DNA of 48,089 nt from Nitrospiria bacterium (GCA_046756865.1 JBHHXE010000003.1:1-48089), one strand, 5' to 3'; numbered from the stretch's first letter, positions 1 to 48,089 are shown. The notes: a model not told the origin generated them from the letters alone. Program-made: numbers and translations.

Positions 1-48
1 AACATTTTATCTCCTGAAAAATTCAACCCAGACTTAATCAGGGGTTCC
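1..48 (+). mobile_element. Right end of 159-bp MITE, truncated by window start
   Basis: 1-48 matches the 3' part of the element at 5731-5889 (one substitution) and ends in ...GACTTAATCAGGGGTTCC followed by TTAA (49-52). Confidence 0.9.
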
Positions 49-187
49 TTAATGAAAGCGTGTCCGGACGCGTCAATAAAATGAGACCTTGGCTTCCTTT
101 TCATTCGGGAGAAAGCTGCTCGGGACTGTTTTTTCATAAGGCGTGGCGAGTGAAGGAGATTTGGGGATCTTCTTGCTTCTCTTAGGA

Positions 188-216
188 TTGTTAATTTACT
201 CCGGATATGCTATAAG
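188..216 (+). promoter_or_regulatory. Putative sigma70 promoter, possibly leaderless transcript
   Basis: TTGTTA-N17-TATAAG with extended-10 TG; only 8 nt to ATG 225 and no SD. Confidence 0.45.
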
Positions 217-224
217 CAGAGACT

Positions 225-587
225 ATGGACAAGAGACAACATTACCGTGTCCCCTTTAGTGGAAAGGCGAAGATTTCAACTGAAACCCGTTCTGTCGAGG
301 TGACGATCAGCAACATGAGCCTTGGTGGACTTCTCCTCCATGCGAAGAAGCGTTTCGACCTTGGGAAGGAATTAACAGTCAATATTAGCGGGACGCATCG
401 TGGGAAGACCTTTCGCGAAATCGTTCTTGGAAAAATTGTTGTTACTCACCTCAGCCCCGAAGGAAATGCTTACGGCTTACAATTCACAGACTATCTTGAC
501 AAAGAGCAGCAGCCTTCTCTCTTCTCCTGGGTGAGTAGCCGTCAGAAAAAGGCCATTTCGTCTTTCTTAAGAGAGCCCTTGCCTTGA
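225..587 (+). CDS. PilZ-domain c-di-GMP-binding protein
   Basis: RxxxR (RQHYR) and D/NxSxxG (NMSLGG) motifs; 120 aa single domain. Confidence 0.85.
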   Translation: MDKRQHYRVPFSGKAKISTETRSVEVTISNMSLGGLLLHAKKRFDLGKELTVNISGTHRGKTFREIVLGKIVVTHLSPEGNAYGLQFTDYLDKEQQPSLFSWVSSRQKKAISSFLREPLP

Positions 588-1036
588 AAAAACAAAGCGC
601 AGTATTCCTTTCGGGCGGGGCTTCACCCTTTCGCTCCTTGCTTATACTCGCGGCGATAGGGCTTCTGTCCGCTTGTGTCCGGATAGGTACCCTCCAGACC
701 TCGCTGCCTGGATCATCCATTTCATATGAGCAATCCTGGAAAGCCGCCCTGCGTACGGGCCTGATCCATTACGATCAGATAGCAATCGCCGATAAAAAGG
801 GAGGCTTTTTTCAGACCACCTGGAAAATTCACAAGGTGGGGATTATCATTGGAACGCCGGTGAGGAGAAGTCGGCTCATCGGTCATATTTCAAGAAAAAA
901 ACCCTTTCAACTGGATCTCACTATGGAGCAGGAGGCCTTCACGCTTGAGCTTGGGCGCTGGGTCTCTGACCCGCCGGACGAAAAGCGTTTTTCAGAAATT
1001 ACCCGGAGTGCGCAAGCTCAGATGATATCCCGATAG
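584..1036 (+). CDS. Hypothetical lipoprotein
   Basis: Hydrophobic stretch ending in lipobox-like LSAC; 4-nt overlap with the PilZ gene stop. Confidence 0.6.
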   Translation: MKKQSAVFLSGGASPFRSLLILAAIGLLSACVRIGTLQTSLPGSSISYEQSWKAALRTGLIHYDQIAIADKKGGFFQTTWKIHKVGIIIGTPVRRSRLIGHISRKKPFQLDLTMEQEAFTLELGRWVSDPPDEKRFSEITRSAQAQMISR

Positions 1037-1123
1037 GGTTTGAAGAATCCCTTGGCCTTATCCCGGAAAGAAACACCTGCTGTGCGTGTTCATCTCCACG
1101 AAAAATCCAAAGGCTGTTGAAAG

Positions 1124-2656
1124 ATGCTTTCAAAGGTTTTTAGCGCGGTGTTGCATGGGGTCGAGGCCTGCCCCATTGATGTAGAGATTGATCTCAGCCA
1201 GGGCCTTCCCTTTCTTTCGATCGTCGGTCTTCCGGATCTTGCTGTCAAGGAGAGCAGAGATCGACTTCGTTCATCCATCAAGAATACTGGATTTCACTTT
1301 CCTGTTAAAAAAATTACCATTAATCTGGCTCCTGCCGATCTTAAAAAAGAAGGTTCTGCTTTTGATCTTCCGATGGCCCTGGGTATTTTGGCCGCAGAGG
1401 AGGTGGTTCAGGATCATTCCCTTCAAGACTACCTGATTGTTGGGGAGCTTTCCCTTGATGGACGTATCAAGGAGATTAAAGGTGCCCTCCCGATCGCGAT
1501 CCTTGCGAAACGTCTGGGAAAGCGCGGTGTTATTCTCCCTCTGAAAAATGGTCCCGAAGCAGCTGTTGTGTCCGGGATAGACGTGATTGGTGTGGAAACA
1601 CTTCCACAGGTTGTTGAGGTCTTGAACCTGAAGTTGGACTTACAGCCGGTCAAGACCGATATTGATCTTCTTTTTGCCCGGAAATCGAACTATCAGGAAG
1701 ATTTTTCAGAGGTTCGGGGGCAAACCCATGCCAAGCGGGCGCTGGAGATTGCGGCAGCAGGCGGGCACAATATCCTCATGGTCGGGCCGCCCGGCTCCGG
1801 AAAGACGATGCTCGCGAAGCGTTTTCCCTCTATCCTTCCCGCTGTCACTTTTGACGAGTCTCTTGAGGCGACACAGGTTCACAGCATCTTTGGGCTTCTG
1901 AGTAATGATCAGCCTCTCCTGGTGACCCGCCCTTTTCGTTCTCCACATCACACGATCTCGGATGCGGGTTTGATAGGAGGTGGACAGATCCCGCGACCGG
2001 GAGAAGTAAGCCTTGCCCACAATGGAGTATTGTTCCTCGATGAGCTTCCTGAGTTCAAGCGAAACGTGCTGGAGGTGATGCGCCAACCCCTTGAAGAGGG
2101 AAAGGTGACCATTTCACGGGCGAGTGCCTCCTTGACCTACCCGGCCCGATTCATGCTGGTTGCCGCGATGAATCCCTGCCCCTGTGGCTATTTTTCTGAC
2201 CCGACGCGGAACTGCGTTTGCACCCCGATGGCGATCCAGCGTTATCGCTCCAAGGTGTCCGGTCCGCTTCTGGACCGGATTGATCTCCACATCGAGGTTC
2301 CCGCTGTGCCGTTCCGGGACCTCACGATGGAGGAGAGAGATGAAGGCTCAGAGGCGATTCGGAAGCGCGTCCAGATGGCGAGAGAATTCCAGACCGCCCG
2401 ATATGAAAAAGAAGGAATACGCTGCAACGCGCAACTTCGGCAGCGGGAGTTGAAAAAGCACTGCCGGATTGATGAAGCTTCTAAAAAACTGGTCGAGATG
2501 GCAATGGAACGACTTGGCCTGTCTGCGCGGGCCTATAACCGGATCTTGAAGGTCAGCCGGTCAATCGCCGATCTGGAGCAGCGTGAGCAGATCACGAAAG
2601 CAGATATTTCCGAAGCGGTTCAATACAGGAGCCTTGACCGAAAAGCTGCTTTGTGA
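1124..2656 (+). CDS. comM: ComM/YifB Mg-chelatase-like AAA+ ATPase
   Basis: [27 protein letters not shown], Walker [34 protein letters not shown]. Confidence 0.95.
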
Positions 2657-2928
2657 CGATCATTCCACGATGAGGGAGTCTCCAGGTTATTTTCAAAGAT
2701 TTTGATGGTCCGGTTCTTTTTTCAGATAAGAAGCTTCTCAGGAAGGTTTTTGGTCTGGTTATTGTCCTGGGCTGACTCGGGCTGGTTTCAATTATTGTGT
2801 CGAGGCAGTTTTTGACGATATCCAGGGGCTGGCAAAGGAGTCACCTGAAACGGTGTTGGAAGAGTTCAATGGGTTTCCTCGTGTCTTTCTTACTGTTATG
2901 AGTGCTTCCTTACAGAAATGAGAAGGGT

Positions 2929-3813
2929 TCATGTTTGACTTTTTTTAACCTGGTTTCCCCCTCCCTTTTTTGCCCGCTCAAGGGCCTTTTCTGCCGATAG
3001 AAAAAGAGAATAAGTACTATTGCTGAACTTGCCAAGCCCTGTAACGCCAATTGAACATGTCAGCTTGGCCGTTCCACCCTTTGTCGAAAACCCGTGTTGA
3101 GAAATAGAGAACCGAACCTTTTCCGCACAGATTAAAGCAGAGTCGAAAGCAGTTTCAGTCAGAATACAGCAAAATGTATTTTCTTTGAATCGGGCGAGGC
3201 AATCTGATGTCCTTATCCTCGAACGGATCACTTTCATCGCATATCCGATCGCATGCTCACCCGTCTGTTGCCCGTACTTGTCGTTAATATGAAGAAGGGA
3301 ATCGATGTAGATCATCATAAAGGACAGAGGCCGATTGTATCTTTTGCAGATTGAGATATCCCGATTAAGTATCTCTTCAAGAAAAGCTCGTGAATAAACT
3401 CCTGTGAGAGAATCCCAAATAACCGGTTCGCTTTTCTCATGCCGCTGTTTATGAACCACCATTTCGATGGTCGCACCTAATTCTTCCTCCCGGAAGGGTT
3501 TCACAAAGAGGCCGCTTGCATTCGCTTTCTTTGCTCTCCCTATAGTCATTCGGTCTGATGCGCCTGAAAGATAGATCACGGGGATATCAAATTGAGAGGT
3601 GATCTTTTCAGCAGCATCAATCCCATTTATCCCCCCTGATAAACATATGTCCATCAGTACTAAATCCGGCGTATCACGCTCTGCCCTTTTGATCGCTTTT
3701 TCGCCCGTATCAACAACCGCGCTGACAATGTTCCCGAGCCGTTTCATGCTTGCGATGATATCCCTGGCCGCGTCCGGATCATCCTCGACAACGAGGATCT
3801 TTGTCTTTGACAT
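2929..3813 (-). CDS. Response regulator with degenerate GGDEF domain
   Basis: REC domain (VVEDD, LMDI, KP); GGDEF-fold DSLTG...INDKYG...SIG...GGN, but the signature reads FKENTF; RxxD (RTSD) retained. Confidence 0.85.
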   Translation of the reverse strand: MSKTKILVVEDDPDAARDIIASMKRLGNIVSAVVDTGEKAIKRAERDTPDLVLMDICLSGGINGIDAAEKITSQFDIPVIYLSGASDRMTIGRAKKANASGLFVKPFREEELGATIEMVVHKQRHEKSEPVIWDSLTGVYSRAFLEEILNRDISICKRYNRPLSFMMIYIDSLLHINDKYGQQTGEHAIGYAMKVIRSRIRTSDCLARFKENTFCCILTETAFDSALICAEKVRFSISQHGFSTKGGTAKLTCSIGVTGLGKFSNSTYSLFLSAEKALERAKKGGGNQVKKSQT

Positions 3814-3949
3814 TTATTCCCTCACTGAAAAGCGTTTTATCATGGGTCATTGGACAAGAGCATTTGAACTTCTGACATCGGTCGATTTCATTCATTAAAA
3901 AAGCTCAGTGTTATTGTCGGACGGAAAGGGGGAAAACTTTAGGGTCTTT

Positions 3950-4681
3950 TTAAGATGGGATGATGGCTGGGAGGATGTCGGATGCCTTTCCGGTGAGTGA
4001 GATGTCCGGTTTTATCTGTAGAGAGGGGACGATATTAACCTCGATGATAAAGGCCTCTTCGCTTCTGGCCAGCGACGCGAAAGAGGCGGCGGGCTGAACA
4101 ACAGACGACGTTCCGATCACGAGGAAGACCTCGCATTCCCGGCAGGCCTTCAGGCTGCCTTCCAGGTCAAAGGAATCGATTCCCTCTCCGAACCAGACAA
4201 CATGAGGACGCAGCTCCCGATGACACACCTTGCAGTTCGGAATGCGGGGCTTTTTGAGGGATCTGTCCAAAAGCACGCGGTGACATCCGGTGCACCGTGT
4301 CTTCCAGAGCGTTCCATGAAGTTCGATGATGTTCCGGTTTCCGGCAAGGGCATGTAGGCCATCAACATTTTGCGTGATGAGCGTGAATCCCCGCGTTTTT
4401 TCTTCCAGCTTAACCAGGGAAAGATGACCTTCGTTTGGACTCTTTTTTGAGATAAGCTCCCTTCTCCAATGATACCATTCCCAAACAATGCCGGGCCTGT
4501 TGCGAAAGGCCTCGGGTGTTGCCAATTCTTCGGGCTTGAACTGTTTCCAGAGTCCGCCTTTTCCGCGAAAGGTCGGGATGCCGCTTTCTGCTGAGATCCC
4601 CGCACCGGTCAGGACAGTGATAAAAGTGGCATTATCCAGCTTTTCCCGGGCCAGATCAATTTGACGTACATTCAAGGGCAT
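3950..4681 (-). CDS. cobB: NAD-dependent protein deacylase (sirtuin, class III)
   Basis: GAGISAESGIPTFRG, TQNVDGLH, HG, two CxxC Zn pairs, RPHVVWFGE, GTS. Confidence 0.95.
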   Translation of the reverse strand: MPLNVRQIDLAREKLDNATFITVLTGAGISAESGIPTFRGKGGLWKQFKPEELATPEAFRNRPGIVWEWYHWRRELISKKSPNEGHLSLVKLEEKTRGFTLITQNVDGLHALAGNRNIIELHGTLWKTRCTGCHRVLLDRSLKKPRIPNCKVCHRELRPHVVWFGEGIDSFDLEGSLKACRECEVFLVIGTSSVVQPAASFASLARSEEAFIIEVNIVPSLQIKPDISLTGKASDILPAIIPS

Positions 4682-5020
4682 TTATCCTGAGAAAGTAATG
4701 GTGCAAGTATATCGGATGGCAAGAGTAATCACAACGGAGGTGGGAAGAAAGCGGGATTTACGATGATAAAGGTAACGAAGGGAAAAAGGACGGCCGGGTA
4801 TTATTCGGGTATTATAATGAGTGTGAACTTGAAACTGGAATGCTGTGGAAGGCCAGGCAAGATCGCCGGGGAATGTCCAGTGGGGCATAGGCGGAATCTG
4901 TGCATGGCATTTTACTTGAATATGAATAAATGCATTGGGCTGGTGAGAGATCCAGGGTGTGACCTGGCGCAGAAAGAGAAGGGCTTGATATTTTTGATGT
5001 TAAAAGTATTGGACGGTGCA

Positions 5021-5281
5021 TTATACCGCAGTCTCCACTTTTTCGATTTGAAAATCAGGCTGAATCAGAACCGGCTGTGCATCAAAGGGTTGTTCTATCC
5101 TGATATAATCCGCAGGGACCGGGATGCCCCGCTCCATAAAATCCTGCCAATCGGCTGTCATCCTTCTGAATTCGCCGGCATCCTTAAAATTAAAGGCGGT
5201 ATAGGCGCGAAACAGGATAATATTGGCCAGCACATAGGCGGCTGGGATACCGACACCGAATAATAAGATCAGGTTTATCAT
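5021..5281 (-). CDS. Small hypothetical membrane protein (86 aa)
   Basis: ATG at 5281 preceded by AAGGAG SD; N-terminal TM helix (MINLILLFGVGIPAAYVLANIILF); sigma54 promoter directly upstream. Confidence 0.7.
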   Translation of the reverse strand: MINLILLFGVGIPAAYVLANIILFRAYTAFNFKDAGEFRRMTADWQDFMERGIPVPADYIRIEQPFDAQPVLIQPDFQIEKVETAV

Positions 5282-5324
5282 GTTACTCTCCTTTAGCGAA
5301 TAGTTGATGGTGATCAAGTACATA

Positions 5325-5341
5325 AGCAATCTGTGTGCCAA
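5325..5341 (-). promoter_or_regulatory. Sigma54 (-24/-12) promoter
   Basis: Minus strand reads TTGGCAC-ACAGA-TTGCT, an exact TGGCAC-N5-TTGCW consensus, oriented toward ATG 5281. Confidence 0.85.
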
Positions 5342-5358
5342 AATAATAAACCTTTTAA

Positions 5359-5371
5359 TATCAGTGTGTTA
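5359..5371. promoter_or_regulatory. IHF binding site
   Basis: TATCAG-TGTG-TTA fits WATCAR-N4-TTR, in an AT-rich tract between the sigma54 promoter and upstream palindromes. Confidence 0.6.
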
Positions 5372-5403
5372 TGATTATTTGAATGTTAATGTAAGGGAAA
5401 GTC

Positions 5404-5466
5404 GTTCCATGGATGAAATAAATATTGTTCATGAATGAAACGTTTATTTCTATGTGAAACGTTTCA
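5404..5466. promoter_or_regulatory. Candidate enhancer-binding-protein UAS array
   Basis: Repeated imperfect palindromes GTTCCATGGATGAAAT (5404-5419), GTTCATGAATGAAAC (5427-5441) and perfect TGAAACGTTTCA (5455-5466). Confidence 0.5.
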
Positions 5467-5730
5467 ATTTCTTTGAGCCGTTCAATTATGGTACATATGT
5501 GGATATTGTGCCAGGCTTAATGGCTTTGCTCGCTCCGGGACATACGGATAAAGTCCGAAACCTTTATTAACGAATGAATCGTCGAAGGTATCCGGTATTC
5601 ATCTTTTTTTTTATTTTTACTGGTAACAGGCGAAATGTCACTGTATACTGTCAGCCAATGTGTGGGAGCTGCTGCAGGCTGAGTCGCGGGTTATTTGAAC
5701 GGAAGCCTCTTTGTCTCTACGGTATGTTAA

Positions 5731-5889
5731 GGAAGCTCTGAATAAGTCATGCATTGTTTTTTCAGGGCAATCATGTCCCGTTTCCACGTTGCAAATCTTG
5801 AAAATAGCGGGCTATTCTCTGCGATTTGCGCCTTGAAACGAAACATTTTATCTCCTGAAAAATTTAACCCAGACTTAATCAGGGGTTCC
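5731..5889 (+). mobile_element. 159-bp MITE with IS5-like terminal inverted repeats
   Basis: Ends GGAAGCTCTGAATAAGTC / GACTTAATCAGGGGTTCC (15/18 inverted match), flanked on both sides by TTAA; near-identical copy at 41434-41592. Confidence 0.9.
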
Positions 5890-5975
5890 TTAATGTGGTC
5901 TGGAAATCGTGTCCCCCTGAGCGCATGGGGCGCTCGCAGCTGATTCAACCTACATAACATAAGGAGAAAAACAAC

Positions 5976-6263
5976 ATGACAAAAGCTGAACTGATCGAGA
6001 AGGTTTCAAAATCTGTTTCAAAAAGCACAAAATCCGAGGTGAGTAAAAAATTGGTGGATGCAATGCTGAATGAGACATTTGAGACGATTCGTAAAACGAT
6101 CAAGAAAGAGGGGCGATATAGTTTTCCCGGGTTTGGGACTTTTACCTTAACAAAGCGAAAAGCCCGGAAAGGTCGGAACCCCCAGACGGGTGAGACGATT
6201 AAGATCAAGGCCTCTAAATCGATCAGATTCAAGCCCTCGAGTGTTTTGAAAGGAAAGTTGTAA
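5976..6263 (+). CDS. hup: HU family DNA-binding protein
   Basis: MTKAELI, GFGTF, RKARKGRNPQTGE, FKP; AAGGAG SD. Confidence 0.95.
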   Translation: MTKAELIEKVSKSVSKSTKSEVSKKLVDAMLNETFETIRKTIKKEGRYSFPGFGTFTLTKRKARKGRNPQTGETIKIKASKSIRFKPSSVLKGKL

Positions 6264-6297
6264 AGGGGGAGAGGGGAACCCCTACTTATGTAACGGC

Positions 6298-8349
6298 CTA
6301 TCCGGAGCTTTCCGCATAGAGGTGGCAACGGGTGTTATGGCTTGAGCTGGATGATGACCGGGGAGGGTAGCTTTCCCGGCAAACAGGAAGGGCCTCGGGA
6401 CAGCGCGGGTGGAAGTGACAGCCCTGCGGGGGAGAAATCGGTGATGGGAGATCGCCCTCCAGCCGGATGATGCTGCGTTTTACTTCTGGATCAACCTGGG
6501 GAACGGCTGAGAGGAGCGCCCGGGTGTAAGGATGTTTTGGGTTTTCCAGGACTTCCCTGACCTGTCCATATTCAACGATCCGTCCAAGATACATCACCGC
6601 AATCTCATGCGCGAAATATTCAACCACTGAGATGTTGTGAGTGATGAATAGGTAGGCCAGCCCGAGTTTTTCCTGCAAGTTTTTTAAGAGGTTCAGTATC
6701 TGGGCCTGGACAGAGACGTCAAGCGCGCTGGTCGGTTCGTCGCAAACGATCAGTTTCGGGTTAACTGCGAGAACGCGCGCGATGCAGATCCTTTGGCGCT
6801 GTCCCCCTGAAAACTCATGCGGGTAGCGGTTTTTTACCTGAGGGGATAATCCCACGGCATCCAGTAATTCATCAATGAGGGTCTCTTCATCGTCATTGAC
6901 CAGTGAAGGTTCCAGGGGTGAAGCACTGATTTTTTGCGCGGCCACGCCTTCTTTGATAATGTCCCGAACCATCATACGCGGGTTGAGCGAAGAATACGGG
7001 TCCTGGAAAATAATCTGAAAATCTTTCCTTTTTTGTCGAAGATCTTCCCCGCTCAATTGCGTAAGGTCGACATCGTCAAAGATGATCTCACCGGACCTTG
7101 GCTGGATTAATTGCAGGATGGCCTTCCCCGTTGTTGTCTTTCCGCAGCCCGATTCGCCGACAAGCGCAACCGTCTTTCCCGCGTCAATTGCCAATGAAAC
7201 CCCGTCAACGGCCTTTACGTATCCAATCGTTTGTTTGAAGAACCCTTTCTGAATTGGGAAATGGACCTTGAGGTCAGAGACTTCCAGAAGTTTCTCATGC
7301 TTTAATGTTGGAACCTGAGGTTTAATGATTTCGCGTTTTACGGCCATCGCCCAGGGCCGTGTGACCACGTCCCGAGGTGATGCCAGATGGCATCGGACGC
7401 CGCCGGTTTCAAGCGGCGTCCACTGCGGGGCCACTTGTTTGCAGTGCTCCCATACCGCGTCACACCGGTTCGCAAAACGGCACCCCGCAAAGGGTTTATT
7501 TAAAGGAGGGACGTTTCCGGGTATGATTGCGAGGCGTTCACCTCTCTTATTTTTAACCGGAAGGGCGTCGAATAACTTCTCGGAATAGGGGTGTTGCGGG
7601 TGATCGAAAAAAGGATCGCGGTCTGACATCTCTACAATCTGTCCGGCATACATTACGGCAACTTTGTCGGCGACCTCAGAGACAACGGCCAGATCATGGG
7701 TAATGAGTAAGAGGGCCATCCCCCGTTCTTCCTGAAGTTTTTTCAGCAGGTCCAGGATCTGGGCCTGAATGGTAACATCGAGGGCCGTAGTGGGTTCATC
7801 GGCGATCAAAAGATCCGGTTCCCCGGAAAGGGCCATCGCAATCATGATCCTTTGTTTCATCCCTCCTGACATCTGGTGGGGATATTCGCTGAAACGGGTT
7901 TTCGGGTCGGGGATGCCGACAATGTCGAGCAGTTCACAGGTTCTTGCCCTGGCCTCTGTGGCCTTCATAAAAAAATGGTGTTGAAGGGTTTCCGAGATCT
8001 GGGCGCCAACCGTCATCACAGGGTTCAGGCTGGTCATTGGTTCCTGAAAGATCATGGAGACGCGCCGTCCTCTGAGCTGACGCATCTCCACCTCGGGGAG
8101 CTGACAGAGGTCTTCGCCCTCCAGGAGGATCTTTCCGGAGATGATTCGTCCGGCCGGTTCCGGAATAAGCTTCATAATGGAGAGCGCCGTCATCGACTTA
8201 CCGCAGCCGGATTCTCCAACGAGGGCAAATGTCTCTCCCCGTTGGACTTCAAAGGACACACCGTCTATTGCGCGGACAGCCCCTTCTTCTGTGTAGAACC
8301 AGGTTCTTAAGTTTTGGACCTGGAGAAGGGGTTTCGAATTGTCTGTCAT
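6298..8349 (-). CDS. Peptide/nickel ABC transporter ATP-binding protein, fused DppD-DppF
   Basis: Two Walker A (GESGCGKS/T), two signature motifs (SGGMKQR, SGGQRQR), two DEPT and two C-terminal Cys clusters. Confidence 0.95.
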   Translation of the reverse strand: MTDNSKPLLQVQNLRTWFYTEEGAVRAIDGVSFEVQRGETFALVGESGCGKSMTALSIMKLIPEPAGRIISGKILLEGEDLCQLPEVEMRQLRGRRVSMIFQEPMTSLNPVMTVGAQISETLQHHFFMKATEARARTCELLDIVGIPDPKTRFSEYPHQMSGGMKQRIMIAMALSGEPDLLIADEPTTALDVTIQAQILDLLKKLQEERGMALLLITHDLAVVSEVADKVAVMYAGQIVEMSDRDPFFDHPQHPYSEKLFDALPVKNKRGERLAIIPGNVPPLNKPFAGCRFANRCDAVWEHCKQVAPQWTPLETGGVRCHLASPRDVVTRPWAMAVKREIIKPQVPTLKHEKLLEVSDLKVHFPIQKGFFKQTIGYVKAVDGVSLAIDAGKTVALVGESGCGKTTTGKAILQLIQPRSGEIIFDDVDLTQLSGEDLRQKRKDFQIIFQDPYSSLNPRMMVRDIIKEGVAAQKISASPLEPSLVNDDEETLIDELLDAVGLSPQVKNRYPHEFSGGQRQRICIARVLAVNPKLIVCDEPTSALDVSVQAQILNLLKNLQEKLGLAYLFITHNISVVEYFAHEIAVMYLGRIVEYGQVREVLENPKHPYTRALLSAVPQVDPEVKRSIIRLEGDLPSPISPPQGCHFHPRCPEALPVCRESYPPRSSSSSSHNTRCHLYAESSG

Positions 8350-9779
8350 CGGCTCCTCAGGCGTGGATCAAAGGCATCACGAACAGCATCAGAAAAGATA
8401 TTGGCCGTCAGGACCAGACCAAACATAAAAATAAAGGCGGCGCTGAGCGACCACCAGACGATGGGTTCTCGCGCCATTTCCATCCTCGCGCTGTTGATCA
8501 TATTCCCCCAGGAGATCATCGCCGGATCGACCCCGACACCGACGTAGGACAGAACCGCTTCGGCCAGGACCAGGCCGCTGAAATCAAGAACAACGGAGAT
8601 CAGGACAATATGCATGACATTCGGAAGAATGTGCCGGATGAGAATCCTGAACCGACTGACCCCCAGGGCGATTGCGGCCTGGACGTACTCTGATTCCCGC
8701 AGCTTGAGCGTTTCACCGCGCAGGAGGCGGCAGAGGCCAATCCAACTGGTCATGCCGAGAATCAGGCAGAGAAAGAGGAGGCGGATGTCAGCCCGCTCTG
8801 TGATGCTGGAGAATGAATCGGCATGTTTGTCCATGTAGACTTGGAGGATCAGGACGGCTGCGGCGATTAACAATACGCCTGGAACGGAGCTCAGGGTGGT
8901 ATAGAGGTATTGTATAACATCATCAACCCATCCCCGAAAGTAGCCGGCGGCGATGCCGAAGAAGAGGGCAAAAGGAAGCATGACGAGTGTTGTGAGCCCT
9001 CCGATGACCAGCCCCGTGCGAATTCCTTTCAGGGCAAGATATAGAACATCCTGGCCGACCTTGTCGGTTCCAAAAAGATGGTACTGACCGCTGAGCGGTA
9101 TGACGATGGCGGCCAGAACGATGATCAGGCTTAAGGTGATGAGAATGGCGAGCCAGGCTGTTTCATACTGACCGTTCCAGAAGGCGTGGTACGCCTCCTT
9201 CCAGGAGCAGCGATGATGGCGGCTAAGGAGGTGCAAAAATGTTAGGCAAAGTATGGAGGTGAGAACCAGACCCCGCAGCACCCCCAGGAAGAGGGTCTTC
9301 ATGATATCGGTGCCCCGGTTGTTCGGGTCTTTCAGGTGCGCACCGCCATGGGCCAGCGGGGGATAGACCCTTTTCTTTACACCTCCTGGGAACTCAAGCA
9401 TCTCTTTGGCAAAGGATTGTGTTGCCAATGGCGCGGAGTAGGTCCGTTCCACATTTTTTCTCAGTTGGCCGACGACGAGATCAAGCAGAGAGAGGACCTC
9501 CGGGGAGTATTGTATTTCCTGTCCGGCTTCGGTCTGAGGGAGTCGTTGTCTGAAGTGAAGCGAATCCAAAAATCCGATCCCGACATAGGAGAGCAGCACT
9601 GTGAGGGCTGCCATTGCGAGCGCACGGCGGCGGACTTGTCGCAAAGGCGCAAGAAGGTGTTCCTGCCCAGAGGCGTAAACGCCAATGAAAACGATGGCGG
9701 CCAACAGGAGAAGCAGCAGGATGTCGGTCCAGAGAAAGACAGGTCTGAAGGGCATGATCTTTGTGAGGAATGACGGCAT
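8346..9779 (-). CDS. Peptide ABC transporter permease (DppC/OppC-like)
   Basis: HLFGTDKVGQDV, EYVQAAIALG, HILPN, ANIFSDAVRDAFDPR. Confidence 0.93.
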   Translation of the reverse strand: MPSFLTKIMPFRPVFLWTDILLLLLLAAIVFIGVYASGQEHLLAPLRQVRRRALAMAALTVLLSYVGIGFLDSLHFRQRLPQTEAGQEIQYSPEVLSLLDLVVGQLRKNVERTYSAPLATQSFAKEMLEFPGGVKKRVYPPLAHGGAHLKDPNNRGTDIMKTLFLGVLRGLVLTSILCLTFLHLLSRHHRCSWKEAYHAFWNGQYETAWLAILITLSLIIVLAAIVIPLSGQYHLFGTDKVGQDVLYLALKGIRTGLVIGGLTTLVMLPFALFFGIAAGYFRGWVDDVIQYLYTTLSSVPGVLLIAAAVLILQVYMDKHADSFSSITERADIRLLFLCLILGMTSWIGLCRLLRGETLKLRESEYVQAAIALGVSRFRILIRHILPNVMHIVLISVVLDFSGLVLAEAVLSYVGVGVDPAMISWGNMINSARMEMAREPIVWWSLSAAFIFMFGLVLTANIFSDAVRDAFDPRLRSR

Positions 9780-10756
9780 CAGTGCAACCTGACCCGGGGA
9801 TCGACCCAGGTATATGAAATGTCGGTCAGTAATAGGCCGATGATGTAGAGAAAAGACCCGAGAAAAACCATGGCCCGAACGATTGCGAAATCCTGGCTGT
9901 TAATGGCATCAATGGTGTAGCTTCCCAGCCCGGGAATACTGAAAAAGGATTCAGTGATCAGGCTTCCCAGGAAGAGGAGGGGGATCACAACCACAACCCC
10001 AGTCAGAATCGGAACCAGGGCGTTTCGGAGAACGTGCCCAAAAAGGACAGTCAACTCGGAAAGCCCTTTGGCACGGGCGGTCCGGACATAATCTTTGCCG
10101 ATCTCTTCCAGAAAGATGGTCCGGTACCAGCGCGTCCCGGTGCCGATCCCCGCAACCAGGCCGATGATGACCGGCAGGATGAGGAACTTCACTGCGTTGA
10201 GTCCGCCGTCATATCCGGAGATAGGGACCAGGCGAAACATTTTACTGAAAATGAACTGTCCACCGATGATGTAAAAGAGCGATGAGATTGACATCATGGC
10301 CACAGCGATGATGACCCCCCAGGTGTCGATATAGGTGGCGCGGAAGAAGGCGATGAGCATGGCGACGGTCACATTGACAAAGAGGCCGACAATGAGCCCG
10401 GGGATTGCGATGGCCAGACTGGGCCACATCCTTTGACGGATGTCGGCCCCGATATTCCGTCCGTCGTCGGCACGTCCGAAGTCAAAAAGAAAAAGCCGGA
10501 CAGATTTTTCAAAGAAGATCGTGTCGGTCAGTTTTCCAGATCCGGGCGCGGAAAGATTTATAGCCAGAGGTTTATCGTAACCGTGGTCTGCCTTCCATTT
10601 CTCGATGGCTTCCTGGGTGACCCGTTTTCCTCCGAGGTGAAGACGCGCCATGTCCTCAGGCGTATTGATGACAAAAAAAAGGAGAAAGGTCAGGAGGTTG
10701 ACCCCGATCAGGATCGGGAAGGCGTAGAGGAGCCGACGGGCGATATAAGCGGTCAT
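9779..10756 (-). CDS. Peptide ABC transporter permease (DppB/OppB-like)
   Basis: Start re-set to MTAYIARRLL (ATGA overlap with upstream stop); DYVRTARAKGL, HVLRNAL, DPRVR. Confidence 0.93.
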   Translation of the reverse strand: MTAYIARRLLYAFPILIGVNLLTFLLFFVINTPEDMARLHLGGKRVTQEAIEKWKADHGYDKPLAINLSAPGSGKLTDTIFFEKSVRLFLFDFGRADDGRNIGADIRQRMWPSLAIAIPGLIVGLFVNVTVAMLIAFFRATYIDTWGVIIAVAMMSISSLFYIIGGQFIFSKMFRLVPISGYDGGLNAVKFLILPVIIGLVAGIGTGTRWYRTIFLEEIGKDYVRTARAKGLSELTVLFGHVLRNALVPILTGVVVVIPLLFLGSLITESFFSIPGLGSYTIDAINSQDFAIVRAMVFLGSFLYIIGLLLTDISYTWVDPRVRLH

Positions 10757-12939
10757 GGCAGGCTCCTTTGCCAGGAAGGCTGTGCGATACTGCGCTCCTT
10801 GCGTCGATAGGATCGGATGGCGGGTAATGTCCCCAGAAAAAGGAGTATGCCGCCGATCAGGAGCGGCCACCAGATGGCCTTGTTCCATTTGCCCTGTTCC
10901 CGGGCGCGGAGGCTCGGATCGATCTTTAAGTACTTTAGGGTATTGTTGGCCATGAGATTCGGTTTGATATTTCCATACCAGGCATGATAAAGACCGAAGC
11001 GCTGCGGATGAAAGCCGGAGACCCAGGGGACATCCCGACGAAAGATCTCGACCATCTGATCGATAATCGCCTGGCGCTCGGGCCCGTTGTCCATGTTCTT
11101 CATTTCTTCAAAGAGGGCATCGAATTCCTCGTTTGAGTAATTTGCCGCGTTTTCTCCATTTTTTCCTGCCTTGGCGTTGGGTCCATATAAAAGAAACAGG
11201 AAGTTTTCCGGATCGGGATAATCGGCATTCCAGCCCCATTGAAAGATCTGTGCGGTGCCTTTGAGCATCTTGTCCTGGAAGCGATTGTAATCTGTATTCC
11301 GTATAACCAGTTGGACCTGTATTTTTTCAAACTGTTTTCGCAGCCAGTCGAAGGTGGCCTTGGCCTCCGGGCCGGTCCCGGTCGTATCGAAGTGGAGAAT
11401 GAGTGGCTGGCCGGTCTCCTGATCGCGCCCCTGGGGGTATCCTGCCTCTGCAAGCAGTTGGCGGGCGGCGGCGATGGGCTTTCGCTTAGGTTTTCCGTCG
11501 ATCCAGTCATAGACATGGCGGTTGATTCCCGCCTCTCCTTCTTTAAATCCGAATATTCCGGGGGGCAACGGCCCCTGCATGGCGATGCCGCGTCCGTTCT
11601 GAAAGATGGAGATCGATTCTTCCTGGTTGATCGCGATGGCGATGGCCTGCCTCAGCTTACGCGCAGATTCCCGGTTCCCGCCAACGACAGGATCGAGCAT
11701 ATTAAACCCCATATAATATGTACTGGCCGCCGTGCTGGTGAGAAGGCGTATTCCCTTGGCCTTCATTTCTTCTGTCAGATCAGTGTTTCCGCTTTCCGAG
11801 ATCCGGACGGCCTGGTCAAAGCTGTCTGAAGAGATGCCGGAGCTGTCGTAATATCCCTGGAGAAACTTGTTCCAGATCGGAATATCTTCTTTTTCAAGAC
11901 TGTAGACCACCTTTTCGATGAAGGGCAGCGGCTTTCCGGCAGCTTCGAGGAGCCCTGCCGACTGATCTCCGGATTCTCCCTCTGTGGGATACGACTCTCC
12001 GTGAAAGTTTGGATTCCGTTCCATGATCATCCTGAGATTGGGATTATTGGTGGTCAGCATGTAAGGGCCTGTGCCGACGGGATACCAGTCAAGTGTGATG
12101 TTTTTTTCAGTCAGTCCGGCCTGGGCGTAAAAACGGTCCACCTCGTAGGGTACGGGGGCGAAGAAGGGCATGGCCAGCCAATAGAGAAATTGCGGGTATT
12201 TGCCGTGGATCTTGATCCGGTAGGTATATTGGTCCACCGCTTCCGCCCCGGCGAGGGGAAAGGCCCGAAGATCCAGGAAACCAGAACCTTGTTTCCGGGC
12301 CTCTCTTAACTGTGTCCCTAAGGCCTTTAATCCAAGGATATACTCTGACATGAAGCCGTAGATTGGAGAATGGATGTTCGGATGAGCGAGGCGTTTGATC
12401 TGGTAGACATAATCCTCTGCGACCAGTTCACGGCTTCCGGTCTCTGAAAAGTCTGAAATGTCATTGATTTTTTCCAGAGCCTGATCGCTTAGGTTGTGGT
12501 ACAGAAACTTTCCTCCGGGATCCCGGGCAAAGCTGGGATGAGGCTGGTAACGGATCCCGGGTTGAATCCTGATCGTATAGACACTCAGGGCGACTTCTTC
12601 AGCAGGGTCGGTTCCGTTGACTTCTATTCCGTCCTTATTGAAGTAAACCGGAGACGGGACCTCCTCCGCGGTGAGTGGGATCAGGGCGTAAGGTCTTTTC
12701 AGGTAATGATACTGAAAAGGGGGTTCATAGATTTGTCCGGTAAAGGTGATCTCGTTAGAGGAATAGGATTGTGCCGGGTCGAGATGCTTTGGCCGCTGAC
12801 TGAAAGAACTGTAGAGGATGGAAAGGTTCTCGTCTCCTTTCGGGTAGGGACTATTCAGAGATGAACCGGAACATCCACCGAGGCCGCTCAGGACAAAGAA
12901 GGAGACAACAAGGTGGAAGGGTTTGTAACGATTCAGCAC
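10753..12939 (-). CDS. Peptide ABC transporter substrate-binding protein (family 5), lipoprotein with C-terminal TM helix
   Basis: Start re-set to GTG 12939 just after secG; lipobox LGGC; LDPA, PVGTGPY, GWNADYPDPENFL. Confidence 0.9.
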   Translation of the reverse strand: MLNRYKPFHLVVSFFVLSGLGGCSGSSLNSPYPKGDENLSILYSSFSQRPKHLDPAQSYSSNEITFTGQIYEPPFQYHYLKRPYALIPLTAEEVPSPVYFNKDGIEVNGTDPAEEVALSVYTIRIQPGIRYQPHPSFARDPGGKFLYHNLSDQALEKINDISDFSETGSRELVAEDYVYQIKRLAHPNIHSPIYGFMSEYILGLKALGTQLREARKQGSGFLDLRAFPLAGAEAVDQYTYRIKIHGKYPQFLYWLAMPFFAPVPYEVDRFYAQAGLTEKNITLDWYPVGTGPYMLTTNNPNLRMIMERNPNFHGESYPTEGESGDQSAGLLEAAGKPLPFIEKVVYSLEKEDIPIWNKFLQGYYDSSGISSDSFDQAVRISESGNTDLTEEMKAKGIRLLTSTAASTYYMGFNMLDPVVGGNRESARKLRQAIAIAINQEESISIFQNGRGIAMQGPLPPGIFGFKEGEAGINRHVYDWIDGKPKRKPIAAARQLLAEAGYPQGRDQETGQPLILHFDTTGTGPEAKATFDWLRKQFEKIQVQLVIRNTDYNRFQDKMLKGTAQIFQWGWNADYPDPENFLFLLYGPNAKAGKNGENAANYSNEEFDALFEEMKNMDNGPERQAIIDQMVEIFRRDVPWVSGFHPQRFGLYHAWYGNIKPNLMANNTLKYLKIDPSLRAREQGKWNKAIWWPLLIGGILLFLGTLPAIRSYRRKERSIAQPSWQRSLP

Positions 12940-12943
12940 ACCC

Positions 12944-13324
12944 CTACTTCTCCTCCTCTCCTGCCGGAGGGGCGTCTCCTTTTGATTCAGAGGCGGGATC
13001 AACGGGGGCAGACTCCGTTTTCTTGGCCGGGGCTGCCTCTTCCGTTGTTTCGGGCTCTTCGATGGGAATGGGGTTGACCACCGTTGAGACAACCGACCTC
13101 CCGCGACCCAGGATAGAAAGACTCATGGAGGTTACAAAGAATAAAACGGCTGCGACGATCGTGACTTTGCTCAAAAAAGTTGTTGCGCCACGGCTTCCAA
13201 AAATGGTTTGGCTCGACCCTCCAAAGGCGGCCCCCATTTCCGCGCCCTTACCGGATTGAAGCATGACGATTGCGATCAAGGTAAAACATACAATAAGATG
13301 GACAACAACAATAAGGGTAAACAT
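12944..13324 (-). CDS. secG: Preprotein translocase subunit SecG
   Basis: Start MFTLIVVVH after GGAGG; LQSGKGAEMGAAFGG...FGSRGA; canonical position after tpiA. Confidence 0.95.
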   Translation of the reverse strand: MFTLIVVVHLIVCFTLIAIVMLQSGKGAEMGAAFGGSSQTIFGSRGATTFLSKVTIVAAVLFFVTSMSLSILGRGRSVVSTVVNPIPIEEPETTEEAAPAKKTESAPVDPASESKGDAPPAGEEEK

Positions 13325-13365
13325 CTGTTTCTTTCTCCTCCGTGATAATAATGCGTTCCGGCAGC

Positions 13366-14202
13366 TCAGTTCCTTCTGGCTGAGGTGCCGCATTCAACAA
13401 TTTTAAGGAACTTTTCTGCGGAGAGGCTTGCCCCCCCGACCAATACCCCATCGAGTTCCCGGTCCTTCATAAAGGTCTCGATATTATCCTCATTCACACT
13501 TCCACCGTAAAGAATGCGAGGCCGGCTTTTTTCTTGGCCTTCAGCCAAACCCTCAGAAAAAAATCCCCCGATCTTTTGAAGGACTGACCCGACATCTTCA
13601 GGTGTCGGGGTCTGGCCGGACCCAATTGCCCAGACCGGCTCGTAGGCGACGATCCACTCTGGAAGACGAGCACCTTCCTCGCGACCGTGAAGGAACTTTC
13701 CAAAGGTTTGCTCTAGTTGGCGCTTCAGAACTGACCAGGTTTTTCCGGCTTGCCGTTCCAGGAGGGTTTCTCCGATACAGAGGATCGGTCTAAGGCCGTA
13801 CGCTATGACAGCTTCAAGCTTCCGATGTATTGCCTCATCGGTCTCTCCAAAGAGCTGGCGCCTCTCCGAGTGGCCGATGATCACGTAGCCACACCCCACA
13901 TCACGCAACATAGGAGGGGAAATTTCACCAGTGAAGGCGCCTCCTCCCTCATAATGAACATTTTGTGCTGTAAGGTCAACCCTTAAAGAAGATCGTTTTA
14001 AAAATTCAGAGACAAATGAGAGGGCAGTGAAGGGGGGCGCCAGTATGATTTCGGCAAGGTTCGTTTCAGCAAGACCCACGTCTAAAAGAGGGGCGATAAT
14101 CCCCCGGCGGGCCGCATGTTCTTCAAAGGTTCGCAGATAGGCCTCGGCCTCGGGGATACTTTTGTTCATCTTCCAGTTTGCCACAAAACAGAGCCTTGAC
14201 AT
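13366..14202 (-). CDS. tpiA: Triosephosphate isomerase
   Basis: NWKMN, GAFTGE, IGHSERR, AYEPVWAIG, YGGSV, LVGGASL. Confidence 0.97.
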   Translation of the reverse strand: MSRLCFVANWKMNKSIPEAEAYLRTFEEHAARRGIIAPLLDVGLAETNLAEIILAPPFTALSFVSEFLKRSSLRVDLTAQNVHYEGGGAFTGEISPPMLRDVGCGYVIIGHSERRQLFGETDEAIHRKLEAVIAYGLRPILCIGETLLERQAGKTWSVLKRQLEQTFGKFLHGREEGARLPEWIVAYEPVWAIGSGQTPTPEDVGSVLQKIGGFFSEGLAEGQEKSRPRILYGGSVNEDNIETFMKDRELDGVLVGGASLSAEKFLKIVECGTSARRN

Positions 14203-14230
14203 TCAACTGTCCTTTACTCCGAAGAGAATA

Positions 14231-15430
14231 CTAGAAGGGATTATCCGGCAAAACGGTCAATCCGGGGAGTTTTTCTCCTTCAAGGAGCTGGAGGGCCGCC
14301 CCGCCGCCGGTCGAAATAAATGAAATGTTTTCAGATTCCCCCGCCTGGTGGACCGCCATAGCGGTTTCTCCCCCCCCGACAATCGTGAGGGCGTAGGCAT
14401 TTGAAACCGCATGGGCAACAGCGGTTGTCCCGCGTGAATAGGCGTCCATTTCAAAGAGCCCCATCGGTCCGTTCCAGAGAATGGTCTTGGCATTGGTCAG
14501 AACTTCTATAAAAAGCCGGACAGAGGCCGGCCCGATATCCAGCCCGATCCAGCCTTTCGGAATCTCCTGTACAGGAACAATCTTCGCCTCTGCGGAAGGA
14601 TCTTTACTTGGGGCCGCGACGCAATCGACGGGGAGGTAGAACTTGATGCCGCGTTCGATGGCATTTTGCCTGATCTCTCTCGCGATGGGGATCATGGAAT
14701 CTTCGACGAGCGAATTCCCGACATCAATTCCAGCGGCTTTCAAAAAGGTGAAGGCCATTCCGCCTCCGACGATGACCTTGTTGACTTTTTTCCCGAGGTT
14801 TTCAATCACTCCAATTTTCCCGGAGACCTTTGCGCCGCCCAGGATTGCAACGAAGGGCCGTGCGGGGTTCTCCACCGCCCCTTCCAGATAAGTGATCTCT
14901 TTTTTCATTAAAAATCCGCAGGCCTTGTCCTTAACAAATTTGGTGATACCGCTTGTTGAGGCATGGTTTCGATGTACGGTACCGAAGGCGTCATTTACAT
15001 AAATATCGATTCCAAGGTCGGCCAGGGCCTTCGAAAAGGTGTCGTCGTTGTCTTCTTCCCCCGAGTGGAAACGGAGATTTTCCAAAAGGAGGACATCTCC
15101 CGCTTTAAGCTGTTCCGCCATCTTTTTGGCCTTCGGGCCGATACAGTTCGGGGAGAATGCAACCTCTTTGCCCAAGCGACGCTGAAGCCGTTTTGCAACC
15201 GGCGCAAGCGAGAAGCGCGGGTCTGCCCCCCTTGGTCGGCCAAGATGAGAGGCGAGGATAATCGAGGCGCCGGCGTCTATCGCATAATTAATCGTCGGGA
15301 GCGTTGAGCGGATTCGTGTATCGTCTGTAATATTCAGATCACGGTCGAGCGGGACATTAAAATCGACCCGAATAAAAAGACGTTTTCCTTTAAGCGGAAG
15401 ATCTTCAATCGTCATTTTGTTCAGGAACAT
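14231..15430 (-). CDS. pgk: Phosphoglycerate kinase
   Basis: RVDFNVP, SHLGRP, LLENLRF, GGAKVSGK, WNGPMG, ISTGGGA. Confidence 0.97.
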   Translation of the reverse strand: MFLNKMTIEDLPLKGKRLFIRVDFNVPLDRDLNITDDTRIRSTLPTINYAIDAGASIILASHLGRPRGADPRFSLAPVAKRLQRRLGKEVAFSPNCIGPKAKKMAEQLKAGDVLLLENLRFHSGEEDNDDTFSKALADLGIDIYVNDAFGTVHRNHASTSGITKFVKDKACGFLMKKEITYLEGAVENPARPFVAILGGAKVSGKIGVIENLGKKVNKVIVGGGMAFTFLKAAGIDVGNSLVEDSMIPIAREIRQNAIERGIKFYLPVDCVAAPSKDPSAEAKIVPVQEIPKGWIGLDIGPASVRLFIEVLTNAKTILWNGPMGLFEMDAYSRGTTAVAHAVSNAYALTIVGGGETAMAVHQAGESENISFISTGGGAALQLLEGEKLPGLTVLPDNPF

Positions 15431-15469
15431 GAAGGTCTTGCCTCATTTGTGGGGTGAAATCAGGAAGGC

Positions 15470-16474
15470 CTATTTCTTCTCAGCAATGTATCGGATCAGG
15501 TCACGAACGCGGCAGGAATATCCCCATTCATTGTCATACCATGAAATAACTTTTGCCATGCGCTCGCCGATCACCTTGGTGAGGGTCCCGTCAACAATTG
15601 ATGAGTGGGCATTCCCTTTCAAATCGATAGAAACCAGAGGCAGCTCTGTGTATTGAAGAATGCCGGACATCTTCCCCTCTGCGGCGGCAGAAATGACATT
15701 TTGGACCGATTCTTCCGTCACGTCTGTCTCCAATTCGATGACGAGATCGATGAGGGAGACGTTGGGTGTCGGAACCCGGATGGCCATCCCATCCAGCTTT
15801 CCTTCCATCTTAGGAAGAACGACGGAGAGGGCTTTTGCAGCACCTGTTGTTGTCGGGATCATTGAAAGGTTCGCCGCGCGCGCCCTTCTTAAATCTTTGT
15901 GGGGGAGGTCGAGAATCTGCTGGTCGTTGGTATAGGAATGAACGGTGGTCATCAGCCCCCGCTTGATCCCGAAGTGATCTGAAAGCACTTTTACAATCGG
16001 TGCCAGACAATTAGTCGTGCACGAGGCATTGGAAACAATGTGGTGTTGTTTTGGATCGTACTGATCTTCATTGACACCCAAAACAACGGTGATATCAGGA
16101 GATTTACCCGGGGCCGAGATGATCACTTTTTTGCTTCCCGCCGTGAGATGTTTTTGGGCTGAGTCGCGGTCAACAAACAGACCCGTTGCTTCGATAACGA
16201 TGTCAACATCCATCTCTTTCCAGGGGAGGAGCGCGGGATCTTTCTCCCGTGTAATCCGGATTGATTGATCCCCGACGAGGAGCGCATCCTCTTTGGATTC
16301 AATCTCCTGCGGAAAGGCGCCGTGGACCGAATCGTACTTAAGCAGGTGGGCCAATGTCGCGGCATCGGCCAGATCATTGACACAGACGATATTGATATCG
16401 GTGTCTGAAAAGGCAGCGCGAAAGAGATTTCGCCCAATCCGGCCAAAGCCATTTATTCCAACACGTACTGACAA
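15470..16474 (-). CDS. gap: Glyceraldehyde-3-phosphate dehydrogenase (type I)
   Basis: GINGFGRIGR, SNASCTTNCLAP, WYDNEWGY; TTG start with GGGAG SD. Confidence 0.97.
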   Translation of the reverse strand: MSVRVGINGFGRIGRNLFRAAFSDTDINIVCVNDLADAATLAHLLKYDSVHGAFPQEIESKEDALLVGDQSIRITREKDPALLPWKEMDVDIVIEATGLFVDRDSAQKHLTAGSKKVIISAPGKSPDITVVLGVNEDQYDPKQHHIVSNASCTTNCLAPIVKVLSDHFGIKRGLMTTVHSYTNDQQILDLPHKDLRRARAANLSMIPTTTGAAKALSVVLPKMEGKLDGMAIRVPTPNVSLIDLVIELETDVTEESVQNVISAAAEGKMSGILQYTELPLVSIDLKGNAHSSIVDGTLTKVIGERMAKVISWYDNEWGYSCRVRDLIRYIAEKK

Positions 16475-16483
16475 CTGAACTCC

Positions 16484-18871
16484 CTAAAAATCCTCTCCCC
16501 CGTCAAACCTGAAGAACTGATTCGGGGAAGAAGCGGCCATCTTGTATTCTTTGGGTTCCGTCCCTTTTACAAATATTTCGACTTCACCGTCTTCATCGTC
16601 AGAGACTAAAAGTCCCGTATCGCGGTCAATTCTAGCATAAACTATATTCTCAGGTATAGAAAAAGATACAACCGGAAGCAGTGAAAGTGCATTTTTCATG
16701 AAAGAGACCCAGACAGGCAGGGCCGCGCGACCACCGGACTCCCGGTTCCCGAGAGAGCGGTTGTCGTCAAATCCAACCCAGACGCCTGCTGAAAGGTTAG
16801 GTGTGTATCCAACAAACCAGGCATCCGTAAATTCATTTGTGGTTCCTGTCTTTCCGGCAACCGGCCGGCCGATCACGCGTGCCCGTCTTCCGGTTCCGCG
16901 TTGAATCACATCCTCAAGGATATTGGTGACCACATAGGCGGTTTCCTTGGAGACGGCCTGCTCCGGCATAGGTTGGTGGGATTCCAGGACTTGGCCGTCT
17001 TTGTCTGTCACAGAGAGAATGAGCGTCGGCGCAAGGCGAACCCCCTGGTTGGCATAGACGCCGAGTGCGGATGTGATTTCCATCAGGCTGACGCCCGAGG
17101 ATCCGAGCGCAAGGGAGAGATCGCGGGTCAAGGGGGTCTCGATCCCGATGCGCTGTGCAAACTTTGCGACCCTGGGAATCCCGACCTGTTTGAGCAGCCT
17201 GACGGTCGCCAGGTTTCTTGAGTGCGTGAGCGCGTCGCGCATGGAGATCGGTCCATAGAATTTCTTTTCGTAATTTTCAGGTTTCCAGACCTTATTTGTT
17301 TCGTTATCTGTGAAAATGACCGGGTTATCCACCAGAAGTGTCGCCGGCGTCAATCCCTGCTCAATAGCCGTTCCATAAATAATCGGTTTAAATGCGGAGC
17401 CGGGCTGTCTTCTGGCCATCAGGGCGCGGTTGAACTCGCTTTTTCTAAAATCATACCCACCGACAAGTGCCTTGACCGCACCTGTAGACGGGTCAAGGGC
17501 AACAAAGGCTCCTTGCACAACGGGTTCCTGCTCAAGGCTGAAAAAGACGTCTTCACCGTCTTCTCCAATGGCTTTTACTTTAACCAGAATGATGTCATTC
17601 AGGTTGACGATATCATATGGTTTCGGGTTTTTGATGATGATCCTGTCATCGCGCAGATGCTCCCCTTTCAACTGCCGCGCCGCCCAGAGCATATCCTTTA
17701 ACAATAGTTTTCCAACAACATCACCGACTTCAACCCTTGCAAAATGGTCGGTTCGCGATAGAACCCGTCCTTTTACGATCTCCCCCACTTTCAAGGCCCC
17801 GGGCTTCTTTTCAGAAAGGGATGCTTCCGCCGCTTCCGGATTATATGTCCCAACCGGGCCGCGGTATCCCTGGCGTTTGTCCAGTTGCTCCAGTCCGTCC
17901 TGAAGCGCGCGTTCGGCCATGCGCTGAGAGGGTTCATTCAGTGTGGTATAGACGTTCAGGCCTCCTTTGTAGAGGGCTTCATCCCCGTATTTCCCGATAA
18001 GGTATTGCCGGATATGTTCCTTGAAATAAAGCGCAATGTCATCTTTTTTGGAATACCGCTTCTGAAAATAGAGGTCTTCCGCATAGACTTTGCGATACTG
18101 GGCTTTTGTAATGTAGCTTTCGCTCACCATTCTCTTGAGAACGACTCTCTGCCGGAACTTTGCTTTTTCGGGATTTCGGTAGGGAGAATAGGTATTCGGG
18201 GCCTTGGGGAGACCCGCGAGAAATCCGGCCTCGGCCAGGGTGATCTCTGACACATCTTTCCCGAAATAAGTCCTGGCGGCGACCTGAACACCGTAGGAGC
18301 CATGTCCAAAGTAGATCTGGTTCAGGTAGATTTCGAGGATGCGGTCTTTCCCGATGGCCTTTTCCATTTTTCGAGCCAGGAGAAGTTCTTTGAGTTTCCG
18401 TGTCATCGTCCGTTCGGGGGTTAGGAAAAGAGAACGGGCAAGTTGTTGTGTGATCGTGCTTGCTCCCTGACGGATTTTCATGCTCTCAAGATTCTTGATA
18501 AAGGCTCTGATGATACGAATCGTATCAAAGCCCTTATGTTGGTAGAAACGTGAATCTTCTACGGCCAGGAAAGCATTAATCAGAACCTTCGGCATTTGTG
18601 CCAGAGGGACGAAAACCCTTTTCTCGATGAAAAACTGGCCGATCACCTTGTTTTCATCTGAATAGATCCGGGTTGCAAGGCTTGGTTCGTAGGTGCCGAG
18701 GTTTTCTAAAGAGGGAAGATCCCTGGAAAAATAGTAGATCGTTCCTCCGACAGCCCCGGCGCCGACGAGCAGGAGGAATACGAAAGTAAGCGCGACCCAT
18801 TTCACCCAGAAATTCAGGCCGAACTGCTTTTTATTGGGGGGGGTGTGGCTGGAAAAGGTCTTTTGTTCCAA
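16484..18871 (-). CDS. mrcA: Penicillin-binding protein 1A (transglycosylase/transpeptidase)
   Basis: N-terminal TM; EDSRF, GASTITQQ, RKLKE; SxxK (SAFK), SxN (SRN), KTG. Confidence 0.93.
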   Translation of the reverse strand: MEQKTFSSHTPPNKKQFGLNFWVKWVALTFVFLLLVGAGAVGGTIYYFSRDLPSLENLGTYEPSLATRIYSDENKVIGQFFIEKRVFVPLAQMPKVLINAFLAVEDSRFYQHKGFDTIRIIRAFIKNLESMKIRQGASTITQQLARSLFLTPERTMTRKLKELLLARKMEKAIGKDRILEIYLNQIYFGHGSYGVQVAARTYFGKDVSEITLAEAGFLAGLPKAPNTYSPYRNPEKAKFRQRVVLKRMVSESYITKAQYRKVYAEDLYFQKRYSKKDDIALYFKEHIRQYLIGKYGDEALYKGGLNVYTTLNEPSQRMAERALQDGLEQLDKRQGYRGPVGTYNPEAAEASLSEKKPGALKVGEIVKGRVLSRTDHFARVEVGDVVGKLLLKDMLWAARQLKGEHLRDDRIIIKNPKPYDIVNLNDIILVKVKAIGEDGEDVFFSLEQEPVVQGAFVALDPSTGAVKALVGGYDFRKSEFNRALMARRQPGSAFKPIIYGTAIEQGLTPATLLVDNPVIFTDNETNKVWKPENYEKKFYGPISMRDALTHSRNLATVRLLKQVGIPRVAKFAQRIGIETPLTRDLSLALGSSGVSLMEITSALGVYANQGVRLAPTLILSVTDKDGQVLESHQPMPEQAVSKETAYVVTNILEDVIQRGTGRRARVIGRPVAGKTGTTNEFTDAWFVGYTPNLSAGVWVGFDDNRSLGNRESGGRAALPVWVSFMKNALSLLPVVSFSIPENIVYARIDRDTGLLVSDDEDGEVEIFVKGTEPKEYKMAASSPNQFFRFDGGEDF

Positions 18872-18900
18872 TACATTATCCTATTACATGAACCGCTTAA

Positions 18901-18929
18901 AGCGTATCCGGTTTCCATCGCCATGTCAA
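18901..18929 (-). promoter_or_regulatory. Putative sigma70 promoter of PBP1A-gap-pgk-tpiA-secG-ABC run
   Basis: Minus strand TTGACA-N17-TACGCT, about 30 nt upstream of the start codon. Confidence 0.6.
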
Positions 18930-18943
18930 GGATCATGGTTCGC

Positions 18944-18969
18944 CCTCATTCCGCGATTGCGGAATGAGG
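18944..18969. repeat. Perfect 11-bp hairpin (REP-like)
   Basis: CCTCATTCCGC-GATT-GCGGAATGAGG between divergent genes, no U tail. Confidence 0.6.
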
Positions 18970-18979
18970 AACCGCCGAT

Positions 18980-19078
18980 TTGCCTGAAAAGACTGCGTTA
19001 TCGGCCAAAGGTCTCCTCACCGTACGGGTGAGTACGCCTCCGTCGCCCTTATGGCCTCTGGCCTTGTCTTTTAGACAA
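18980..19078 (+). repeat. Structured intergenic element, copy A
   Basis: Nested stems around CTGCGTT ... CGTAC-loop-GTACGC ... GCCTTG; same layout as 23510-23603. Confidence 0.5.
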
Positions 19079-19314
19079 CTTGACGCTTTACCCCAAGATC
19101 AATCGCTGATCCTGGGGTTCGCAGAATCGTTCAGTTTTAGGTCTTATGGAAAATGTAGGGTCATTTGCGAAGATAAGCTTGAAAGCTTGAGTCCGATATG
19201 GGCGTATATACGGGAAAAATCAGAGGTTTCAGGGATTGAAAATCTGTCCTGTTTCTCTGTATAGTGAGGAACCATGTTTATGAGCTTGAATGTTCAGAAT
19301 GAGAGGGAGGATTG

Positions 19315-19959
19315 ATGGCTGCCGCAGAGCTCCTGATCTTTGATCTTGATGGAACCTTAATTGATTCAAAGCGGGATATCGCCAAGTCAGTCAATCTCAC
19401 CTTCCGGGATCTCGGTCTTCCCGAAAAACCGAACGAAACCATTTACGGCTATGTTGGGAACGGGGTCCGGAAACTTATCCTGGATGCAGTGGAGAGTACG
19501 GATATGCGTCTGGTTGACCGGGCGCTTGAGGTTTTCAGGGCGCATTACCTGGAACATCTCCTGGATGAAACAAGTCTCTATCCGGGAATCCGAGATGTTC
19601 TGGTTCACTTTCATCAGACAAAAATGGCTATTGTGACCAATAAGCCGCATGTCTATACTGAAAAAATTCTGGAGGGGCTGGGTGTTGACAAGGCATTTGA
19701 TCTTATTATTGGAAGTGAGCCGGATACCCGCTTAAAGCCTCATCCCGAAATGATCTTGAAGACATTAGAGACCCTGGACGCCTCGACATCGGAAGCCGTC
19801 ATGATTGGCGACTCGCTAAACGATATCTATGCCGCCCGTTCTGCAGGGGTGAGATCGTGCGCTGTTTCATACGGTTTTGGGGATGCCGATGAACTTCGCT
19901 CTGAGCACCCCGACTTCTTTGTCGAAACGGGCGAGGCCTTAATGACCCTCTTTTCATAA
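19315..19959 (+). CDS. gph: HAD-IA hydrolase, phosphoglycolate phosphatase-like
   Basis: FDLDGTLIDS, VTNK, KPHP, MIGDSLND; GGAGG SD. Confidence 0.8.
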   Translation: MAAAELLIFDLDGTLIDSKRDIAKSVNLTFRDLGLPEKPNETIYGYVGNGVRKLILDAVESTDMRLVDRALEVFRAHYLEHLLDETSLYPGIRDVLVHFHQTKMAIVTNKPHVYTEKILEGLGVDKAFDLIIGSEPDTRLKPHPEMILKTLETLDASTSEAVMIGDSLNDIYAARSAGVRSCAVSYGFGDADELRSEHPDFFVETGEALMTLFS

Positions 19960-20007
19960 TCTTTCATGTGCTGCCGGATGTATCGAGGCAGAGATAAAGG
20001 AGCGGGT

Positions 20008-21516
20008 GTGAAGAAGTTGCTGTTTTTTATTCCATGGTTGATGTTTACGACGAGCGTGGCTGGCGCGCAAACCCTGGCCGATCGGGTCATTGAGCATACG
20101 CTCTCCAACGGATTGAGGGTCCTCATGGTCGAGCGGCATCAGGTGCCGACGATTTCTTTCCGCATCATTTACAATGTCGGGTCTGTCAATGAAGTCAGCG
20201 GGATTACTGGTGTGGCTCACCTCTATGAACATATGGCCTTTAAGGGAACCCGAACCCTGGGCACCACAGATTTTGAGAAAGAAGAAAAGGTTTTGGCCCG
20301 GATAGAGAAGCTGAATGGTGCAATTTTGCTTGAAGGGCGGAAAGGGGCTGGGGCCAATCAGCAAAAACTAAAGGCCTTGCAGGAAAAATTTGTTTTGCTC
20401 CAGGAGGAGGCGAGACAATGGGTTATCCCGAATGAGCTCGGTGAGATCTACGATCGGAATGGGGCTGTCGGATTTAATGCCTCCACCGGTCGGGATGTAA
20501 CCTCTTATATCGTCAGTCTCCCGGCAAACCGGCTTCCGCTCTGGGTTGCGATCGAATCGGACCGGATGGCCAACCCCGTCCTCCGTGAATTTTACAAGGA
20601 AAGAGACGTTGTTTTGGAAGAACGCCGCAGGAGCGTTGAAACCAATCCCTCAGGCAAGCTTTACGAAACTTTTCTTTCGACGGCGTTTTCGGCCCATCCT
20701 TACGGCTACCCCACGCTCGGCTGGCCTTCAGATGTCCGCTCCCTTTCCGCCACGCAAACGGCCCTCTTTTACAAGACTTATTACGGGCCGAACAATACAA
20801 TTATTGCCATGGTGGGCGATTTTAAAGCGGCAGATGTGATTCCCCTCCTCGAGGCCTCCTTTGGTAGAATTCCTTCCGGTCCGCTTCCCCCAGGGGTGGT
20901 GACGGTTGAGCCTCCACAGCGGGGTGAGCGGCGGGTGGAAGTTGAGGATGAAGCGAATCCCAGCGTCGTCATCGGATATCACAAACCCAACCTGCATCAC
21001 CCGGACGATGCGGTTTTTGATGTCATTGACTCATTACTCTCCATGGGACGGACCTCCAGGCTTTATAAAAAACTGGTCAAAGAAGAGCAAATTGCGGTCA
21101 GCGTTTCGAGTAGCGCCGGGACGCCCGGGGCGCGCTACACGAGCCTCTTTACAATCTCTGCAACCCCGCGTGCTCCGCATACCACCCTGGAGTTGGAAGA
21201 AGCGATTTATGCCGAACTTGATCGCTTGAAAACGGAGCCTCCTTCTGAAAAAGAGCTTCAAAAGGTTATCACAAACATCGACGCCTCCTTGATTCGTTCT
21301 CTCAGATCAAACAGCGGTCTGGCGGGGAGGCTTTCCTATTTTGAGGCAGTTGCGGATGATTGGCGCTACACCCTTCGAAACCGGGATGCCATCGCAAAGG
21401 TGACTGCCGAGGATGTGATGCGTGTCGCCCGGACCTATTTTATAAAAAAGAGCCGGACCGTCGCCACCTTGGTTCAGCAGGAAAAAAAGTCGAATGAAAA
21501 GGAGACGGTGCGATGA
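20008..21516 (+). CDS. M16 family zinc peptidase, catalytic subunit
   Basis: GTG start after AAGGAG; signal peptide; HxxEH (HLYEHMAFKGT), NAST, EERR, HPY. Confidence 0.92.
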   Translation: MKKLLFFIPWLMFTTSVAGAQTLADRVIEHTLSNGLRVLMVERHQVPTISFRIIYNVGSVNEVSGITGVAHLYEHMAFKGTRTLGTTDFEKEEKVLARIEKLNGAILLEGRKGAGANQQKLKALQEKFVLLQEEARQWVIPNELGEIYDRNGAVGFNASTGRDVTSYIVSLPANRLPLWVAIESDRMANPVLREFYKERDVVLEERRRSVETNPSGKLYETFLSTAFSAHPYGYPTLGWPSDVRSLSATQTALFYKTYYGPNNTIIAMVGDFKAADVIPLLEASFGRIPSGPLPPGVVTVEPPQRGERRVEVEDEANPSVVIGYHKPNLHHPDDAVFDVIDSLLSMGRTSRLYKKLVKEEQIAVSVSSSAGTPGARYTSLFTISATPRAPHTTLELEEAIYAELDRLKTEPPSEKELQKVITNIDASLIRSLRSNSGLAGRLSYFEAVADDWRYTLRNRDAIAKVTAEDVMRVARTYFIKKSRTVATLVQQEKKSNEKETVR

Positions 21517-22964
21517 CTTGGGTACCTATGAAGAAGATGGTCTTGCTCATCCTGGTTATTTCCCTTCATTCAGCCTGTTTTCCGCTACATCATGCTCGGA
21601 ATTCGGGATCGGCTTCTGCATCCAACCCGCGTACAATGGCTTTTCCTCCCCAGCCCTTTCAGCCGCCCCGGGCGGAGCGTATGACCTTGTCAAACGGCAT
21701 GATTCTCTATTTTCTGGAGGACCATGAGCTTCCGCTGGTGAACCTTCAGGTCATGATCCGTACCGGGGATCTTTACGAACCTGCGGACAAGATCGCCCTT
21801 GCCGGAATAACTGGAACGGTGATGCGGACAGGGGGGACTGATCGGCTCAGCGGGGATGAAGTTGACGAGGCCCTGGATCAGATTGCCGCTGGTTTATCGG
21901 TCGGGATCGGGACGGATTCGGGAGGCGCTTCTCTGGATGTCCTGAAGAAGGATTTTGACTTTGGACTTCAAATGCTGGCGGACATCCTGATGCACCCCGC
22001 CTTCGAGGAAGAAAAACTTACCTTGGCAAAGAACAGGGCTCTGGAGGGAATCCGCCGACGCAACGACCGGCCCTCTTCGATTGCAAGCCGGGAGTTTTGG
22101 AAACAGCTTTACGGGGCGGACAATCCCTACGCGAGAGAATCGACCGAAGAGACGGTCAAGTCGATCCAGCGGGAGGATCTTGTCGACTTTCATGAAAAAT
22201 ATTTTGCGCCGAATAACGTGATGATTGGCGTCACCGGTGATTTCAACAAAAGCGAAATGATCGAAAAGATTGAGAAGGCTTTTGCGGGTTGGGGCAAAAA
22301 AGAGATCCGTTTCCCGGAGGTTCTGCCGGTGCGTGAGCGGAAGGCGGGTGGGGTCTATCATATTCAGCGCCCGATCCCGCAGACGCAGGTCCGAATCGGT
22401 CATCTTGGCATCAAGCAGGAAAACCCTGATTCTTTTGCATTGTCGGTCATGAACGATGTTCTCGGCGGCGGGGGCATGGCCAGCCGGCTTTTTTCAGATG
22501 TCCGGAGCCGCCAGGGTCTGGCCTATTCTGTCGGATCTGTTTTTCGGCCCGGAAAGCTGGAGCGCGGTGTCTTCCTTGCCTACAGCGGGACGCGGGTCGA
22601 GTCAACCCATCAAGCTATTTCGACCATCATCACGCATATCGAAAAGGTCCGGATGGAACCTGTTTCGGATGAGGAACTTAAACGGGCCAAAGAGGCATTC
22701 CTCAACTCTTTTATTTTTTCTTTTTCGAGCCCTTCCCAAATTGTGGGTCAGCAGATGTCGCTGGAGTATTACGGTCTCCCATCTGACTACCTGGAGCTAT
22801 ACCGGGACAATGTGGCGAAGGTTACAAAGGCGGATGTCCTGCGGGTTGCAAAAAAATACCTCCATCCTGATCGCCTCGTGATCCTGGCGGTCGGAGACGA
22901 GCCCCAGTTTGATAAAAGCCTATCGAGCCTGGGCAAGGTCGAGCAAATTGAAGTGGGGCCTTAG
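21513..22964 (+). CDS. M16 family peptidase, non-catalytic partner subunit
   Basis: LSNGM...HELP, lacks HxxEH, GGGGMASRLF..VR..QGLAY; overlaps upstream stop. Confidence 0.9.
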   Translation: MTWVPMKKMVLLILVISLHSACFPLHHARNSGSASASNPRTMAFPPQPFQPPRAERMTLSNGMILYFLEDHELPLVNLQVMIRTGDLYEPADKIALAGITGTVMRTGGTDRLSGDEVDEALDQIAAGLSVGIGTDSGGASLDVLKKDFDFGLQMLADILMHPAFEEEKLTLAKNRALEGIRRRNDRPSSIASREFWKQLYGADNPYARESTEETVKSIQREDLVDFHEKYFAPNNVMIGVTGDFNKSEMIEKIEKAFAGWGKKEIRFPEVLPVRERKAGGVYHIQRPIPQTQVRIGHLGIKQENPDSFALSVMNDVLGGGGMASRLFSDVRSRQGLAYSVGSVFRPGKLERGVFLAYSGTRVESTHQAISTIITHIEKVRMEPVSDEELKRAKEAFLNSFIFSFSSPSQIVGQQMSLEYYGLPSDYLELYRDNVAKVTKADVLRVAKKYLHPDRLVILAVGDEPQFDKSLSSLGKVEQIEVGP

Positions 22965-22993
22965 GGAAGGGTCTGGAAATTACCGGATGATAA

Positions 22994-23488
22994 ATGGAGA
23001 TCGAAATTAAAAAAGGAAGTCTTCTGGACTGTAATGCGGATTATATTGTGAATCCGGCGAACAGCCGGGGGCAGATGGGCGGTGGGGTTGCCGGTGTCAT
23101 CCGCAGCGTGTGTGGGGATAGGGTAGAGATTGACGCGATGGCTCAGGCGCCGATTCCGGTCGGCAGGGTTGTTTTGACGGGTGGGGGAAAGAGTCGCTTT
23201 AAGGGGATCATACACGCTCCAACGATGTTTAGGCCCGCCGAAATGATCCCGGTTGAGAATGTTCAAAAAGCGACCCGTGCTGCGATGGACTTTGCAGAAA
23301 AAGAACAGATCCATTCCCTCGGATTTCCGGGAATGGGGACCGGCGTTGGGAGAGTTTCTCCGGATGCCGCCGCCGAGGCAATGATTAATGAGATGAGGGA
23401 TTTTCGAGGGGGGGCAATTCAAAAAATTATACTGGTGGATGTCAGCCGGGACATGGTCGCGGCTTGGAAAACTGCATTTTCGAAGTAA
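22994..23488 (+). CDS. Macro domain (ADP-ribose-binding) protein
   Basis: IVNPANS, MGGGVAG, IIHAPTM, PGMGTGVG. Confidence 0.92.
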   Translation: MEIEIKKGSLLDCNADYIVNPANSRGQMGGGVAGVIRSVCGDRVEIDAMAQAPIPVGRVVLTGGGKSRFKGIIHAPTMFRPAEMIPVENVQKATRAAMDFAEKEQIHSLGFPGMGTGVGRVSPDAAAEAMINEMRDFRGGAIQKIILVDVSRDMVAAWKTAFSK

Positions 23489-23509
23489 CCATTCAGCACA
23501 CCCATCCTC

Positions 23510-23603
23510 TTCTCCATGGCTGCGTTGCTGTGGTGCTCAAATCATCGCGTATGGACATATACGCTGCGGTTCTTTGCCCCTCACGCTTTGCGCTGAAGGA
23601 GAA
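23510..23603 (+). repeat. Structured intergenic element, copy B
   Basis: TTCTCC/GGAGAA outer stem; CTGCGTT ... CGTAT-loop-ATACGC ... GCTTTG. Confidence 0.45.
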
Positions 23604-23661
23604 TCCATGCACGCTGGCCAGTTACTTTTCCAAACAGAATGAAAGAGGAGAAATGAAGTAA

Positions 23662-24606
23662 ATGCTGCACAGAATGAAATTACGCGTTGTTTACGGGAGC
23701 AAGCTGGCAAAGGATAAGGTTGCGAGTCGTCTTAAGATGAAAATCATCATGATGGCGGGCATTGCCGTCCTGTTTCCCTTTATGGGCATTACCTATTTCC
23801 TGTTGACGGATCCTGGAGTCGGGGAGCTGGTCCTCATCGGGTTCCTCTCATCGCTCTCTTGTGTGCCGGTCGTTCTTTATGCTTATGCGAAGGGCTATGG
23901 CCGTCCCCTGGCGGATATTTGGCGGGAACGTCCCGATGAGATGAAAGCCTTGGCGCTTAAAATCGGGTTTTTTTACGGTTTTGCCCTCTACTGGATGATA
24001 CTGGGGATTGTTGAATTCCTTTTCGGGTATGACGCCTTCCGGGCGGCGCTGATCAGTTTTGTTGCCAGCGCGGCAGCGAGAGACGGGTTTGAGATTGGAT
24101 ACTATCGTGCCAAAGCGGCGGGACAGAATCAGATCAGGATTTTTCCGGATAACCGTTCGATCTCAGAGCTCTTTCCGGTCGCGCCGGGAAAAATTGTCGC
24201 CCTGCTGATGACCGTGGTGATCGGAAGTGGGGTGACGGGCGCCTTTCTTGGCCCGTTTCTTTCAGATCCGCTTCACCAGGCGGTGGCCATCGGAGTTATT
24301 GTGGGCAGCGTTGTGACCTTTGCCTATGGGTGGTCGCTTGAGGAACCCCCCGGTTTTCCGGCGCTCATCCGGTTTTTTATCTGGCCCGGTTTCACGATGG
24401 CCATGACCTATTTCTTGATATTGGCCTACCTCCTCCGGAAGGTCTTTCTGATAAATATGTCCCCCTCATTGGACTTTGGTCTCCTTATGGCGGTCTGTTC
24501 CGGATGGATGACGTTTGAAACGCTTTTCCTTGGCTACCTTCAGTGGAAGCACCCGCTTCCCGACGCAGTCGTACCCGACGAGTCTGTCGGGCCCGTTGCG
24601 TCGTAG
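23662..24606 (+). CDS. Hypothetical multi-pass membrane protein
   Basis: 314-aa ORF with about 8 hydrophobic segments; AGAGGAG upstream; family not recognised. Confidence 0.8.
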   Translation: MLHRMKLRVVYGSKLAKDKVASRLKMKIIMMAGIAVLFPFMGITYFLLTDPGVGELVLIGFLSSLSCVPVVLYAYAKGYGRPLADIWRERPDEMKALALKIGFFYGFALYWMILGIVEFLFGYDAFRAALISFVASAAARDGFEIGYYRAKAAGQNQIRIFPDNRSISELFPVAPGKIVALLMTVVIGSGVTGAFLGPFLSDPLHQAVAIGVIVGSVVTFAYGWSLEEPPGFPALIRFFIWPGFTMAMTYFLILAYLLRKVFLINMSPSLDFGLLMAVCSGWMTFETLFLGYLQWKHPLPDAVVPDESVGPVAS

Positions 24607-24644
24607 CATTAAAAATGCTAGGGTTGTTTCATAGGGGGGATGCC

Positions 24645-25295
24645 ATGTTGAAATGGAACATTTTTGCAAGCAGGGCCTTTATTTACTTGTTCGTCCTGCT
24701 CTCAGTCCTGGCCGTTGCTTCAATCGCCCGCGCCGATTTCACGGCCGATCAATATATTACAATCTCTCATGGAGAGTTTGGAGGGCAACGGCGAATTATG
24801 GAGGCCAAAGTTTACTCCCAAGGGAAGAAATTACGCCTGGAAACGGCAATGGGAGGGCGGAAGGCGATTAATATCTCCCGTGGGGACAAGAATCCTCCCA
24901 TCATGTGGACCTTGATGCCGAATGAAAAGATGTATATGGAGACTGTAGGAAAAGAGGGTGAAGGTAACCCGATGGACCCGGGATCAAGAGCAGGTGTTGA
25001 AAAAATATTTGTCACGAAGGAGCATGTTGCCGGTCGACTGACAAACAAATTTAAGCTTGTCTGGAAAGACAAAGACGGCAGCCGCTTAAGCGGCTTTGCC
25101 TGGGAGCTGATTGAACTGAACAATGCCCCGATACGGCAGGAGTTTTTTAACAAGAATGAGCACGTTCTGGTCCAATTGGCCAACATCAAAGTCAAGAGAC
25201 TTGATGCGGATCTCTTTGAAGTTCCCGAGGGATACCGTAAGATCTCAATGCCCCCGCAGATGCCGAACAGCCCTCCTGCTCCGAAGCGCCCATAG
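24645..25295 (+). CDS. Secreted DUF4412/LolA-fold-like protein
   Basis: Start re-set to MLKWNIF after GGGGG; signal peptide ARA|DFTAD; KLRLE and C-terminal LFEVPEGY. Confidence 0.7.
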   Translation: MLKWNIFASRAFIYLFVLLSVLAVASIARADFTADQYITISHGEFGGQRRIMEAKVYSQGKKLRLETAMGGRKAINISRGDKNPPIMWTLMPNEKMYMETVGKEGEGNPMDPGSRAGVEKIFVTKEHVAGRLTNKFKLVWKDKDGSRLSGFAWELIELNNAPIRQEFFNKNEHVLVQLANIKVKRLDADLFEVPEGYRKISMPPQMPNSPPAPKRP

Positions 25296-25324
25296 GGGCC
25301 TTTGGGAGGAATAAGGCCGCTTGC

Positions 25325-25921
25325 CTAAAAAAACTCGATTATTTTATGGATGGCGTTCTCTATTGTTCTACGTGTTTCTTTCAGGAGTTGTGTTTCGCTG
25401 GTCATCCCGATCATCAAAGCGGTGCCGGTGCCTGACTGGACGCGAATTCCGGTGACCCAGATCGAATCGAATTCAAAGGAAAGAGAACGAATCTTTTGCC
25501 CCTCCATTCCCATTTGACTCCCCTGTTCAAATGCAATCATCAATCTGTTGCCGCAGACTTCTGCTTTGTTGGCAGGCAGCTTCCCCTGGCTTGAAATGGT
25601 CAGACCCACATCATCCATCAGAAAAGCCGTTTCGGCATGGGTGACCTTAAGGCACCAGCCGAGAAATTTTTCCCAGGTATCCGGGCCAAAACTGCTGGTT
25701 TCATTAAGATCGATGTCGAGGTCGGGCAATGCTTGTTCCTGGGGGAGGGGCTCCCTGTTAAAAAAAGGGGCTGCAGAAAACTTAATATATTCAAGGCAAA
25801 CCGTTTGCGAATCTTTTTTGTCTCCAGTGGTTTCTTTGGGGGGATGTTCTCCTCTTAAGCGATGTGTGATCTCTCTCGCGTGCATTAAATCAGAGGAGTT
25901 CACGTTCGGGGTTTTCTGCAT
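25325..25921 (-). CDS. Hypothetical protein, C-terminal half Roadblock/profilin-like (degenerate)
   Basis: AFLMDDVGLTISS resembles ALISEDGLMIAS of the Roadblock gene in the same operon; overlaps ParA end, GAGG SD. Confidence 0.65.
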   Translation of the reverse strand: MQKTPNVNSSDLMHAREITHRLRGEHPPKETTGDKKDSQTVCLEYIKFSAAPFFNREPLPQEQALPDLDIDLNETSSFGPDTWEKFLGWCLKVTHAETAFLMDDVGLTISSQGKLPANKAEVCGNRLMIAFEQGSQMGMEGQKIRSLSFEFDSIWVTGIRVQSGTGTALMIGMTSETQLLKETRRTIENAIHKIIEFF

Positions 25922-26705
25922 TTTTACCTCCTCTGTCTTTCAGGGTACTGAGTAAAGTGCCAATCTCTAAGGCGAGCATTTCAAAACGCCGGGCCTCCGG
26001 CGATACGGGGCCACCCAGGAATGCAACCGGCAAGCCCTTCATGCTCGCTTCGTGGAAAACATCAACTCTTGGAATGACTGTTTCAAAGACACCTTCAAAA
26101 TCAGACCAGATACTTTTTAAAACAGCATAGGGGGTCTCTTTTTTGGTATCGATCATTGTCGGCAGGATACCCAGGAGCATAAGTTTGCTGTTTTCATTAT
26201 CCCGGATATGTTCGATTACGCGGAGGATCTGTGAAATAGAGCGCAAAGCAAGCGGCTCGGCCTGAAACGGTATCAGGACATAATCTGAAACAGCGAGAAC
26301 CGATCGTGTAATCATCCCGATTCCTGAGGGCGTGTCGAGGATGATGAGGTCAAAACGGTCTTTTACTTCGTTGAGGACTTTGTCTAGAACGTCCGGTTGA
26401 TGAATAGCCTGTTCAAATTCAAGAACATCCACTGGATCAAGCCGGCCCCGCGGCAGAATCGAAAGTGTCTTGATTTTTGTCTGGATGATGGCCTGCTCTA
26501 TCGGAGCCTGCCCCATCAGCAGGTCTGTCAAGCCGGCCCACTCGCTGTCCCCCCGGCCAAGTGAAAGCCCGATTCCACCTTGAGGATCCAGGTCAACGAG
26601 CAGCGTGCGCCATCGTTGTTCAGCAAGGGACAAGGCCATGTTCAGGCTCACGGTCGTTTTGCCCACGCCACCCTTCTGGCTGGCTACAGCAATTCGTTCT
26701 GTCAT
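25890..26705 (-). CDS. ParA/MinD family ATPase (orphan)
   Basis: Deviant Walker A QKGGVGKTT, DLDPQG, LDTP, IPFQAEPLA; no parB adjacent. Confidence 0.93.
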   Translation of the reverse strand: MTERIAVASQKGGVGKTTVSLNMALSLAEQRWRTLLVDLDPQGGIGLSLGRGDSEWAGLTDLLMGQAPIEQAIIQTKIKTLSILPRGRLDPVDVLEFEQAIHQPDVLDKVLNEVKDRFDLIILDTPSGIGMITRSVLAVSDYVLIPFQAEPLALRSISQILRVIEHIRDNENSKLMLLGILPTMIDTKKETPYAVLKSIWSDFEGVFETVIPRVDVFHEASMKGLPVAFLGGPVSPEARRFEMLALEIGTLLSTLKDRGGKNAENPERELL

Positions 26706-26721
26706 TTATTGGTCTCCCATC

Positions 26722-27618
26722 TTAGTCATTTTTTTCTTCCTTCTGACCATTTTCATACCCCATTTCGCGCAGGCGGTGAATGTTTGCCTTGATCCCTTTA
26801 TTCCCGGGACAAATTTCTTCCGCCTCAAGAAAGGCCGAAAGTGCCTTAGCATAGTCTTTAATGAGTAAGGCATCAAGACCCCGCTCGGAAGCATTTTGAA
26901 ATTGAATGTTCTGTTTTACTTCAGAATCAGGCTCCGAATCGCATCTGCTTTTTTCGTCTTCCTGCCGGGCACCCTCCATCAATAGGGCTTCCCAGGATTC
27001 CTCAATATTACGTTCACCCGGTTTTCCCTGGAGCGCCTGACAGACTACTCGATTTTTACTGCAACGGACGAGCCGGTAAAAGGCATCTAATCCCACCCCT
27101 TCCCGGTCTGAGGCAGACCAGACATCTCCGGTCATTACGACGATCTTTCCAATGGGGTTTCCCTCATGCTCGACCCCGATCACGACAGAGTGCCGGCCAA
27201 TGCAGGAGAGCTGGATATATTCTGAGACACGAAACGGGGTAATTTCGGAAGGACGCTTTTCTTTTCCAACATGTTTTAGAACAATATGACGTAATTCTCC
27301 CAGTGATACCGGTTTTTCATGGACTTCCACATTGGCATGTGAGGGAATCTGCGGCTGGTAGGACTTGAGGAATGCGGTGATAAAAACGACAGGAATTTCC
27401 AGCTTGCGCCTTTCAATCTCTCCCAGTAATTCCACCCCGGACCGGTCTGGCAGGTCGAGGTCTGAGAGGATCAGTTGCGGTGGGTCAGCATCAATTTCAT
27501 GCAAGGCGTCCGCAAGCGTTCCCGCATCACTTACTTCGATGTCCGGGAGCTTTGAGAGCCCACGGATCATGGTTGAGCGAAGCATGGCCTCGTCTTCTAT
27601 AATGAGGATGCGTGGCAT
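26722..27618 (-). CDS. Response regulator REC + DUF4388/PATAN-like + TPR
   Basis: IIEDE, LSDLDLPD, FITA, EKP; central FRVSEYIQL...GKIVVMTGDV.SA...GLDAFYRL; C-terminal single TPR-like pair. Confidence 0.85.
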   Translation of the reverse strand: MPRILIIEDEAMLRSTMIRGLSKLPDIEVSDAGTLADALHEIDADPPQLILSDLDLPDRSGVELLGEIERRKLEIPVVFITAFLKSYQPQIPSHANVEVHEKPVSLGELRHIVLKHVGKEKRPSEITPFRVSEYIQLSCIGRHSVVIGVEHEGNPIGKIVVMTGDVWSASDREGVGLDAFYRLVRCSKNRVVCQALQGKPGERNIEESWEALLMEGARQEDEKSRCDSEPDSEVKQNIQFQNASERGLDALLIKDYAKALSAFLEAEEICPGNKGIKANIHRLREMGYENGQKEEKND

Positions 27619-27627
27619 AATAAAGGC

Positions 27628-28395
27628 TCACGAAGCCAGTGACGGAACTTTATATTTATCTCCTAACAGATCGATGCCACATTCCAGTGTTTCACACCAA
27701 TCCAAAAATTGCTCGACCATGGCTTTCCCCTTATAAAAGGCGCCATGTTGTGGGGCGATAGTTTCAACATCAAGAGACCGGGCCATTTTTGCCCACAGCG
27801 TTAAGGCTTTTCTTGATCCCATATAGCGCTTATGGAAGGGTTCAATGTGCTTGATATGGGCCTTGAAATCCGGGACATCTCTGTAATTGGTTCCGAGAGA
27901 GGTTCCCAAGTCGCCGGTATATAAGATCTTTGAGACCGGATCATAGATGTGAAAGTTCCCGCAGGAGTGAAGAAAATGAGCAGGAAGGATGAAGAGGTCT
28001 GATCCATCCTGAAGGGACAGCGTCATGCCTTCATCCGGAATTCCCTTTAAGCGCTTAACAACCAGACTGTCGAGGCCGAAATGCGGGATAAACCGGGTCC
28101 ATAAAACTGACGAATAGGCGATGGCATCTGTCGTCATGAGCCATCCGTTAAGCGCCGCGACGATATCAGGGTCTTGATGAGAGGCAAAGATGTAGCGGAG
28201 CGATCCTCCAGCCAATAAGGCATTCACCTCTGAGAGCGTCTTATTAAAGACTTTATGCCCCCCCGGGTCGAGAATAATTCCCGCGCCATTATGAATGATC
28301 AGATGGGTGTTGGCCTGAACTGCTTCTCCGCTTCCGAAATCTTCAAGCAGGATATTTTTATGTGCATCGCTTTCAAATAGGACGATTGAACCCAT
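27628..28395 (-). CDS. ODP-type di-iron metallo-beta-lactamase-fold protein
   Basis: Start re-set to MGSIVLF after AAGGAG; QAN, LDPGG, SHQDPD, AHFLHS.GNF, YTGDL, FHKRYM, APQHG; no flavodoxin domain. Confidence 0.85.
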   Translation of the reverse strand: MGSIVLFESDAHKNILLEDFGSGEAVQANTHLIIHNGAGIILDPGGHKVFNKTLSEVNALLAGGSLRYIFASHQDPDIVAALNGWLMTTDAIAYSSVLWTRFIPHFGLDSLVVKRLKGIPDEGMTLSLQDGSDLFILPAHFLHSCGNFHIYDPVSKILYTGDLGTSLGTNYRDVPDFKAHIKHIEPFHKRYMGSRKALTLWAKMARSLDVETIAPQHGAFYKGKAMVEQFLDWCETLECGIDLLGDKYKVPSLAS

Positions 28396-28456
28396 ATCGT
28401 TTTCTCCTTTAAAAATAGAACGCACTTCAAACGCCGTGACTAAAAATCTATGGCGG

Positions 28457-28822
28457 TTACAAAATCTTTTTGATCTCCGCCACTGCCCGATTCATATCAA
28501 GGAAAATAAGTCCCAGTTTGGCATCGGGGGTGGTCAATACCAGCAGCATCGTTCCTTCAGTTGCCTTCAGCATCACGGCGTAACCCTTCTCACCACGAAT
28601 CAGCACCTGGCCGAGTTTCCCAAGATCAAGTTCGCTCGTTGCACGGCTACCGAGGCTGAGTAAGGTTGCAGACATGCCGGCAACACGCATCTCTTCGATA
28701 TGCTGGGGAAGCGCACTGGCAATCATCAGACCGTCTTCAGATATCAATGCGCTCGCTTCAATGTCCGGGCTTTCACGTTGAAGGGTTTTCAGGGTTGTAT
28801 TCAGGTCGTCGCTACGTGCCAT
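28457..28822 (-). CDS. Roadblock/LC7 (MglB-like) protein
   Basis: IEASALISEDGLMIASAL...VAGMSATLLSLG...GEKGY...AKLGLIFLDM; AAGGAGG SD. Confidence 0.93.
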   Translation of the reverse strand: MARSDDLNTTLKTLQRESPDIEASALISEDGLMIASALPQHIEEMRVAGMSATLLSLGSRATSELDLGKLGQVLIRGEKGYAVMLKATEGTMLLVLTTPDAKLGLIFLDMNRAVAEIKKIL

Positions 28823-28882
28823 TATAGTGCCTCCTTTATGATCGATAAGAATTTAAGATCTATCGCTCTATTACAATAAGCT

Positions 28883-38384: not shown

Positions 38385-39742
38385 TGCGCACCTTGAAAAA
38401 ACATCTCTACTCCGGTGTTTTCTTTATCCTGATTCTTCAATCTTTCTTATTTTTCTCTTTCCGCCAGGAAGCCATCGGGGCCGAAATGAAGCCGATCCGG
38501 GTGGTGATGCCGAATGGATTGACCCTGCTAATTGTAGAGCAGCACTCCCTTCCCATAGTGAGTGTGGAGGTGCTTGTCCGATCCGGGTCGATTTATGATC
38601 CTACCGGGAAGTCCGGCCTGGCCAATCTCACAGCAGGTCTACTTGATGAGGGAACAGCGGGGCGAAGCGCCGTAGAAATCACGGATGCGGTCGCGGGCAT
38701 CGGGGCACGTCTTTCTGTCCATGCAAGCTATGACTATGTCACGACGGGTTTGAGGGTCTTGAAAAAAGATGTTGAGGCCGGTTTTGAACTTCTTTCCGAC
38801 ATCCTGATTCACCCGGCCTTCGACGGCAAGGAGGTGGATCGGGTTCGCAGTATGATTCTTGGCGAAATCCTATCCGAAAAAGATCAGCCCTATGCGATAG
38901 CCCGGCAGGCTTTTCGTCAAATGACCTTTGGGAGTCATCCCTACCACCAATCGGTGAAGGGCTCTGAGGAAAGTCTATCGGAGATCACTCGGACCGATTT
39001 GGCAACATTCCATCAGCAATATTATCGTCCGAATAATGCCATAATTTCGGTGGTGGGGGATGTAACGCCGCAGGAGGCGGAAGCCCTGGTTCAGAAATTT
39101 TTCGGAAGGTGGGAAAAGGAGGCGATCGCCCCCCTTGAAGTTGAGCCGACCCCTGCGCTTCGATCAAAAAAAGTCAGCAAGATTGATAAAGACTTAAGCC
39201 AAGCCACAGTAATGTTGGGACATGTCGGCATCAAACGGTCTAATCCTGACTTTTACGCTGTCCGTGTGATGAACTACATCCTGGGCGGCGGCGGGTTTTC
39301 TTCTCGCTTGATGGCTGAGATCCGTGATAATCAGGGGCTGGTTTATTCGGTCTATTCCCGTTTTTCAGGTAACCAGGCCCCCGGCCCTTTTTCTGTGACT
39401 TTTCAAACAGAAAACAGAAATGCCCGCAAGGCCATTGAAGGTGTTCTCCTGGAAATCAACCGGATTCGGGATAAAGAGGTGAGCGAGAAGGAACTTGCGG
39501 AAGCAAAGGCCTATCTGGTTGGGAGTTTCCCGCTTCGGATTGATACAACACGAAAGGTGGCGTCGCTACTTCCACAAATCGAATTCCACAAGCTAGGTCT
39601 GGATTACTTTAAAGCGCATGCGGAACTGCTCAATCGCGTTACCGTGGCGGATGTCCGCCGTGTGGCAAAAAAGTATCTTCACCCAGACCATTATGCCCTC
39701 GTTCTTGTCGGAAGACAAAAAGATATCGGCCTGAAAGAATAA
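38384..39742 (+). CDS. M16 family peptidase, non-catalytic partner (second copy)
   Basis: No HxxEH (GLANLTAGLLDEGT); ILGGGGFSSRL..IR..QGLVY. Confidence 0.9.
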   Translation: MRTLKKHLYSGVFFILILQSFLFFSFRQEAIGAEMKPIRVVMPNGLTLLIVEQHSLPIVSVEVLVRSGSIYDPTGKSGLANLTAGLLDEGTAGRSAVEITDAVAGIGARLSVHASYDYVTTGLRVLKKDVEAGFELLSDILIHPAFDGKEVDRVRSMILGEILSEKDQPYAIARQAFRQMTFGSHPYHQSVKGSEESLSEITRTDLATFHQQYYRPNNAIISVVGDVTPQEAEALVQKFFGRWEKEAIAPLEVEPTPALRSKKVSKIDKDLSQATVMLGHVGIKRSNPDFYAVRVMNYILGGGGFSSRLMAEIRDNQGLVYSVYSRFSGNQAPGPFSVTFQTENRNARKAIEGVLLEINRIRDKEVSEKELAEAKAYLVGSFPLRIDTTRKVASLLPQIEFHKLGLDYFKAHAELLNRVTVADVRRVAKKYLHPDHYALVLVGRQKDIGLKE

Positions 39743-39747
39743 GCAAT

Positions 39748-40566
39748 ATGGAAGCAGATCAAACCTATACCCGCCTATACGGTATTATGAAGGAGATGGG
39801 CTCCGCCCTGGTGGCCTATTCCGGGGGGGTTGATTCAAGCCTTGTCATGAAGGTCGCCTTTGACGCTTTGGGTCCGGAAGCGATTGCAGGAACATCGATT
39901 TCCCCCACTCTCGCCGGTTCCGAGTTGGAAGATGCGAAGGCGGTTGCCGCCTCAGTCGGGATTCGGCATCTTTTTGTTCGCTCAGACGAACTGACTATTC
40001 CCGGCTATACTGAAAACAGCCAGGATCGTTGCTACCTTTGCAAGAATGACCTTTACACACTCCTGTCAGAGATGGCCCGCCGGGAGCAGGTCCGGTTTGT
40101 TTTAGACGGCACCAATACCGATGATCTTTCCGATACCCGTCCCGGTTTACGGGCCGCGCGGGAACGTGCTGTCCGGAGCCCCCTTGTTGAGGCCGGGTTG
40201 GATAAAAAATCGGTCCGGGCGCTTTCATACCGCCTGGGTCTTCCAACATGGGACAAACCCGCATCGCCCTGCCTTTCCTCCCGAATCCCTTATGGAACGG
40301 AAATTACCTATGAGAAGCTCGACCAGGTAGAGCGGGCGGAAGAGGTTCTTCGGAAACTGGGGTTTATCCAGTTTCGTGTCCGGTATCAAGGCGAGACGGC
40401 GAGGATTGAGATGGCGGTCGAGGAGTTTTCCACGCTCCTGAATGGCGGCCAACGCGACCGCGTTGTCCGTGGGGTTCAGGCCTGCGGTTTTCGGTGGGTT
40501 GTCCTGGATCTGGCCGGTTATCGGCAGGGGAGCCTGAACCCTCCGAAAAGGCACCCCGATTCGTGA
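39748..40566 (+). CDS. larE: LarE family ATP-dependent sulfur transferase
   Basis: PP-loop AYSGGVDS, RCYLCK, DGTN.DD...RPG, WDKP..PCLSSRIPYG. Confidence 0.9.
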   Translation: MEADQTYTRLYGIMKEMGSALVAYSGGVDSSLVMKVAFDALGPEAIAGTSISPTLAGSELEDAKAVAASVGIRHLFVRSDELTIPGYTENSQDRCYLCKNDLYTLLSEMARREQVRFVLDGTNTDDLSDTRPGLRAARERAVRSPLVEAGLDKKSVRALSYRLGLPTWDKPASPCLSSRIPYGTEITYEKLDQVERAEEVLRKLGFIQFRVRYQGETARIEMAVEEFSTLLNGGQRDRVVRGVQACGFRWVVLDLAGYRQGSLNPPKRHPDS

Positions 40567-40573
40567 TTTTTTC

Positions 40574-41173
40574 ATGAAGAGAAGACCTGTGCTCCGCATT
40601 TTCCTCCCGATCTTTTTTCTTCTAGCGCATGTTACTCCTCTCGCTGCCAGGATGTGGACGGCCGATTTTCATGTGACGGTCCTCTCCACCAAAGTACAGA
40701 AAATTGAATTCAGCGGTAAGTTTTATCAGAAGGATCTGCGTGTCCGCTTTGAACCCACCGGATCGGAAGAGATCAATCTTTTCGATTTTGAGCGTTCGGT
40801 CGGAATACGCATCTTCCCATCGGACCGAATCTATTTTGAAAAACCGCTTACACGTGCCAGAATCTTAAAGGCGATTAAGGAGGGGTGGATTCTTCCCGAA
40901 TCGCCTTACAGGGAAGAGCGGATTTTCTTAAGAGGAGGGGAGGTCAAGGGGCGCAAGGCCCACCTTTATCTCATCATCATTGTGACGGACGGAGAGAAGA
41001 ACTATTCCCTCCGCTGGGAGTTGGATGATGAAGAAGCGGTTCCCATCAAAGTGATCTATCCCAGTTCAGGGCGCGAAACCATTATCGTAGAATATAACCA
41101 TATTGAGATCAGGCCGATCGATGCCGGGATCTTTCAACCGCCGAAAGATTTCTTGAACCTCAATCCCTTTTAA
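40574..41173 (+). CDS. Secreted hypothetical protein, DUF4412/LolA-fold-like
   Basis: Signal peptide; WTADF, RVRFE, C-terminal IFQPPKDF, paralleling 24645-25295. Confidence 0.65.
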   Translation: MKRRPVLRIFLPIFFLLAHVTPLAARMWTADFHVTVLSTKVQKIEFSGKFYQKDLRVRFEPTGSEEINLFDFERSVGIRIFPSDRIYFEKPLTRARILKAIKEGWILPESPYREERIFLRGGEVKGRKAHLYLIIIVTDGEKNYSLRWELDDEEAVPIKVIYPSSGRETIIVEYNHIEIRPIDAGIFQPPKDFLNLNPF

Positions 41174-41211
41174 CCAACAATGACTTCCGATAAAATCACC
41201 ATCCCTCCGAC

Positions 41212-41243
41212 TTGAGACACTATTGTTAAAAATAATGTCTCAA
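41212..41243. promoter_or_regulatory. 13-6-13 inverted repeat (operator- or recombination-site-like)
   Basis: TTGAGACACTATT-GTTAAA-AATAATGTCTCAA, one mismatch between arms. Confidence 0.45.
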
Positions 41244-41376
41244 ATCAAATGGAAGAGAATGGGGGAAACAAGGCTGTGAAGCGCTTTGTTATGGTGAGAT
41301 ACTGAGAAGTATTCCTAATTCTGTCTTATGCGTGATTAACAGATTCACAGGCTTCCGTTTCTGTAATCAGGGACAC

Positions 41377-41405
41377 TTGACATGTGTTAGGATTACAGCG
41401 AGAAT
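41377..41405 (+). promoter_or_regulatory. Putative sigma70 promoter overlapped by a palindrome
   Basis: TTGACA-N17-GAGAAT; CTGTAATC (41361-41368) / GATTACAG (41391-41398) brackets the -35. Confidence 0.55.
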
Positions 41406-41433
41406 AAGGAGGAAAGGTGAGTATTGTTATTGA

Positions 41434-41592
41434 GGAACCCCTGATTAAGTCTGGGTTGAATTTTTCAGGAGATAAAATGTTTCGATTCAAGGCGCAAATC
41501 GCAGAGAATAGCCCGCTATTTTCAAGATTTGCAACGTGGAAACGGGACATGATTGCCCTGAAAAAACAATGCATGACTTATTCAGAGCTTCC
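41434..41592 (-). mobile_element. 159-bp MITE, inverted copy
   Basis: Reverse complement of 5731-5889 with two visible substitutions; flanks TTGA / TTAA. Confidence 0.9.
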
Positions 41593-41616
41593 TTAAACCA
41601 TTGTGGTGCTGATAAG

Positions 41617-42030
41617 ATGCTTACAAGGTTTTTCTTCGTTCTCGGTTTTGTGATTTATCTCACTGGAGTATGCCCTCCCGTCGAGGCAGGCATGTTTTCT
41701 CCAGGGCAGGCTCTGCTCGTTTCGGAAGACGAGAAATCGGGAGAGTGGCTTGACCTTAATGGGCAGAATAAAGCTTGGTGGATGAATCAGATCGCAATCT
41801 GGAAGGAAAAAAGAGAAAAGGCGCTCAGCGCTTTACACGAGGCGGAAGAGGCTTTTAAAAGAACCCGGTTTAAAAATTATTCCACAGCGCAAAAACGGAT
41901 AGAAAGAAAACAACTCCGGGAAGAGATTCAGGCGCATCGCGAGAAGCTTCAAACGGCTGAAATGATGCTCCATACAACACTGCCGGAAAATGGACGAAGG
42001 GCAGGCGTTCCCTCCGGCTGGTTTCGCTAG
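41617..42030 (+). CDS. Hypothetical secreted coiled-coil protein
   Basis: Start re-set outside the MITE (MLTRFFF); signal peptide VEA|; WW...W coiled coil, C-terminal RRAGVPSGWFR. Confidence 0.7.
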   Translation: MLTRFFFVLGFVIYLTGVCPPVEAGMFSPGQALLVSEDEKSGEWLDLNGQNKAWWMNQIAIWKEKREKALSALHEAEEAFKRTRFKNYSTAQKRIERKQLREEIQAHREKLQTAEMMLHTTLPENGRRAGVPSGWFR

Positions 42031-42057
42031 GCGTCTTGATGAAAGGGACGACATCAG

Positions 42058-42396
42058 ATGATGGGTCGTTTTGCTTTGATGTTCTTTGTTCTCCTCTTTA
42101 CAGTACAGCATTCGGTGATATGCTGGGGCGGGTCTTCGTCTCAGTTCTCCGGAGAGTCTTCAAATTTTATCGGAAGTCATCACGCGGATGCCAACGGAAA
42201 TCACATTGATTCAGCGTTCTTGGAAACCAACTGTACACAGCCTTGCCACCTTTCCTCAATGAAGACAACCCGTTTTGTATTCAGTACATCCCACCATCCG
42301 GAAGTAAGCAATGCCTTTCAAGAGTCCTCCCTACCAAAAGGGATCATTAGTCCCATTTTTCACCCCCCACGCTTCGTATCATTCCCCGCTATTTAA
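42058..42396 (+). CDS. Small exported ORF with CxxxC and C-terminal HPP motif (CutF/CruR/DUF2946-like leader peptide candidate)
   Basis: Hydrophobic N-terminus, His pairs, CTQPCH, SPIFHPPR near the C-terminus; directly upstream of cytochrome genes. Confidence 0.6.
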   Translation: MMGRFALMFFVLLFTVQHSVICWGGSSSQFSGESSNFIGSHHADANGNHIDSAFLETNCTQPCHLSSMKTTRFVFSTSHHPEVSNAFQESSLPKGIISPIFHPPRFVSFPAI

Positions 42397-42443
42397 GTAT
42401 AGAGGGTCCATTCGGGCCTTATGTTCTTTTCCGGTAAATTCAT

Positions 42444-42482
42444 CTTTTCCCAAATGATTGGTTTTCCCCTTGTTGGGAAAAG
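42444..42482 (+). promoter_or_regulatory. Stem-loop abutting the cytochrome SD
   Basis: CTTTTCCCAA (42444-42453) / TTGGGAAAAG (42473-42482); SD GGGAGG at 42487-42492. Confidence 0.5.
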
Positions 42483-42499
42483 GCTCGGGAGGAAATCTA

Positions 42500-43852
42500 A
42501 TGAATGCTCAGTTTATCCCTAAGGTGTCCTGTGCGATATTTATTTTTATCCATATTATTTTTGCATCGAATGATGCCTTTGCCCTGGAGAAGATAACTGA
42601 TGATGCTGATTCTGGAAAGATTCTGGTCGAGAAGATCGGTTGCCTGAATTGCCATACCATTGACGGAAAGGGGGGAGAAGTCGCCCCGGATCTCAGCCAT
42701 GCCCATGAACGCCTCCAGGAGGAATGGTTGGTCCGCTTCCTTAAAAAGCCTTACGTTATTCGCCCTCTCGGTTATATCCCGTACAGCGGTGTCCAGATGC
42801 CGAATCTACGTCTTACGGATGAAGAAGCGGAAAAGATAGCGCATTACCTTTCTACGCTTAAAAAAGTAGAAATTGAAAGACGTGCGGAGCTGACAAGCCG
42901 TCTCAATAATCCTGAGAACTTGAAAGGGGATATCGAAAAAGGAAGAAGGTTGTTTGCGAGGCTCCCCTGTTTAAACTGTCACACGATCACCGGAGGAAAA
43001 AGAAGGCTGATCGGGCCGGATCTCTCCGATATTGGAACTCGTCTCCAGCCTGAATTCCTCTACCTCTGGATCGAAAATCCACAGGCCTTTGAGCCGCTTA
43101 CCCTCATGCCGAATCTTGGGCTTAAAGAGAAGTCCCTCTTCCTGATAACGCGATATTTGATGTCTTTGCGAAGTGACCTTCCTCCAGTTCCAGGTGAAAC
43201 ACCGGCTGGGCGGCTCCCCTTCGGGCCGGTACGCGTCGCCAGAGCCGAGCGGCTCTTTCGAGATCTTTGTATTCGCTGTCATACTCTGGATGGTCGGGGA
43301 GGTCAGACAGGTCCTGATCTGAGCTATGAAGGGGATAAGGTCAGGCGGCGATGGCTCTTTCAATTTCTCAAAAATCCTTACCGTATTCGTCCCCTCGGTT
43401 TTGCTCAGAATCCCATTGCGCGGATGCCGAAGCTCAGGTTAGATGATGATGAGTTAATTACGATGACCGAGTTTATTTCCACGCTCAAGAAAAGAAGGAA
43501 CCTGAACCTCCCCATGGCAAGCGGCATGATGATGTCCAAAGAGATGAAATCTGAGAAGAGCCGGGAGAAAATGATTGAAATGGGTAAGATGGTGATCAAT
43601 ATAAAAGGCTGTACCGGTTGTCATCGTATCGGCAAGCTTTCTCTTCAGCGCGTGACGATTGGTCCGGACCTGACCCATGTCGGGGACCGTCTGAAAGAGG
43701 GATGGATTTATTCTTGGATTAAAGACCCCCAGAAGTACCGCCCGGAGACCCTCATGCCGAATATGGGGCTCAGTGAGATACAGGCACGCTCTATTGCGGC
43801 CTATTTGTCAGAACAGAAGCAGATGAAAGAAGGAGGACCTCGTGAACCGTAA
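42500..43852 (+). CDS. Periplasmic tetraheme cytochrome c (four tandem class I domains)
   Basis: ATG after GGGAGG; signal peptide AFA|; CLNCH, CLNCH, CIRCH, CTGCH, each followed by PDL...MP (His/Met ligation). Confidence 0.93.
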   Translation: MNAQFIPKVSCAIFIFIHIIFASNDAFALEKITDDADSGKILVEKIGCLNCHTIDGKGGEVAPDLSHAHERLQEEWLVRFLKKPYVIRPLGYIPYSGVQMPNLRLTDEEAEKIAHYLSTLKKVEIERRAELTSRLNNPENLKGDIEKGRRLFARLPCLNCHTITGGKRRLIGPDLSDIGTRLQPEFLYLWIENPQAFEPLTLMPNLGLKEKSLFLITRYLMSLRSDLPPVPGETPAGRLPFGPVRVARAERLFRDLCIRCHTLDGRGGQTGPDLSYEGDKVRRRWLFQFLKNPYRIRPLGFAQNPIARMPKLRLDDDELITMTEFISTLKKRRNLNLPMASGMMMSKEMKSEKSREKMIEMGKMVINIKGCTGCHRIGKLSLQRVTIGPDLTHVGDRLKEGWIYSWIKDPQKYRPETLMPNMGLSEIQARSIAAYLSEQKQMKEGGPREP

Positions 43853-45044
43853 ATTGATCCTGGTATTTCTGATGCTATTGTGTCTAGATCTATTGATCAT
43901 ATTAGTACGACCAAGCCATGCCATTCCTTCATTTGCACGAAAATATAATTACGTCTGCACTGTTTGCCATACGATGCCGCCCAAGCTGAATAAATTCGGC
44001 CTTGCCTTCATGGCCAACGGCTACCAATTGGATGTTCAGACCGAAGCGGAGGATAAGCTCCAGAAGACCGAGGCCTTATCTCTCCTGAAGGATGTTCCTT
44101 TATCCCTCCGCATTATCGCGGATGCGCACTACTCCCTTGCGGAGGGGCAGCCGCGAACCGATCTGCATTTCCCGGAAGGGGTAATCCTTTATTCAGCCGG
44201 GAGCCTTACCGACCAACTGTCTTTCTGGGTGAGCGGGGAGCCTTTTCTTGACGAGTCGCTTGAAGAAATATTTATAAAGTTTCTGGTTAATGATGAGTCT
44301 CCTTATCTGACGGTAAAACTGATCAAGGCGGGGCAGTTTGGCATGAGAGATTATTTTAACTTTGCGAGTGGCCGGAACTTTACGATTGATAACTACGCCA
44401 TTCATCAGGCACGGATAACAGATAAAAATGGAAATGGGAATCCCTTTTCGTTCGGAGCGCCTCAAAGAACGATTGAAGTTCGCGGGATGTTTCCAGGGAT
44501 GACCCTATGGACCATGGCCCTTTCTAACGGTCCCGGAAAAGAGCCAGGGACATTCGATAATAACAGTGAAAAAGATTATTATCTCCGTCTCCACAAGCTT
44601 TTCTTGGGCCGATATGCCATCGGAGGTCTGGGGTATTGGGGGAGCAATGAAATTTCTTCTGGAAGAATGAACCGCTTCCAGCGCTATATCATTGATGTGG
44701 ATCTTGACCATGAAAGGCTTGATCTGACTGCCTCCATCTTGTTCGGCCGTGATAGAGGATTGGAAGGCGTGTCCGGTATTTCGTCATCCTTTGTCGATCA
44801 TTTCGGTTATTTCATTGAGGTAAACTATCACCTTGCCCGTCTCTGGCATGGCCTGGTCCGCTATGACCTTCTTGATTCAGACGACCTCTCTCGGAATACT
44901 TTCCCTGAGCTTTTTGTCCGGACGGTGACCTTGCAACTTAATCACTTTCATCGCCTGAACTTACGGTTCATTTCCGAGGTCGTCATTGATCTTTCTGAAA
45001 AAGAAGGCCATATACTCCGGATTGGAATAGATTTTACCCTGTAG
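43842..45044 (+). CDS. cyc2: Cyc2-like monoheme cytochrome c-porin fusion
   Basis: GTG after AGGAGG; signal SHA|IPSFARKY...CTVCH..PPKLNKFGLAF..NGY; amphipathic beta-strands to C-terminal GIDFTL. Confidence 0.8.
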   Translation: MNRKLILVFLMLLCLDLLIILVRPSHAIPSFARKYNYVCTVCHTMPPKLNKFGLAFMANGYQLDVQTEAEDKLQKTEALSLLKDVPLSLRIIADAHYSLAEGQPRTDLHFPEGVILYSAGSLTDQLSFWVSGEPFLDESLEEIFIKFLVNDESPYLTVKLIKAGQFGMRDYFNFASGRNFTIDNYAIHQARITDKNGNGNPFSFGAPQRTIEVRGMFPGMTLWTMALSNGPGKEPGTFDNNSEKDYYLRLHKLFLGRYAIGGLGYWGSNEISSGRMNRFQRYIIDVDLDHERLDLTASILFGRDRGLEGVSGISSSFVDHFGYFIEVNYHLARLWHGLVRYDLLDSDDLSRNTFPELFVRTVTLQLNHFHRLNLRFISEVVIDLSEKEGHILRIGIDFTL

Positions 45045-45052
45045 AAAACTTT

Positions 45053-46456
45053 TTACTTCGGCGAAAGCGTGGGGGTGCTGTCCGGAAGGGGAGCGGCTTG
45101 ACTATCGTTGTTGAGACTAATTACGCGATTGCGGCCGGCTCTTTTTGCCTGGTAGAGCGCTCTGTCCGCCCTCTCCAAAAGTTCTCCTAAATCAGGAAGA
45201 GGTCCCTTGTTCCAGCGAAAGGTGCTTACTCCGAAGCTGCAGGTCAGGGGGATCTCTTTTGAAGAAAATTTCTTTTCTGTGGCGACCACTCGCAGCCGTT
45301 CGGCAAAGGCGACAGAGAAATCCTCATCTGTTTCAGACATCAGGATGAGAAACTCTTCACCTCCGAAACGGGCGAAGGTATCGTATGGGCGAATGATCGA
45401 TCCGAAAAGTTTTGACAGATCCTGTAGTACCTGATCGCCGGTTACATGTCCATATTTGTCATTGATGTCCTTGAAGTGGTCGATGTCGAGCAGGATGAGC
45501 GACAAGGGGTGCTGCAGTCGGGAAGCCCGCTCCATCTCGGTCCTCAAGACCTGGTCAAGGTAGCGGCGGTTGTACAGTCCTGTCAGAGAATCCCGGATGG
45601 AGAGATTTTTGATTTCCTGAAATGCCTGTTGCTTCTGAATGTTAATGACGGCCTGCGTCCCCAGTGCCCTGAGGGTCTCCACAATTGAGGGCTCGAAGGC
45701 CCGAGGTCTGAAATCGTCGCCGTAAAGAATCCCGACCGGGCCTTTTTCAGAAATAAGAGGAATCGCGATGAGGGATCGAACCCCTTCTTTTAAAATGACG
45801 GGGTTATTAAAGGCAGGAAAATCATTAATATCCGGGACAAGCAAGGGTTTTTTTTGTGACAGGATCTGCTCAGTCAATCCCCCGGGTCGGACAGGATAGA
45901 CCGCATTTTTATAAAATTCTGAGGAAAATCCCTTTGCGGATACCAGATAAAGCTCTTGTTTTTCTTTATTGAACATGGAGAGAGAGCCGGCCGGCATACC
46001 CGTCATCTGAAGCATACCCGAGACAATGGCCTCGAAAATCTGGTCATCGGTCACGGAACGTGTAAGCAGGAGGTTTATTTCTGAAAGGATTCGATGTTCC
46101 CGGAGCCGGCGATTTAGCTGTTCTTCTTTGTCCTCCAACTCCCGAATGGCATTCCAGAGAAGTTGAGTTGCCTGTCCTGAGATCACACTGAAAGGTCGGT
46201 CATTAACCTCTGAAAGCCTTTTCTCAAAGCTTGGATCACCAGTCAGATCGAAGACCAGATCGACGTCCAGCCCCTGCAGTACCTTCAGTGGTTCCTCTGT
46301 GAAGATGGGTAAGCCTTCCTTTTTGGCGAGGGGAATAGCAAGGGCTTCCGGGTTTTGATCGGCTACCCCGACGACTTGAACCCATGTGGACCGCAATAAA
46401 CGGTTTAGGACAACCAGTCCGCCTTTACCCGCACCTATGACCAGTACTTTAGACAT
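45053..46456 (-). CDS. Diguanylate cyclase with N-terminal Rossmann-like and GAF domains
   Basis: VLVIGAGKGG...VVGVAD; GAF; DSLTGLYNRR, RFGGEEF, RxxD (RPYD). Confidence 0.92.
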   Translation of the reverse strand: MSKVLVIGAGKGGLVVLNRLLRSTWVQVVGVADQNPEALAIPLAKKEGLPIFTEEPLKVLQGLDVDLVFDLTGDPSFEKRLSEVNDRPFSVISGQATQLLWNAIRELEDKEEQLNRRLREHRILSEINLLLTRSVTDDQIFEAIVSGMLQMTGMPAGSLSMFNKEKQELYLVSAKGFSSEFYKNAVYPVRPGGLTEQILSQKKPLLVPDINDFPAFNNPVILKEGVRSLIAIPLISEKGPVGILYGDDFRPRAFEPSIVETLRALGTQAVINIQKQQAFQEIKNLSIRDSLTGLYNRRYLDQVLRTEMERASRLQHPLSLILLDIDHFKDINDKYGHVTGDQVLQDLSKLFGSIIRPYDTFARFGGEEFLILMSETDEDFSVAFAERLRVVATEKKFSSKEIPLTCSFGVSTFRWNKGPLPDLGELLERADRALYQAKRAGRNRVISLNNDSQAAPLPDSTPTLSPK

Positions 46457-46462
46457 CCCATT

Positions 46463-46490
46463 AGTCTACCGCGAAGCCTGTCAATGTCAA
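46463..46490 (-). promoter_or_regulatory. Putative sigma70 promoter, leaderless
   Basis: TTGACA-N16-TAGACT, 6 nt before ATG 46456. Confidence 0.55.
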
Positions 46491-46625
46491 GGAATGGCGG
46501 GAAAGGATAAATCATAGGTGACAGGAGCACATTAAAAGAGATACTATTCGACTGTACTTTGAGATCCAATTTCGTTACGGATTTGGGCTTGGCGGTAATG
46601 GCGGTTAACAGGAGGCAGAGAAGGG

Positions 46626-47312
46626 ATGCTTTCAGCGATTATTTTTGATTGTGACGGGATTATTGCCGACAGTGAGCCTCACCATTTGAAGGCATTTCAG
46701 ATCACATTGGAAGAGATAGGGATTCCCCTGACCCGGGAGACATATTATCAACAATATCTTGCTATGGACGATAAAGGTCTTATGGAGACGGTTCTTTCCG
46801 CCCATAGGCGTCCAATAGATAATGCCATTCTCAAAAGACTGATTATCCGGAAGATGGCGCTTTACCAGGAATTGTCCGGAAAGGACCTTTACCTCTATCC
46901 GGGAGTTGTTGAATTTGTGAGAAAGGCAGAGGGTCGCTACCGTTTGGCCATTGCTTCCGGCGCGTTTCGTGGGGAAATCAAGGCGATTCTCGACAAAGGG
47001 GGGATGCGAGCAGCCTTTCCGGTGATTGTCAGCGCTCAGGACGTCAGAAATGGAAAGCCCCATCCGGAGGCATTTTTGACCGCATTGGAAAAACTCAATG
47101 CGCTTTCCCGGCTGGACCCGCCGATACCTCCGGAATCCTGTGTCGTTATTGAAGATTCCCTGCATGGACTCGAAGGGGTTCGTCTGGCCGGAATGCGATC
47201 CCTTGCCGTCACAAATACCTATCCTGAAGAAGCCCTAAATGGAAAAGCCGACCGGGTGGTCAGAAGCCTTGCCGATATTTCTCCGGAGGAATTAGAGACC
47301 CTTTGTTTCTAA
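46626..47312 (+). CDS. HAD-IA family phosphatase (beta-PGM/CbbY-like)
   Basis: FDCDGII.DSE, IASG, GKPHPE, IEDS..G. Confidence 0.9.
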   Translation: MLSAIIFDCDGIIADSEPHHLKAFQITLEEIGIPLTRETYYQQYLAMDDKGLMETVLSAHRRPIDNAILKRLIIRKMALYQELSGKDLYLYPGVVEFVRKAEGRYRLAIASGAFRGEIKAILDKGGMRAAFPVIVSAQDVRNGKPHPEAFLTALEKLNALSRLDPPIPPESCVVIEDSLHGLEGVRLAGMRSLAVTNTYPEEALNGKADRVVRSLADISPEELETLCF

Positions 47313-47383
47313 GGGTGGCCAAATTCTTGCGAATCTTTTCTGATTGTTGTAATATCCCCCAAACATATTAATTACGGAGGTAG

Positions 47384-47989
47384 GTGATGCAGTTGTCTTT
47401 TTTTGTGATGTTTTTTGCCGTTCTTTTAATGACTTCTGTTCCTGAAGTGGACGCCGCCGGGGAAAAGCTCCCGCCAGGTCTTTATGCTGTGATGGAAACC
47501 AATCTGGGCGATATCACGATAGAACTTTTTCCGGAGGAAGCCCCTAAGACCGTTGAGAATTTTGTCGGGCTTGCTGAGGGGAAGAGGGAATGGGTCGATC
47601 CGAAGGCCCGGAAGAAAGTGAAGCGTCCGCTTTATGATGGCCTGATCTTTCACCGGGTGATTCCAGGATTTATGATACAGGGAGGCGATCCTATGCGTAA
47701 CGGGATGGGAGGCCCCGGCTATCAGTTTGAGGATGAGTTCTCCTCAAAATTGAAGTTTGACCGGCCAGGCCGCCTTGCCATGGCAAACGCAGGCCCAAAC
47801 ACCAACGGAAGCCAGTTTTTCATTACAGAGGGCGCGACACCGCACTTGAACAACCGCCATACAATCTTCGGCCAGGTTTTTAAAGGCCAGGATGTCGTCC
47901 GAAAGATTGCCAGGGTTCCAAGAGATCGCCGTGACAAGCCAAATCATGATGTGACCCTTAAAAAGGTCCGGATCGTTAAATCAAAGTAA
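47384..47989 (+). CDS. Cyclophilin-type peptidyl-prolyl isomerase (exported)
   Basis: Signal peptide; [47 protein letters not shown]. Confidence 0.95.
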
Positions 47990-48089
47990 GAAAATTGCTA
48001 TTTAGCGGCTGTTTGGCGAGTTTCTTCACCTCCGGCCTTGATGAATTTTCTTGCTTATTGAGTTGTATTTTTTTAGACTCCTAAAGTCT

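Follow-up and report, generated by a model that had tools for sequence, protein, structure and literature searches.

The small open reading frame (ORF) at 42058..42396 in a 48,089-nucleotide stretch of Nitrospiria DNA (the window) on balance probably encodes a leader peptide of the CutF/CruR functional class that acts in cis and is exported during its translation; it belongs to a previously uncurated family that we call FHPP. Because its relatives head operons for heavy-metal efflux pumps, it looks, by analogy, like a new kind of metal-sensing leader that has been borrowed to control a predicted iron- or manganese-oxidising module. All features described below lie on the plus strand.

The small ORF and its family

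An initial annotation of this region had described a 112-aa ORF with an export-type N-terminus, a CTQPCH motif and the sequence IFHPPR seven codons ahead of the stop, and each of these features is present. The N-terminal segment (42058..42132) begins with the n-region MMGR, continues with 12 hydrophobic residues and ends in Q17-H18-x3-C22. AlphaFold2 (AF2) models a single confident helix over residues 2–19 and no secondary structure thereafter, the mid-protein blocks having pLDDT values of 45–62 and the model a pTM of 0.21; the protein beyond the N-terminal helix is predicted to be unstructured. In the relatives, the alignment places an A-x-A after the signal-like segment. Residues 59–64 form C59-T-Q-P-C63-H64 (42232..42249), a candidate metal-binding motif, and residues 101–104 form F101-H102-P103-P104 (42358..42369), a candidate arrest motif. 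Seven codons separate R105 from the stop at 42394-42396, which leaves 8 aa between the Pro-Pro pair and the stop. The His pairs of the annotation can be found at residues 40-41 and 79-80, but they are not conserved among the relatives.

The family is very small, with about 15 sequences. Among 1.84 billion representatives there are 9 matches at E<=0.001, and searches of Pfam and NCBIfam returned no model that matches it. The ORF occurs in 7 of the 401 genomes of the class, all of them within one taxonomic family. The annotation had let its reading stand or fall with conservation of the ORF, and the frame is indeed open and the protein conserved in 6 of the 14 other genomes of the source's taxonomic family. 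The identity is 51–52% in G001 and G002, two members of the source's genus, and 30–37% in G003, G004 and G007. All four FHPP codons vary synonymously across 7 loci. Judged by the open frame, the conserved protein and these synonymous codons, the small ORF is a genuine gene that is selected at the protein level.

The mean column identity of the family alignment is only 38% (12 sequences). Nine residues are invariant in 12 close members, namely Q17, C22, C59, C63, H64 and F101-H-P-P104, and six remain so across all 15. C59, C63 and H64 are found in 15/15 sequences, as are the H, P and P of the FHPP motif, the F of which is kept in 14 and replaced by Y in one; Q17 and C22 occur in at least 90% of the 15. 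In 12 of the 15 members H64 and F101 are separated by 36 aa, in two by 35 and in one by 37; it has to be considered that two of the 15 were retrieved by a DNA pattern that fixes the motifs and the 36-aa spacing. The tail after the Pro-Pro pair is 3 aa long in 10 members, 4 aa in one and 8–10 aa in the four members of the source's genus. As read from the alignment, conservation is confined to leader-like features, i.e. the end of the signal peptide, C-x3-C-H and F-H-P-P.

The 3' half of the ORF (42190..42399) is C-rich and G-poor, with a rut-like composition. Its C/G ratio is 1.6–3.0 in 60-nt windows, the means of the whole window being 0.239 for C and 0.265 for G, and the skew is seen in 9/9 family loci, with ratios of 1.4–2.6. 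It could be a mere consequence of the amino-acid content (Pro, His, Ser and Thr).

Gene neighbourhoods

The gene after the small ORF (42500..43852) encodes a tetraheme class-I cytochrome c with a signal peptide and four CXXCH motifs, matched in four stretches by Pfam Cytochrom_C (1.1e-33) and likewise in four by an NCBIfam SoxX-like model. From the alignment with G001 and G002, its start is the ATG at 42500 and not the TTG at 42458. The following gene (43842..45044) shares its first 11 nt with the end of the cytochrome c gene. The annotation had called its 400-aa product a Cyc2, and this identification is borne out. The protein, a Cyc2-type fused monoheme cytochrome-porin, reads ...SHAIPSFARKYNYVCTVCHTMPPKL... 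and has a signal peptide, a single CXXCH, AIPSFARKY before CTVCH and PKL after it, in agreement with the Cyc2-specific motif AXPXFAR[Q/K][T/Y]...CXXCH...PXL as given in PMC8406198. Its neighbours in a protein atlas, which serve as a lead only, are unnamed clusters, an 'outer membrane cytochrome c family protein' and porin families. Orthologues with 66–84% identity are found in G001–G003 only.

The annotation also proposed a search for similar upstream ORFs at homologous cytochrome/cyc2 loci, and they were found in G001–G003 besides the source, so that the FHPP ORF heads the cytochrome c and Cyc2 pair in four related Nitrospirota genomes (G000–G003). Elsewhere, namely in other Nitrospirota, in a MAG of Calescibacterium and in MAGs of Bacteroidota, the ORF heads heavy-metal efflux operons of the RND type. 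Its motif architecture is found again in other phyla. The genes that follow encode OEP, HlyD_D23 and ACR_tran in G004, G013 and L032, and an ACR_tran-OEP fusion, HlyD_D23 and an HMA P-type ATPase in L043 and L044. In all cases the ORF lies directly upstream, on the same strand, of exported metal-handling genes, with spacers of 47–148 nt. Conserved -35/-10-like hexamers can be read in the spacers of G007 and G013, where they could provide the efflux operon with a promoter of its own.

Here and in its genus, the small ORF is not the first gene on its strand. It is preceded by a 164-aa ORF (41536..42030) that encodes an exported, coiled-coil-like protein with no family match, likely starts later than annotated, at about M28, and ends 27 nt ahead of the small ORF. 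This ORF is syntenic only in G001 and G002, and the one upstream in G003 is unrelated to it (BLASTP E=17), which places it outside the conserved core.

Profile comparisons and a possible role in trans

At the profile level, the FHPP family is remotely similar to DUF6660, a group of small Bacteroidota ORFs for which the literature searched contains no published function. The hhalign probability is 88.5% (E 2.8e-6) for an alignment that covers the full length in 101 columns, compared to 0.3% for a reversed alignment, 5.5% for DUF2946-like ORFs and 0.5% for an unrelated family of small exported Cys-containing ORFs. With the signal peptides removed, the last 22 columns are common to the two families; they score 24.3, whereas the best of 20 column shuffles reaches 16.4. 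In 13 of the 14 DUF6660 ORFs examined the protein ends in [IF]W[QERH]PP followed by 2–4 aa, the remaining one having LLQPP, and in 14/14 a gene with an RND-type N-terminus follows after 42-253 nt. Membership in DUF6660 was rejected: the HMM (PF20365) scores over its cut-off in none of the 15 genomes of the taxonomic family, with weak matches elsewhere, and it matches in 0/3 genomes that hold distant FHPP members.

It is possible, if rather unlikely, that the product acts in trans, as a mature periplasmic or membrane-tethered small protein. As a metal binder it could then have an accessory or sensing part of the sort proposed for CzcI, or it could serve the efflux pump or the cytochrome system as a chaperone or gatekeeper. 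Its conserved C-terminus would then make contact with a protein or a metal and would not be an arrest signal. The Cys/His motifs and the export signal suit a periplasmic metal binder, and the possible independent promoter elements in the G007/G013 spacer are in line with such a role. CzcI itself has the corresponding position ahead of czcCBA, and PMC9973294 discusses it as a metal-sensing regulator without a Pro motif. Against 11 CzcI-family ORFs hhalign gives a probability of 15% (E 0.0017, 68 columns), with the Q of the signal peptide, the Cys after it and D-C-x-x-(x)-C-H in register. However, the CzcI HMM (NF045614) matches only 1 of 15 members, at E 0.59, and membership was rejected, HxGHHxH and RPQW being absent as well. 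The protein is moreover predicted by AF2 to be unstructured, its conservation is limited to short motifs, and beyond the signal peptide only the last 22 residues are common with DUF6660. The fixed distance from motif to stop and the 35–37-aa Cys spacing would be hard to explain for a disordered mature protein.

For the leader peptide, we infer the individual steps, from export, metal binding and stalling to action in cis, the coupling route and the metal sensed, as follows. When the ribosome decodes F-H-P-P, C-x3-C-H would be 36–40 residues back, at about the tunnel mouth or the translocon. This motif and the Q-H-x3-C that closes the signal peptide would jointly report the presence of a thiophilic or borderline metal. 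Metal binding would alter the dwell time of the ribosome at FHPP or at the stop codon, and the dwell time would set the expression of the downstream genes, here those of the tetraheme cytochrome c and Cyc2, in the relatives those of the RND efflux pumps.

The spacer and the proposed coupling route

The spacer between the stop of the small ORF and the cytochrome ATG is 103 nt long and contains two potential RNA elements. The first is a terminator-like hairpin (42403..42430), which begins 7 nt past the stop, has a 7-bp stem (42403-42409/42414-42420) followed by a T-rich run, and is calculated at −9.8 kcal/mol. G001 has a similar hairpin and G002 lacks it through a deletion; there is no covariation in it, and terminator-like sites are no commoner in the region than in shuffles (6 vs 6.9).

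The second element is a stem-loop (42443..42483; arms 42443-42453/42473-42483) with 11 bp and a local energy of −14.6 kcal/mol, which ends 3 nt ahead of the Shine-Dalgarno (SD) sequence GGGAGG (42487..42492), itself conserved in G001 and G002. In three members of the genus 84.8% of the cells are paired; the stem is largely kept in G002, its 3' arm has diverged in G001, and the three sequences contain 0 compensatory pairs. Of the structured spacer of about 100 nt with a stem next to the SD that the annotation had described, the length and the stem are confirmed, but the fold is not distinguishable from chance. Folding of 42340-42510, a check that it had proposed, gives a stability within the range of the shuffles (z = −0.84, 40 of 200 at least as stable).

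According to the annotation, a ribosome stalled at HPP would open the SD-adjacent stem. This variant of the leader explanation, whose probability is part of the one we give to the leader as a whole, assumes a CutF-type coupling, in which the stall takes place during export, the stem unfolds and cytochrome c is translated. CutF works by stall-driven unfolding according to bioRxiv 10.1101/2025.02.05.636593 and PMC9973294, and the presence of a largely kept stem 3 nt from the SD is consistent with such a coupling. Still, we consider it improbable. The SD is outside the stem, and the stem begins 74 nt past the HPP codons (the annotation had cautioned that it was about 75) and 47 nt past the stop, and is therefore beyond the reach of a ribosome stalled at HPP. 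Unfolding of stem-loops by stalling is restricted to short spacers, as argued in section 12 of PMC9973294. The SD accessibility is the same as in shuffled spacers in 7/7 loci, 0.25–0.94 of the shuffles being at least as paired, and masking the footprint of the stalled ribosome shifts it inconsistently, for example from 0.44 to 0.47, from 0.36 to 0.32 and from 0.58 to 0.51. With the absence of compensatory changes, these results speak against the stem as the coupling element.

For the leader, the most likely coupling would instead be a CruR-like one, in which the ribosome controls transcription read-through of the 103-nt spacer. This could work through the hairpin just past the stop, through Rho binding in the 3' half of the ORF, which is C-rich and G-poor, or through both; direct melting of the SD-adjacent stem would be less likely. 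Attenuation of this kind appears to fit the long spacer and the base composition better than a stem that shields the SD. In its favour are the C>G skew in all nine loci, the long spacers, and the genome itself, in which both rho and EF-P are encoded.

EF-P normally relieves Pro-Pro pauses, and its presence in the genome counts against the leader explanation. The same is true of the other ORF 27 nt upstream, the loss of the hairpin in G002, the promoter-like hexamers in the G007/G013 spacer, the tiny family, the weak RNA side (fold z-score, SD accessibility and compensatory pairs), the missing sequence homology to DUF2946, CruR and CutF, and an FHPP motif that lies outside the class shown to stall ribosomes. 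That the ORF is instead a lineage-specific hypothetical protein with no regulatory or metal role, its motifs and neighbourhoods being coincidental or inherited by descent, would agree with a family of 9 matches at E<=0.001 in 1.84 billion and no curated model, but is very improbable, as the same motifs, spacing and tail recur in Calescibacterium and Bacteroidota MAGs before the same kind of operon, and the invariant residues have varying codons.

A wider reading can be put forward only tentatively. The FHPP ORFs and the WQPP ORFs of DUF6660 might constitute one cross-phylum class of nascent-chain metal sensors, distinct from the RAPP and polyproline leaders and marked by its own arrest motif, aromatic-(H/Q)-P-P, at a distance of about 3 codons from the stop. 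In one Nitrospirota lineage, this sensor would have moved from metal efflux to a tetraheme cytochrome c/Cyc2 operon, where periplasmic metal would switch on the conduit. If this is true, an outer-membrane Fe(II)/Mn(II)-oxidising conduit is turned on post-transcriptionally by its own metal substrate or by a toxic metal, and cyc2 would have its first described regulator in this leader, which would also be the first case of arrest-peptide control of an extracellular electron-transfer module.

Comparison with known systems

In the DUF6660 ORFs as in the FHPP family, the signal peptide ends in Cys, the middle of the protein has a cluster of Cys residues, and the C-terminus reads [I/V/F]-aromatic-[Q/H/E/R]-P-P followed by 2–4 aa. 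The DUF6660 ORFs differ in the Cys motif, which is C-S-P-F-C-x-C-x-C-C, and in the spacing, which is 43–47 aa. Like the FHPP ORFs, CzcI of the Cupriavidus-type czcICBA operons is located before RND metal efflux genes and has a conserved Q in the signal peptide and a Cys just behind it. Its D-C-x-x-C-H resembles D-C-x-x-P-C-H here (hhalign register D-C-x-x-(x)-C-H), and it has a short conserved motif, RPQW, 3–4 aa ahead of the stop. CzcI has no Pro-Pro, however, and its His-rich HxGHHxH block is absent from the FHPP family.

The annotation had also called the ORF DUF2946-like, which does not hold at the sequence level. Neither the ORF nor any of 8/8 members matches the DUF2946/CruR HMM (PF11162) at E<=10, hhalign against four DUF2946-like ORFs gives 3.9–5.5%, and HMM and profile comparisons detect no homology to DUF2946, CruR or CutF. 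A six-frame DUF2946 search of the source's own genome has a sole match, in a different ORF on contig C137 (17.2 bits). The CutF/CruR-type layout that it had also recognised, from the export signal through the Cys motif to a Pro-Pro pair near the stop, is present and is strengthened by the comparative data.

According to PMC9426467, more than 95% of DUF2946 members have an export signal, which the charged n-region, the hydrophobic core and the AF2 helix suggest for the FHPP ORF too; the motifs are CXXC and RAPP there and C-x3-C-H and FHPP here. The same source places RAPP in CruR (Bp2923, Bordetella pertussis) 3 aa from the end, with a fixed 45-aa spacing. In the FHPP family the distance from Cys to Pro-Pro is conserved at another value, 35–37 aa, two of the 15 members being fixed at 36 by the search pattern. 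CruR resembles the FHPP ORFs in its export signal, in a near-fixed distance between Cys and xxPP and, for most members, in a Pro-Pro 3 aa from the end, and further in its long spacer (162 nt vs 47–148 nt), a C/T-rich region in the ORF and a predicted lack of structure. It differs in that it heads the operon of a TonB-dependent transporter, in which, according to PMC9426467, it is always first.

The RAPP-like arrest peptides (SecM, ApdA/ApdP and the RQH family) are likewise short exported upstream ORFs with a conserved C-terminal Pro motif near the stop and little else. According to PMC10987492 they monitor the Sec/YidC machinery, not metals. It gives the class shown to stall ribosomes as (R/Q/H)-(A/G/D)-(P/G/S)-(P/G), outside which FHPP falls with its first two residues, F and H, and adds that stalling is absent from most of the proteins that have a RAPP-like motif. 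FHPP is, by analogy, only a candidate arrest motif.

Like CutF of the Rhodobacter capsulatus cutFOG operon and the CutF-like proteins defined by the rules of Ozturk et al. 2023 (PMC9973294), the FHPP products have fewer than 150 aa, appear to be exported, and contain C-x3-C and a Pro-Pro in the last 15 residues. CutF has a PPP motif and precedes a multicopper oxidase, whereas here FHPP precedes the tetraheme cytochrome c and Cyc2; a stem-loop shields the SD there, whereas the 103-nt spacer here has a stem that does not cover it. By all four rules of section 10 of PMC9973294 the ORF is CutF-like, with 112 aa, P103-P104 8 aa from the end, a signal-like N-terminus and the cytochrome c gene 103 nt downstream on the same strand. 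As in the CutF-like cases, exported metal-handling genes follow the FHPP ORFs directly and in the same orientation, the relatives being found before OEP/RND genes, which section 11 of PMC9973294 gives as the commonest neighbours of CutF-like proteins.

Results

The 112-aa ORF at 42058-42396 (+) opens with MMGR and a hydrophobic stretch and has, as the initial annotation claimed, an export-type N-terminus, the motif CTQPCH (residues 59-64) and FHPP (residues 101-104), the stop coming 8 codons past the second Pro. The His pairs also remarked on there are in the sequence but are not conserved in relatives. A protein search of 41 related genomes gave open frames with 51-52% identity in both same-genus genomes, and with 30-37% identity in three more genomes of the same taxonomic family. 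A seven-sequence profile searched against 401 genomes of the class identified the small ORF in 7, which belong to one taxonomic family; in this family 6 of the 14 other genomes have it.

HMMER searches with this family, called the FHPP family below, gave 9 matches at E<=0.001 among 1.84 billion representative proteins, seven of them clear members (112-138 aa) and one a distant 152-aa relative with the C-terminus YHPPKYLS. The HMMER match P0011 (384 aa) is a repeat protein that matches in the Cys motif only and was excluded from all alignments; locus L008 (E 0.01) is without the motifs and was removed after alignment A1. Homologous-protein searches with the family returned only 6 and 3 proteins, none of them named. 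Invariant in 12 family sequences are Q17, C22, C59, C63, H64, F101, H102, P103 and P104, in an alignment with a mean column identity of only 38%. Each of the four FHPP codons has synonymous variants among 7 loci, which argues for selection on the peptide and not on the RNA. Judged from sequence, the 112-aa ORF is a real gene. The AlphaFold2 model has one confident helix (residues 2-19) and no further secondary structure, with pLDDT 45-62 through the middle and a pTM of 0.21, values whose interpretation is limited by the shallow alignment.

Species-representative genomes were also scanned with a degenerate DNA pattern (C-x-x-P-C-H, 36 codons, F-H-P-P), which imposes the motifs and their spacing and leaves the ORF size, the hydrophobic N-terminus and the 3-aa tail free. 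The scan gave 20 loci, 15 of which were discarded as chance matches: they contain internal stops, are long frames with no relation to the family or lack a short tail. The others are two known relatives and three new small ORFs: one of 111 aa in a Candidatus Calescibacterium MAG (CNCPCH ... DIFHPPPFS-stop) and an identical one of 110 aa in two Bacteroidota MAGs (CTCPCH ... DIFHPPVLI-stop). The Bacteroidota ORF was found three more times in metagenome contigs with a stricter pattern. In 15 FHPP sequences, the gap between H64 and F101 is 36 aa in 12, 35 in two and 37 in one; after PP, 10 of the 15 have a tail of 3 aa, one has 4 aa, and the genus's four members have 8-10 aa. Only four parts of the small ORF are constrained, namely the end of the signal peptide, the Cys/His motif, the four-residue motif set a constant few residues before the stop and the 36-aa gap between the two motifs.

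We now turn to the genes downstream. After a 103-nt spacer, a tetraheme cytochrome c gene (450 aa, four CXXCH) starts with its ATG at 42500 (+), preceded by the Shine-Dalgarno (SD) sequence GGGAGG at 42487-42492 (+). Its product matches Pfam Cytochrom_C (1.1e-33) and an NCBIfam SoxX-like model, each in four stretches. The next gene, at 43842-45044 (+), encodes 400 aa and its start overlaps the cytochrome stop by 11 nt. The protein has a single CXXCH, within AIPSFARKY-NYV-CTVCH-TMP-PKL, and its neighbours in a protein-language-model atlas are porin-like or named 'outer membrane cytochrome c family protein'. In the available text of Keffer et al. (PMC8406198), the signature unique to Cyc2 is given as AXPXFAR[Q/K][T/Y] before CXXCH and PXL after it. 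The product of 43842-45044 can thus be called Cyc2 at the motif level, and the cytochrome-Cyc2 module of the initial annotation is borne out. The Cyc2 gene is met tail to tail by a GAF-GGDEF diguanylate cyclase gene at 45053-46456 (-), and only 8 nt separate the two stops; this arrangement is kept in G001, one of the two same-genus genomes.

The order of small ORF, 79-114 nt, tetraheme cytochrome c and Cyc2-type gene is found in this genome, in both same-genus genomes (G001, G002) and in the relative G003. The copies of other relatives head RND efflux operons: OEP, HlyD_D23 (CusB-type) and ACR_tran in G004 and G013; OEP, HlyD_D23 and ACR_tran in the Calescibacterium MAG; and an ACR_tran-OEP fusion, HlyD_D23 and an HMA-domain P-type ATPase in the Bacteroidota contigs. 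In the relative G007 the contig ends, but the spacer is ca 80% identical to that of G013. From these contexts we conclude that the family's usual place, as gene order indicates, is at the head of a heavy-metal RND efflux operon. Similar ORFs upstream of homologous cytochrome/cyc2 loci do therefore exist, as the initial annotation proposed to check, and this context is limited to one genus and one neighbouring genus. For this particular Cyc2, orthologues of full length (66-84% identity) are likewise found only in G001, G002 and G003; some Cyc2-like gene is present in 29 of 37 genomes from the order.

Several further features of these loci can be mentioned. The tetraheme cytochrome orthologue in G001 (L018 7807-9281) is split into two overlapping frames of 162 and 373 aa, owing to a frameshift or to an error in the assembly. 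The same-genus genomes have extra genes ahead of the leader operon that are absent from the window; named from sequence, they are an ArsR-like regulator and an AhpD/carboxymuconolactone-decarboxylase-like CxxC protein in G002 (L019 5279-6293), and a small Cys-Cys membrane protein with the same AhpD-like protein in G001 (L018 6135-6891).

A second family of small exported ORFs (113-133 aa), unrelated to the FHPP family, occurs at L060, L062, L063, L064, L065, L068 and L022 (genomes G009, G014, G007, G006, G005, G001 and G013). Its layout is a signal peptide ending in S-L-C, C-x4-C-x-T-L-x-S-K, a hydrophobic stretch and (PP)-x-L-Y-x-L-H-A-x-x-L-I-stop; no Pfam family matches it, and its hhalign value with the FHPP family is 0.5%. 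Of 13 loci examined, 7 have it 21-152 nt before a widespread Cyc2 paralogue of ca 470 aa. Since this family also precedes cyc2, the pairing of a small Cys-motif ORF with a cyc2 gene behind it seems to recur in this lineage. In G013 (L022 13048-15849), a second-family ORF, a 464-aa Cyc2-like gene and a diheme cytochrome c gene follow the FHPP-headed RND operon on the same strand, so that metal efflux and Cyc2 modules are physically adjacent there.

In the protein-language-model atlas, the look-alikes of the small ORF are DUF6660 and CzcI. The DUF6660 HMM (PF20365) matches in 23 of 151 Bacteroidota genomes and reaches no FHPP family member. The 14 DUF6660 loci examined (L046-L059) have ORFs of ca 105 aa (one of 69 aa), with a signal peptide ending in Cys, a C-S-P-F-C-x-C-x-C-C cluster and, in 13 of 14, the C-terminus [I/F]-W-[Q/E/R/H]-P-P followed by 2-4 aa (LLQPP in one), the endings resembling I-W-Q-P-P-K-I-S. 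All 14 have a gene with an RND-type N-terminus 42-253 nt downstream. The hhalign alignment of the FHPP family with DUF6660 spans 101 columns and brings all three features into register, at 88.5% (E 2.8e-6), compared to 0.3% for reversed DUF6660, 5.5% for DUF2946-like ORFs and 0.5% for unrelated small exported Cys ORFs. With the signal peptides removed, the likeness is confined to the last 22 columns, scoring 24.3 against a maximum of 16.4 in 20 column shuffles. The alignments point to a remote relationship between the two families, and DUF6660 itself looks like an unrecognised leader or arrest-peptide family. The literature searched holds no mention of DUF6660 or PF20365.

The CzcI ORFs compared (L072-L083; L075 was left out of alignment A10) come from Pseudomonadota, where 10 of 401 genomes matched at E<=1e-6. 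They have D-C-x-x-C-H, a His-rich block and a conserved R-P-Q-W 3-4 aa from the stop, without Pro-Pro. The FHPP family aligns with them at 15% (E 0.0017), in the N-terminal two thirds; CzcI membership is ruled out by the HMM, and the profile similarity is weak.

At the RNA level, the structured spacer of the initial annotation stands only in part. An 11-bp stem is present (42443-42453 with 42473-42483, +, -14.6 kcal/mol), but the fold of 42340-42510 is no more stable than shuffles (z -0.84), and the spacer MFE of -37.1, compared to -35.7 +/- 4.0 in shuffled spacers, lends no support to general structure. The suggested coupling of stem and SD finds no support: the SD lies outside the stem, the stem is beyond the reach of a ribosome at HPP, and in 7 of 7 loci the SD is as accessible as it is in shuffled spacers. 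Masking the footprint of a stalled ribosome did not open the SD consistently, and no compensatory changes were found in the two spacer hairpins among three genomes. The Pro codons (CCN CCN) pair with the downstream SD in some MFE structures; the idea that they act as anti-SD was dropped, as the stall-site masking is inconsistent and the complementarity trivial.

A terminator-like hairpin at 42403-42420 (+) begins 7 nt past the stop; it is present in G001 and deleted in G002. In 9 of 9 loci the small ORF is rich in C and poor in G over its 3' half (C/G 1.4-2.6; 1.6-3.0 for the copy in the window), a skew that may reflect mere amino-acid content. Both rho and EF-P are encoded in the genome. The spacers between small ORF and OEP in G007 (L005 1233-1448) and G013 (L007 1786-1978) share a U-rich/A-rich hairpin of 10-11 bp, in which one change looks compensatory, and also TTGAC/TTGAG ... 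TAAACT/TAAGAT hexamers, a possible promoter. The hexamers are 20 nt apart, which we take to be MerR-type spacing, and a MerR-family gene lies near the FHPP locus in G007.

Discussion

The ribosomal exit tunnel holds roughly 30-40 residues. With a 36-aa gap, a ribosome with FHPP at the peptidyl-transferase centre would thus place the Cys/His motif where the tunnel opens or where ribosome and translocon meet. This geometry, the predicted disorder and the C-terminal segment common to DUF6660, another family found ahead of metal pumps, are what would be expected of a nascent-chain sensor. The same features are hard to explain for a mature folded protein; if the product is nevertheless only a small periplasmic metal-binding protein, the family would still be an unannotated one that marks metal-responsive operons.

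A metal-sensing leader of the CutF/CruR class, as originally put forward, is in our view the best explanation, and we consider it slightly on the probable side; it stands at the level of the class, without the DUF2946 membership and the stem-SD coupling. It is important to point out what speaks against it. FHPP is a candidate arrest motif only. An ORF on the same strand (41536-42030) lies just 27 nt upstream in this genus, within which alone it is syntenic, and the possible promoter hexamers are conserved in the G007/G013 spacer. For the leader reading, we infer that CruR-like transcriptional attenuation fits somewhat better than CutF-like SD unmasking, because of the long spacers, the C-rich 3' half, rho and the terminator-like hairpin, and because the stem-SD data are negative.

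A leader type common to efflux pumps and to Cyc2 points to a divalent or thiophilic metal in the periplasm as the signal. Mn(II) has been proposed for Cyc2 in Manganitrophaceae, according to the available part of PMC9040806. Induction of the Cyc2 operon by its own substrate, Fe(II) or Mn(II), is a speculation on our side.

If the small ORF is a CutF/CruR-like leader, the 339-nt ORF and the 103-nt spacer would form a self-contained cis element that reports the metal inducing a Cyc2 conduit in an uncultured Nitrospirota lineage. F/W-H/Q-P-P would be a new candidate arrest motif, common to the uncharacterised Pfam family DUF6660, and a sensor of metal-efflux type would have been re-used for an energy-metabolism or redox module. 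The cyc2 gene is a marker for microbial iron oxidation, and we know of no account of its regulation. In the literature searched, we found no link between Cyc2 and CutF, no mention of Cyc2 in the papers listed for iron oxidation and arrest or leader peptides, and no published counterpart of an FHPP leader with a Cyc2 module; supplementary lists of CutF-like clusters and the CruR family, outside this search, might hold the FHPP family or DUF6660. The new combination joins the uncurated FHPP family, itself a remote relative of DUF6660, to a Cyc2 module lying downstream.

Among the known systems, the DUF2946-like assignment of the initial annotation is ruled out: 8 of 8 FHPP family members have no Pfam match at E<=10, four DUF2946-like ORFs from the phylum reach only 3.9-5.5% in hhalign, and the sole match of the DUF2946 HMM in the whole genome is another ORF, on contig C137. 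That ORF (L014 1492-1821, -; 110 aa, exported) has C-K-L-A-C and ends in R-A-P-P-F-V-F-stop, a CruR-like RAPP+3 layout with a sub-threshold DUF2946 match (Pfam E 0.0035, 18.5 bits); read by eye, the genes after it resemble those for an excisionase-type HTH and an ApbE-like protein and do not look like metal-transporter genes. FHPP also lies outside the RAPP-like class, (R/Q/H)-(A/G/D)-(P/G/S)-(P/G), as defined in the accessible text of PMC10987492.

In what is available of PMC9426467, CruR (DUF2946) is described with an export signal, CXXC and RAPP three residues from the end, a Cys-RAPP spacing of 45 aa kept to 1-2 residues, and a place at the head of operons with long spacers; copper sensing by the nascent chain relieves arrest, which allows Rho-dependent termination. 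CutF, in the corresponding part of PMC9973294, has a Sec signal, C-x3-C and a C-terminal PPP, and OEP/RND genes are the commonest neighbours of CutF-like proteins, 40% of which are in Bacteroidota. There, Ozturk et al. call a protein 'CutF-like' by four rules: it is shorter than 150 aa, has PP among its last 15 residues, carries a signal peptide and is followed on the same strand by a gene <=1000 nt downstream. The 112-aa ORF agrees with all four.
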